Assembly (NCBI RefSeq): GCF_018977255.1
Contig: NW_024704743.1
Location: forward strand, 7,752,001-7,816,000
Direction of reading: 5' to 3'
Source of the DNA: Callorhinchus milii
Taxonomy: Eukaryota
Length of the DNA: 64,000 nucleotides
In this document: piece after piece, positions 1-64,000 of the stretch
How the letters are laid out: every line of letters begins with the position of its first letter
Position numbering within the stretch: position 1 is the stretch's first letter
Program-made: the position numbers and the translations under genes
The notes under the pieces: model-generated
Told to the model about the DNA's origin: nothing
Seen by the model: the letters and a program-made list of their open reading frames with translations, nothing else
The model's database searches: none

Positions 1-104
1 TGGTGTGATGTCTTTTGAGGAATTATTTCTGTCGGGGTCTTTTATAATTTTCTTCCTTTCTCTCCCTCTATGCTATGCACTTTCTTTCTTTCTTCCGCTA
101 AAAG

Positions 105-275
105 TGAAGCTAATGTTGACTTGGTGACATCGGGTCTTGATTTGGCTGCACCCGCTGAGAAGGAGAAAGTCCACCGTAGGCCAAAACGTTACATTTCCTT
201 TGGTGAGAATAGGAAGACTTCTGAGAGGTTTAGAACGCAACCTATAACCATAGCAGAACGACAGGAGACCAATAG
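105..275 (+). CDS. SVIL: SVIL exon (171 nt, phase 2-2) ...RKTSERFRTQPITIAERQETN
   Basis: pyrimidine tract + aag acceptor at 102-104; donor ag|gtacg at 276; resembles human RKTSERFRTQPIT. Confidence 0.88.
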
Positions 276-1044
276 GTACGCTCTGGTGTGTGCACAAAAA
301 NTAACCTTTACTGCCGCGGTGTGCAATAACACATGTTTGAGAGTTCCTGCAACCTTCTGAAGAAATCCCATGGGGTTGGCTCTTGTGGGGTAGAGACTAT
401 GAAGCACGCGTTTTATGCACTTGACTTCTTGACCTCATTCCACAACTCTGGCTGTTAATTCTGAGATAGCCGAGAAAATTGGCTGAGGTAAGAGGTGGGG
501 GAAGGTATGTGTGCAAAACTTGGTCTCGGCCCCAGTTGGAGAAAACCTCTGAATGTTTTTTCTAACTTTATACTCCTTTAAATTATTGTGCATCATTAAA
601 CTATGGTGAAATGGAAATCCATAATTCTTGCATGCCGGTAAAGAAAATATTTAACAAAGTCCACCGATTCTGAGGTTTTTTGTTCTGCAATACGTAGACC
701 TTGTGGCATTCAAGCAAATTGCCCAAAATTGCATTTGGACTACGTGAAGTTTAACATAATGGCAATAAACTGGAAAACGATTAGAGGGAATGTGCTCTGT
801 AGATGTATTGCATGGAAACTCCACAGCAAAATGGTAACACTGAAGTAGTTAAGTGCTTCAAAAAAAAGTGGAAAACAACCTTAAGGTCTTGGCAGTTTTG
901 CTCTTTAAATAACTTCATCCATAAACCGCAGGCTTGCATTGTGATGTTTTTCATTGCTCTGGAATGCTGTTCCTATGTTGTATCTTTGGGTGATGAGATG
1001 GGGGCAATTTTCATGGAACTAATTTTCCAATTTTTGTTTTCTAG

Positions 1045-1079
1045 GTCAGGGCTGGACTCACAGATAGTGGCTGCTGAAG
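1045..1079 (+). CDS. SVIL: SVIL microexon (35 nt, phase 2-1) SGLDSQIVAAE with GC donor
   Basis: ttttgttttctag acceptor; donor aag|gcaagt; supplies the phase change needed between the flanking exons. Confidence 0.75.
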
Positions 1080-2312
1080 GCAAGTATTGTCTCCTTGTTC
1101 TTATTCACTTTATGTATCTTGGCATTGAAAGCCAGCAACGTTTACCTGGCTTTTGATTGTTAAATAATGGAGAACTTTGAAAGGCTACAAGGTACACAAG
1201 GCTGTGTATATATAAAGTATATAGACAGATGTAGACCACCGTTTTTGTGCAAACGTGTTGGAGATTGAAACCACCTATTCATGTTGGAGGGGACTCATTC
1301 ACCCCAATTGGCAGATAATCAAGGGATATTTAAAACTGTTAGCACTCTTTCAAATAATAACTGCAAGAATACCATTTCCTAAATATGGATTATTGTAAGA
1401 CAACATAATAATAAGAATCCTTGTATTTGATATAGCACCTCATCACGTCTTCGAGACGTCTCAAAGCGCTTCACAGAATAGACTGTAAAGTGAATTGACT
1501 GTTGAAAAGTGAATTGAAAATGCAGTTGAAGAGATGGATCTAAAGGTGGAGTTAGACCACATCACAGAAATGTATTTCCGAAATGGCAATTTTAAGTAAA
1601 TTGCACCTCACCATTCAATTTCAGAAATGATACACTTAGAGGCTTTGATGCACAGTATAAGCATACATTGAAACCTGTGCTTCTATACAGCACAAAAAAA
1701 ACTATTTCATGTCAGTAGCCTGGTCTCTCTTCTTTTTCACCTTTAAATGCATCTTACATAGTGATTTTTGTGCAGGACCGTGATTTCATTGCTTGTAGGC
1801 ATTTAAAATATTATGTCACTAAATGTTTAAGCCGCCACTACTGAAATCAAACATTGTATTTACAATATTAATAATATCTCGGGAATGTTTTCTTGATCTT
1901 TGTTCAGTGATCTTGTGAAAAATCTAGCGAATTGGATGCGGACTAAAAATTATTGTATGTCAGTTTTACAAAAAACACGTTAGCACCATTCAAAATCATG
2001 CATTGAAATCTGTAATTCAACAAGGGAAAAACTAGAATCTAAAATTCTCTCAACTGTAAAGCTTGTCTGACTAAAGCTACAAACTGTTAGCTAACAATAG
2101 TTTCAATTGTGTGCTAACTCCTTTGTTTGAAAGTCCCACTGATTGACTCTCCATTTCCCTTGATGAATGAGTTTAACTGAAAACGTCACCCACATCTCTT
2201 TGCAAATGAACTGGGATTTCTTGCCCTGCTCTGCGTGACTGTGCTGCAGTTCAGGCTTCTTATTTTATGCAAACAAAAAGCATTGAAACAAACCCTTTGT
2301 TCCCTTCTGCAG

Positions 2313-2377
2313 GAGATGAAGAGAAGTTGGATGAAAGAGCAAAAATGAGCGTGTCTGCAAAGAGGTCACTTTTCCGT
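2313..2377 (+). CDS. SVIL: SVIL exon (65 nt, phase 1-0) DEEKLDERAKMSVSAKRSLFR
   Basis: cttctgcag acceptor, cgt|gtacgt donor, conserved supervillin peptide. Confidence 0.92.
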
Positions 2378-2685
2378 GTACGTAACTTGTTTTTATTTGG
2401 CATATAATAACCTACAAATGAGACTTGAGTAACTTCTGTGTTTTGTGTATATTGTATGATGTGATGCAAAGTTGCGTTTTGAAGTTCTGAGAGTTTTCCC
2501 CGCTTGTGATTTTTATTTTGTAGAAGAGATTGTGATGACCTTTCTTGTTTTTTTCCCTCCCAAATATCTGGTTAGATTTACTGCTGAAAAGACTTTCTGA
2601 AAAGTTACTCCCCCTCACACCCCCCACCCACTCTCTAACCCCTATGATTGTGATTTAACTCTGCACCTACTTTTGCCGTCACTAG

Positions 2686-2816
2686 GAGATGGAAAAGGCA
2701 ACCCTGGCCACCAAACCCCGTTCGAAGAATTCAGCCGTGGAGAGACGATTACGGCGGATGCAGGATCGGTTCCATACCCAACCCATCACGACCGAAGAAG
2801 TAGTTATTGCGTCCAG
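2686..2816 (+). CDS. SVIL: SVIL exon (131 nt, phase 0-2) EMEKATL...[27 protein letters not shown]
   Basis: actag acceptor, cag|gtacgt donor, conserved peptide. Confidence 0.92.
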
Positions 2817-4019
2817 GTACGTGTGAAAAACGGCTGGCTGTCACCTCAAAGTCAGTGCAACCATCTTGTGTAGTCTGTCCCAGTGGACAAACCTGCGTTT
2901 CCTAAAGCTGATGTACATTAGTGCGCTGGAGGAAGCAGTAGGTGTGGTTTCAGGGCTTCCTGCTGGGAAAGTATTGAAGGAGGGAGTTTTGACGGGAAAT
3001 ATTTATAGCCTCAGATGCTGCAGGCAGCCTTAATTACAGCTGATCTCGCTCGCAGTAAACAAAGCAGCTTAGCTTGGCTCTTTTGCCTGAGGGTTTCTGT
3101 GTTTTCTCAGTTTCAAACAAATCAGTATTTTGTCTCAACTCCTGAGTCCTTGATCTGAATGGGTTAATATTTAAATCCCTTTTAATATTCAAAATATTTT
3201 ACCCTAACACAAGATCTCTGATAGTTTGGATGAGAAAGGCCCTTCGTTCCTGAAAAACAGCCGTACCATCTCTCTGTTATAGTGTACAACTGTTGGCTAA
3301 AATTAAGCCAGTTTCCTCTTATTTAGCCACCCTTCCTGATAACTTGTTCCAGCTCCTGATAAAGAAATACTTTCCGAAATTTATCCTAAAGTTGTTCACA
3401 ACCCTGAACCTGTGACATTTAATTTTAAAGCCAGTGGTTAGAGCCTGCAACCAGTCATTGCAATGAGTAATGTTAATGCATCATTTTCTCCCATTCGTAT
3501 ACTACCCATTGAACTGTAGGCTTTCCATGACATTTTGCCAGTGCTGCTATGTGCCCACGTAGCTGGGCGTTCCCCTTGAGTGTTGTCCAACTAATCTCCC
3601 TGGGAGGGAAACTTTGCACCTTAGACTCAGGTGTTTAGAAAGGGCAGAACCCGCCCTCCGTCTAAGACAAACTAGTAGGAATCAAAAATATCTGTCTGAA
3701 TAATCCCTTGTTATACCATGTGGCTTCTCCTTACAGTGGAATATGAGTTTGTTTGGTTGCCCACTGGATTAATTGCATGCCACAGTGCAGAGTAACTGAC
3801 ATCTGCCCACGTCAGGGTGATGCATGGAAAAGCAAGCTTGCTGAAGACCAGAGAAAAATTGCCTTAAAACTATATGAAGGATAAAGTCCATTACAGGACG
3901 TTTAAATCTATCTATTTTCACTTAACTGCATGTAAGCTCCCAGAATACTCTTGAGGGCTACAGAAACCCAGAGGTGCACTTGGTTACTTTAAACTCAAAC
4001 CTAAAATGAAAGAAGAAAA

Positions 4020-4125
4020 TTGGAATTGAAAGGATTAGTTGAGGTACAGATCAGCCATGATCTAATTAAATGGCAGAACAGCCTCGAAGGGCTGAACGGC
4101 CTCCTTCTGTTCCTATGTTCCTATG
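4020..4125 (+). mobile_element. CR1-type LINE 3' tail
   Basis: gatcagccatgatct...gaagggctgaacggcctccttctgttcctatgttcctatgt. Confidence 0.7.
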
Positions 4126-4836
4126 TAAATTACTTACTGAAGAAAATCGGAATATTGAACCTTGTGTGTTTTATTGAAAACTGTAAACAAAGACCAAATC
4201 ATGGTAACGGTTTGCTTTGCTTTAGGTTCATGTAGAGTTATTAAAATAATGTTCAATGATCCAACATAGACTGAATGGAAAATATGAGTGGAATCTTTAT
4301 TCACCAAATACCGTCTTTAAACCAATCCCACTGGATCAGAACTTCATGACTTGACATTCAGTCCATCACATGCCTTTCCCTTCCTGCTTCCCCCATGACA
4401 GTCAACTTTGTTTATTGCCCTTTTTGTGAGTTGCAAGTGTTGTTGAGTGTGGTCTGGTAAAATACAAGGTGACTGTTTATATAGCAGGGTCATGTCAACC
4501 TGCTAACACAGCCTTTGAGGTGTTGTTATCTTTCATGTACAGCGCACAACACATTTCAGTAATGTGCACTGGACGCTGGTTAGTGAGTTAATGCACCCTG
4601 GGTAAAACTTGTTCCTCCCCATCCACCTCCCCCAGTGAGATTTGTTTAAAGGCAATTATCGTGGTGTCTGGGGAATATCTTTCAAAGACTGAGGATTATT
4701 AGACCCAAACCGAGTACTTTTTCTAAGTTATTCTATGTCTTTCTGAACAATTTCTGGCTTGTTCTTGTAAACGTGCTTTTCTGCTTGATTCTCTTCTTTT
4801 CTCCTCTACATGCCTTGCTGGCTTTCATTCCTCCAG

Positions 4837-4932
4837 TGAACCCACCCCTGTCTCTCCTACGGTGACTGTCCACACAGTCATGGCGAGAACCAGTAGCCCC
4901 ACTGTAGTAAACTCCAATTTGCCGCCAATCAG
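4837..4932 (+). CDS. SVIL: SVIL cassette exon (96 nt, phase 2-2) EPTPVSPTVTVHTVMARTSSPTVVNSNLPPIR; likely equivalent of the 32-aa muscle (archvillin) insert
   Basis: long pyrimidine tract + ctccag acceptor, cag|gtattt donor; length and position match the human [32 protein letters not shown] segment as recalled. Confidence 0.85.
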
Positions 4933-4946
4933 GTATTTTTGCATTC

Positions 4947-4952
4947 TGCATG
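4947..4952 (+). promoter_or_regulatory. RBFOX splicing motif TGCATG 15 nt after the cassette exon donor
   Basis: exact hexamer at the position typical of inclusion enhancers; motif only. Confidence 0.45.
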
Positions 4953-5494
4953 CCCTGTTTAGTGTACACCTCTTGTTAATTAAATGCTGCAATTCACCTG
5001 GCTCCAACGCTTAGGGTTCTGTTCAAAACTTAAACCTTTATCTTTCAATCTTGCTTCCTTAGTAAGAAGTAACTTTATTTTGCAAATATTGAGCATTTTG
5101 ATACCGAATGTCTTATGTACAAAGTCTGTTAGAACATGTTGCCTTGTGTTCTCTTATGTGAGGCAAAAATAATAATAATAATCCTTGCATTTTTGCATTT
5201 GATATAGCATCTTTCCTGTCCAGAGAGATGTCAAAGCGCTTCACTGGATTTTCTGTAAAATCCAGTGACTTTGTGTTTGCAGGCAGCTGAGCCAGGCTGA
5301 TGATAAGTGGAAGTGATCAATACATTTTTAACATAACTGTGTGGGTGGTTAATGCATCCATCAAATCTTCAGTTATTTGCCAGAGTGACTTGAAGTAATT
5401 TGTCCAGTTGTGGTTTATAATGCAGCTGCTGAGGTTCGAGTTAAGGAAACAAGTTTGAATGTAAATGTGTAGTTAATGTTTTGGTACGACATGC

Positions 5495-5790
5495 AAATAC
5501 AATGCTAGTTTACATTTATATATAGTAACTTTCAAGTCAGGAGGATGTCCCAAGATGCTCAACAATCCCTGCTTGCACCTGAGCTGGGGTTTGGGACTGA
5601 GAGGGATGAGGAGGGCAAAGATAATCGAAGGCACGGTCAAAGAGTTAGGACTTGAGACGGACCTTGGGTAAGTCAGAGGGACTGCAGGATGGAGTTCCAG
5701 AGAGTTGGGACAGGCTGAAAGCCCAGATGCCAATAGTGGGGCAGGTAGGGCGGGGGACATGAAAGCAGGCGGTGCCCACTGAGCGAGGGG
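5495..5790 (-). mobile_element. L2 LINE 3' fragment
   Basis: tail ggaggatgtcccaag plus gaaggcacggtcaaa...gagttccagag, as in the other L2 copies. Confidence 0.65.
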
Positions 5791-6279
5791 AGTGGCAGGG
5801 TCGCTAGGATTCATTCCATAAATCCCTATGTCTGTCCTAGGTCCTGGAGGCTGACCTCCTGTGGTGTAATTTCTGTGATTCTTTACCGCTTTTATCTTAG
5901 ATTGATTTGGCTTGAATTTACAAATTCAGAATGTGCAGTGACATTTCACTAATCCAGAAACCATTCAGACGGGTTGGTCCTAGTTTTGTTTTATTTCTGT
6001 TTAATGGCATTGAAATGAAACCAATAACAGTCTCTGACCAAAACTTCAGATTAATCAGAATCTAGATATGGAGTTACTGATTGAATTTTTCGAGAGTATT
6101 AAAGTTGTAGGTTGGAGCAGGATGGGGTAACAGAATGTAAATCTTTCAACATGCGTTTAAATCAACCAATGTTAAATCCTCAGAAAAAGTAGAAATTAGA
6201 CATTTAGAGTTTGATTTGACAAAGCAAGTTGCACAATGCTCACTTTTTTCCACCAGCAGAATAAAGTGATGCACATTAT

Positions 6280-6445
6280 ATAATAATAATAATCCTTGCA
6301 TTTGATATAGTGCCTTATCACATCTTTAAGACTTCTCAAAGCACGTCACAGAATATACTGTAAAGTGAATTGACTGTATATTTTGTGGGTGAAACGCGGC
6401 AGGCAGTTGCGCACAGCAGTGTCCCACAAACAGTCGTGGATTGAA
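6280..6445 (-). mobile_element. SINE 3' half
   Basis: aataatccttgcatttgatatag...gcacagcagtgtcccacaaacagtcgtggattga. Confidence 0.8.
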
Positions 6446-9400
6446 TAATCAAATTGTTATTTTAACTTTGAAGTCGTATGATATATTCCTGTATGATTAG
6501 TCTTAATGATAGCCACGTGAACTTGACACCGATATCCATATTTTACAAAAATTCTAATTCATTCATTGTTCAATAAAATATATAAAGTACAAGTGAAATA
6601 TAATTTTACGAGCAATATAAAAACCAAGACACATTTCAATATTGTTTTATCTTGACAGGTGACAAATGAGTCACCCGATTAGACATTAAACCCAGGTCTG
6701 ACCTGCCTGCTTTGCAGACGTGATAACTGGAGCACTGGTGTCTTGTCCAACAATCCAAATACATTGTTCATTCACTTCAACAGCAATTTGCATTTATATA
6801 GCGTTCTTCACGCAGGGTAGCATCTCAGATTGCTCAACTACTTTTACTACTTCACGGTTGTTTGTATGATATTAATGAACACAATTTGGCTGCTGAGTTT
6901 GCCTATTGAAATATAGAGTCATTACACTCTAGATTAAATCCTGTGAGGGGTTTGAGACATTTCGACAATGTAATAAAACTCTACATGAAAAGCAAGGATT
7001 AGTTATAATCGCTCTGGGATGCTCCTGCGTGAGGGGCATTATATAAATTCAAGTTGCTGTATAATATTATTATTAAAGGGATGTAAAAATGTGAGTAGGC
7101 CAGAACTAATTTGAAGGGGCCATAAAATCAATATTTTAACTTAAGATGTGGGGAAAATATAACTTTTTAAGATGGATAGAAAATATTGAATAGACTTTGA
7201 AAAAATATTGGTTACTCTTGGAAGCAAAATTCTATGACTTTTAATACTGAAAAACCTAAAGAGCACCATCTACTGGAATAGGAAATAATTTATTATAAAA
7301 TAATACAAAGTAGGTTTCAAATATTGAATGCAATTTCAATTGCATTATTACAACTGAGTCTATTAAGTAACATATATGATATCAAGGTTTGCAATTATCC
7401 TTTGTGATTATAATTAATCTTCTAGAATCTTGCCCATTAGTTGTGAGCTTTTTAATTAACTATATAATAACGAGCCAGTAGAGTGCTGGGCACCCAATCT
7501 GAGGAGCGTGGGGAGGGAAAAGATAACTGAAAGCGCAAAGAGGTAAAACGTGAACATTAAGTCTAAACATATATGCCTACAAATATAGTGTCACTATATT
7601 TTACAGTAAATCCTGTGAAGGATTTTAACAATATGAATGGAGATTTTTGATTAGCTGGGTGTCTGAAACACATGTGGAAATCCATCAACATGTAGAGTTT
7701 TACATATGTATTCAAGCTACGTGTGGAATTCTCCCAGTGATTGGAATGGGATGTGCACTCTCTCTCTGGAGGGATGTATCCTGCTTGCCTAATGTGACAG
7801 CATTAGATGCAGGTTGGCGAGAACCAAGGCTTGGGGACACCAGAGTATGCGTTGGGGTACCGCCTGGCAAGCTTCCTGCTGCTTGACCATCAAGGACCAC
7901 CCTATCCATATGGATTTTGGCTTGGAGAGTAACAGGGGTTGAGTGGGAAGAAACCTGCCTCCAGTGGTGGGAAATCAGTCACTAGCATTTCAAAGTGATT
8001 CACAGGATTTACTGTGACTCTGTGTGACTCTGTATCTGTAGACGAACGTTGATTAGACTTAATTTTCAAGACGTATCTCTTTGACCAAACTTTTGGTCAT
8101 CTTTCTCCTCGCCACTCCCTTCAGCTCCCACCACCAGCTCGGGTACCAAGCCAGCAATGTCCAGCACTTTGAGACGTCCTCCCGACATGACAGGCACTAT
8201 GTAAATGTGTATCGTATTGTATGGAGATGTGTAAATTGTATAGGATAGACAGTTTGTTGTAATAGACAGGTAGAGGGGGAAGCTAACACACCAGTATAAG
8301 CACGATGGAGTGAGTGGCCTCGTTCTGTGCTGTAAAAGTTCTATCTATGTTTCCTATTTAACGATTGCTGATGGTTTAGTGTTTAAGCCATCTGCTTCTC
8401 TTGTCAGTTTGTTTTGAGTCAATTTATGGTCTGATGAGCTGCAATGTTTTGATTCATTTACATCTGGATATCTCCATACTCTGATTTTGCAAACAATGTA
8501 CTTATTTAGGAAGGAATAAAGTATCATTTTGAGTTAATGATAGTTTTTATGTTGTTTATGCTGCTGGGAGACAAGCAATATCTCTCCCAGCAGCAAGAGC
8601 AGCGTGGAACAGTAAGGCTGATCTTATACTTTGGTTACACGACCAATGCTTTCATAAACGCCAAAATATGTTCTGTTCACAGGCTTGCAGAGCAGTGTGA
8701 GGCAGTGAACCCAGTGCATTCCCAGAGGGGATTACTGAGATCAGCCACACCATAATAAAGTAAAAAATAATGATCCTTACATTTGATATAGTACTTTCCC
8801 CATCTGGAGGATGTCTAAAAGCACCTCGCAGGATATACTGTAAAGTGCAGTGACTGGCTATGTGTAGGCCTGACAGGCTGCATCCTCCTCTTGTTCTGAT
8901 GTGCACCCGGTGTGTTATATTGCTTCATGGAGATTTCACCTCCTCCAGGTGGGGAGGGAGCAGTGAGGCTCCAGCGTGATTCACTCTGGTCCAACCCAGT
9001 CTTTACTCTGTTCATTTGGTGACAGATGTTGGTGGTGGTGAGGCACATTATTAGCACAGCTGATTGGCTTACAAAGTGCGTCTCTCTGGAGTGGTGGAAT
9101 GCGAGCTCGCTCCTGCTAGTGTCACGTTCCTGATCTCTCTTGAAACAAGTGGCTATCTGGTCCCAAGGCCGTGCTCGCATCTTCTAATAATAGATTTAGA
9201 AGAAGAATTGGCAATGCTTCAAAACCGTACCCTACTGCAGCAACAACTTAAATTCATAGAGGGCCTTTCGTTTGGGTGATGTCTCGGGATGTTTCACTGG
9301 GTCAGGGTTCCACACCAGGCAATGGAAAGGGAAGTGGCCATAGGCACACTCAGAGGTAGGATTTGAGGTGGGACTTCAAGACAGAAAGAGAGGGAGCGAG

Positions 9401-10227
9401 ACAGAATGGGGGAGGGAAGGAGTGTCAGAGGTACCCATTTCTCTGCAGGGAAATGGAAGAATGTTATTAAGAGTGTTATAATTTCACCCAAAACAATCTA
9501 ACTTACAAAGTTGATGAACATTACCCAAAAGCCATCTTCAATAAAACATGTATTTCAAATCCAGTTGTCATTGGCAATTCTGCTGTACGAATTGGTATTA
9601 AATGCACCAAATCAGTTAATAAACTTTCCTCAAAAATGCAGTTTTAAGTTATAGTAATAGCCAATTAAGTTGGTGTATATATAATTAAAGTTGAATTAAT
9701 TTGGGAAACCCTTTGAGCCAGAATTTTGTTTTAGTAAATACCCAAACAATTACACACAACGTTAACCGGCAGCTTTCACTTTTGAATGTATTCCAAGTTT
9801 GTCTTATTATAATTTATAATAATTATACTTATATTTGGTATAGCGCCTTATTATGTCACTGAAACATACCAAAGTGCTTCACAGGATTTTGCCATCAGTG
9901 TAGTGACTATGTACTTGTAGGTGAAGTGCTTCTGTATGAATTAGACGGGAAGGGGCGGGTGGGCGGGGGGTGAATTGGATTCAAAACGTGTTACTTAAAA
10001 TGTGTTGGACACATCACTCAATGTAATTTTCACTTTGATGTTTCAGAAATTAATTGTAGTATCCTAACTATTGCAAGGATAAGCAAACACTTACTTATTA
10101 AGTGGCAAACATTTCCACTGATTGAATTTTATGGTGACTACATGTTGCCATGTAAACAAGTAAAAATCAAGATAGCATTTTTTTTCAAAACATTTTTAAT
10201 AAGTGTAACATGTGTCCACACAAAGGA

Positions 10228-10445
10228 TAGTGGAAATCTGGAACTTTCCCCCCTACCTCCCAAAAGAAAGGCTGTGGATGGTAAATCCACTCAAATATTC
10301 AAGACAGAGGTGAACAGATTTTTGTTAGGTAACGGTATCGGGATATGGGGCAAAGGCGGGTAATTGGAATTAAGGTACAGATCAGCCATGATCTAATAGA
10401 ATGGCGAAACAGGCTCACGGGACTAAATGGCCCACTCCTGTTCCA
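10228..10445 (+). mobile_element. CR1-type LINE 3' end
   Basis: gtacagatcagccatgatcta...gaatggc...aatggcc..ctcctgttcc tail shared with 4020-4125 and (inverted) 33075-33205. Confidence 0.7.
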
Positions 10446-11590
10446 AGCTGTTGGTTTGTTTTCTCTTCATCTATCACGTGTGTCTTTTTTTCTTTAAAAA
10501 AAAGCCAAGAAGATGGGGAAAACTGAAGCTCCCAGCCCTCTCTCTGCCAGAACCACTGTTGTGCCATTAAGTAGGACTCGGGTGGCTTTTCGTCAGTTAT
10601 TTCCCTCCACTTAGCACCTGCTGATAGCACAGCTTAAGCCCACATGCTGTCACTCAATAGCTTGGCATGTTCTGCCCGTAACATGCTGTCCTGCTTGGCA
10701 GCCACTGCGTTCTGTAATGGAGTTATTGGAACATGAAAATTCCTTGTGGACCAGGCTCAACATTTTGAATTAATTAAGAAAAAGCTCCCAAGCTGTGTAT
10801 TTTAATTCTAATTAAACAGTGATTCTATCATTGAAGCTTGAAAATATAAATGTATACTTTTTCAGATCACTTTGATTAAGACGCTAATCTTTTAACACTG
10901 ATTTCCTTTGGGTAATTGAAAGGGTAAATGTGCACAAATGCCCTGTGCAAATGATATGGAAATGGCCATTGCACAGCTGAGGACCAGACGATTAGTGGGT
11001 AAAAGGGTATAAGTTTAACTCACAAAATATACACTTTGCAATATAATCTGCGATTTGCTTTGAGACTTCTCAACAACTTGATAAGGCTCTATACTAAATA
11101 CAAGGAGTATATTCATTATAACTTTACTTTTGCTTATTATAAAGAAGGGAGTTTCTCCCAGTGTCGTGACCAACAATCCTTCAGTTAAAAATGCCCATTA
11201 ATTCCAGCCTTGTTTGTAGGACACAAATTGCTGCCGCGATGGCATACAGTCATTAAAGTAAATCATGTGAAGCACTTTGAGATGTCTTCCTGACACAATA
11301 TCAAATGCATCTATTAATATGAAGGTGTGTATGTTTAAATTGAAGATCATCAAATGTGTAACTTTTTAGAAAGCTTGAGAATTCATGTTTTACTGTAAAC
11401 CTGATAATAGAACCACTTTATCCTTGTGGATGTTATGAAAGAGGACTTGGAAAAGTATTTGTCTCAAAAGCTGCTATGTTTGATGGATGAATGCAAAGAC
11501 TCTAATATTAGAAAGACATTTTGGGGACAGACTGCATGCAAGTGTATTGCCAAACTGTGACCTAAATATTCAACCAATGCATTTTCCCAG

Positions 11591-11840
11591 ACTACAAGCA
11601 TCTGCCCAGTACGCTATGGGAGAACAGAAGGCGAGTGATGCCAAAGAATTGACAGAACAGGGTCAGCCTGAAGAACCAGACATCTCAACGCTGAGTCTGG
11701 CTGAAAAGATGGCCTTGTTCAATCGACTGGCGCAACCTGTCACCAAAGTAATAACTGCAAGGAATAGAAGTAGCACCAGGCAGAGACGGTCAAATGCACG
11801 ATATCAGACCCAACCGATTACACTGGGAGAGGTTGAGCAG
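11591..11840 (+). CDS. SVIL: SVIL exon (250 nt, phase 2-0) LQASAQ...[15 protein letters not shown]...[15 protein letters not shown]
   Basis: ttttcccag acceptor, cag|gtgcgt donor, within ORF 11487-11852. Confidence 0.93.
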
Positions 11841-13607
11841 GTGCGTGTTTAATATGTATCCCTCTCCGCGATTGTTCACAAACTCAAACCCACCACCTGC
11901 TCCCTCGATCCCACCCCCACCTCTCTCCTCATCTCCCAGCTCCACCTTCTGGCCCCTCTCCTGTCCAATGTCATCAACCTCTCCTTGTCAACCGGTTCAG
12001 CTCCCACCCCCTAAAAACAGGTGTCATCACCCCCATCCTGAAAAGACCCTCCCTGTTGTTGTATCGTCTGGCATAAGGTGCAACGATTTGTATCTGGAGT
12101 CACCAATACAATTCACAACGAGGAGGGTCACCCTGACCTGCGGGGATGCTGATAACTGGTCGAACAGAGTCCTTCCTGTATGAAGCACTTTGTGTGACAG
12201 TCAGGAGTTGCTTTTTGTGATTCCTGGTATATTTTGTGACATTTTGGACCACGTTATTTGTAAATTGCCACTATAAAACCACAACTACGGTGTGTGGAGA
12301 ATCACATCAAGTGGTATGAAGGAACAATGTACGTGGTATGGTTGGATGAATATCCTGAAGGTTCACTTGATTACAATTACCCGTCAGGAGACATTTCAGA
12401 GCTTTTGTCCATTTGAGGTTACCTTTTATCTTACACAAGGCAATCACCTCCTGCAGGGATATTGACTGGACTGAGTGTGTTCTGTGATGGGGGCGAATTT
12501 AAATTGTACATGTTCATTGAAGCTGAGGGCTGAACACCTTTTCTATGGTTCTTAAATCCATGTTTATAGCAGTAGATTTCCCTCATGATAGTGGGAGCAG
12601 GGAGTCCAAACCCTCTTCTGGCCATGACCCGTCCCAAACCTTTCAAAATTCAGAATCGATTGCGCTGGAATGACTGCAGGCTGCCATTGCTCAAGACGCA
12701 ATGGTTTTCCTGCCATCTCCTCGCAATTCCAAAAATGCCCAGCAAATCTTGTGAAATGTGAATTTTCCGTAGTTTCTCAAGCTCAGATCTCCAGTGTATA
12801 GGATGGCAACTTTGTGTACAACTTTCATTCTGGTTGAGTTTTTATTAAATAAATATATATTCCTGGAATAATTTGGGGCAGCAGGGGGGAAGTGATCAAT
12901 TAATACTAATAATCCTTGCATACAGTCCTTTACAGTATATTCTGTGATGGGCTTTGAGATGTCTCGGAAGGCGTGAATAACAAACAAACAAAAATTACAT
13001 TTGTATAGCACCTTTCATGTTGGGAGGAAGTCCCAAGGGCTGGACAGTCAGAGTCTCGGACTCGAGCTGGGGGGTGGGATTGGGGAGGTAGGAGGGCAGG
13101 GGGCGAAGCAGGGTTATCGAAAGCACGGTCGAAGTGGAGGGTCTAGAAATTGGTCTTAAGGGAGGCAAGGCCCTATATCAAATACAAGGATTATTATTAT
13201 TTGATTTATCACATTGTCGAGGTGTCTCAAAATGCTTCACAGCATACACTGTGACTGTGTATTTTGCGGACAAACACAGCTGTTTATTTGTGCACAGCAA
13301 TATCTCACAAAACAATGGAGTGAGTGACCAATTTTATTTTGGGGATTGTTGGCCAGGGATAAAATCACCTCGGTTTATCTAGAACTCTATTTGGGAATTA
13401 ACAGGAGCATCATCAACCCTGATGGGCAGTAGAAGCAACATATCCACACATTGTATAGCTGTATCTTTCCTCACCAGTCCAAGGAAGGTGAGCTTCAAAT
13501 GCAGAGCCACAGGGCAATTAACATTAAATTTGTGTGGTATTGTAATTCGTGCAATATATATCTTTTTCCCTATCTGTAACATCAAATCCCATTTACAAGC
13601 CAATTTT

Positions 13608-13966
13608 GTTTTTTTAAGATTCTGAAGGAAATAGATAATATAGATCATGATAAGCTGTTTTATCTTCTACTGAACAGTAGAACCAGAGGACGCAGCCTGT
13701 GATTGAAGGGGGGTAAATTCAGAACAAATCTGCGGAAACATTACACTAATGAGCGAGTAGTAAACTATGGAACAGGCTCCCTAGGGAGACAGTGAAGCAG
13801 AAAGTGTTGTTTGTTTCAAGAACAAATTAAATAGATTTCTGTTAGAAAATAATATCTCGGGATACACTATTTGGTTTGGGGCACGACATGTCAAGCGACT
13901 GCCAGGATGGTGGAACTGGATGGACCTCGGTCTTCTTTTGTCTAGCAGTTCTTATGTTCTTATGTT
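13608..13966 (+). mobile_element. CR1 LINE 3' fragment abutting the exon 13977 acceptor
   Basis: same subfamily as 61755-62297 (atagataatataga..atgataagctgttttat...gaacagtagaaccagagga); ends ttcttatgttcttatgtt. Confidence 0.85.
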
Positions 13967-13976
13967 GTTATTCCAG

Positions 13977-14574
13977 GTGCAGTACGGAAATGATATGATA
14001 AAGCCGCTGTCTCAATCCGTGGTCAAGTCGCTAACCAGTCAAGATGCTACGGTTTCTACAGGCTATGCTGGCGACCTGCACCTCACTACTTCTTTAGTTG
14101 ATGAGGGTAGTTTACATATCAGCCACGTGCCAGCAGAAAAGTCAGGCCTAGCTTTCCACAGTTCACTTGCTGGTGCCGATCTTCCAAGTAAGAGTGTGCT
14201 TAGCCAAGACCTGGTGCATTCATCGCAAGAAAAGTCATCTGCATACAGAGAAGCAATAAAAGAAGGTGCTGAGAGGGACAGTAATGATGATGAGGTAAAA
14301 GGGTTTGTGAGACACAGCAACAGCACCATTCATAGTTGTAGCCTTATAGGAGCTGAACCCCAGCAACTCATGAGCATAGGTGAGAAGAATGTGGATAAAG
14401 GACCTGGAGTTGGAGACGTGCTCAGTCCAGAAACCTTTCCAATGGCCTCTGAAGTGAGCTGCTTCAGGTCCCAAAACGTGTACGAGAAGGTTGAAATGAA
14501 AGGAATCGAAGAAAGAAGCTTTGATGAAACAGTGGACATGGAGCATGTTGTGAAAAACAAAACCACTCTCACTG
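13977..14574 (+). CDS. SVIL: SVIL large exon (598 nt, phase 0-1) VQYGNDMIKPLSQ...YAGDL...KTTLT
   Basis: ttccag acceptor, ctg|gtaagc donor, open frame within ORF 13920-14624. Confidence 0.88.
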
Positions 14575-16146
14575 GTAAGCTGCTGGACTCTATTCAATTT
14601 TCTCTATTAGAAATTCTATCATAAGAGCTTGGTGTGTTGAGTTGTAGAGCAATTCATGTCCAATTAGAGGGTTCTGAGTTCACGTTCCAAGGACATCCGT
14701 TCTGAACTTGATTCCATTATGCAAGTGCTTTTTGTGGTTTAGAATAATTGATGGCGACCTGAGTGCATTTTCATTTGGGATGGGAGGGGATGGCGAGGAA
14801 CAGAACTGTCCTGACCTACTTGAATTGCAGTTTGTTGGCTGGTCACGAAAACTATTTTTGCCATCTATTTGAAAAACCCACATTCTCCTGACCTCCAGGT
14901 TTGTGTAAGGATCCGGATAATCTACGTGGACAGGAGTAAACCTTAGACCATTTGGGAGTGCTTCCAAATTAACCCCAAACTAGTATTGTTATGTTATGAT
15001 AACCCTCGCATTTGATATAGCGTCTTTCATGTCAGGAGGACACCTCAGGATTCACTGTAAAGTAGTGAATGTGTATTTTGTAGGCAAACACAGCAGTCAC
15101 CGCACCAAAATTTCACACAAACAGCCATGAAATGAAAACGAAGCCTGGGAGACGATTCAGATCAGGAACTTTGTGCGTAGGTTAAACTTGGAAATTCTTT
15201 TTAAGACCACCCACTTTTTTAACAGACAGGAAATGATGCTTGAAAGTGTTGGTCATTGACGAGATGTTGTGTAAGAATGTTAAGTGCTCCAGGACAATAC
15301 CCTGCCGGGGGGGGCATTATATAAATGCAAGTTGTTGCGGTTGTTGTAAGCACCTCTAAGTGAAACGCAGAATATCTTGCAAAATTAAGTGCTTCAAAAA
15401 CATGAATTTGATAGCTTTGTGGCCGTTTCTTCACTGCCTAATCAAAGTCATAGGACCACAATCTATTTGCTAAGGAAAAAATCTACCTCATTAACAATGC
15501 TTATTGTCACCGCTCTGTTTCCTCCACCCCACTTCTCCTTCTCCTCTCCCTTCCCAATAATAAATTATAATAATCCTTGCATTTGATGTCGTGACTTATC
15601 ACGTCTTTGAGACGTTGCAAAGCACTTCACAGAATATACTGTAAAGTGAATTGATTGACTGTACATTTTGAATGAAACATAATAGAGTTGTTATTTAAAT
15701 GCAAGTTGCAATTGTTAATGCTTTGTGCCTTGAACATTGAGTGCTCCCACAATCAGACCGTGGAGACCAAAGTTCTCCATCTGTGACGATTGACTCGCTG
15801 TGGTTAGCTAGCTCACTGAGCTGTGTGGAAAATGAGACCAAGTGGCTGTAAGACAGCTGCTGTCAAAGTGGTGCAGCCTCCTTCCCTCCCTCCCCCCTCC
15901 CTCCCCTAAAATGGATAAATGCCAACACAGAACAAATTAGCTTGTTTAGACGTCAGTTTAGTTTGTAATGGATTTGGCAGAGATCACTTTTTTTTTCTTT
16001 TAATCAGTGAACCACTATGAGCATAAACATTTACTCTGAAAAACTCTCAGCTAAGCAGCTGCTGTCTCTATACCTAGAGCGGGAGTGAGAAGCAGTGAAA
16101 TATTCACTTAGAAGAACGAGCGAGTCTTTGGTTTTACTGGTTTTAG

Positions 16147-16186
16147 AATTTAAGAACACAACAAAGATGAGTGTTTCAAAACTGAG
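16147..16186 (+). CDS. SVIL: Candidate alternative (mutually exclusive) SVIL exon, 40 nt, phase 1-2, EFKNTTKMSVSKLR
   Basis: ttttactggttttag acceptor, ag|gtaaat donor; same phases and donor as the next exon; no transcript evidence. Confidence 0.45.
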
Positions 16187-16311
16187 GTAAATTTTGGAAT
16201 CTGATCAGTCTCTGTCAACCTGGCAACGTGCTGCTACAAGAATATGGGGAACATGTTGGCACAGTTTTTATGATGATGAGAGCTAACGCTGTCCTGCTGT
16301 TATTGCGTTAG

Positions 16312-16522
16312 AACGAGTGGAGCGGACTGCTGAACTGAAGGAAGCAACTGCATCACAGACCAACATTGTGACACCTTCCAGACATTCATCGGATAAGCAG
16401 TCGACTACCCAACCAGAAAATAAGGTGTCTTGTGATAAGTCAAAACTGGATGAAAAACCTGAACATAACAAAGAAGTCAGCGATTTGACTACTGCTTCGA
16501 AAGCAATGTCTATTAAAGAAAG
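16312..16522 (+). CDS. SVIL: SVIL exon (211 nt, phase 1-2) ERVERTAELK...TASKAMSIKER
   Basis: ctaac branch-like motif + gttag acceptor, aag|gtaaat donor, conserved MSIKER. Confidence 0.88.
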
Positions 16523-17468
16523 GTAAATATGCAATAAGGCTTTTAACCTTTTAAATGGGTAATGTAGGTTACGAATTGCATTATGTTGCTGCCGTGGCAC
16601 AAGTTGCAAAACACTGCTAATCGCTTTTGCAATCTGCACAATATCGCTGAGCATTTGTGAAATTGGAACTACTGTATACATTGATGAAATATCTGTTGCA
16701 TTAGATTTATTTCTCTTGTTAAAAACTAAATCTTTGGCTTATTTTAGAAAATGCGTTCAAGAATCATATTGGGTAGCAAGTTCTGCTTTAACCTAATTCG
16801 GTTCGACTCCAGGAAGAAATATCTGCTTTGCACTTAAGTTTCATTTTAGAAATATCTCCTTTAAAAAATTCATTATTGAAGAATCATTAGACAACCTTAT
16901 TCTCTTCCCCCACCCCCCGCCCCCCCATTCATGCTTATAATAAGATCTCTTTTTATTTCAAAGGTGATTTTAAGAGATTCAAAACACTCTTACCAACAGC
17001 AATAAAGTTCACAATTTATGACTGTTTCACTATTGGCTATTACCTGCAGTGATCATGAGTTCTGTTAATTTGCATTTTGAAAGAACATTGTGAATCTGTA
17101 TTGGCTTTCCATGTAGTTAATAGAGCATTGGAAATGTTAGCAAATCTGTTTTGCAGATGTTGACAGTGGAATTCAGCACTGAAAAGGCTCAACTACTGTA
17201 GTAAATGTTTGTTTAAGATTTGAACTTTTTTTTCTAATTGCCTCAAGTTCATGGAAGCAGACACCGTTTCAGTGCAAGTTATTTCTAAAATTCTGGCCAT
17301 TTTCCAGTATTTACAATTATTTGCTGAATCTGTTCACTATATTTGGTAATTGATTTCTTCTGTCCATAATAGTCCTATGTTTATCTGTCCACACGCAGTC
17401 TTTTCATCCCAGTTGCTGAGTATAGTGCAACTCCATTATAACGTGCTTCATTAGAGCACTGGTGCATT

Positions 17469-17662
17469 CAACAACAACAACAACAAGATTCCATTTATTG
17501 AGCGCCTTTCACGTCGGGAGGACGTCCCAAGGCGCTGTACAGTTGGGTCAGGACCCGAGCAAGGGGGAAATGGTCAGGGTGAGGGGAGGGAAGGGAGGGA
17601 GCGAGGAGGGGGTAGAGAGTCGAGAGGGGAGCTGAAGGCACGGTCAAAGAGAAAGGTCTTGA
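17469..17662 (-). mobile_element. Young L2 LINE 3' tail with (TTG)n end
   Basis: near-identical inverted copy of 39703-39874. Confidence 0.8.
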
Positions 17663-19514
17663 TGGGGTTTGTCCCCCATTTGCTCTCGCAATTACCATAG
17701 TTGTCTGGCGTGCGCATGGGACCCAGGAAGGGAATATTTGTTTGGACACACAGTCACTCGACTTCACAGTAAATTCTATGGAGTGCTTTGAGATGTCCTT
17801 CTGATATGATATGAAAGGCTCTATACCAAATACAAGTATTATTAATTAACCGGAAGTGGCCATTTTGGCTTTCTGCCTGCTAACAAATGTCCAACCTACC
17901 GGCGACATCATTTCCTGTATTGCGCAGCAAATAAGGAGTGTTGTTGGCAACTACCTGATGGCCCAGAATTTGACCTTTTTTAAGCATGGGAGCCAACTGT
18001 ATGCATGTGCAGTGAAATAAACTATCACGGCCTCATTATAAAGTGGGTTGGGATTTTATGGGTCCCCAATTACCTTCTAATGAGGCTCCAGTGTTGTTCT
18101 CACACTTCTCAAGTCCAACTGAAATTAATGGTCACTGGAAATGTGTATTGAGGTTTTCAGAAATAAATATCTAGCTCCAACACCCGCTTTACATAACCAA
18201 TGCATTTAACGTTTTAACTGCACTGTAATGAGAGAATGTGGCTAGATTTATTAGGCAGTAGGAAAGTGGGTCAAGTCAGAGAACAGGGTGACTCGAAAGC
18301 TCTGAGAACCATTAGCCTGGCTTCCTGTTTTGCACAGACCTTGACCCAGTCGTAAATAAATCCCAGATTTTTACTTTCGGAAAAGAGTTGAAAGTCGGCC
18401 ACTAGCATTGCTGATCGATAGTGCCACCAGGGTTAATTTGTGGAAGTATAGTTTTACGTTTCAAATAAATGGTTGACATTTTAGCAGTTGTCAACCATAT
18501 GTATGCATGTGTGGGGCTTTGGGACATCCTCCCAACCTGAAAGATGCTATATGAATGTCAATTTGTATTATATTGTACTGTGAAGGTCTAAAAGAAGTTG
18601 ACTAAGTTTTTATTAACCAGGTTAGAAGTCAACTAGGTTTTCACGGTTTATGTAGATGATATATATTTTTTGTAAAAATATCTCTTGAGTTTTAGGGGGT
18701 GCTGCAGTCATTAGATTTTTCTTTAGTTTAGAAAAGAGCAAATATCAATCTGGCCACTCAGGCATCCAAGTTAATGGAGAGGAGCTCAAAAACATTAAAC
18801 TTGTTTTTCAATTAACAAAGGTGATGTGATTCAAATATTTGCAACTTGTGTATGAATAATGTTGCCATAAGCAGATGGTGGGTGGGGGAGGCTAACCCAT
18901 AGTGTTTGCAGTGTGTTATAATCGAAGTGTGATAGAAAGCAGTGAAATTGGAAAATAATAGTGTAGAATAGTCGTTTCTCCATAGAATAGTGGAGATGAT
19001 GAATCAGATCAGGCACACAACAAATGCAACTGACACTGCTGAATTAGCAGTCAAGATTGGGCATTGGAATGGCTTAGTTTTTGAGCCCTCGTATTCTTTG
19101 ACATGGCCTACTTTTGTGCTGCCTAATGAACCTTAATATATTAAACACCGTTCTTATTATAGTGCAGTCTAGAGATCAGGCTCAGCAGCAACAGTAGTGG
19201 GGCCAGCTTTAAGCCTAGCCATTGTGTGGGGGGTGGGAGGGGTACACATTCACATCCACACTCCGTCTTTCAGAATCAACAAGAAATTGCAATACATCTT
19301 AGCAAAGACATAAACTCTGGGTCTCATAAATATCACAATCTTTCCCCCTTTGTTTCATTTTCCCCCCAATGTGATATCTGTCTGCTATTGTCAAGTGCTT
19401 TGGGACATCCTCCCGAAATGAAAGGTATTATATAATTGTAAATTGTATTGTTTTGATCATTTAGGACCTACATGTTAAGTCACTAGTGTGCCTTACATAT
19501 GTAACTCTTTACAG

Positions 19515-19647
19515 GATGGCTTTATTAAAGAGAAGTGGCGAAGAGGACTGGAGAAACCGTTTTAATAAAAAGCAGGACAGTGCCAAACTGACCTTGACCA
19601 GCCACTGCAGTCTGTTTCAGGAAACTGAACAAACTTACATTAAAAAG
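19515..19647 (+). CDS. SVIL: SVIL exon (133 nt, phase 2-0) MALLKRSGEEDWRNRFNKKQD...QTYIKK
   Basis: tttacag acceptor, aag|gtaaag donor, conserved peptide. Confidence 0.93.
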
Positions 19648-20572
19648 GTAAAGCATTCTCCCCTCAACAGCACGTTATATGAATGGCCGTCCAATAACGC
19701 AAACAGCTTTATGTTATTTTCACTGTGTCCTTGTTCCAGTTTGCATTCTCGAGGTCTGGTCTGCCCCAGGCTGTGAGACGAGAGGTCATGGGATCAGGAT
19801 TGTGAAAGACAAGTTTAGGACTTGCTGGTGCTAATCAATGGCTACAATGGGTTATTAGCAGAAAGTGGCTGAGGCCAGGACCCCGGGAAAGGTTTGATGC
19901 TATGATGGGAAGAAGGCAGGGTGGGTATTCTGGAAGGATGAGAACGGATGGGCCAATGGGATTTCTTCATCCTACCTCACTTGGGATCTTTTGTACCTCC
20001 CAGTGGAGTACCATGGATCTCAAAGCTGCCTAAGGAGCAGAGCTTCTTTTAATTTCATCTGTGCTTTGCAAATGAAGTGAAATGACAGGAAACCACTTCT
20101 CACCTGGATATTACCTGGGAGAGAAGTGACTTGCAGCACCGTGTGCTTGGTGTGAAATCATCAAGTAGTCTAATTTAGCAAATGTTTTCACAGGTACAAG
20201 CGTGCACTGAGCAAAGATATCCAACCTGACTTAACAGCTTCGAATGTGCATATTTCTTTGTTTAAAGACCCTTTTTTTTAAAAAAATGCAGCGTACGTAC
20301 ACAAGACTTTCTGATCCAGGAACTCAGTTGTTCAGTGACTGTCCAAGGGGAGATTTGATTCCTCCATGTCTCTGTGACCCATATTTTGAAGAGCAGTAAA
20401 TGCAGTGTCCATCAGTACATTTCTGCATTGAGTTGGTCTGTAAATGGGACACGGTAAACAAGAAATCTGGATTCCTACCTGGTACTGAAGTGGACTTTCC
20501 TTCAGTCCAAATAGGGGGCTGTGAAAGTAGAAGGGCATTGATGATCTTTATGCATTAGATGATAAATTGGTT

Positions 20573-20898
20573 AATAATAATAATAATAATCCTTGCATTT
20601 GATATAGCGCTTTTCACGTCGGGAGGACATCCCAAAGCGCTTCACAGAACACACTGTGAAGTGAATTGACTGTATATTTGTGGGCGAACGCGGCAGCCAA
20701 TTGCTCACAACAATGTCCCACAAACAGTCGTAGATTGAAATTAACCAATTTATTATTGTTTTTGGTTTTGGAGGGATTATTATTAGGCTCTGTGTGGAGT
20801 AAGGAAACTTGCCCAAGGTTTCGCCCTCTGCCTGGAATTGAACTCAGGTCTCTCGCTTGCAAAGCGAGTGTTCTAACCACTGAGCTACAGGACTCCAC
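20573..20898 (-). mobile_element. Full-length tRNA(Ala-like)-derived SINE with L2-type tail and (ATT)n end
   Basis: minus strand gtcctgtagctcagtggttag...gagttcaattcc (A/B boxes), body ctgtttgtgggac...aattggctgccgcgtt, tail gcgctatatcaaatgcaaggattattatt. Confidence 0.88.
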
Positions 20899-21639
20899 GG
20901 TTAGATGGTGAACTCCCATCCTGGAATCCCTTTGCCTTGCCCTTTGCTCTCACCTCCTTCAAAGTCTGTCTCAAGACCTTCCTGTTTGACCATGCCTTCG
21001 ATCATCTTTCGTACCCCCATTCCCTTTGGCCCCCACCCCTCCCAAATCCAACCCCCATCTCAGGCGCAATTACTCAAATGTCCAGCGCTTTGAGACATCC
21101 TCTTTACGTGAATGATGCTATGTAAATGCAATGGAAATGTTGTCGAATTGAGGCATATGATAAGTTTTAAACCCATTGATTGTCTTGGGTTGTCATTTTG
21201 GTCCTTTCCCACCTGCATTAAATATTTTGCTAAATTATTGTTTTACCCACACAAGATGTACAGAAATGTATAAAAGTATAAACAAATGGTGGACTGCTAT
21301 GGCTTTCTTGTAAGCTTCACAAATTTCACAGAGTGAGTTACACAGTACTCGTTTTTTAAAAAGTAACTAAGGTTTTCACGATTTGATCAGGTTCGTGGGA
21401 GATCTGTCTGCTGGGGGCACTATCTGCTGGGGGGTGAAGGGGGTGGGGGTCACTGACCATCGGCTGGAGGAGACACAGTCTACTTGGACCCTTTCCCAGG
21501 CAACGTGCGTTGATTCATTTACCGCTGGATTAAAACTGCTGCCCACCGTCTCTTAAGCATAAAGGTGATTCGGACACAATAAAGATAGTCACAAAAAGAG
21601 TGAATGGAAAGCTTATTACGGGGAAAAAAAATTGCTCAG

Positions 21640-21832
21640 ATTTGAATGTGGAATGCCCTGCCAAGTGAGGTGGTAGAGACAGAGTCCTTTGTGGACTTCA
21701 AGAGGGAAGTATGAAGGATAGGGTCTTAAAGAGGTATGGGGTTAAGGCAGGGCAATGGGATTGAAAGAATACCTTGCTATGAGAGCCAGTGCAGATTCAA
21801 TGGTGCCTCCTTCTGTGCTATAAATTTCTATG
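21640..21832 (+). mobile_element. CR1-type LINE 3' end
   Basis: tggaatgccctgcca...gtggtagag...ttcaagaggg...gagccagtgcaga...cctccttctgtgcta. Confidence 0.6.
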
Positions 21833-22593
21833 GTACTATCATTCCATAATTGGAGGCTGGGGTTTTGAATGCAGCACTGACATAAACTTGTGTGATGTGG
21901 TCCACTGAGTGTGATTTATGGATGTGGGCAAATCAGTTTCACTTTGTTACCGTGTTCTGAATTAATAAGACTGTCAGGTCAGAATGTTACTCTGTTGGAA
22001 ATCATTGTGAAACAAAACAAATGGAAGTCACATTGACCAGTCAAAAATCCATTTTATATTGTCTCCTTCAGCAAACGTATTTATCAAATAATCTTTTGGA
22101 ACATTTTGACTTTAATTCACAAAAGAGCAATTTCTTCTCACACTATCGTTGACTCCTTTTCTTTTGCTGGGCACGATTGTGCGAGCCTTAACAGTGAAGT
22201 TAGCTGGACAGCTGGTTACCGGTTCTTCCTCCCCATCTCCCCTCCAGCCCTCTCCTCCCCCCCAAATACCTCAACTTAGATTTACTAAGACACCCAGTCT
22301 CTTTCCCCAGCTGAGATCAGTTCATTCTGGTCTGTATGGCCTCGTGTTTCACCAGACAGTGTCTCTGGGGTTGCCCTCAACAGGACACTTCTTATGAGCT
22401 TTAAGTTAATGATATGTCTCCTAGAAAGATAATAACTTAAGCTGCAGGTGTCAGTGGCTACCTGATTACTCTGTTTCTGTGAGCGTGTTTCTGTGGCCGT
22501 ATTATTTGCAGCTCGGTTTGGAATACCTTGTGTACAATTTAAATAAGCTGCTCAAATATTTTTGCCATGTTTCCTATTTGTCTCAACTTGTAG

Positions 22594-22641
22594 GAAGAAG
22601 GAGAGTTTACTGATGACATCTCTATGTCTAATCAGCTCTGG
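22594..22641 (+). CDS. SVIL: SVIL cassette exon (48 nt, phase 0-0) EEGEFTDDISMSNQLW
   Basis: cttgtag acceptor, tgg|gtaaga donor, frame-preserving; resembles a variable SVIL segment (EEG...LW) recalled from other vertebrates. Confidence 0.72.
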
Positions 22642-23898
22642 GTAAGACGAACAAACAATGCGTGTTAGGGATTTTCTAAGGGGCTTGTCTTGTTTGCCTT
22701 TCCCTACCTGGCTGTGTTGCAGAAAGATGCTGCCTTCCTTCTTAGCTTGTAGTATTTCTAAATGGCTGCATTCCTATTATGATTCTGGATTTCTGAGCTT
22801 TGTTATGGCTTTAAATCTGCTTGGGAACACTGGCACAAGGGTTTGCTTTTAGGAAGCATGGGATAAAAAATGTTTTAAAAAAAGATAAGACTAAAGGCAG
22901 CTATCCAGCTAAGCTAACTAACCACAGTGAGCATTCTCATTGTCACTAGATAAAATATGTAAACTTATGTACCTATAGCATAATCCTAACAGATGAGGGA
23001 AGACAAAGCTGTGGCTAGTTTGTTTGGAGGTGTTTGTGTGTAATATTTGCTCTCTGTTGTTAACCAACATCAGAAGGTGATAACATACCTTTGGCCATTA
23101 CAGGTCAAGATGTTCCTTTCCCCCCCACCCCAAGTATTGCCATGTGTTGAGCACAAGGCACCGCGACTGAACAATTTTTGCACTTTATTTACTGCAGCAG
23201 CACACAGAATTATGTGGAACCATACAACATGCAAACCGAACATTCAGCCCAACTAGTCCTTGGTGTTTCTACTCAATGTGAGCCTCCACCCCTCCTAGTC
23301 CCCTCTTCCATTCTCCGTTCCATTCTCCTCTGTCCCTCGGTTCCATTCTCCTTCACCCCTCCAGTCCATTCTCCCTCAGATTGATGATTAGTTGATGATG
23401 CAAAATAATCCGGCAATCTTGGTTTCAGATTGTAGTCGTCAATTGTAGTCTTTATGCAGACTATAATCTGCAGAATTGTTTGTTAATGGGAATAAATTGC
23501 ATCCAATGTATTACACCCATTAGAGTAATGGCTTCTGGAGAATATCTCATAAATTCTGTCTCCAGACTGTCTAGTATCAGGATATCAGCTTTGTGTGAGG
23601 GAGACTATGTTCACTTTATAAAACAAGATCATTTTTGCTGTGTGGGTTGCTGGCACTGTATCTGGGGAGGTAACTTTTACAATGGCTGGCCTGGCAGTGT
23701 GTGCCTTTAAACTAGCTCTTTATTTGCTTCGGTCTGAATAAAAGATTTTGTACACTTACAACCAAAGGTCATGAATTGGGGTACATGACCCTAATCTGAG
23801 AATCTGATTTCAGCATGGTCTCCTGAATTGGACCAGTAAATGGGAACAATATCCCTTGGAAATAATTTCCGTATAAAGTCAACAGTAGTTGTTAGGTG

Positions 23899-23936
23899 AG
23901 GTATGATGAAGGGTTGTGGACCCGAAACCTTGACCT
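23899..23936 (+). mobile_element. Degenerate hammerhead/Penelope-like remnant
   Basis: aggt-aTGATGA-a-GGGTT-gtg-GACCC-GAAA-cctt-gacct. Confidence 0.4.
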
Positions 23937-24180
23937 AGGATATGTTTGTCTTTGCCTCGGTACAGTTGTAGTCCTGTAGCTAATTGAATTTGTATTTTTT
24001 TTAATAAAATTGAGGTTCCCAGAAATTCTAGCTAATAATACAGCTAATTGATTGCCTCCTGCATTGCAGCCTGTCCATCCACGCTTCATTAATCACTTTA
24101 AGGCACTATTTATATGCTGTGTTACTGAGGTCATTTATCATCTTTATCATCTTAACCAGTTCATCCTTTAATCCGCCGAG

Positions 24181-24249
24181 AATGTTGTGATGACGGAACA
24201 GGCAGCATCTCCAATCCCAGTTCGCTGCTCAGACCAGGCTTTCTCTTCA
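24181..24249 (+). CDS. SVIL: Candidate SVIL cassette exon (69 nt, phase 0-0) NVVMTEQAASPIPVRCSDQAFSS
   Basis: branch-like cttaac at 24151, weak GAG acceptor, tca|gtcagt donor, stop-free and frame-preserving. Confidence 0.38.
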
Positions 24250-24703
24250 GTCAGTGGGGGAAAGGGAGGGAGACAAAAAAAAAGTAACTTCAGTTTTCAG
24301 GAATTCCAAAATGCTTTTCTTCACGAAATAATGTTTTAATATATATACAGGAGGCCAGCAATCCCCTCAGCACATACTCTTGCAAACATGTGCCTCGTAC
24401 TCTCCGGGATTAGATAAACGGGGTGCATCCCTCAAGGAAGGCGTGCATATTACATTCCAGAGAAGAAAAATTTCTATGCATAGGTAGCACGTATATGTGT
24501 CAAAACACCCGACTGACCGACAAAAAGTGTAGAATAAGGACCAGTTTGCATTATGTTCAGATACCATTCCTAAAAGATGGGTTGCTAAAATAGTTCTAAA
24601 ATTCAAATTGGTTACATAACACACTATCGAAAATCTTTCTTAAAACCTTGCTGAAATATAAAAATATTTGTATTCAGTAAAAATCCATGTTTTATAAACT
24701 AAT

Positions 24704-25055
24704 ATAATAATAATAATCCTCGCATTCGATATAGTACCTTATCACATTATTGAGATGCCTTAAAGAGCTTCACAGAATATACTGTAAAGTAAATTGACTG
24801 TAATTAATGGGCCTGAATGACTAGTTTTTATGAAAAAGAAAGTAAACTTCCCCTTCGTAAAGTTGAATGATGATGTTGTTCCTAATCTCAGCAAGTAGCT
24901 TCATGATAAATGATCTGTTTTGCTGCACTTGAGTTCTTTTCCAGCTTTGAGCCAGTTTTACTTCCAGCTGCATAAACATGTTTCACCTGCATGCTTCACA
25001 TTCTGCCACTCCTCGTTCTGCTGTCTCTGCTTTTTGTTACCTGCTATCAGATTGC
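24704..25055 (-). repeat. SINE tail plus 250-bp flank, duplicated in inverted orientation at 56524-56869
   Basis: direct base-by-base comparison; roughly 90-95% identical over the non-SINE part. Confidence 0.9.
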
Positions 25056-27110
25056 TGTTTGCACAACTCTCTGTCTCTGCCGTAAATGTATGTGTTTTCC
25101 CAATCTGTTACATTCAGGTCATTCTTTTTTTCAGTGAAATGTGAAGTCCTTGCCTAGTGGGAAGGAACTATATATTAAAAGAAAATCCAGCGCTGGAGAG
25201 TTCATTCAGCTGCAGAATAAAATTCATGGAGCCTCTGTTAAGAAACAGACCATTAGTGTTTCCATAGTCTGTAGTCTGGATTGTCATTTTGATTTCATAG
25301 TGACTACAGCAATCTGCAGACTACAGCATGAGAGCTATAGAGCTTGAATTTGCAGAAGTCTGTGGTCTAACACAACAGGTTTCTTGAATGTGACTGGAAT
25401 TGAAACCTCACTGTGTCTCTCCGACCTGGGGTTTCTCCAAATCTGAAAATAGGTAGTTTCAGACCAGATTGGTGTATCCAAGAGTTGGTATAACATGCCT
25501 TTGTTTTCTTTAATTAAAGAACCTGGTTCCACATTGTTGCATATTAGAATTCCATTGCTCTCTTAATGTAATAATGTGCAATTAAAAATGCTATTAACAG
25601 AAAGGCTGTGAGTCCCCTAAATAACTTTGCTACATTCACTATTAAGAGAGTAGACTGGGGGATGATTTAAACACTCTGTTGAGTATGATCCATGTTTGGT
25701 GGTTTCTTGAGTCACAACTTTGACCTGGGTTAGTTGGGAATTATGCTCTGTATTTACAGATATGCTTTATCAACACCCAGTAAATAAAGTATTACATTTG
25801 TCTTATGCTTAAAACTCCATCACTGTCGCAGATCTCGGCAGAGGGGACACAGCGCTACACTCACTTTGCAATTTACAGTTTTCAATATTTGTCTTCATAA
25901 GGACAGGGAGAGAGGAAAAGAGGAGAGTCAAAGGCTGAGGAATTCCTCATATGAACTGAACTTTCTTTGGCATAGTAGCCATTATAAACAGGCACAAACG
26001 TTTTATTTTTCTCTGAAATTGTGGTTGCCTTAATTTTATCAACTGACTTTCCAATTATTCGACTCTTTGCTGTCCCTTTAATTGTTCCATTATGACTGAG
26101 ATTCCGTGGGTTTTACAGGATGTCATGTTTTTCTTGAATCTTGCAATGTGGCTTGATGTCCATGTTTTAATTACGTTTAGGCACGTACATCTTTTTGCAG
26201 AATTATATGTAAAGATTGCGCTGTCTTAGCATGCAGTGGAGTAAACAAGTCTCAACTAGTGCAAAGTGAAGTCATTTTCATTGAGCCTTTAACCTTGTAA
26301 GAGGTGTGTGTGTTTGTGTGTGTGAGAGCGCGCACATTGGAACCCAAAAGTTGCTGTTATGTATTTCAATATCTTCCCCCACACAGTAGGATTGATTGAT
26401 TTAAATCCAGACTATTGGTGATTTCAAAAAGACATTTCCATTTAATAAATTCCCAGACTTAGGGTTAGAGTTTAATTTAAGAGATAGGTTGAGTGGGGAT
26501 AATTGGCATTTTAAGGTGACATTTTAATGTAAAAGCAGTTCTTTACACAATTAAAATACAGTTTACATTTAATAGCACCTTTCACATCAGGATGTCTCAA
26601 AGCTACACAGCTGTCTGAGCACCCAGTCGTCAGTTTGATTGTAAGTTTGCTTTGTGACTATAAATCATGAGTTTCAATCGTGCAACAGCGCTCATTAACT
26701 TCCCCTCACAAGACTGAACCTTGTACAATTACGTTGGCTAACCACTGACCTTTTAGTTCTGCACAAATTACAGAAATGCTCCTTTGTTATTAACCTTCTC
26801 CGAATATTCATACTTATAGTGTATTATACTTTCACTAAAATTGAAATCAAGACCATAATTTGAAGGAAGAGTGGCCGAAACTATATTGATTATCTTATTC
26901 ACCGATGCGCTGTGACTGTTAGTAATCCTGACGTGGCCAGCCTGCTGGCAAATAGCCCATTTCTTATGATGTCTTTGCCGTAATATTCCCAAGTCTGAGA
27001 CAGATTGACTATTTGTCTGTAATGCACTTTTTTCCCATGTGGAAATAGCCTCATCACTCAGGGCTGATCTGTGCCCATGGCCAACCTTTGTGTGTCATTC
27101 CTTCCTTTAG

Positions 27111-27497
27111 TGTCCTGTAGCTCAGTGGTTAGAGCACTCAACAACAACAACAACAACAAAATTACATTTGTAAAGCACCTTTCACGTCGGGAGAATGTCC
27201 CAAGGCGCTGACACTGGTCTCACAAGCGAGAGACCTGGGTTTGACTCCCGGCAGGGTGAAACCATGGACAAGTTTCTTTACTCCACATGCGTGATAATAA
27301 TCCCTCAAGAAAAAAAACAATAATAAATTGGTCACTTCAGTCCATGACTGTTTGTGGGACACTGCTGTGCACAATTGGCTGCCCCATTTCGCCCACAAGT
27401 ATACAGTCAATTCAGTTAACAGTATATTCTGCAAAGCGCTTTGAGGTGTCTAGAAGACATGAAAAGTGCTATATCAAATGCAAGGATTATTATTATT
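27111..27497 (+). mobile_element. tRNA-derived SINE interrupted by an antisense L2 tail
   Basis: same family as 20573-20898; insertion at about 27140-27210. Confidence 0.85.
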
Positions 27498-27610
27498 AAT
27501 TCAAGGTTTTGTTTTCCCCATGAACCTCTTTTCCATGTTATGCAGTGTTTCTCATCTAAGCTTCCTGACTAACACTTTCTCCTTGTTCTGGGACCCGCTC
27601 ACATCTGTAG

Positions 27611-27682
27611 GAACCCGTTTATTCTTCCACTTACTCTCCTGCTCTTTCTGCCGCCCATACATGTCACCACTTTGTGCACCAG
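27611..27682 (+). CDS. SVIL: SVIL cassette exon (72 nt, phase 0-0) EPVYSSTYSPALSAAHTCHHFVHQ
   Basis: actaac branch + ctgtag acceptor, cag|gtgagc donor; resembles EPVYASTYSP of other vertebrate SVIL isoforms. Confidence 0.8.
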
Positions 27683-27705
27683 GTGAGCAATGGGTTTCCA
27701 CCCTT

Positions 27706-27711
27706 TGCATG
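27706..27711 (+). promoter_or_regulatory. RBFOX splicing motif TGCATG 24 nt after the cassette exon donor
   Basis: exact hexamer; motif only. Confidence 0.4.
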
Positions 27712-29139
27712 AGCTAAGGGCGGATCCTGCCGCAGAATGCTTCAGGTTGCTGTCTCCTGTATGGCCACTATCTGCACGGTTTCATAGGTTTGCATTTTTG
27801 TTTTAAAATAAATATATTTTCTCTTTTCTTTTTGCCTTTTTGAACTGAGGTCAAACAAATTGTGCGATATGATTTTTTTTAATGTGTTTTTTTTTCTCTA
27901 GGTTTCAATGTATTTTTTGTCTAGTTTGCCCACACAGAGTACGGTCCTGCAATCTTGCGGTTCTGAATGTTGCTGGTTTAAAAAATTTTGCGGTTAATAG
28001 CCACAACGCAGTGTGAAATGAGGCGTGTTATTTGTGGGGGAGGGGGCGGATTATTATCACATCGTGGGACATGCCATTTCTCAAAGTGACTCAGTGGATG
28101 ATTGTCAGGTGAATTTCCACCCTCCCCTGCTTCGTAACAATGGTTGTAGTAAAGCTACTTGCTGGAGCTAATCTGTTGGCTGACAGCACCTTTAAACCCG
28201 CTGCCACACAGGATTCTGCCATTAGAGTATCTGTTAAATATCCACTGAACTGTTAGCGTTGATTAACACTGGTATTCCCTGAAGTGGCACCAATTCTGTG
28301 AGACAACGGATGGGTTTAATGGAGCCACTGGCCATCTGACTGGCAGCAGCAAGCGGTTTTGGGAACAGCTATTCTAAAGGAATGATCACTTGGCGATGGG
28401 GTGGGGGAGATGAAGGGTCTGTTATCGACTATAACATTTTCAGGACCAGCATGCTCCTATAATGTGATAATCATCACATCGCATTTTTCACCCAAAATCG
28501 TGAATTGGTTAACAAAAATAAAACCTGTCAAGGGTGATGCTTTGATTTCCCTTCACCAAATAATTTTCACAAAAATTGCAACCAAAGGAAAGGAGATATT
28601 CTTAACGTTATGCCAAAGGTGGAGTAATTCTTGCTTTTCATTGCATGCTGTGCATTAGTTGTGCTCTGGTGAGAGAATCTGTGCGTTGTCCCCATGATGT
28701 GCATTGAGATAAGTAGGAATGGTTATGCCAGCCTTCTGAAACCTGTGTCTGCATCAGTCACTGCAGACAGCATGAGTGAACGCTTGTCCTGTTCGTTGAC
28801 CTAATGCCTTTGCTGGTGCAACAGTGGGTTTGTTTTGTAAGCGATGTTTAACAAGAATCAGCATCGTATTGTCGTGCACAACATATAGAACTACAACCTC
28901 AAAACATATGCTGTCAAACATTTTCAGTGCAATCACCTTTATAGACCCCACCCCCCAAAATGCAACTTATTTTTTAAAAAAAGTTTTAAGGTAGTGAGTG
29001 GCTTTTTCAAAACCTCGAGTCTAAATTGTGTGTTTGTACCAGAACTGAGCTGGTTGCTGATCTTGCTTTCTTGCCATTCTGCAACCTACTTTTCTGTCCT
29101 TTTTATGTTCCACCCCTCTTTTCATCTCCCTTTTTGAAG

Positions 29140-29208
29140 GTCGCTTCTGCTAATGCCAGGGAAACAAGTCCTCAGCTCTATGATGAACGTCATCCCTGGA
29201 GATGGAAG
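29140..29208 (+). CDS. SVIL: SVIL cassette exon (69 nt, phase 0-0) VASANARETSPQLYDERHPWRWK
   Basis: very long pyrimidine tract + aag acceptor, aag|gtgaaa donor, frame-preserving. Confidence 0.6.
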
Positions 29209-32181
29209 GTGAAAGTTTGAAGAGAGAAAAAACATTGCACTTCTGTTACAGAAATATTCACTGCATTAGGAAGACTTGATTGCTAAGTGCTTTGCAAACA
29301 ATCTGATGCATAAGATTGCGACTAACACTGAGCGCTGCAGTGGGATTCCTGTTGTAAGAATACGAGTGTTCACTCTCTTTACGAGAGGATTCTTTTTATC
29401 AATGAAATATGCTTTGGTTCTGTGCATTCTGTGGAGTTTAGTACAGCGAAATGCAAAGTATGTGTATTTTGGGAGGAAGAACAAAAAAGAGAAATGCAAT
29501 CGAACTCCATTATAAAGCATTGGTTGGGGTCCATAAAGTTCCAACCTGTCATAGATCGAGAGCAGCCACTGCTTTCAATGTTACTGACCACTTGACTGGT
29601 GACAGAAAGCTGGCTGGCTTTAACCCGCTTCAAATCCTCTCGTCACATTGAATCATTCCGAAACTTGTCAACGAGATTTCAAGCGCAATGTGACCTGCAA
29701 CAATTGATTTGGATGACACAGTTTTAGATTCTTAGGTAAGAAAATGTCAGGGCCCACAGCCCCAATTGCATTAGAAGTGGACCCACATTATAGCAATGTA
29801 CATTTTAATAGGATTCTACTGTATATCTTGTACAGTAACGTTCGTAAGTGAGTGTAGGAGCAGAGACCTCCAGGTGATTAAATGTTCAAAGGTGAGAGTT
29901 CAAATGAAGAAAGCCATTTAAAAAAATGGAATTCTGTGTCTTAAAGGCAGTAATGTTAAAGCATTAAGTAAGGCAGGGGGTTGGTTGCAGTTGGCTTGTT
30001 GTCATCTAGATTTGGTTACCTCCTTATAAAAAAGGATATAATTAGAAGAGCATTAGATAAGTACTTGAAGAAAAATAATACTAAAAGTTAAGAGGAATGA
30101 GCAGCGTTCTAAGATTTCAGCAGATAGCTCTGGTGTGGGAGTACATACCGCCCCAGAGATGATGAAACAAATAAATCATCCCTATATAAATCTGTGCATT
30201 AGTTTTACAAAGTGCAATCTCCATGGCCTTTTCCCCCATTATTTCTTTATACACCTGTATTGATGCCAGGTGTTTAGTCTCGCTTGTGCAAAGCTGGTTG
30301 TTTACATAATATGTTACAGCAGAGGCAGTGTTTTGATATGAGCGTTTGGCAGATGCAAAAGGGTGTCAAAGGCTTTACACAAAAGGCATTTGTAAATCAG
30401 AAGAACTTTCTGAACTTTCACAATAGTTCCGGCTTGATCTATTCATCATTCAAGTGCAATAACCCCACCTGCCCCGGCCATTTGATCGTGGGACATGTGG
30501 AGCACATCGTCCCCTCCTTAAATAGGCGTCTTAATTCCGTCACTCTTAATCTGGAGCGAGTCAAGATCAGTGTAAGCAGAGGAAGTTCTTCTGAGAAGGT
30601 ATTAAAGTCAGCACTGCGTAAGATGTTTTTAACGTATTCTGTGTGGAATGACATCCAGAGCATTTGGTTTAAAGCACAAGTCAACTGGTACTGGCTGTTG
30701 GTGCACTTTTGTGCACTGTTTAGTTCCAGACGCTTTGTCCCTGGTCTGCCTGCATGACACACTGTACTGGCTATAGTGTGTTAGAGCCCACTGAGTTCAT
30801 GATCTCTCCAGTTGGGCTGATGTCAATGATTTAGAAAGGAGCAATGAGGAAGAATTGGAAGGCTCTCATGCTTGTAGCAATTGATTACAGAGCAGCAAAG
30901 TCCTGGGAGAAGGTCAGGCCGTTCCCCCTGCAAAGTGAGCAATAATTGAGGCAGGAGGAAAAATGAGAACAATTATAGAGGATCAAAAGTTCGAGGTGAA
31001 ATATTTTATCGATTAAGTAAACTTTTAGAAATGCAAAGAAACAGAGCATCTTATTTTCAGAATTCTCTCATTGAGTTCAACGTGATAACTTTGATGTTAT
31101 TATAGCGCAGGAACCTACTGCATCCCCCCCCAAAGGGTTTGGTTGAGCGTGATATTGGGTGCTGGCTAAAAAATTTCACTGCGTGGCTATTCTGGTTAAA
31201 AAATGCGGTGTTTGCAGCCTGGCTATGCAGTCAGTGACTCCTGCTGGTAACTGGATCTGCGACACGCTCACCTGTGGGAGATCTGCTCCGACCTGACCTC
31301 CGATCTACATCTGGAGCGCGTTCTTGCCAGTCTACACACATCTAGTTACTGACAGAAATCACCACTTGCAGATCCCAGAAGTGAATACTGTACTTTTTAA
31401 CCCGATTGAAACATAGGTGCATCAGTTTGCTTGTTTGCCAGTTGTATTAACGCATGCTGTGTTGTGATATCATAATTGCAACCGAACTGACTTGTACAGC
31501 TGTCTCTTTCCCTTCCCTCAAACTACTGCAGCATAAAGAGCATCTTACGGAAGTTCATTTACCTCAGAACTGTGGGAGTCTACATCTGAACATAACTTTA
31601 CCCCATACCTTTTATAAAACCCAGATTTAGGATAAAACTAACCACTGATTGGTTTCTCATTGACACTAACATCATTTCAAACACTGGTGTCCAGTACTGT
31701 GAGTCTTGCTCCTTCACTTTAAACAGGCACAGTACCAGATTTCTTTAATACTGAATGAATCCTGCTTGTGAGAGATATTGTGTTTGATGGAGTCATTTCT
31801 ATTCATCCATTTAGTAAAGCAGGTGCTGGGGTTACAGTGGTCTCTGGCTGAACACTATTTAATGCCATTGGATATGCAAAAACAATGACAATTCATGTAA
31901 ATGTATACTCCAAGCTGCCTACTTGCACAAGGCGTTTTCTAAACCAATTGAACCAACGTGTCTAGTTAGTTACCTGGAATAATTCTGTGCAAACTGTAAA
32001 AACCTCATGAATAAGTACATCTCAGTGCGTGTTCCACAATGTTCTAGTTCACAATGTGTTTGGTGGGTGGGAGGTGAATTGTAACATTTGCATAAATGGT
32101 CGAGCCCGAGCTTTGTAAGGGGAAGACCAAGATCCACACCATATGTATTTGACCCTATTAACATGTGTGTATTTAAACCAG

Positions 32182-32326
32182 AGGATGGCGGACAATGACG
32201 CACGCATGACAATAGAAGAGAGGAAACAACTGATTACTAAACGGGAAGAGGCCTGGAAGATTAAGGGCAGAGGAGCTGCCAATGACTCCACTCAGTTTTC
32301 TGTAATTGGAAGGATGGTAAAGAAAG
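32182..32326 (+). CDS. SVIL: SVIL exon (145 nt, phase 0-1) [48 protein letters not shown]
   Basis: ccag acceptor, aag|gtcagt donor, conserved peptide. Confidence 0.94.
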
Positions 32327-32364
32327 GTCAGTATCTGTCTTTTTTTAATCTACTATATCATGAC

Positions 32365-32650
32365 AGTAATCCTTGCTTTTTATGTAATCTCTTTTAGCAA
32401 GTCACTGGGACATCTCGAAGCTCTTCATGCATTGTAAAGTGAATTGACTGTATTTTTTTTATTGGTGGAATGCGGCAGCCAATTGCGCAAAGTAGTGTAC
32501 CACAAACAGTCGTGGATTGAGTGACCAAATTAATTTTTTGAGGGATTCTTATCCCCGGAAAGCGGTCCCCCAATCGATTAACAACCAGGTTCCTGCTTAC
32601 TGCTAGGTAAACCAAAGTGTGTGGAGTAAGGAAACTGGCCTAAGGTTTTG
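32365..32650 (-). mobile_element. SINE, long variant, 5'-truncated
   Basis: tail + body + tttacctagcagt..gaacc segment shared with the 56104 copy. Confidence 0.75.
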
Positions 32651-33072
32651 TTATATAGTAATGCAAACGTTAAAGTCTGCTGGAAACCTGGGAGCTGCCT
32701 CAATGTTTCCCGGGAACTATGTGCTTAAAATCTGGGGCTACATTGGGGTTTTTAAGAAGGACACCTTTTTTTCTCATCTAATTTTACGATTCTAGAGTGG
32801 AATTTTCATCTTTTCAGATTAAAATAAACCTTGCAAGTTTCCTACATTAAATGTGTGCTGCGTAGTGTCACACATCAGCAAAAATGAAAGTAGTTTCAAA
32901 GCTTGTACACAAAAATCAGCTACAAAAATAATGTACTGTTTAAAAGTATTATCGACGACCTCCGTCTTATCACATCAAGACACCTCACAGGATATACCGT
33001 AAAGTGCTCTGACTGGGTATTTTGTGGGCAAATTAATATACATAATGCTTATTCTCTTTTGCCAAACCACTT

Positions 33073-33205
33073 AACATAACATAACATGTAGGAGCAGGAG
33101 TAGGCCATTCGGCCCTTCGAGCCTGCCCCGCCATTCGATCATGGCTGATCTTCTGATCTAATTCCAGCTAATAACCTAACCCTGGCTTATCCCCATATCC
33201 CTTAA
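33073..33205 (-). mobile_element. CR1-type LINE 3' tail
   Basis: aacataacataacat.taggagcaggagtaggccattcggcccttcgagcctg...atcatggctgatc. Confidence 0.7.
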
Positions 33206-33437
33206 TATCTTTTGCAATAAGTAAGGTTGTACTTCAGCCATGTTAATGTCTTTTCTGACTGGATTTGGTTAATTTGTTCCTCAATTTCTGGAATTTCTCT
33301 AGCTAACTCGAAACCTGAATATAAGAAGTGTCTTTCCCGGATGGATAGGGTCAGCACTGTGGTTTGTAAACTGTAGGTGAAGGTGATGTTTCCATAGAGT
33401 CTGACAAACCAAAAGCTTTTTTCACTTCCGCCAACAG

Positions 33438-33530
33438 GTTTGACTTCACCCACGTTCATGAGTCCAGCCACTTCACCTATTGTGCAAAAGCTGAAGAACA
33501 GTGCTCCAGTGATTTCTAAACCACAAGAAG
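33438..33530 (+). CDS. SVIL: SVIL exon (93 nt, phase 1-1) GLTSPTFMSP...VISKPQE
   Basis: aacag acceptor, aag|gtatgg donor. Confidence 0.9.
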
Positions 33531-33629
33531 GTATGGATAAAGATGTGGAAAATTTGGGAGGAAGCGTTATGTATCTGAGAAGCGTACAGCAATCTCTCGA
33601 CTTCACTTTTCGCATTGAGTGAACACATC

Positions 33630-33940
33630 AAAATAATAAATCACTGCATTTGATGTAGCGCCTTTCATGTCAGGTGGACGCCTCAAAACGCTTCACAGGA
33701 TTTACTGTAAAGTGTAGTGATTGTTTATTTTGTAGGCATTCTTGGCAATCAGTTGGCGCACAAGAATGCCCCACAAACAGCCATGAGATCATTTTATCTG
33801 AATGACCAATTTTGTCTGAGTGGTTGTTGGCCAGGACACCAGGGGAAAATCCCTCTTTGTTTTAAAATGTGCCATGGGATCTTTAATGTCCGCCTGAACT
33901 GGCACACAGGACCTCGTTTTAAAATCTCAGCTGAAGGACG
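33630..33940 (-). mobile_element. DeuSINE fragment
   Basis: tggccaggacacc...gtgccatgggatctttaatgtccgcctgaac, the reverse complement of the Deu-like core. Confidence 0.7.
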
Positions 33941-34146
33941 GTTTAGAAATATATGTATTAAATAAATTTGCGTCATTACAGCACACGTGCTTGATACTGT
34001 ATTGAAAACAACACTCATCTTTTCCTCAGTCCTTTCTCAAACACACTTGCATGACCTCAGTATCTCCTTCAATTTGTGCGGAGGAGAGTTATGCAAAGCT
34101 TTCCTTTTGGGAATCCGCTCAATGTCCTATTTTATGTCTTGTCTAG

Positions 34147-34233
34147 AAATTGAGGTCAGGCCTGACTTGCATTTGGAAACCGACGAGAAACTCGATAAAC
34201 TGGAATCCTTCTTAGGCAAGCTGCACAACAGGA
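34147..34233 (+). CDS. SVIL: SVIL exon (87 nt, phase 1-1) EIEVRPDLHLETDEKLDKLESFLGKLHNR
   Basis: tgtctag acceptor, gga|gtaagt donor, conserved KLDKLESFL. Confidence 0.92.
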
Positions 34234-34789
34234 GTAAGTGCAAGTTCATCTTATCTACAACAGATTAACCAGACAGTCAGGAAATAATGAAAAGAACAGA
34301 CTGTACATTTGTCAAGCACAGTTTTATTCCAAAGTTTATGAATGGTATTTAAGAAAATTAACAAAGTTTTGAGTGGTATATATGAGATGGGGATCTAAAA
34401 GAGAATTTAGTAGGAACTTCTTTGCTCAGTATGAATGTGGAAATAACTGCCCAAACAGTGGTAAAATCAGATGGAGATCCATTAAAGCCAATTTTATTGT
34501 ACACATGAGGAGAAGGGAATAGGGTGAGGGAGAGAGTAAGGAGTGGGTGGATATTCATATGGAGTGTGGAAGCTGAATGGCCTGTTTCCACGCTGTACAA
34601 TCGATGTAAGTTTATGAAACTGCGGTAGAAACGAAAGCAGTTCTGCAGTCAAGGTCATTCTCATATTCACAGAGCATTAACATCAGTGATCATGCACCAT
34701 TTGCAACTAAATGTATCCTGACCACACATCTCAAACCAGATATACAGACCCTCCTTTTTTGAGAAAACAATATTAGTAATAATATAATA

Positions 34790-35160
34790 CATAATAATCT
34801 TTACATTTGATATAGCTCTTCACCAGGTTGTCAAGACCCCTCAAAACTCTTTATAGGATTTTACTGTGAAACCTACTCACTGTACTTGTAGGCAAACGCA
34901 GAAGCCAATATACATACAGCAATGTCCCACAACTCGCCATGAAGTAAATAACCAACATCTGGTTTTGTCTGGAGGATTTTTGGCCAGGACACCAGGGAAA
35001 ACTCCCTTCCAGGGAGTGCCATGGGATCTTTAATGTCTCCCTGAACAGTCAGACAGGACATTGGTTTAACATTTCATCCAAAGGACAGCACTGCAGTGGA
35101 GTGGAGTGTCACTTTAGACTGTGAATTCAAAGTCCCAACGTGGGGTTTGAACCCACAACC
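34790..35160 (-). mobile_element. DeuSINE copy
   Basis: tail, ggccaggacacc, gtgccatgggatctttaatgtc, head ggggtttgaacccacaacc. Confidence 0.7.
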
Positions 35161-35551
35161 TTCTTACATCACAACTAGCGCCAGACTGAATTTATTATCG
35201 ATCCTACAGATGTTATGCAGGTTATCCAAACAATGGGGCCCACAATTTCCCACGTTGTTAGGCTCAATTTTGGAAAATTGCCATAAATTCTGTCACCATT
35301 TGGAAGCTGCTTTTCCACACTTCATTTTGGTTTCTGTGGAAAAATAGATTCAAATTAAGGCGGAATTTAAGCCTGCGTCGAAGTTTAGGATTGTCTTATG
35401 TCCTTTGCGTTTCCCAGCTTTGGTCTAAATCACTGTGGAAAGTCTGTGTTTTCTTCAGTATCTATTTCTGGAGATGACTATTGTGGTTGGTTTCAAGTTT
35501 GCCCTTTTTGCCAACGACCTGTTGACTGAGTGTTTGGTGTTTGTTCCCCAG

Positions 35552-35735
35552 CACCAGGACAGCGGGAGACAGTGATAGCTGTCACCGCACAGTGCGTCAA
35601 GGAGGTGATGAGACCCGATGATGAAGAAACGTTCATGAAATTCTACAGAAATGCAAGTGACTTTGTGGTCCAGCCCGGCGCTGTGGAGATCGAGGAAGAG
35701 GATTTTGATGCTATATTTGATCCCGACATACCAAA
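35552..35735 (+). CDS. SVIL: SVIL exon (184 nt, phase 1-2) ...VKEVMRPDDEETFMKFYR...FDAIFDPDIPK
   Basis: ttccccag acceptor, aaa|gtacga donor. Confidence 0.92.
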
Positions 35736-36535
35736 GTACGACTACATTAGCGTTGCCTTTGGATTTTGTTTTTGTGATTCCATTTCTGAAATTGCTCAGA
35801 GGTGGAGCGTGGAGCAGAGTTCTGGAGGTGGAGAATTTTGTGATTGTGATGTATTCATTTCAAGGGAGGGGGGAAGGGGCCAAATAAGGAAACCCAACAG
35901 AGGCCGAAGCGACTACAGAACCCGAAGAGGGGAAAAATAGAACTTGCATTTTTGTCACACTTTGTCATGACAACATGTCTGAAAGAGCTTTGCAAATGTA
36001 CGTGTGTTTGCTGTCCAATGTAGTCACTGATTTTTGGAAGCAAATGCAGCAGCTGACAGTCGTAAGGCCAATGACCGATTATAATAGCACAATGCTTATC
36101 TGTACAATCTGCTTATCTACATTGAAGTGGACACAGGACTTATGACACTGACAAAAATAATCTAATTGTTTGATTTGGACATGGGGTTGCTATAGGTGAA
36201 ATTTAACTGCACTGTGCAAGGCTAGTAACCTTGTCCACCTATCTGCAACTTCACACCTGCGGGCAATTGGACTTGTTTTTTCCTCTGACGACGAAATAAA
36301 CATAAGTGTTTTTTTTTCTCCAGTCTAGGGTTAATCAGAGAAAGAGACAGACATAAGAGTTTAAGGGGAGCAAGGGAGCTCAGGGAGGGGGGGAAGAGGA
36401 GAAGGCAAATGTCGTACTATAGTGACAATATAATGGTACAATTTTAGTTAGCTGAATTGTATTTTATGTGACGACCAGTTCACCACCCTGTAATGATGGC
36501 AGAATGCAAAATGAACAAGTTCCTTTGTATTTCAG

Positions 36536-36708
36536 GCTGATCTCGGCAGTGGCAGAACACAAGAGAGCTATGAAACCAACGCGCAAAGTGCAGTCTTCTC
36601 GCAATCCACTCAAAATGCTGGCGGCAAGAGATGACATCCGACACGAATATACAGAACAGAGGCTGAACGTTGCATTTATGGAGTCAAAAAGGATGAGAAT
36701 GGAGAAAA
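36536..36708 (+). CDS. SVIL: SVIL exon (173 nt, phase 2-1) [11 protein letters not shown]...[37 protein letters not shown]
   Basis: tttcag acceptor, aaa|gtaggt donor, conserved peptide. Confidence 0.94.
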
Positions 36709-37194
36709 GTAGGTTTAACATGGAAGCCATGAGCAATGTTGCATTACTGAGCTCATAGGTCAAAGCATTAGTGTCGAACACTGACTGTAGTCAACGTTGA
36801 CTGTTTCTGTGAAGTAACCTGTGTCTTTGGATATCAAAGGTGTACACTGTTTACTTCTCTTTCTTGTTACGTTCTTCATCGCTGTTGGTGAAACGTGACA
36901 AATTTTTCTTCATAATGTGAATACCTGGTATCTTTCTTTGTCCAGTGATGTTTTATTTCTGTGTTTCGAGAAAAGAGAAATGTGGCTCAAAATACGTTGT
37001 GCCATTTGTTAGGTGTTAGAATCATAGAAATGTACAGCAAAGATGGCCATTTAGTCCATTGTGCCTGTGCACCACCGTGTAACGGAATATCAGCCTCACA
37101 TTGTTAATTGGTTAGTCCCAGCTGTCATAGTGCAAACTTTGTTTCATCAGCTAATTGTTTTTTGGTTCTTTCATGTGACTAATTTATGGGGGTA

Positions 37195-37393
37195 ATAATA
37201 ATAATCCTTTCAAGAAAAAAAATTTGGTCACTCAATCCATGACTGTTTGTGGGACACTGCTGTGTGCAATTGACTGCCACGTTTCACCCACAAAATCTGG
37301 TCAATTCACTTTACAGTATATTCTGTGAAGCGCTTTGAGACGTCTCGAAGTTGTAATAAGGTGTTATATCAAATGCAAGGATTATTATTATTA
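37195..37393 (+). mobile_element. SINE 3' half
   Basis: matches the family body and tail. Confidence 0.8.
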
Positions 37394-38515
37394 TCACCCC
37401 ATCCTCGACAGGCTCCACTGTCTCCTGGCAGATTGATTTTAAGGTCTTTGCCCTCACCTATGAATTCTTTCACACTCCATCAGTGCCCTATCTCTCTGAT
37501 CTTCTGCTACCCCACTCCCCTGCTCATTCCCTCCACTCAGCTCCCTCAGGCTGGCTGCACATCCCCCGCCTCCTCTGCACCATCTCTGGAATTCTCTCTC
37601 TCACTTTTTCTCTGGCTGTCCTTAAGTCCCACCTTGAAACCTATCTCTCAACCTTCCCACTCTGCCCTGCTCAGCGTCCAACCCTGTCTTTGTAAAGTGC
37701 TCAGACCTTAACATACATGAAGGACTCTAAATAAAATGTAAGTTATTGTTGACTGTGAGAGAGCTATCCATTTAGTCCCATTTCTGCTCCGCCCCGGCTT
37801 GTTTCCATGCTGTACAAACTAGAGTGGGACTAAGTTAAAGACTAAAGACTCCCTGACACTTGGAAACCCCACCTCCCTTAATCCTTGAGCTGTTGAAGCA
37901 CATTATCCTAAATAACCATTGTCTATGTTCAGCTAGGCTGAGCTGCTTGGGCATTGACTAAGTACACAATGGATTATCGCACAATCCTTTGACCTCTAAC
38001 GCCTGGACTTGATTTCAGGCCAAACCGATGAGATTACACACTGGCTGTAACTCCGGTGTGAAAAGTGTTTGGGAAGCTACAGGTGGGTGTGGGTCCACGG
38101 CACAAATCTGAGCCCGTGAGAATATAGTGTGCAGGAAATCAAAGACGTCAGCACAGACTATGAGGCTCCAACTGGCCTTTTTTTGTGATTAAATGTTTTA
38201 TGGTTCAGGACAGACTGAAGTAGCCCCGTCACCCATTAACGGTAGATGTGGTTTTACTCTATCTGCAGGTGCTGCTCTTATCTGCGAATAGGGTCTCTCG
38301 CAAGGCCTAACCCCACCCAACCCGTGGGACCTCTGTACTATATATCACCCTCCCAACACTTTTACAAATGTAAATTTGTTGCTGAGTGCACGATGCTGAT
38401 GTGAAGTGTTATTTTCCTGTCCCATGAATGTCCCACTTCTGCTGGCGATCCCACACGCTTTCTTTGCAGATGCCATGATCCAGCCAAAGCCCTTGACTGA
38501 CTTTTCTCCTCACAG

Positions 38516-38671
38516 TGTCTAAAAACTCCAACTTGGCGGAAGTGGCACTAGCTGGTCTGGCGAGCAAGGAGGACTTCAGCAGTGTGAACCTCCGCAGCGT
38601 GAACTTACTGGAGCAAGTTTCAAACAACAGTGCAGTGCCATACAAGAAGCTGATGCTGCTGCAGATTAAAG
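38516..38671 (+). CDS. SVIL: SVIL exon (156 nt, phase 1-1) [21 protein letters not shown]...[11 protein letters not shown]
   Basis: ctcacag acceptor, aag|gtcaga donor; start of gelsolin-like region. Confidence 0.94.
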
Positions 38672-38799
38672 GTCAGAAATCCATGAATCTGTCGGAATAA
38701 CATGGCCACTGCAGGAATCTTACGGTGGTTTTGATACTTTCCATTTCAAATATTGGACATTTTCGATGCCAAACTAGGCAGTTTCAGATGGTTCAGCTC

Positions 38800-39050
38800 C
38801 AGCAGTACCTCAACACACATGCTGGGGTCCCCACGTCTTAGCTCTTGCCAACCTGCCTAATACTCCGGAATTAGATAAACAGTATGTGTGCCTCCAGGGA
38901 GAGAGCTTGCATTCTATTCCAAACTCAGGGGAAATTTCCATGCGTAGATGGCATCCATATGTGTAACTCTGTCAGGTTTTAGATACCTTTAAGCATGATG
39001 AAGGGTTTCTGCTTGTGTCAGACACCCGGCTGATCAAAAAAACTTGGATG
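38800..39050. repeat. Unclassified older interspersed repeat (copies at about 7645-7870, 24365-24530, 57470-57660, 57868-57920)
   Basis: shared motifs tccggaattagataaac, cctccagggagagag...cattc.attcca, aaatttc.atgc.tag. Confidence 0.55.
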
Positions 39051-39243
39051 TATGTGCCACACCATCAATGGGGTACAAGGGGATGGGGGGGAGGGTGGTG
39101 GGGAAGCTATCCTTGTGTAGAGTAGGTTTCAAGCAACATGTCCCATTTCTGTTGTATTTTGAGCTTTGGTTTGCATAACAGATTTGAAAATGCAAAACCA
39201 AGTTGCAGTGTCTCTCCTTGGGAAAAATAGTGCTTGGCTTTGA

Positions 39244-39374
39244 GAAAGTGAATCAACATTTCGGGTCCACGGGTTCTGACCGAAGGGTCGTGGACCCGAA
39301 ATGTTGACTCACTTTCCTTTCTGCACAGATGCTGCCTGACTGGCTGAGTGTTCGCAGCGACTTCTGTTTTTGTT
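39244..39374 (+). mobile_element. Penelope-like terminal fragment with 28-bp inverted 5' duplication and degenerate hammerhead
   Basis: 39244-39271 is the reverse complement of 39289-39316 (1 mismatch); core reads CTGACCGA...GAAATGTT. Confidence 0.58.
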
Positions 39375-39541
39375 ACTATACCATCACCTTTTGACAGGAG
39401 ACTTGTTTGCATTAAAAATGTAACTTATCTTTGTTTTTTTTAAAAAAAGCTAGCACTATTTCTTTCAATGGATTTCAGAATAATCTGAAATTGTCGAACC
39501 ATCAACAAAGCAGAAATTGTTTGTGTGGATGTTTCTTTTAG

Positions 39542-39678
39542 GGCGAAGACATATTCAGACCAGACTAGTGGAACCGAGAGCATCATCTCTGAACAGCGGA
39601 GATTGCTTCTTACTTCTAGCTCCTCAGAACTGTTTCCTGTGGACAGGGGAATTTGCTAATGTCATAGAGAAATCCAAG
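39542..39678 (+). CDS. SVIL: SVIL exon (137 nt, phase 1-0) [26 protein letters not shown]...ANVIEKSK (gelsolin-like repeat)
   Basis: tcttttag acceptor, aag|gtcagt donor, gelsolin LNSGDCF signature. Confidence 0.95.
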
Positions 39679-39702
39679 GTCAGTCTACTACCATCCATAC
39701 TT

Positions 39703-39874
39703 CCCTCTCGACTCTCTACCCCCTCCTCGCTCCCTCCCTTCCCTCCCCTCACCCTGACCATTTCCCCCCTGCTCGGGTCCTGACCCAACTGTACAGCGCC
39801 TTGGGACGTCCTCCCGACGTGATGTACGTGATGTAAGGCGCTCTATAAATGGAATCTTGTTGTTGTTGTTGTTG
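39703..39874 (+). mobile_element. Young L2 LINE 3' tail with (TTG)n end
   Basis: cagcgccttgggacgtcctcccgacgtga...ggcgctctataaatgg...ttgttgttg. Confidence 0.8.
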
Positions 39875-40825
39875 TAAGAGGCTGCACAGAGAAACTGAAC
39901 CTCCTTCATCGCAAAAGTGACACAAATTAAGAGTATGGTGATTTGTGCCAATGTCTGATGTGTAAACCATATGTTCCTTTATTGCATTTGTGGGTTAATT
40001 TCATTCACTTCCCTGGATATTTTTGCTTTCCTTTTTTTTTCCTGGTGACGGGAATGGTTGAAAAGATAACCACTTCAGCCAATGTTCTTAATGGATGTAA
40101 AGCCTTCCTCAGGATACAGGAGTTTTGGGTTGTCAGTGACCAAGTTCAGTCGCATTGCAAAAGTTGGGGAAATGCTGCTGCTGTTGGTGCCACACTTTGC
40201 TAGAGTAGTATAACTAACCTTTCTGTACAAGATAAGAGTCACTACACGTTAAATAAATCCTGTGAAGTGATTGAGACATCCTCTGGAAGTGAAAGGCATT
40301 ATAACAAAAGCAAAGATTATAAAATTATTGTAAAATAGTTATTTGCATTTCATACATCACTTAAATACAGTTTAACCTGTTGTCAACAGCCTCTCAAGGG
40401 ACTGGGCCAAAGTGGCTTTTATATAAGGGTGGTCTCCGAGTAAGGTGTGTGAACGCACACTGAAGGGGCTGTTCAAGCAACCACCTCTATTCAGCAACCA
40501 TCTTCTGCAGTTGTTAACAGGGAGTGGTTGCTGAATGGAGGTGGTTGCTTGAACAGTTTGACAGTATATCAAAAGCTTTTGAAGTGTATGTAAGGAACTG
40601 TTGTGTAGACAATAGCAAGGGAGAGAGAGAACTAACCTGCTCCAGGAGCATGCCACAAACAGCAATCTTTTTTAAAAGTGAATTTGGGTGAAGGAGTAAT
40701 ATATAAGGATTGTATCTATTATTAATCAGTAGAACACCCTACTCCTCTTTGAGGTTTTTAACATCTGCCTGAACGGGGATTTGGGATTTTCAACCCTTAA
40801 AAGCCTCTTCCTCCCAACATGCCCC

Positions 40826-40862
40826 AGTTCTGACGAAGGGTCGTGGACCCGAAACGTTGACT
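40826..40862 (+). ncRNA. Minimal type I hammerhead ribozyme motif in a Penelope-like terminus
   Basis: agtt-CTGACGA-a-GGGTC-gtg-GACCC-GAAA-CGTT-gact: both core boxes, 5-bp stem II, palindromic AACGTT stem III, 4-bp stem I. Confidence 0.6.
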
Positions 40863-40926
40863 CACTTTCTTTCTCCGTAGATGCTGCCTGACCTGCTGAG
40901 TGTTCCCAGCGACTTCTGTTTTTGTT
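40826..40926 (+). mobile_element. Penelope-like element terminal fragment
   Basis: close match to 39272-39374 (gacccgaaa...gatgctgcctga...ctgagtgtt..cagcgacttctgtttttgtt); carries the hammerhead motif. Confidence 0.6.
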
Positions 40927-41164
40927 AGGGATTTAAATATCACTCAGGGGAGTGCACCTCCCATAATGTTGCATTCATTCACACTGCATTGGGTGTCAGC
41001 TTACATCATGAACTCAAGTCCTGGTCTGGGAGATGAATCTATAAATTTCTTATCCTGAGGCATGAGTGCTACCACTTTCACTGGGATTCATAACTGATAA
41101 AGATACTGCAAAAAATCTTTTAATGGATGTGCGTGTGCTAATGAGTGTGATTTCTTTTACTCAG

Positions 41165-41312
41165 GCTGCTGAACTGGCTGCTTTTATTCAAACTAAACGG
41201 GACCTTGGCTGTAGAGCACCCTATGTGACCACAATAGAAGAAGGAATTAACACCCAGAGCAAAACTGCCAAAGAATTCTGGAGGCTCCTGGGTGGGCAGT
41301 CCAGCTATCAAG
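41165..41312 (+). CDS. SVIL: SVIL exon (148 nt, phase 0-1) [18 protein letters not shown]...[13 protein letters not shown]
   Basis: tactcag acceptor, aag|gtaata donor. Confidence 0.93.
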
Positions 41313-41314
41313 GT

Positions 41315-41440
41315 AATAATAATAATAATCCTTCCATTTGGTATTGCCCTTATCACATCTTGTAGATGTCTCAAAGCGCTTCACAGAATATACTATGAAG
41401 GGAATTGATTGTATATTTGTGGGCGAAACGTGGCAACTGC
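41315..41440 (-). mobile_element. SINE 3' tail inserted at the exon 41312 donor
   Basis: (AAT)n starts at intron position +3, followed by ccttccatttggtat...tctcaaagcgcttcacagaatatact. Confidence 0.8.
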
Positions 41441-42420
41441 AGGCAAAACCGCCAACTGGAGCATTTATTGAATTCATGCCATTCCTAGCTCAAGTGTATT
41501 ATTGAACAGACAGTAAGTCAGGGCCTGCACAGGAAAGCAAATGTTCACTGAAGACCTTTCATACTTCAGATCTTTAGAGGATGTATTTGAGATGTGTCAT
41601 AGTGGTTTATATCATACAGTTACAATGAGAGATTACAGCTAGTCATGACATGTGTGTATTTTTATTACCGCCCGTTCAAGGAGAGAAACCACATTAAACA
41701 TCTACAGAATTCACACTTCAGTAATTGCGTGTAGAGTTTTTTTAAACTCAAAACAAACGTAATTATAAAAAAAACTTTCTCCACTTGCTCTCACGCATTT
41801 CATGCTGGAGCTGTGTTGCCCACCAGGAATCTCTCAGATGGCAGATGCCACCTAATGAGGGGCTGAAACCCACACTTGTTAGATGTCAAATGACTATCCA
41901 GTGACTATCCTCCTGGGAGGGGAGGGTAGGCGGAGTTTCTTTGGAGCTGACTGGCTCCAAGGTGACATAATTGGCAACAGAATGTCGGAATTGAGCCCAT
42001 CCTCTGCTGCAGTCCTGGTAGTCTAGTTCTTGAACCAGATGGGTCTGCAGTACTCCATGGCACTGTTGATGACAGCTAGCTCAATGGAAGGTGGTCTGGA
42101 AAGGGCAGTCCAGTCACTGGAGCAAGGACTCTTCCAAAGCCGTAATGGATCAGGTGGTCCTAGCTGGACAAGCAGCAGATTTTAGCTGATTAGAATTCAA
42201 CAGTACCCCAACGAACATCTGTGGTTCCCAAGGCTTGGCTCTTGTCAACCTGCAACTCATACCTTCCAGAATTTAGTGTTGGGTATTTGTCATTTTACGA
42301 CTATTATCCTGTAGAAAGTAGGAACGTTCCAAGTGAACATGACATTTCAGTTCCAGTCGCTGCCATTTGCCATTATATTACAATAATAGTAATAAGACAA
42401 TAATAATAATAATGTAATAC

Positions 42421-43330
42421 CAGCAACAAATTATATTTGTATATTGCCTTTCACATCAGGGGAATCTCCCAAGGCGCTGGACAGTCAGGGATCTGCACCT
42501 GAGCTGGTGGTTGAGATCAGGAGGGACGGCGGGGAGTATAGGGGTAGGAGGATAACCGAAGGCACAGTCGAAGAAGAGGATCTTGAGACGGGTCTTGAAG
42601 GAGGAAAGGGAGGGGCGGAGCAGAGGGACAGTGGGATGGAGTTCCAGAGGGTGGGGACAGAGAGGCTGAAAGCCACTCTCCAAAGGTGGGGTGGGCAAGG
42701 CGTGGGAAGCAGGCCAGAGCAGAGGAAGCTGACAGATTGGTGGGGTTACGAGGTCACAGAGGTAGGGAGGAGCAAGGCCTTGGAGGGCTTTGAAGGTGAA
42801 GAGCAGGATCTTGAACTGTAACTTCTGAGTGATGAGTATCCAGTGGAGCCGGGCAATGATGGAGGTGATAGGGTCATGGAGCCTGGTGCGGGAGAGGTCA
42901 CGGGCTGCAGAATTCTGGATGATCTGCAGCCTGTGGAGGGAGGAGCTGGGGAAGCCGACAAGCAGGGAGTTTGTGTAGTTGAGCCTAGATGGGATGAATG
43001 CGTGGATGAGGGTCTCGGTGGCCTGCGGTGAGAGACATGGCGGAGCCAGGCGATGTTGCAAAGGTGGGGAAAGACAGAGAGGTCATTGCATGGATGTGGG
43101 GGATGAAGGACAGTTGAGGGTCGAATAGGACACCAAGGTTCCTTATTGGCTCCGTGAGGTATAGAGTGCATCTATGGAGGATGATGCTGTAAGCGCCTGA
43201 GGTGTGGAAGTGCTGACGGTTGCCAATCACGAGGGCATCGATCTTGTTGACGTTCAACTGGAGAAAGTTAATTGTCATCCAGGACTTGATGTCCTGGATG
43301 ACAATTAACTTTGTCTGTCAGGGCAGCAGC
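42421..43330 (-). mobile_element. L2-clade LINE 3' fragment (degenerate ORF2 C-terminus + 3' tail)
   Basis: minus-strand ORFs give WMTINFLQLNVNK, IRNLGVLFDPQLSF, TLIHAFIPSRLNYTNSLL, LQIIQNSAAR, LHW...FKILLFTFKALQGLAPPYL. Confidence 0.9.
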
Positions 43331-43725
43331 CAGTAAAGTCCTACAGGTTGATTTGAACGACCAATTTATCTGAAGGATTATTGGCCAGGTCACCAAGAAA
43401 AAACTCACATCTCTTTTCGAATAATGTCATGGAATCTCTTATATCCACCAAAAAACAAGCAGACAGGACTTTGGCTAATGGCTCATCTGAAAGATAATGC
43501 AGTGGCGCTATACAAATGTAATTTGTTGTTGTAGTTGTTGCTTCCCTAGTAATACACTGGTAATGGCAGACTAAACTCTGAGCTCAAACCCTGATAAGGG
43601 CTTTAACCGCATAACTTTCTGCTCTAGAGAGGAGAGTGCTTAACCACTAAGCCAAAATGATGCCTTATACATGTCGTGTTTGTGGGAAATCTGTAATAAA
43701 TCTGCTTTGCGTTTTCTCTTTGAAG

Positions 43726-43871
43726 ACGCTGGGAATCCAGATGAAGATGAACTGTATGAAAGTGCAATAGTAGAAACCAACTGTACTTACTGCCTCGTAG
43801 ATGATAAATTAGTTCCGGATGACGAGTACTGGGGAAAGATACCACGCTGTTCTTTGCTTAATTCAAAAGAT
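43726..43871 (+). CDS. SVIL: SVIL exon (146 nt, phase 1-0) [20 protein letters not shown]...[15 protein letters not shown]
   Basis: ctctttgaag acceptor, gat|gtaagt donor. Confidence 0.93.
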
Positions 43872-44768
43872 GTAAGTATTTGCTATTGCAAGAAAGAGAA
43901 GAGCTTATAATAATAGTAATAATAATAATTGCATTTGATATAGTGCTTTATCATGCCATCAAGACGTCTCAAAGCGCTTCACAGGATACACTGAGAAGTG
44001 GATTGACTGTGTATTTTGTGGGCTTATGATAATTTTACAGTTTTATGAATTTATGGTGATAAATCAGTGGGTAAATGCACTATATGTATGATTTGATGCT
44101 GTGCAATATGTACCACAGCCATCATACACTGTATATATGAAAAATCAGATATTCATTTCCTGGCTCTTTCTGAGTTAGCTGATTTCATCATCAGGGATGG
44201 TATTGTTGACCTCAAAGTGGTTGAATAATCTGAAAATTTGCCACTGCTCCAATTTTTGATTGTTGTGCTGTAACCCCCACCCCCTCATGGTCTTGCAGGC
44301 TAAGGCTAAGTGGAATCTCAGAATTTCAGCCTTCCAGAGTAGAAAACCTTGGCTGATTTTCTATTGTCTCTCTCCCTTCCCAAGCTCAGGGATACTGATG
44401 CCAATTGTAGCACCAAGCCTGCGGTGAGGGCAGCTAAAGACATAGATTGATTCAAACATGTAATGGAGAGTCAACTTGCTTTTGGTATCTTACCCGAGCT
44501 TAGACAGCAACTGGCCATGACTGGGGGAGAAAGAGCTGACAGCTGAGCCTCATCATACACTTGTGGTTTAGAACCACAGATACTTACAGTACCAGAAGAA
44601 GTTTGACCCATCGTGTCTAGGGTGGCTCTTTTAAAGTGCAGTCCTTCTAGTCCCATTTACTTGCCTTTCCCCTATACCCAAGTCACTTACTCCTTTATAG
44701 ATATCTATCTAGCTTGTGTTGCCTGAACTCCTCAATCGGGTTGTCTCCATCCAGCCAAGTCCCTGTAA

Positions 44769-44993
<225 letters not shown>

Positions 44994-46992
44994 TGACGCT
45001 CTGTTTCAGATGGCCTCTTCTGTAAAGAGTGTAATGGCTTTAATAAGTGCACCTATTATATTTTCTCTAGTAACTATAGTTTTATTGTTGCTATGATGGA
45101 GGTGGGGGAGGGGGAAAGAGCTGAATGTTGCTCTGTCACTGTGAAGGATTTACTGTATCGTACCCGCATTCAGAACAGCAGGAACCCACATTGCTCTCCC
45201 TCCGCATGTTGTCCTCCCAGGAATGGAATCTGTAACTAAGCCAAATAAAGTGGTCATACCCCTCTGCTTCCACCCTCCCCTCAGCTACCTTGGGCCTCCT
45301 GTGCATTCCCCCTCACCTCCAACTTCTAGAATTCCCTCCCTCAAGCCCTCCATCTCTGCGCTCTCTATCCATCTTTAAATATTTTAAAGTTTAAAATCTA
45401 CTTTAATACCTCTCCAAATGGATCTATGATTCGCATACCCTCTTCATTCTCCCTTGCTCGGCATCTCACCCCATTAATAATAATTATTAATGACGATAAT
45501 AATAGTGTTTCAATACGTAATCCTGCATGAGGGTTGCTACATGAATGCAAGTTATTGCTGAATGTCTGTGGCTAAGTGTAGTTCCCTCTTTCCCACTGGG
45601 GGGGTGTACTGCACAAAATGAACTGAAATGCAGACAGGCTGCTTTCTCTCCAATGTAGTATTTGTTCCAATTTAAATAGAAGTGGAAGCAACACCGGAAA
45701 TTACCAAAGAGAAGGAACATTGTGGGATTTTCACTGGCTTTGGTTTTGTACGATGCGTGGCTGTGTTTCAGGTTTCATTCTGAAATTCACCCCTCAATTT
45801 ATGCAGAAGTGTCTCTCAGCAAGTCGTTATCATCCATCTATTTAAATAGTCCTTGTATTTGATGCATGAGTATGTTGATTCTAAATGAATGTGCTTTTTA
45901 TTAAGCCTGCATTTACAAGCCAGCACCTGATAAATCACAGGTTACATATGGGAGCTTGAAGATGTTGTGGCTAAACACACTCCAATAAACACGCTTTGGA
46001 TTCTGCTGATGTCGAGGGTTATCTTACATATTCCACTAATCCCCAAAATCTTCGTTATGTTAATATAAAACTAATAGCAACTTTTTATAGTCATCTTAAA
46101 ATGCCATTAGTAACTAGCTTGAATTGTATTAAGATGCCTCGTTTCTGTTTATACTGATTCCTGTGGCTGGCTTATGTCAGCCCCTGTAGTTCATTAAATA
46201 TTTAAAAAGTGCTGCTCTGTGTTCAATCTGTTTTAAGCTTGCGAGACGATTTCCAAGTATAGTTACACTTGCAAGTGTGCTGCACAGTAGCTTGGGGGGA
46301 AATACTCTTTAAGTGCTTGAGAATCTTATGAGCGATGGTTAGCTTTACTGAGCAAATTGGATTGAGATTTTTTTTAAATGTTGTGGTGACAAAGTCTGAA
46401 CCATGGGTAAAGTAAGAATGCACAAGTGTCATGAGTTTAACAATCTGAGCATCAGCATGTAGTGATACGGAATAGAGGGATGTAGGTTCAATCTGCCCAC
46501 TCTGGCTTGCACAGCACCTTAAATTCTATGATACAGGGTTGGGGTGGCATTACCCATCAACAGTGTCCCTTTTACCTGAAAGAAACTAGGATCAAATCCT
46601 CTCTCCAAATCGCCCATCAGCAGAGAGCGTATGTCAGCAAGGCCACAGCTTCTTCCCTGCAGATTCTAAGAAAGTGAATTCTAATAATAATAATCCTTTC
46701 ATTTTATATTTTATATCACGTAATTGAGACGTCTCAAAACGCTTCACAGAATATTTTGTAAAGTAGATTTACTGTGTATTTTGGGGGTTAAATTCTAAGA
46801 AGAAATAGTTTCCCATGCTATGGTGAATGTATGTTGTATATATGGAGGGAGGGGGATGGGAGGTTGACCCCTGTCCCACTAGGAGAGAAGAAAAGTCTAC
46901 AAAATGGTAATGGAAAGTTTCCTTTAAAGCAAAACAGCTCTTGATGCGCCGCTATATCACAGTATTTGCAATGTTTATGTAGATACTGTTTA

Positions 46993-47236
46993 AGTGGATG
47001 TTAAAGAACCCACGGCATGATTCAAAAAGAGAAGGGAGTGTCCTGGCCAACAATCCCCCAGATAAAATTGGTCATTCTCTCCATGTCTGTTTGTGAGACA
47101 AGGCTGCATGCAAATTGGCTGCTGCATTCATCTATAAAATACACAATCACTACAGTTTACAGTAATTCCTGTAGTAAGGACTTTGAGCTGTCTTAACGAC
47201 GTAATGTTCCATATAAAACGCAAGGATTATTATTAT
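46993..47236 (+). mobile_element. DeuSINE fragment
   Basis: gtggatgttaaaga.ccc..ggca...gtgtcctggccaac...gcaaggattattatt. Confidence 0.7.
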
Positions 47237-47717
47237 GAAGTAAAGGCACAAATTGACCACACAGCACCGTGTGCTACTTATTCTTAGATGCATTTGTTAT
47301 TTGATGTACTGGATATCAAGTTACCAAAGGATGCAGGCACAATTTGCCTATTATTGTTAATGGGAGCTAAACACTGCAGACTTGGGATTTTTGCTTTGGC
47401 CCATTTGTCGAGGGCAGCTTCAGAGATTTGCGAAGTAGAAAACTTGTGCGGAATATGACTTCGTGCGCTTGAATTACTCTTGGTTCATATATCAAGAAGA
47501 TTTCATGAAGTAATCTGGATCGTAATGCCAAATTGCATTGGTGTAATGTTCAGGTTACAGAATGTCCATTTGTAGTCTAAATTTAATACCTTCATGTGGT
47601 TCTTTTGGCAGAGATTGAACTTGGAAGAGTAAGTCATGTGTTAAGATACTGGGTGCCAGGTGTTAATTTGTAATAGGAATAAACCCTAACCACTTACATA
47701 TTTTTTTCCACATGTAG

Positions 47718-47865
47718 GAAAGGTCAAGGTCGCCCTGATTGGGCAATCTTTGGCAGGCTGACAGAACACAATGAAACAATTTTGTTTAAGGAAAAGTTTT
47801 TGGATTGGACAGAAGCAAAAAAGCCCTTGCAAAAGAATCCAGTAGAAGAGGAACCGAAAATGCAG
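47718..47865 (+). CDS. SVIL: SVIL exon (148 nt, phase 2-0) [32 protein letters not shown]...KMQ
   Basis: catgtag acceptor, cag|gtactt donor. Confidence 0.94.
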
Positions 47866-49966
47866 GTACTTGGGTTTCCTTACCTCTTCTGAAATACTAC
47901 TTTTTTAAAAAAATCTTATTTTGCTTTTTTCTCCTTTTGCCTAACACTATTGCAGGTAAATGCAGGGCACTATCACTGATGACATTAGCAATTACTAGGC
48001 AAACTAAATAGATTTTTGAAGGCGCGTTTCACTATGCATTTATATAGCGCCTTTCACATCAGGAGAACGTTCCTCCACTCTGAACGTAAAAGGCGTTATT
48101 TAAATGCAATTTGTTGTTGCTTGTTGATTTGGCAGCTGAACAGAATTTGGTTTCTGCAACTTGTTCCTCTACTGTGTATGGTGCTTTACCATTAGAAAGT
48201 TTCAGAAGTTTATGCTCCTGTGGAGTTTTTTTCCCAAAATGTTAATTTAAGTATCTGCAGTGACTGCCCAAATTTTAGTATTTAACTAGCTCGCTGAAGC
48301 AACAAATTGTAGCTAAACCAAAGGGTGAAAGTGCATCCAAGTTCCTTTTATAAAGGAATAATGTTAATGTTGTAGTTGGCATCATTGGCAGGAGAAAGTA
48401 TTCTAATTTTACCTCCATCTGTTAATACAATCTTCATTTTTTGTAAAAATGAAAAGAAATTGTGCAGAGTGGCACTCGTGTTATCCTAGCAGAGATGGGA
48501 TTTTGTCAGGCAAAACATACTAGTATCTTATTGCCCATCAGCTGCAGTCTGTGAATACAGAGACACCTTATTACATCACCTTACCCACTGTGAATTGTTC
48601 TGTTTCCCACTCAAGCCAATCTAATGACCTCCCACCGAGATTCTTATTCAGTGTTGAAATAATGGCTAGTTTTCTCTTTGTAGCACAGAAGCTAGCTGGT
48701 GTAAGCCAGTGAAGCAAACAGACCAGCTGCTCATTGAATGGGATCCACAGCAGAACCATGTTTCCAACCAAATTCACTCTGTAAATAAGCACATTATAAC
48801 TGGGCAGTACTGGAGCATCATTCTCCAGTGATACAAATTACAAAATTAAATATCTGTCAATTATTTGATTCCAAAGATCAGCAAATAACCGGAAGCCACC
48901 AGAGACACTAAAATTATAGTAATCTGTGTTCATTTGTACATTGGCAAAGGGAATTGGAATGACCAACTAATGTTAAAGCTATGTTCTTCGATTATACTTT
49001 GTTCTGTGCCCATTGTTGGTAGCATGTTTCTGTCTGTGGCTTTTATCTAACATGCCTCTATTTAATGCATGATCCTCTTATGCATTCCTGTTAGACTTTG
49101 TCAATTGATCAGTTTTAGTTGCATTTATTTCAATTATTGATTCCTCTTTGTCGCTGTGTGTAGCTGAGTTTAATGACTAAAATGTTGCTGTGCCATATGC
49201 TGAATGGACCCTGAAGCGTAATCCAAATGAACTGAAGCTTTCCTTCTACCATTTCCAGGCACTATATGTCAGTGCATCTGGCTGATGAAATGAGCCCTAC
49301 TGTCATGTGTGTTCCATTTTTATTTTTATTTTATTGTTTGCAGAGGATCTGGACATCTGGATTGTCTTATATGTCTCTATACCAATCTGTCAAATGGTAT
49401 TAATTGATTATTTTAAATTTGTAATAAGATTCTGTATGTTACCCAGCTAATTTTGTACCACTTTTACCTCTGGGATCACACGATTGTGGGTTCAAGCTCA
49501 TTGCAACTGTGAGCTCACCATCTAGGCTGCCACTTCAAGGCACTGTCAGAGGTACCATCCTTCAGATGAGATGTTGAAGCATCATCCCAGCTGCCTATTC
49601 AGGTGGGGGTTAAATATCCCATGACACTATTTGAAAATAGATGGGAGTTTTTCCTGATGTCTTGTAGTTGTATCTACAATCAGCCCACAGCACAGATCAA
49701 GAAGGTCCAAGCCTTATCAAACAGTATTTTTTTTTCATTACACATTCCCTACGTTTCTGGATGCAAAGGCTCATAAAGTTTCCAGGTATGGTCTCCCTCA
49801 AACGCATTAGAGCAACACTCATTTCCAGCTTCAATGGAGTCTAGATTGTGGCCAAAGGAGATGCCTGATCAGGAGATTATCCAACATTGGCTTCCAAGCA
49901 TTATTCATTTGAAGAAGAAAAAATAAAATCTGAGCAGGACTTATATTTTTATTTTTTTCCTTCTAG

Positions 49967-50243
49967 CAAGAACATAGCATTGATCTCAAACCGTACAATG
50001 TTTCGTTAATGATCCCTCTGTCGCCGGCCTTGGTTGGGGCAGTCCTGGATGGCTTGAATGTTGGACGTGGCTACGGAATAGTGGAAGGAGATGATGGAAG
50101 GCAGTTTGAGATCAGTATCCTCTCTGTTGACGTGTGGCACATACTTGAATTTGACTACAGTAGGTTACCCAAACAGAGCATTGGGCAGTTTCATGAAGGA
50201 GATACATATGTTGTGAAGTGGAAGTACCTGGTGAGCACTGCAG
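49967..50243 (+). CDS. SVIL: SVIL exon (277 nt, phase 0-1) [10 protein letters not shown]...[36 protein letters not shown]
   Basis: ttttccttctag acceptor, cag|gttagt donor. Confidence 0.94.
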
Positions 50244-50335
50244 GTTAGTGATTAATGTTCAAAATATTCACAAATCCTTTACTCATACACCCAGTTAGGA
50301 ATTGGTGACCAATATTATGCATAAGAAGTATGTAG

Positions 50336-50760
50336 GAGTCAGCGTGGCTTGGTTAGTAGCTCCCTCGCCTTTGACTGAGAAGGTTATGGATTCAAGCCCC
50401 ATGTCAGGAGTGTATACTCAATCTAACCTGATATTCCAGTGCAGTGCTGGGGATGTGCTGTGCTGTTCGAGGTGCCATTCATTGAATAAGACATTAAACC
50501 AAGGTCCCGTTTTGCCTGTTCAGGTGGATGTTAAAAATCCAATGGTAATATTTGTAAAGAAAAGGGAGTTTCTCCTGGCGCATGGCCTGCAAACCCCCAG
50601 ATAAAATTGGTCATGCACTTCATGGCTGTTTTTGGGCTGCCATGTTTGCTTACAAATCCATAATCACTACACTTTAGTAATTCATGTGAAGTGCTTTGAG
50701 GTGTCCTCCCGACGTGGAAGGCACTAGGGTTGTAAATTGTATAATAAATGTAAATTGTAT
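50336..50760 (+). mobile_element. Full-length older DeuSINE (SacSINE1-like)
   Basis: tRNA-like head, Deu-domain-like core ttaaaccaaggtcccg...gttcaggtggatgttaaaaatcc.atgg...gggagttt, L2-type tail. Confidence 0.75.
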
Positions 50761-51042
50761 ACATTGTTTCATTGCATTCCATAAGTGATGGCATTGTTCA
50801 TGTGTTAGCAGTGGTGGCCAATCTTTTTGGTTGACCAATAAAGTGAATTTTCTTGATTCCATATTTCTTGATTTATGCCATAAATCTCTGAGAAACCACT
50901 AAGTGTAAACACACTTAGACGAACACAGATTTACGTAGACTAGTGCGAATGTTCGGGTGGTGGGGGGGTGAGACGTTTCTTGACAGCCCTGCGAGCTGCT
51001 TCTAGCCAGTGAGCAATGGTTTGGCCCCCACTGCCATATAGG

Positions 51043-51341
51043 TAATAATAATAAATAATAATAATCCTTGCATTTGATATTGTCTCAAAGCGCTTCACAG
51101 AATATACTATAAAGTGAATTGACTATATTTGTGGGCAAAACGCAGCAGCCAATTGCGCACAGCAGTGTCCCACAAACAGTCATGGATTGAAAATGACCAA
51201 TTTATTATTGTTGTTTTGGAGGGATTATTATTAGGCGTGTGGAGTAAGGAAACTTGTCCAAGGTTTTGCCCTGCCTGGAATTGAACTCAGTTGTCTCGCT
51301 TGCAAGGCAAGTGCTCTAACCACTGAGCTACAGGACTCCAC
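51043..51341 (-). mobile_element. tRNA-derived SINE (same family)
   Basis: head and tail match 20573-20898; aggta on both flanks. Confidence 0.85.
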
Positions 51342-51687
51342 AGGTATCAAGGTATGAGAGACACAGTGACTCTCCCAGACGTTGACTCTCACTGGCAGTT
51401 TCCTAAATAACAAATATGAAACGGGATTTTCAAAAGTAATAGTCAAACCACTTTACGGTGCACCCTGTGAAGTGCTTTGAGACGTCTCGACAACGTGATA
51501 AGGCGCTGTATCAAATGCAGGGATTAATCTGGTTAAACGTTCTGGCTGCAGGAAAAGGTCAGTTGAGTTCCCCATGTGCGGCTTGCTCAGTTCAGCCAAA
51601 GTCTGTGATTTACATCAACATCTGTCGTCACAACGTACGCCATGCAATAAATACTTAATGTATCTGATCTCTTTTCCCCCCTCACAG

Positions 51688-51842
51688 TTGGTAAAAGACA
51701 GAAGTTTGAGCTATCGCGCTCCACGGTGGCCGGGAAGGAGAAATGTGCGTACTACTTCTGGCAGGGACGACACTCCACAGTCAGTGAGAAAGGGACTTCG
51801 GCTCTTATGACTGTGGAGCTTGATGAGGAGCGTGGAGCCCAT
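51688..51842 (+). CDS. SVIL: SVIL exon (155 nt, phase 1-0) VGKRQK...[37 protein letters not shown]
   Basis: ctcacag acceptor, cat|gtgagt donor. Confidence 0.95.
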
Positions 51843-52239
51843 GTGAGTCTCCAGTGACTGTCCAACTGTGCCACCCGGAAACCATGTGAAGTGTGTGTGT
51901 GAGCGTTCGCCTGTGTGTGGTGGGGGTTATAGTTTACTGATGTAGCACAGAACATAAGAGTTGCACCCCCGAGAGTTCTTTTTAAGCAAAATATATATTT
52001 AACAAGTGCACAAAAATTTCCCATCACAGGAAAAAAAACGCAATATGTCCGTAAAATATTACAAGCCCGCCCCCTTGTGGCAGGAGGACGCCTCTGCCAC
52101 ACTCCACTCAGGTAGAAAGTACCAGGCCTCCCCACCTTGGGGTTTTGCTGCCCTTTATCCGCAAGGCACAGTGCCATGTGTTATCTATAGGCCGGTGACC
52201 CACTATTCCCCTTCTGTTCCCTCCATCCAAGAAATAAAA

Positions 52240-52436
52240 AAGAATAATAATAATGTGGTCACTCAATCCACGACTGTCTGTGGGACGCTACTGTGTGTAA
52301 TTGGCTGCCGCGTTTATCCCACAAAATATACAGTCAATTCGCTTTACAGTATATCCTGTGAAGCGCTTTGAGATGTCTCGAAGACATGATAAGGCGCTAT
52401 ATCAAATGCAAGGATTATTATAATTATTATTATTAT
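52240..52436 (+). mobile_element. SINE 3' half
   Basis: ggtcactcaatccacgactg...gcgctatatcaaatgcaaggattatt. Confidence 0.8.
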
Positions 52437-53567
52437 AGGGAGCCCCAGATGTGCATTGTCAGACGCTCTTTGGTTATGTGGTGAGCACCCCTGTGTACAC
52501 TATATAACATATACACACAAACATTGTTTGGGGACGCATAAAAGTTGCCCTCCTACACGTTTGGCTTCAGTGAGTGTTTTGTGAATTCCCAACTAAACCT
52601 TGCTAATATTCCTCCAGGTGGAGGTGGTGTCATTGAGAACCACAGACCAAGATCTTTTGTTTTACAGAAGCGATTCTTCCAAATCTGGGACCAAGCTTTT
52701 TGTTAACCTATTTTGACTCGGTTTGTAGCCTATTTCGAAACCCTAAAAAAGGAAAAAGTTGCGGTCGTGTCGTTGAGTTTGAATTGCTGTCAGATCGGTA
52801 CCGGAGAGACATTAACAATAGTGCAGGCAGGCTTTAACTGCCGATAGGGGATCCCTCGTTTTTATTTCATTGTACTTGTCATTTTCACTGCCCTGTCGTC
52901 CAGGTGTGCAGACATACTTGGCATTTAAACTGACAGCTTATTCACTTGATGGATTGGAAAAATGAAACTTATTTAAAAAAGTGAGCTGTGGAAATTTGGC
53001 AGCCATTTTGCTTATGGCAGCAGCTGTTTTCAGACGTGTGCAATAGCTGTGTAATGCACCTCGTAACACTTTCCAGATTGGCTGGAGCTCTTGTGAGATA
53101 TCAGATGTGCCACACTGGGAGATGTCCGTGGGGTTGTGATTTACGAGGGTCGGGTGCAATTGGTTCATCCTACAATGGGCTTTTTTATATTAAAAAATGG
53201 CAACCAGGTGTTCGCGTTTTTTAGATAAATCGAGGATTATGTTTAAGGATTACAGCGATGGATTATGCTGTGCAATAAAAATGTAAAGTATTGTAATCAT
53301 AATAGTCAAATATTCCTTGCATTTGATATACAACCTTTCAGGTCAAGATGACATCTCAAAGCGCTTCACAGGATTTTGCTGTAAAGTGCTGTGGCTGTGT
53401 GTTCTCGCAGACAAACACAACAGCCAATTTGCACACAGTAACGTCGCACAAGCAGCCATGAAGTTAATGAGCAATTTTATCTGAGGGAGGATTGTTGGCG
53501 AGAACACTGGGGAAAGCTCCTTCTCCTTTCCAGCAGTAAAGTTTCAGACACACCAAGCAGGTCAGGA

Positions 53568-53734
53568 AGGCACAGGTTTAAGATGATGAAAGGAAGGTTT
53601 CAGACAGACACCGGGAGCTATTTCTTTACACTAAGGGTAACTGACAACTGGAATGGGGTTACCATGGAAGATGGTAGAGGCCAGAACATTGGATATGTTT
53701 AATAAACCACGTGATCCTATAATGGGAATTCATT
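53568..53734 (+). mobile_element. CR1 LINE ORF2 C-terminal fragment
   Basis: translates RHRFKMMKGRFQTDTGSYFFTLRVTDNWNG/LPWKMVEA (one frameshift), typical CR1 ORF2 end. Confidence 0.7.
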
Positions 53735-54502
53735 AGGTATGAGAAGGCACTGGGTAGGGTAGGTATGAGAAGGCACTGGGTAGGGTAGGTATGAGAAGGC
53801 ACTGGGTAGGGTAGGTATGAGAAGGCACTGGGTAGGGTAGGTATGAGAAGGCACTGGGTAGGGTAGGTATGAGAAGGCACTGGGTAGGGTAGGTATGAGA
53901 AGGCACTGGGTATGGTAGCTATGAGAGGGCACTGGGTAGGGTAGGTATGAGAGGGCACTGGGTAGGGTAGCTATGAGAAGGCACTGGGTAGGGTAGGTAT
54001 GAGAAGGCACTGGGTAGGGTAGGTATGAGAGGGCACTGGGTAGGGTAGGTATGAGAAGGCACTGGGTAGGGTAGGTATGAGAGGGCACTGGGTAGGGTAG
54101 GTATGAGAGGGCACTGGGTAGGGTAGCTATGAGAAGGCACTGGGTAGGGTAGGTATGAGAAGGCACTGGGTAGGGTAGGTATGAGAGGGCACTGGGTAGG
54201 GTAGGTATGAGAGGGCACTGGGTAGGGTAGGTATGAGAGGGCACCGGGTAGGGTAGGTATGAGAAGGCACTGGGTAGGGTAGGTATGAGAAGGCACTGAG
54301 TAGGGTAGGTATGAGAAGGCACTGGGTAGGGTAGGTATGAGAGGGCACTGGGTAGGGTAGGTATGAGAAGGCACTGGGTAGGGTAGGTATGAGAAGGCAC
54401 TGGGTAGGGTAGGTATGAGAAGGCACTGAGTAGGGTAGGTATGAGAGGGCACTGGGTAGGGTAGGTATGAGAGGGCACTGGGTAGGGTAGGTATGAGAAG
54501 GC
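53735..54502. repeat. Minisatellite, 26-bp unit AGGTATGAGA(A/G)GGCACTGGGTAGGGT, about 29.5 copies
   Basis: directly visible tandem array with a few variant units. Confidence 0.97.
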
Positions 54503-55578
54503 GGGCTGGAGAGAGAATGTGTGTGTGTGTGTGTTGGGGGGAGGGGAGTGGTCTCACTGCCATGTAAATGATGTATGGGTGGGGAATGGATGGAAGAGGA
54601 TCTCATTGTTGTGTGAATTGAGTGTGAGTATGGGGGGGACTTTACTGACGAGTGAATGGAGTGTGTGAGTGTGGGGGAGGTATCACTGCCATGTGAATGG
54701 GGCGGGGAGGGGTGAGGATTGTTACCACTTGCTCTCTTTTGAAAGATCTGATGGCCATTGAGGCGACCCTGGAAATATCAAGTCCTTTCATCATTGGTGG
54801 GCGAGCCCCCCCGTACCCCCACCCCCCACGAGCGCACTCCTAAAACCCCTCTACCTCGCCCCTTTCCTCTCTGCTTTCAAATCCCGCTTGATGCCCGACA
54901 TTCAGCTGCCTGTTTTCTCCCCAAACACCTCAGGCTCCCGTTCAGCCTCTGTTAAGTATTTTAAAGTTCCCTCAAGCTCCACCACTGCTTAGCACTCTGA
55001 GATGCTATCCATGTGAAGGGCGCTTCTAAATGCAAGTTGTTATTGCTTTCTCAAACACGAAAAGCACTATGTAAGTGCCAATTATTCTTATTGTTGTTTA
55101 CTTCCAGTTTCAGTGCGCTAGAGAATAAGTGTTAGTTTATTAATGACCCCACTAGAATAAATTATTCTTTCTGCCCCACATGACTACTACTGCAATATCG
55201 CTTTACTCCCAGCAGTATAAAAGCAGCATAAACCAATCTAATAAAATAGCCAGGCATGTTTGGCGGGCTGAATGGTTGCTCCCTTCCCGCTACTAAAAAA
55301 GTAGTATAAAAAATATTAATTAAAAAAAAGAGTTCAGTTAATGGTTTTAGCTTCTTCAATGAAGTCTGCAGTCAGGTTGGTTTAGTATATGAGCAGCTGC
55401 ATTTATATTCTCCTTGAACTATAATCCCTTTCTGATTGTTGCAAAGTGATAGAAGTGTAGCTGTTGGTAAAGTGAAGGGAAGTGTTGATCGCTGATCCCG
55501 CGAGCGGGCCTGATTGTGGGACCAAACACGATATCCTCAGTTTGGTCTTTTGTTATTTGATGTTATTTGTCTTTCCAG

Positions 55579-55684
55579 GTCCAGGTGCTGCAGGGCAAAG
55601 AGCTACCGTGCTTTCTGCAGCTGTTCCAGGGAGGGATGATCGTACACGCCGGGAAAAGGGAGGAGGAAGAGGAAAGCTCACAAA
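55579..55684 (+). CDS. SVIL: SVIL exon (106 nt, phase 0-1) [35 protein letters not shown]
   Basis: ctttccag acceptor, aaa|gtaaaa donor. Confidence 0.93.
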
Positions 55685-56103
55685 GTAAAATCTTCTCTCC
55701 CGCTTCTTTAGAGATGTTGAATGTTCGTGCAGAGACTGTCCCTCTGTGTGGGTTGACCAACGCCTTGGCGACGGCCCTGAGGTCCCAATCTTAGTACCAA
55801 ACGCGTCCAAAACAAAATCTAGCATTTAGCTTGATTTTATTCAAAGCATTTTCTCGCCCACTAATGCTCCTCTTTCAACACAGGACCTTTTGTCTGAATT
55901 TCATTTCATTGCGAGTCTATTTAGCAATGGCAATTTGGATTCTATTTGCCTCCTGAGAGTTGAAGGTTGCTGAGAAGAGACTCGCTAGCTCCCCATGTAA
56001 ATGTAAATTGAACAACTCACAGGATCTTAAGATTGGTTTGGATGAAGAAGACTCTTAGGTAGGGTGCCCATATGCCAGGAAAAGGGAGGAAGAAGAGGGC
56101 CCA

Positions 56104-56869
56104 TGGAGTCCTGTAGCTCAGCAATTAGAGCACTCATCTCGCAAGCGAGAGACCTGGGTTTGATTCCCGGGTAAGGGCGAAACGTTGGGCAGGTTTCCTT
56201 ACTCCACACGCCTCTGTTTACCTAGCAGTCAGTAGGAACCCGATTGTTAGTCGATTGGTAGGATCGCTTTTCCTGGGGTAATCGTTCCTTCAAAATGAAG
56301 GTCACTTCATGACTTTGTGGGACACTGTTCTCTGGGGAGGACAAGTTTGCAGTGCTATGGGGAGAGCGCGAGGGAGTGGGATTGATTTGGAAGCTCTTTT
56401 CAAAGAGCCGGCACAGACACGATGAGCCGAATGGCCTCCTTCTGTGCTGTATAATTCTATGACTGCTGTGTGCAATTGGCTACTGCAATTCGCCCACAAA
56501 ATATACAGTCAATTCACTTGAATGCAATCTGATAGCAGGTAACAAAAGGCAGAGACAGCAGAACGAAGGAGTGGCAAAATGTGAAGCATGCAGGTGAAAC
56601 ATGTTTGTGCAGCTGGAAGCAAAACTAGGCTCAAAGCTGGAAAAGAACTCAAGTGCAGCAAAACAGATCATTTATCATGAAGCTACTTGTTGAGATTAGG
56701 GACAACATCATCATTCAACTTTACGAAGGGGAACTTTACTCTCTTCATAAAATCTAGTCATTCAGGCCCATTAAATACAGTCAATTCACTTTACAGTATT
56801 CTTTGAAGTGCTTTGAGATGTCTCGAAGATGTGATAAGGTGCTATATCAAATGCAAGGATTATTATTAT
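56104..56869 (+). mobile_element. Composite SINE: tRNA head, nested CR1 tail (56328-56461), captured 250-bp segment (56524-56774), SINE tail
   Basis: parts identified by comparison with other copies in the window. Confidence 0.8.
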
Positions 56870-58880
56870 GTTAAGTGTTCCATATGACACCTTCTTCTCC
56901 CAATAGTCCCCGGATGAGGTATTGTGTCTCGAGTCAGCACAAATTGAGCATAACCGTCATCTAGGCTTGTTTTGTGGCCTTCCAGAAATTTATCAAAACT
57001 TACAAAATTGACTTACAGTTGAAATCAAGAAAACGAATTCTGAATGGGGTGCCGAATAGTGAAGTTAGTGCAAAAAATATTGGCAGCGATTTGTGGTAAA
57101 ATGTAGAGAAACGAAGAGCTCAAGTTATCGTCTGAATGCAAACATCAATGGCTATTTTACTAAATTGCCCATTGGTGTCAGTCTCCTTTAGCCACCAAAT
57201 CCTGTTGGGTGCGATGCTGATTTTCCCCCCTTTAAATGCTGTCAAAAAGCAGGCGTGCCTAAGGACAGGTATTGCAAGGAATGGCAAGCACAGCATACAA
57301 TCTCCTGCTCCCCATATATTGTATTCATTTCATGTACTTCAGAAGGATGAACGGTTATGTGAAACCTGCCAAGATTCGTGCTGAGCTCCCTCTCCACTAG
57401 AGTATGTTTGTTTTAGTCAGCCAAATGTCTGACAAGTATGGAAACTCGTATTAATTCTTCAGAGTATCCAAACTAGACAGAGACATATGCATGCCGTTTA
57501 TGCATGAAAATTTCCATGTATCGGGAATAGGATGTGTGCTGTCTCCCAGGAGGGACGCACCCTGCTTACCTAATTCTGGAAAGTATTAGGTGTAGGTTGG
57601 CAAGGCCGAGGCTAGGCTCCCCAGTGTGTGTATTGGAGTAAAGCTGGAATTTAACCAGCCCAAATCACATGCCTTGTTGTTGAGAGCATTGTCTGGAAAG
57701 TTTCCTGCTGTATGTCCACCTAGGACTAAACTACCCATTAGTGCTTTGTCTTGCAGGGTTAATGAGAACCGGGATGAAACTGTTCCCCCATTGACCAGTT
57801 TGCCCCTCCAAATCCTACTTACAAGCCAAGCTGACTTGTCTTGATATCAGTAGTAACCTGGAGTACTGTGGTAAGCAGGGTGGATCCCTCCAGGGAGAGA
57901 GTGCACATTCCATTCCATCTACCTCGGTTTGATGTTGGTTCAGAAACCAACTACTGAGACTTCCACAAAGGGTCAACTCAATTCTGATGCTCAGCTGCCA
58001 AGCCTATCAGCTTGGAGCCAGCTCAGCTCCAAAGAGACCTTGTTTACCATCCCTCCCACCTGGAGGAGAATTGCTAGTTGGTCATTTGACATCCAACAGG
58101 TGCAGCTCGAGACAAAACTCAATGGATGGCTTCTTGGGGAACGGCACATGAAATGTGCAAATTGGCATTATCCTCCTACCTACAGCGCTAACACGTTCCA
58201 ATGAGTAATGTTTCTACCAGTTAGAAGTGCAGAGCTTCAGCATCAGCTGCTTATCTCTGTACATACCATAATGAGTATGGTCTTGGATGCTGGTGAAGTC
58301 TAGTTACAATCACTGCCAATGGGTTATTTCTTAGGAACAATAGTGCAGTAAACTAAGGAAATTAGTTAGAATGAGTTACCCTTTTTCAAAGAAATATGGG
58401 AAAAAAAACACTTAAAAATAAAATGGAGCCACAGCCTAAAATAACAACTAGGTATTGAAAATGATGTACAGTAAGTCAGGACATAAGCCGGTGTTCCTAG
58501 TTGACACTCCAGTATAGTACTGCAGGAGCATTGCATTGTTGGAGATGATCTCTTTCAAATGAAACATCAAACCGAGGGACAGTCTGCCTGTTAAGGTAGA
58601 TGTTAAACATCCCGTGGCCCCAATCAAAAAGAGAAGGGAGGTTCTCCTGGTGTCCTAGTCAACAATTCCTCAGATAAATCAATCGTTCACCTCGTGAGTG
58701 TTTGTGGGTCAGCATATAGACCGTTTTGTGCTCAGGAACAAGAGCATAGAAACCAACAGTTCAGTTTTAATGAAGTGTAATGCCGCAAAGTATTTACAAA
58801 TTTTTTTTTGATTTTCGACTCTCAGCTGCAAATGAAACACGCACTGCTTACAATGTACTTTCTGCTACTGCCCTCTGTAG

Positions 58881-59088
58881 GTGACTGGAGGCTGTACTGC
58901 GTAAGAGGAGAGCTTCCTCTGGAAGGAAACCTGCTTGAAGTGGCTTGCCATTGCAGCAGCCTCAGATCCAGAACGTCTATGATTCTACTCAATGTAAACA
59001 AGGCTCTTATCTACCTCTGGCACGGCTGCAAAGCACAGACCCACACTAAGGACGTGGGAAGGAATGCGGCAAATAAAATTAAAGAACT
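58881..59088 (+). CDS. SVIL: SVIL exon (208 nt, phase 1-2) [33 protein letters not shown]...AANKIKEL
   Basis: ctctgtag acceptor, act|gtaagt donor. Confidence 0.95.
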
Positions 59089-61754
59089 GTAAGTAACGTG
59101 CAACTGGATAGGAGGAGGTACAGTGACGGCCAGTGCTGTGTGTTCCCTCGAGTTTATTTTTCTCTCTGTTTTAAGTGTTTAAGATTGGATTGAAATTAGT
59201 GTTTGAGACCACTGCATATGTAATGCAGCCTTTACTACCTGGTAAATAATTGTACTTAACGGTGTGGGTTTGTGTGACCTTTTCGGAATACACCCAGAAA
59301 CATTATACAGGTTGATGACACCACAGGAAGTACATATTTCAGTCTTGCTCTCCTCGATAGGTGACCTTTTAGGATAACTTGCAATTGGTAAATTTGGTCT
59401 TAGTTTCTCAGGAAACTGACTTTTACGCTTCTATTCAGCTGCAGTTTCCCTTCACCCACTCACATTCAGCAAAATGACCAGAGTGTTAACTCTTTAACAC
59501 TTTCCGTTTTGCGAAGAGGTGAAAAGTCATTGTGTGCAAACTCATTCTCTGCTGATGTTGCATTTGAATCACTGTATCTGGCAACTGCACAGAAAATGGT
59601 GAGGTTTTTACCAATGGGAGAAAGTCAATGTTGCGTGCTCCGTTAAACTTTCCATTCGAGATGAGAATGCCCGTGGGTTGACTGACCATCATTTGGAAAG
59701 TGTGCTTTCAATCAGATTTATTTTTAAACGCTATATTTTTCGTATCTTACTCTTGCTGTACTAAAAACAACTCAGTTCTCGGGTACTGTTCCATAGGTAC
59801 TTGTTCTTAACCTTGAGATTATTGCCTTAAAATTGCCTCTTGTTATCAATAATCGCTTCAAGTGCATATGCATTGCCTGTCAGAGAAATGTGCAAGACCG
59901 GAAAAGACGTTTGACGCCTTTCTGGCTGGCTACAAATTTAAAAAAAGAATAGCTCTACTTAAGAATTTTAAGAAAAATTAAACTTAATGTGCGAACGTAA
60001 TCGATAAAGTGTAACTTTTACACAATTTTTGTGATGCGCGAGCGTGCGTGCAAATTCTTGCCGGATTTCAGAACATTTTAAAATTCGGTCTTGATTTGAA
60101 AACCCTGTTTCCACAGGTCTTTTTAGAGTCTCTGACAAATCTGCCTTGTAAATTAGGACTGAATTTTAAGATTTTCCAACATTCTGAACCACCTTGAATT
60201 CAAGGAAGGCTAAGACTAGGCAGAATTTTAGGCTGTCTAGTATCTTGCCTTGCGCAAACAGGCTGCCGGGCTTCGCCCGCAAAATACGGTCAATCCAATT
60301 TACAGTATATCCTGTGAAATGCTCTGAGATATTTCGATAGGGCGATGAAATGCTATATCAAATGCAAAGATTATTATTGTCCAGTGGCCGTTCTTGGACA
60401 CGTACAGACAGTATGTTTTGGTAGGTTCCTGTACTCCAGGCATTACAGCAGCACAGGGTCAGATGAGTCCTCAATTGACTTCTTCACACACACGCTTTCC
60501 ATCAGCTCAGGTGGTGACCACGAGTGGGAACCCTGACTGACAGTTCTCTTCTCTTTGCCCCCCTCCCCCCAACCCAGCAAACCAGTTGTAGTACCATAAA
60601 TACCATAAATGTGGTTCATACAGTATCAGCTAACTCACTGCAGACTTGGGTTCAAATCTGGTTCAGTTATGTTCCAGGCACCAACTGACCTGTGCAATGA
60701 GCATGTCTTTGCAGGAGCTCACCCTAAGCTCTCAGACCATCACACTGCCTCTGCTTTGATTTAAACTATATGAAAACGGATTTGCACACTGGAAAAGTAA
60801 TTTGCACAGCACTCAAATATCATTGGCAACAGACTACTGCGAGTCTCTTGCCTCATATTCTTTCCATAAGTAAAACCAGTGATGAAAAAGCACGGGTTGA
60901 GAGAATTAGTTCACGTTGTCAAAATATCTCAAAGCACTGCACAGCATTTACTGTCAAGTGTAATGATTTGTCTGTTTGTCGGTGAACGCTGCAGCCAATT
61001 TGAGTACGGCGGTGTCATCCCAGTTTTATTTGGAGGTGGGTGGGAGGAGGGGATTGTTTAACGTCTCATCTGAGAGACTTCACCTTCAACAATACAGCGC
61101 TGTACCCAACACTGTATTAGAGTGTCTGCCTAGGCAACTTTCAACACTGCCCCCGCCACCCCCCCCCCACCCCTCACCAGCAGAGCTAATCAGTCACCAT
61201 CTTGGAAATCCCTTAAGTGGAGATTGATAGTTGGAAGAACCGCTGGAAATAGCGAACACTGATAAGTGCTTCAAAATTTACAGGTTAATGAAAAATGAGC
61301 CCTTGGTCCTGCAAAGCAAATGATGCAAGAAGTGCCAGCATTTATAGCATCTGTTTTTTGCAGGGGAATACATGACTTGGATTTCAGATATTGTATGTGT
61401 ATTGGAGCAAAATAAATTCCGAAGTCCCGTGGCCAAATCTAAACCATCTGTGGCTCAAATAGCTCTATTAATTTCCCCAGATCCCCATTTGGGGGATTTT
61501 AAGATGACAAACTGGTCTGAAGAAGTAAAATTTATCCCTTGCGTGACCAGGGAGATATTCCCTGCCATGCTGTAATTCTCCCTAAAGTTGCATGAAAATA
61601 TTTTTTCAAACCAAACAAAGGAAACTCCTGCAATATTGTAAAGGCTCATTGGGTAACTAGAATAGCAAGACTAATCTTGCATTTTGTGTTGCAATTTGGG
61701 ACATCAATCACAAGAATGAATTTCTGTATAAGAATCGTAATTCATCAGAAACCC

Positions 61755-62297
61755 ATAAGAACATCAGAATTTGCTCAGCAAAAGACCAAGGTCCATCTAC
61801 TTTGCCTTCCACCATCCTAGCAGTCGCTTGACATGCATCCCAAACAATATACTGTATCCTGAGATATTATTTTGTAGCAGAAATCTCTCTTAATTTGTCC
61901 TTGAAAAAAATGATTGTTTCATAAGTTTACTACTCCCTCACTGAACTAGAGTTTCCCCAGATTTGCTCTGAATTTATTCCCCTTCAGTCGCAGGCCGTGT
62001 CCTCTGGTTCTACTGTTCAGTACAATATAAAACAGCTTGTCATGGTCTATATTATCTATTCCCTCAGAATCTTAAAGCCTGCGATCATATCGCCCTTCGA
62101 CCTTCTCTTCTCCAGTGTGAACATTCCCAGTTTATCTAATCGCTCCTCGTAGTCCAGTCCCTCCATCCCCTCAAATCATTTTGGTTGCCCTCCTCTGTAT
62201 CCTCTCAATCACTGCAAAGTCCTTTTTATGTTGCGGTGACCAGAACTACACACAGTATTCCAAGTGCGGTCGCACCAGTGATTTATAAAGTGGCAGA
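61755..62297 (-). mobile_element. CR1 LINE 3' fragment
   Basis: minus strand reads LYKSLVRPHLEYCV*FWSP...IERIQRRATKMI...YEERLDKLGMFTLEKRR...SRTRGH; ends in ttctgatgttcttatg tail. Confidence 0.88.
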
Positions 62298-62596
62298 TTA
62301 CCCCACTATTTCTGATCTCCAATAATGCGGTGAAGGCGGGGGGTTGGGTGGGAAGAGAGAGAATGCAATCATAAGGTTAGCAAAAGAGTCTATGTTATGT
62401 CCTTAATGATGATTTTGAGGATGAATTCTCTTTCCCTCCTCTATCCTTCTCTTCCCCCACACTCAAAATTTGGAGAATATGTTTCTACTTCCAGACCATT
62501 TAGAATAATAACAATATGAAGTATTTTTGTTGAAGCTATTGGAAGGTCACGTCACAGATGATAATCAATGTGTATGTTACTGCAGTCAACGTTTAA

Positions 62597-62767
<171 letters not shown>

Positions 62768-63773
62768 TAGCCCCAGACAACGATTTTAGTGGATCAGTAA
62801 AGAGTTCTTCCCTGCATTGTGTTCAGTGGTAGTAACATGTTTCATGTTTGGATCATGTGCAGGCACTTCAGAATGATGAGGGAATGATATTGTTTGGATA
62901 TTATAACTTGGATTTCTGAAAGTTTAAAGACATTGTGTTATTTTAAAATGCACAAGATGGTACACTTACCTACTTCAGATAACATGATTAAATGCCATTT
63001 GAGATCATAACCTTTAGTTTGTTGTCATAAGGCGGCAAGTAGGAAAATATAGGTGGTCATCAGATTACCGACCAGACTTAATTGAGGGATGAGACATTCC
63101 TTGGTTCAATACCAACCCAATTACTGATCAATTGGCCAATTTTGATTATCTTTCCCCTGCCCACCCTCTGCGGCTCCCACTTCCAGCTTGGGTGCCTCAC
63201 CAGGAGTGTTGAGCCCTTTGAGGTGCCTCTCGTTGTGAAATACACTATGGAAATATTATTTATAATGTAATTAGACTATGCTAACCTCCTACAATCTCCA
63301 TTACCTTCTTTGCAATCATGAATGCTGATCTGACCATTTTGGCCATTGTGCAATGGTGTGTGTATTAAACATTATCTTGATCTACACTGGTTATAGGTAA
63401 AGTGACAAACTGGGACTGTTTTCCATTAAACAACAGGTCAGGCTCAATGCTCAACCTGATGTAGTTGTTTTCCTTTCTCTTAAATGTAATGTAAGTATGA
63501 TCACTGATGTAAGTCTAAGTCAAATGCCCTGGGACGCTATCCTGCGTGAGGGGGCTATAAAATGTGCAAGTTGTTGTTATTGTTGTAAGTACAGTTTGCA
63601 ATTTACCAGTATCATATATATTATAGAGTCAAAATATGTTAGTCAAAATTCTACCTGGTCTCGGTCCTGTTTGTCAGATTGCTGGATTCTTCCAAAATCT
63701 CAGCAGCAGGAGGTAGACCTGTATATTTTGCTGGTGAGAACAAATACTGAACATGAAGTTTTTTTTATTGCAG

Positions 63774-63929
63774 ATCCTGGGAAATTTAACTTCACTCCTC
63801 GACTCTTTATTCTGAGTAGTTCATCCGGAGAGTTTGTTGCCACCGAGTACCTGTATCCTTCCCGAGATTCGGCCAAGGTCAACTCAATGCCGTTTTTGCA
63901 AGAGGATCTATACACGGCCCAACAGCCAG
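63774..63929 (+). CDS. SVIL: SVIL exon (156 nt, phase 1-1) [21 protein letters not shown]...[13 protein letters not shown]
   Basis: ttttattgcag acceptor, cag|gtcagt donor. Confidence 0.95.
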
Positions 63930-64000
63930 GTCAGTTTTCTTTTTCTTTTTCTTTTCAACACTTACATAGTGAGTAAATCACAGAGTGAGTTATGTAGACT

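Follow-up and report, generated by a model that had tools for sequence, protein, structure and literature searches.

The 64,000-nt stretch of DNA analysed here (the window) belongs to svila, the gene for supervillin a of Callorhinchus milii. Translated, positions 19516-19647 match supervillin a isoform X10 (XP_042187888.1) at 100% identity, exact matching with 16 C. milii isoform records places 29 svila exons in the window, and the precomputed matches of the svila protein to PF00626 and PF02209 correspond to gelsolin and headpiece domains, so the exons fit supervillin a. Three annotated exons frame the region of interest, all on the plus strand: the exon at 13977-14574 (phase 0 in, phase 1 out), which matches the C. 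milii isoforms exactly, a 211-nt exon at 16312-16522 that ends in MSIKE(R), and the exon at 19515-19647, which starts with MALLKRSGEEDW (MALL) and gives the second half of a helix motif. The acceptor of the 211-nt exon (16292-16311) is the weakest of the 29, with 1.5 bits in a leave-one-out comparison, and is preceded by a textbook-like branch-point-like CTAAC at 16283-16287 (plus strand). Elsewhere in the gene, three short annotated frame-preserving exons (22594-22641, 27611-27682, and 29140-29208) are missing from isoform X10.

The intron 14575-16311, situated where the last part of the protein's disordered N-terminal half is coded, contains a candidate for an exon missing from the annotation or for the 3' portion of a first exon. 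This candidate lies at 16147-16186 on the plus strand, is single copy in the genome, and encodes FKNTTKMSVSKL followed by a split Arg codon. The original prediction had described it as a 40-nt segment between ttttag and gtaaat, 125 nt (16187-16311) ahead of the 211-nt exon, and both its coordinates and its flanks proved correct. Like the 211-nt exon, the segment enters in phase 1 and leaves in phase 2, starts with AA after an ag acceptor, and ends in AG before gtaaat. The predicted frame logic also held: exon 13977-14574 can be joined through either segment to exon 19515 in a frame open to the end of the window, giving 1190 amino acids with the 211-nt exon and 1133 with the candidate, a form 57 amino acids shorter, and inclusion of both breaks the frame, with a stop after 219 amino acids. 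When both are skipped, a stop follows after 203 amino acids. An ATG at 16167-16169 (plus strand), with A at -3, was found where predicted and opens the repeat motif described below; an in-frame TGA precedes it at 16086-16088 on the same strand, with no further ATG between the two, and joining this ATG to exon 19515 leaves the frame open for 927 amino acids within the window.

Splice sites were scored with matrices built from svila's own exons. The possible acceptor of the candidate, a T-rich tract with AG at 16127-16146 (plus strand), scores 6.6 bits, and the phase 2 donor gtaaat at 16187-16192 (plus strand) scores 7.2 bits; both values lie inside the range of real svila sites, the donor in the middle of it. 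The 22-nt AG-free zone of the acceptor contains no branch-like site, the nearest being at -41, while 22 of the 29 real acceptors have one. About 58 kb of intron contain two frame-compatible, stop-free pseudo-exons at the candidate's own scores (the candidate included), a count that rises to 6 at thresholds of 5.5 and 6.0 bits and to 25 at 5 and 5 bits. By themselves, the splice signals are therefore not more than chance would give against the pseudo-exon background. Among 1525 background donors, only 71 have an in-phase, stop-free acceptor of at least 6.6 bits, and 155 have one when the threshold is 5 bits.

The candidate had been proposed to be a duplicate of the 211-nt exon, given the similar ends of the two peptides (TTKMSVSKLR and ASKAMSIKER). 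This part of the original prediction was not borne out. The peptide likeness is at chance level: of 1600 background donors (candidate included), 228 attain its BLOSUM score of 13, and at the DNA level 881 of 2422 do as well as the candidate. Since neither comparison exceeds chance and the DNA of the two exons gives no sign of homology, we reject an origin by duplication from the 211-nt exon. The true parallel between the two segments is that each ends in the first half of a helix of the same kind.

Supervillin carries short helical repeats along its length, among them KVSELRKLF, one beginning with SVAKLRS, the MSIKER type, TIEERKQLI, and others; the MSIKER repeat itself is split by the exon junction 16522/19515. 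The end of the candidate peptide, TKMSVSKLR, resembles two of these repeats, TRVSVAKLR and AKMSVSAKR. The former, the second repeat of the protein, is located in C. milii about 300 nt to the left of the window (G000:C2:7751697), reads TRVSVSKLR in Scyliorhinus, and is kept from chimaera to birds; the latter, the third repeat, is encoded by the annotated exon 2313-2375 (plus strand), used here for comparison only. The MSIKER type was left out of a profile that covers the other five repeat types and accepts either register; on it, the candidate obtains 18.9 bits. Only one of 4737 background donors reaches this value, and that one belongs to svila's own coding repeat at 2364; the next-best background donor reaches 11.0 bits. 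When the TRVSVAKLR type was also removed from the profile, the candidate scored 13.5 bits and was exceeded by the donor at 2364 alone.

Broader comparisons gave similar, less sharp results. When the last nine residues could match anywhere in a 2327-amino-acid isoform, 5 of 1522 donors attained the candidate's score of 31, and when the last 13 were used, 11 of 1232 donors were as good, the candidate being counted in both cases; adding the first four residues of exon 19515 (18 of 1232 donors) made the match no sharper. These tests were devised after the likeness had been noticed, and the donor consensus by itself accounts for the final Arg, yet the margin is still large. A degenerate pattern of motif plus donor, likewise chosen post hoc, has two matches in the 0.99-Gb genome, one of which is the candidate; the second is unrelated, as is the single metagenome match of the motif pattern (64% GC), which has no relation to supervillin. 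At the DNA level, the candidate is identical to the two related repeats at 16 of 27 and 18 of 27 nucleotides, with mostly different synonymous positions, indicating that it is no recent copy of a repeat and pointing to an old origin. The peptide likeness to the repeats thus appears to lie well beyond chance, and the predicted coding exon with a donor joining 19515 gains support, which comes from the repeat match and not from the likeness to MSIKER.

The supervillin repeat that the candidate matches is the actin-filament motif (SFM) entered for human SVIL at residues 594-602 (the corresponding entry of PMC13364712, Supplementary Table 3). The candidate would supply positions P1 to P5 (V, S, K, L, R) and exon 19515 (MALL) positions P6 to P9. 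Five of the nine positions of the human entry are identical in this joined peptide, which shares Val at P1, Leu at P4, Arg at P5, a hydrophobic residue at P8, and Leu at P9, and both anchors of the motif, P1 (V/I/L) and P4 (L), are present. The joined peptide differs from the human motif in being assembled across a splice junction and at a new N-terminus, and in having Leu in place of Phe at P8 and no Glu at P9. Leu occurs at P8 in several of the SFMs listed (for example CASKIN1, MYO18A, and NAV2) and at P9 in the SVIL entry (PMC13364712). Because the joined peptide has L-L at P8/P9 and not the consensus F-E, binding of actin filaments by this helix remains a prediction. The same exon 19515 completes the annotated MSIKER helix one residue out of register. 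Only the junction with 19515 completes the candidate's motif in register; joined to 16312, the candidate gives a peptide of 13 amino acids, and the 211-nt exon would therefore be bypassed if the peptide is under selection. We also counted six or more SFM-like helical repeats in supervillin, one of which is listed for SVIL in the table of the SFM paper; their sites in C. milii include 2313-2375, 11591-11840, 16312-16522/19515, and 32182-32326 of the window, and G000:C2:7751697.

Within 300 nt upstream of the candidate, motif scanning revealed a CArG box, a CRE-like site, two E-boxes, and a C-rich tract. The E-boxes (CAGCTG) are at 15854-15859 and 16056-16061, the positions originally predicted, the first belonging to the first of two identical 10-mers. 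A C-rich tract on the plus strand (15877-15904), which we take to be Sp/KLF-like, adjoins a perfect CArG box, CC(A/T)6GG, at 15905-15914, a predicted SRF site and one of four such boxes in the window and of 20 in 264 kb. The CRE-like heptamer GACGTCA at 15949-15955 is one of two in the window and of seven in 264 kb. The combination of E-box, Sp1, and CArG sites is a signature of muscle promoters. Among 5272 overlapping 400-nt windows of the 264 kb, the cluster was equalled by 67 when nine motifs were counted and by 56 when six muscle-type motifs were counted, placing it in the top 1% or so for a motif set picked after looking at the sequence. The motif scan found no TATA box or CpG island upstream of the candidate, and no RBFOX or QKI motifs within 15901-16800. 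An SRF-bound CArG box is described for mouse Svil in the Svil passage of PMC5289827; it lies in intron 2, and we rejected it as an orthologue of the site at 15905 on that ground. The scan also showed two 400-nt windows 20 kb apart (G000:C2:7626301 and 7646651) that share motif counts, each with two CArG boxes 260 nt apart, possibly reflecting a local duplication or repeat, and a stretch at C2:7572701 that carries 17 CAGCTG.

We then turn to transcripts and proteins. Among 335 vertebrate proteins compared, 228 could be anchored downstream; the MSIKER type precedes the anchor in 208, something else in 20, and the candidate type in none. Forty-six further representatives gave no candidate-type N-terminus and were, on inspection, mostly unspliced read-throughs. 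All 16 C. milii records examined keep the MSIKER-type exon, the 11 RefSeq isoforms X1-X11 all retain the 211-nt exon and none uses the candidate, and none of the shark and ray isoforms examined carries it; of the cluster to which these RefSeq isoforms belong, 15 of 25 members were covered, and of a ray cluster 15 of 29. RNA evidence consisted of assembled contigs from four (X5-X8) of 14 runs, whose tissues are not given; none of the 14 is recorded as RNA, 10 were guessed to be, and the comparison leaves aside X1-X4, the best-covering runs among those guessed, together with X9-X14. Contigs join 14574 to 16312, skipping the candidate, in two of the four runs (X6 and X8), and join 16522 to 19515 in X6, X7, and X8. 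The joints listed for the contigs of X5-X8 include none at 16147 or 16186, but contigs show presence and not absence, as rare forms drop from them; likewise, the bin 15964-16187 is not covered by these contigs, which by itself says nothing on expression. One contig from run X8 differs by single bases at 14129, 14184, and 14417, probably allelic differences.

Other observations concern neighbouring junctions and short proteins. In some shark isoforms (Carcharodon P0009, P0010, P0293, P0295, P0296, and P0298, and Stegostoma P0303), a short extra piece is found between the MSIKE and MALL exons, and the next intron therefore hosts alternative exons in other species. In P0123-P0125, UniRef models from C. 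milii, an apparent read-through of the intron before 19515 replaces the MSIKER exon, likely through annotation error. 'Supervillin-like' proteins of about 1100 amino acids from rays, teleosts, and C. milii were considered as natural N-truncated parallels and rejected. Their clusters contain longer members (1845, 1496, and 2139-2689 amino acids), and the length filter used to collect them favours fragments. The C. milii paralogue (G000:C23:10201826-10218942; XP_042199216.1, 1115 amino acids) starts mid-gene, and the first Met of this RefSeq model most likely belongs to the counterpart of the 211-nt exon; the paralogue's N-terminal exons are present in the genome at C23 10201826-10205572, and the locus contains a long tandem-repeat stretch rich in Pro, Gln, and Ala at about 10206500-10207210. 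Short chondrichthyan svila proteins of 386 to 1231 amino acids were not found, and the open-access literature yielded no report of an internal-promoter or MSIKER-skipping supervillin.

The candidate is probably a real, unannotated exon that is currently used, either as a first or hybrid exon or as an internal one. Our preferred reading, to which we assign a probability of about 0.45, is that it forms the 3' coding end of an internal first exon, or of a hybrid exon, that gives rise to an N-truncated supervillin of about 1100 amino acids. The cluster of CArG, E-box, and CRE-like motifs would drive transcription from a start near 16.0-16.1 kb, presumably with muscle-type expression, translation would begin at the ATG at 16167, and the donor at 16186 would be spliced to 19515, passing over the 211-nt exon. 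The N-terminus that binds myosin II would be missing from the product, of perhaps 1095 to 1158 amino acids, as would most of the disordered actin-binding half; the central and gelsolin/headpiece half would be retained, and the protein would open with the rebuilt helix, in which V-x-x-L-R from the candidate and P6-P9 from 19515 replace the MSIKER-type helix. In the hybrid variant, the candidate may be used as an internal exon as well, which would reconcile the evidence for the two uses.

An internal first exon had been offered in the original prediction as the alternative to an exclusive pair. It now fits slightly better than an internal exon because of the motif cluster upstream and the placement of the ATG at the start of the motif. 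We prefer a first or hybrid exon over purely internal use because internal starts are, in our judgement, commoner than exclusive pairs of unequal length, and because annotation would miss internal starts more easily. Our preferred reading has weak points. None of the proteins and contigs compared uses the candidate, an acceptor only 125 nt downstream would have to be skipped, and the upstream motifs, which come with neither TATA box nor CpG island, may simply make up an enhancer within the intron. The joined motif has L-L and not F-E at P8/P9, and the synonymous differences imply an old origin, yet the exon is absent from the shark and ray isoforms examined. Moreover, the Thr-Lys preceding the Met fits the repeat, and an in-phase acceptor exists of a kind that few background donors have; both favour an internal exon. 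The hybrid first-internal exons described in the sections consulted of 10.1101/2021.05.27.446076 resemble the candidate in combining a usable acceptor with nearby signs of a start in a long multi-exon gene. They differ in being defined there by junction reads, while the candidate is known from sequence alone and would also bypass the next annotated exon.

The foremost alternative, which we regard as unlikely, is the internal, mutually exclusive exon that the original prediction favoured, in which the joints 14574 to 16147 and 16186 to 19515 would yield a full-length supervillin 57 amino acids shorter and with a swapped helix. Equal phases, the frame being kept by either exon alone and lost with both, the infrequent in-phase acceptor, the residues before the Met, and a competing acceptor at 16312 that is the gene's weakest all speak for it. 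Mutually exclusive exons can arise from tandem duplication, and the pair shares with such exons its adjacency, its equal phase, and the frame shift on double inclusion; unlike them, the two exons (40 and 211 nt) have no homology and a five-fold gap in length. The retention of the MSIKER-type exon in the 16 C. milii records and the 208 anchored proteins, with none carrying the candidate, and the missing branch-like site in the candidate's AG-free zone also count against this alternative. Steric exclusion operates below about 50 nt from donor to branch point; here, the distance from the candidate's donor to the branch-like site of the 211-nt exon is about 100 nt and therefore gives no steric exclusion, and we found no convincing complementary pair of the docking/selector type. 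Of the proposed exclusive pair, the phases and the frame logic therefore stand, and homology and a steric or pairing mechanism do not; exclusivity would then depend on nonsense-mediated decay of the frameshifted transcripts, those with both exons and those with neither, a mechanism that could still operate.

We consider it more unlikely still that the candidate is a chance intronic pseudo-exon, picked out for its M-S-V start and its strong donor. Frame-compatible pseudo-exons are common at the looser thresholds (6 to 25), the resemblance to MSIKER does not exceed chance, the repeat match was noticed post hoc, and, with the terminal Arg dictated by the donor consensus, the signal rests on about nine residues. 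Against this, no non-coding donor among the 4737 reaches the candidate's profile score, and chance would also require separate coincidences at one spot, those of the acceptor (about 5%) and of the motif cluster (about 1%). Least probable of these is a relic, an old helical-repeat exon hardly or no longer used beside an intronic muscle enhancer, which would account for the repeat match together with the absence from all annotations, but the amino acids match while the synonymous sites differ, and the frame, the ATG, and the donor are all intact, features that one would expect neutral decay to have eroded.

The mammalian gene offers a frame for these forms. The supervillins SV1-SV5 (SV2 being archvillin) are described as products of alternative splicing of 35 coding exons that share their N-terminus and vary within the disordered N-terminal half (PMC6192639, PMC7447519); they belong to the same gene family, and the descriptions given there include no mid-gene start and no loss of the MSIKER exon, unlike the candidate form. 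Myosin II binding is assigned to residues 99-153 and three actin-binding regions to residues 171-830, and engineered constructs that lack residues 1-170 have a dominant-negative effect on cytokinesis, according to the domain descriptions in PMC3842989. A form that starts mid-gene would thus be without the myosin II site. Common supervillin antibodies target residues 1-340, as stated in the antibody passages of PMC6192639. SVIL-201 and SVIL-203 are given as the main heart transcripts in the relevant parts of 10.64898/2026.07.01.735949, a study that found no truncated protein in human iPSC cardiomyocytes; the sections available of PMC4944918 and PMC13215552 contain nothing on the candidate exon.

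An internal promoter, a hybrid exon, and a mutually exclusive exon are all mechanisms of known kinds, and if the exon is confined to chimaeras, its recognition would be an annotation gain of modest weight. The boldest extension, which we hold to be improbable, is that the supervillin gene of jawed vertebrates contains, midway along its length, an unnoticed promoter driven by SRF and bHLH factors, giving an N-truncated form of about 120 kDa whose actin helix is rebuilt by a tiny first exon. The gelsolin-like half would then, if this is true, reach actin in the absence of the N-terminus that activates myosin II. If mammals kept such an internal-start form, it would be missed by N-terminal antibodies and spared by early SVIL stop variants, and conservation would bear on the reading of truncating SVIL variants in myopathy and hypertrophic cardiomyopathy, as these are presented in the SVIL variant passages of PMC7447519 and 10.64898/2026.07.01.735949. 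Such a form, if conserved, would also be a neat example of a short actin-binding motif swapped through exon choice.

Follow-up and report, generated by a model that had tools for sequence, protein, structure and literature searches.

A minimal hammerhead motif in an SVIL intron of Callorhinchus milii, very probably a passenger remnant of a Neptune-type Penelope-like element

The window analyzed here, a 64,000-nt stretch of Callorhinchus milii DNA, carries a minimal type I hammerhead motif in an intron of the supervillin gene SVIL. With high confidence, we attribute this motif to a Neptune-type Penelope-like element (PLE): it would be the minimal hammerhead of a truncated terminal-repeat copy, now likely an inactive passenger of the intron. 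Judged by its bases, the motif is a real and intact minimal hammerhead-ribozyme sequence. Its inactivity in SVIL RNA is what we infer.

The kind of motif is already described and the window copy is ordinary in its context. The analysis extends the known class of PLE minimal hammerheads to a Neptune-type family of a chimaera, and the window copy is a clean, intact case for asking whether solo minimal hammerheads ever cut. Two small additions concern the decay of the catalytic CpGs, which resembles that of other CpGs, and the starts of truncated copies, which fall at stem I more often than at the cut site.

Sequence and architecture of the motif

The 37 bases from 40826 to 40862, as described on the forward strand by an earlier sequence-only reading, were confirmed base for base, and the minimal type I, dimer-type architecture proposed there is supported. 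Stem I has 4 bp, one of them G-U. Stem II has 5 bp and a 3-nt loop, and the pair at its base, G10.1-C11.1, is G40838-C40850. The GUU triplet occupies 40856-40858, so that the cut is predicted between 40858 and 40859. Helix III is absent; in its place a palindrome provides positions 15.1, 15.2, 16.2 and 16.1.

Two details of the earlier description had to be changed. It took AACGUU as the substitute for stem III. The helix-III half is the shorter ACGU (A15.1 to U16.1), whereas AACGUU would join A14 to U17, a nucleotide that in the established numbering must remain unpaired in the active hammerhead core. It also regarded the extra A as a departure from the canonical core. This base is standard for PLE minimal hammerheads and was invariant in all 41 scorable copies of the family; indeed, a nucleotide between 9 and 10.1 is described as a conserved trait of the class (PMC4209133).

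A hammerhead search had been proposed as a check of the motif, and its outcome was divided. A descriptor was built from the two boxes, stems I and II of 4 bp each, a UH site and pairing 15.2-16.2. The window gave a single match, and 300 resamples of 64 kb drawn from a first-order Markov model gave none. With the Rfam models there was no hammerhead match, whether the whole window was scanned at the gathering score or 40300-41400 at E<=10. This absence, together with a folding z-score of only -1.0 for the 37-mer, would favor a chance likeness. Against chance stand the empty resampled windows, the position of the motif in PLE terminal repeats, compensatory changes between subfamilies, and unrelated families in the assembly that have the same core with other stems. 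A chance origin is already largely refuted, and the probability we leave to it is negligible.

Table 1. Position of the hammerhead motif, its parts, the carrier repeat, related copies and the surrounding SVIL features in the window.
Feature	Position	Strand	Basis or remark
Minimal type I hammerhead motif	40826..40862	+	bases read; descriptor match; identical to family majority
Stem I, 5' strand	40826-40829	+	
CUGACGA (C3-A9)	40830-40836	+	
Extra A	40837	+	
Stem II	40838-40842/40846-40850	+	
GAA (G12-A14)	40851-40853	+	
ACGU palindrome	40854-40857	+	
U17	40858	+	
Stem I, 3' strand	40859-40862	+	
5'-truncated pseudo-LTR piece, Neptune-type PLE, 132 bp	40795..40926	+	repeat and 3'-end comparison
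Possible target-site duplication (same 7-mer)	40783-40789 and 40928-40934		weak; 5 nt off 5' boundary
Second, separate sense copy, preceding intron	39273..39374	+	one-base insertion in CUGANGA box; C15.2 to U
Inverted partial duplicate directly 5' of second copy	39243..39271	-	sequence and fold
Third copy, decayed 31-nt fragment	23904..23934	+	C3 missing, G16.2 changed
SVIL exon upstream of host intron, gelsolin repeat	39542..39678	+	contig joins and sequence match
SVIL host intron, 1,486 nt, GT..AG	39679..41164	+	joined in 3/3 RNA-like runs, not in DNA-like run
SVIL exon downstream of host intron	41165..41312	+	contig join, supervillin a identity

The carrier repeat and its parent element

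The repeat around the motif has 2,885 candidate matches in the genome, and among 40 that were scored, the other 39 stand at 93-97%. Upstream homology, compared in 30 loci, breaks off at varied points in the manner of 5'-truncated retrocopies; in L019 and L025 it extends for about 550 nt. Within this upstream part, L019 encodes a disrupted GIY-YIG stretch with CxxC in front of it, and it was this locus that gave the link to the element; a Pfam GIY-YIG search of the genome had returned two weak loci, both without the motif. When 30 loci were chosen by their GIY-YIG stretch, 28 had the motif or the tail downstream on the same strand (the motif itself in 22). Longer copies have RT motifs, a DKG motif and an N-terminal region farther upstream of GIY-YIG. 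The window copy has no ORF; in its relatives, broken frames can be read as the RT followed by the C-terminal GIY-YIG of an EN+ PLE.

The copy L194 is complete, with internal deletions. It reads motif (864), ORF start, RT, EN and a second motif (3101), and L093 has the same order of repeat, ORF, RT, EN and repeat with a partial 5' repeat. In the parent element, the ATG thus lies about 168 nt after the motif start, and in L194 the distance is 168 nt. With the motif in both terminal repeats of a complete copy, and with RT and GIY-YIG remnants in relatives, the Penelope-like origin suggested by the sequence-only reading is supported. Pfam support is weak because the element frames are broken: RVT_1 was found below the cut-off (E=0.003) in one of six fragments of longer copies, and GIY-YIG in none of the fragments supplied to the search. 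Every long copy examined has stops or frameshifts, and an intact ORF was not seen among them.

A C-X4-C-X2-C arrangement is located just ahead of the GIY-YIG stretch in L039, L059 and L040. A Zn-finger-like CX2-5CxxC linker between RT and EN is typical of Neptune and shared with Nematis (PMC8557442). Together with the wide vertebrate reports of Neptune, this fits a Neptune-type element, an assignment that comes from a linker also present in Nematis rather than from an RT tree.

The 3' ends of 113 copies, picked without the motif, fell into two groups, at +100 to +109 (42 copies) and +135 to +144 (49 copies). The window copy stops at the shorter end, about +100 from the motif start. Such two-peaked 3' ends are the signature of the PLE tail (PMC11167929, PMC8557442). 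Direct repeats, a 30-40 bp tail and adjacent inverted truncated copies, seen at 39243-39271 and at many other loci, are further PLE traits. The starts of 63 truncated copies were compared: 13 fall between -6 and +3 of stem I, and 3 near the cut site. Cleavage therefore seems not to determine where most copies end.

In the parent element, two copies of the motif would pair through their ACGU halves, form helix III and be cut after GUU. Cleavage was probably aided by the element's own protein, as may be deduced from PMC4209133 and PMC11167929. The stub in SVIL presumably arose by reverse transcription from the internal 3' start of the element, followed by early 5' truncation.

The 5' region of full elements (L194:864-1035, L100, L108, L118, L121, L125) has three acceptor-like stretches, each a pyrimidine run with AG, after the hammerhead, and the last ends 2 nt before the ATG of the ORF. 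This arrangement suggests a 5' UTR intron that might span the ribozyme or end beside it, as in Drosophila Penelope. The first stretch is also present in the window copy (40863-40880, sense to SVIL); loose contig ends at 40881, which would point to exon use, were not found among the matches listed. On C104, a 222-residue lysine-rich frame (L093:1102-1770, +), which we take to resemble histone H1, adjoins the near-complete element.

Subfamilies and decay of the family

The genome contains 1,591 copies with the exact core, in two subfamilies. At the base of stem II, the 10.1-11.1 pair is G-C in 863, A-U in 403, G-U in 284 and A-C in 41 copies. Subfamily B (A-U) was compared in 30 loci, most of which have U-A in place of the U-G pair of stem I. 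The covariation at these two places is one inherited subfamily change per pair and not many events. As far as such comparisons reach, the hammerhead fold appears to have been selected between subfamilies and essentially not after insertion. The exact 29-nt core with stem II is found in 369 copies, 185 on the forward and 184 on the reverse strand.

Decay was followed in copies located through the tail only, 102 in number, of which the 46 with a matching 5' flank were kept. The catalytic G8 and G12, both in CpGs, were changed in 26 of 86 cells, compared with 93 of 350 for other CpGs (p=0.50). The core was retained in 20 of the 46 copies, and core, stem II and palindrome together in 11. In stem II, 35 changes affected one side of a pair, and 2 were paired double changes. 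Non-CpG core positions were changed less often (11/397) than flanks (192/3,816; Fisher p=0.048), and after base matching, 11 changes were observed for 18.8 expected (p=0.04 by Poisson, 0.065 by column resampling). The deficit runs counter to what selection for destruction of the core would give, and could hint at some constraint or stem from subfamily variants in the flanks.

Compared with the family majority, the window copy has 2 substitutions and 1 deleted base in 131 nt, where mean divergence is 6.9%. It is thus nearer the majority than most copies, as might be expected if it had been domesticated as a selected intronic ribozyme, and retroelement-derived intronic hammerheads, such as that of the RECK intron, have been described in amniotes (PMC6155905). 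The amniote ribozymes are canonical, have tertiary contacts and are deeply conserved. The window copy, in contrast, has acquired none of the changes that would stabilize a monomer and is without a real helix III, and 11 of the 46 sampled copies are equally intact with no special role. Its non-ribozyme flanks are as well preserved as its core; therefore, a younger or lucky copy fits better than a selected ribozyme, and we consider domestication extremely unlikely.

Seven matches on small contigs (L187-L193, on C152, C268, C382, C462, C741, C814 and C1685) share the hammerhead core and have unrelated, longer stems II of 6-8 bp, and belong to other minimal-hammerhead families. Two of these contigs hold a pair of hammerhead families; in one case a GIY-YIG remnant of a different type lies alongside. 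The contigs may be foreign DNA, as some neighboring genes look unlike those of the host.

Host intron and neighboring copies

The exon that follows the host intron matches Callorhinchus milii supervillin a with 100% identity. This protein gives 22 exon matches, all on the forward strand; they start 16.7 kb ahead of the window and run to its end. They bear out the earlier proposal that SVIL is the host and that the motif is sense to it, inside a transcribed intron. In contigs of three RNA-like runs, which come from two studies, 38671 is connected to 39542 and 39678 to 41165, and in the DNA-like run these joints are absent; the label "RNA-like" is a guess, as none of the runs is recorded as RNA. 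All 15 runs consist of contigs, in which RNA ends are not visible, and no site where many ends gather was reported. The stub is accordingly transcribed within SVIL pre-mRNA and removed with the intron, the splicing being that seen in contigs. The 3' splice site is 306 nt downstream of the predicted cut.

Other repeats were noted in the same region. The host intron also contains a near-perfect hairpin of about 45 bp (40464-40560, -70.5 kcal/mol, z -11), which is probably a small inverted-repeat transposon; its matches to miRNA models fell far short of the cut-offs. A 26-bp tandem array (29.6 copies, 96% matches) lies at 53734-54502 in an SVIL intron. Finally, tRNA-like matches at 20828-20890 (-), 51266-51337 (-) and 56114-56170 (+), with similar sequence in L015 and L100, are most likely the heads of a tRNA-derived SINE.

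The nearest sense copy of the family, at 39273-39374, lies about 1.5 kb upstream of the motif. With its inverted duplicate it is predicted to form a hairpin of -51 kcal/mol that covers the 3' strand of stem II, the GAAA and the cut site. A second intact core was not found among family matches in 264 kb (the window and 200 kb upstream). A half-active heterodimer was also considered, with the window copy as enzyme and the 39273 copy as substrate. The two pair on paper; the heterodimer is unlikely because the cut site of the neighbor lies inside the hairpin.

Folding and prospects of cleavage

Left without a partner, the stub would fold as a rod in which the core GACG is paired with CGUU. In the predicted monomer, G5-A6-C7-G8 pairs with C15.2-U17 with a probability of 0.88-0.99. 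The active swapped dimer was computed at -14.5 kcal/mol, compared with -23.0 for two monomers and -28.3 for the best, inactive dimer, all by nearest-neighbor energies that ignore the tertiary core of the hammerhead. In the fold of the whole intron, stem II is well formed (0.83) and stem I reaches 0.2-0.3.

Single minimal hammerheads showed no cleavage in PMC4209133, where dimers and trimers cut at a low level. In PMC11167929, the PLE hammerhead of Anolis required the element's protein in order to cut, was dispensable for insertion, and had no read ends at its site. The role of PLE hammerheads is called unclear in PMC8557442.

The sequence-only reading had proposed that the motif could cut SVIL pre-mRNA or lariat. 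In the form we weighed, the motif would pair in trans, its partner being either a different intact copy or the same motif on a second transcript, perhaps with the element's protein as chaperone; cutting would be at a low rate and would trim SVIL output or affect intron turnover. Core, stem II and palindrome are all intact, the genome has over 1,500 copies with the exact core, and RNA-like contigs are rich in family sequence; weak cutting by dimers in vitro (PMC4209133) and rescue of the Anolis motif by protein (PMC11167929) also count for it. However, no cis partner with an intact core is present within the 264 kb, the neighboring copy is both broken and sequestered, and inactive folds are favored by 7-14 kcal/mol. 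A helper protein is doubtful because of the stops or frameshifts in all long copies examined. GUU is a permitted hammerhead triplet, slower than GUC. The host intron is spliced in all three RNA-like runs, and after insertion the catalytic positions of the family are subject to decay. The proposal is thus not supported, and on the basis of these predictions cleavage of SVIL RNA by the motif is unlikely. Core-mutant alleles showed no excess in RNA-like compared with DNA-like contigs (5-10% vs 8% for G8A and 9-13% vs 14% for G12A), although the summed, strand-blind contig depth behind these figures is too crude for them to carry weight.

A bolder version would treat the more than 1,500 intact Penelope hammerheads as a distributed pool of half-ribozymes, whose intronic copies cut host pre-mRNAs and lariats, that of SVIL included, in trans via ACGU. 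We hold this to be very improbable. Cutting of SVIL RNA by the motif, if real, would turn transposon debris into a genome-wide source of intron cleavage for cartilaginous fishes. An inactive passenger derived from a Neptune-type PLE remains our preferred reading.

Comparison with known systems

Hammerhead retrozymes are reported in one chondrichthyan genome (bioRxiv 10.64898/2026.07.22.740005). In the passages of PMC4209133 consulted and in two of its supplementary files, no shark or Callorhinchus example of a minimal hammerhead was found. A shark PLE hammerhead was likewise not found by name in the literature searched, mostly outside subscription papers; the supplements of the retrozyme preprint may name the species and families.

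The motif resembles vertebrate non-LTR retrozymes in its type I hammerhead, in its short non-coding repeat related to PLE pseudo-LTRs and in its predicted dependence on a dimer (PMC7229834, bioRxiv 10.64898/2026.07.22.740005). Retrozymes form head-to-tail arrays (PMC7229834), whereas the window copy is solo. It was not retained as a retrozyme, as TRF detected no array of consecutive tandem hammerhead units here.

With the intronic hammerheads of amniotes, in RECK and other genes, the motif shares its type I form, its sense orientation and its place in a vertebrate gene intron. Those are canonical, single-copy and ultraconserved in the description of PMC6155905, whereas over 1,500 repeat copies of the motif exist. 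A domesticated ribozyme of the RECK type was rejected: a canonical helix III and loop 1-loop 2 contacts are absent, and loop II has 3 nt.

A further comparison is with PAc, the Poseidon PLE of Anolis carolinensis (PMC11167929). In both, the hammerhead lies near the junction of pseudo-LTR and ORF, two 3' ends differ by about 35-40 nt (the tail), and copy ends are not clustered at the predicted cut. The PAc ORF starts inside stem II, whereas here the ATG follows farther downstream. Also unlike PAc, the present family has the Zn-finger linker of Neptune and Nematis.

The closest likeness is to the minimal hammerheads in the pseudo-LTRs of metazoan PLEs (PMC4209133). These have a type I core without helix III, a palindromic 15.2-16.2, the extra nucleotide between 9 and 10.1, G10.1-C11.1, a 4-bp stem I, a place in both terminal repeats and mostly solo truncated copies, all of which recur here. 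Differences from the examples given there are the 5-bp stem II, shorter than the 7-8 bp of the Schistosoma families, and the A10.1-U11.1 pair of the second subfamily. By its sequence, the motif has every feature of the PLE minimal hammerhead that was assessed, self-cleavage as a dimer being a predicted one.
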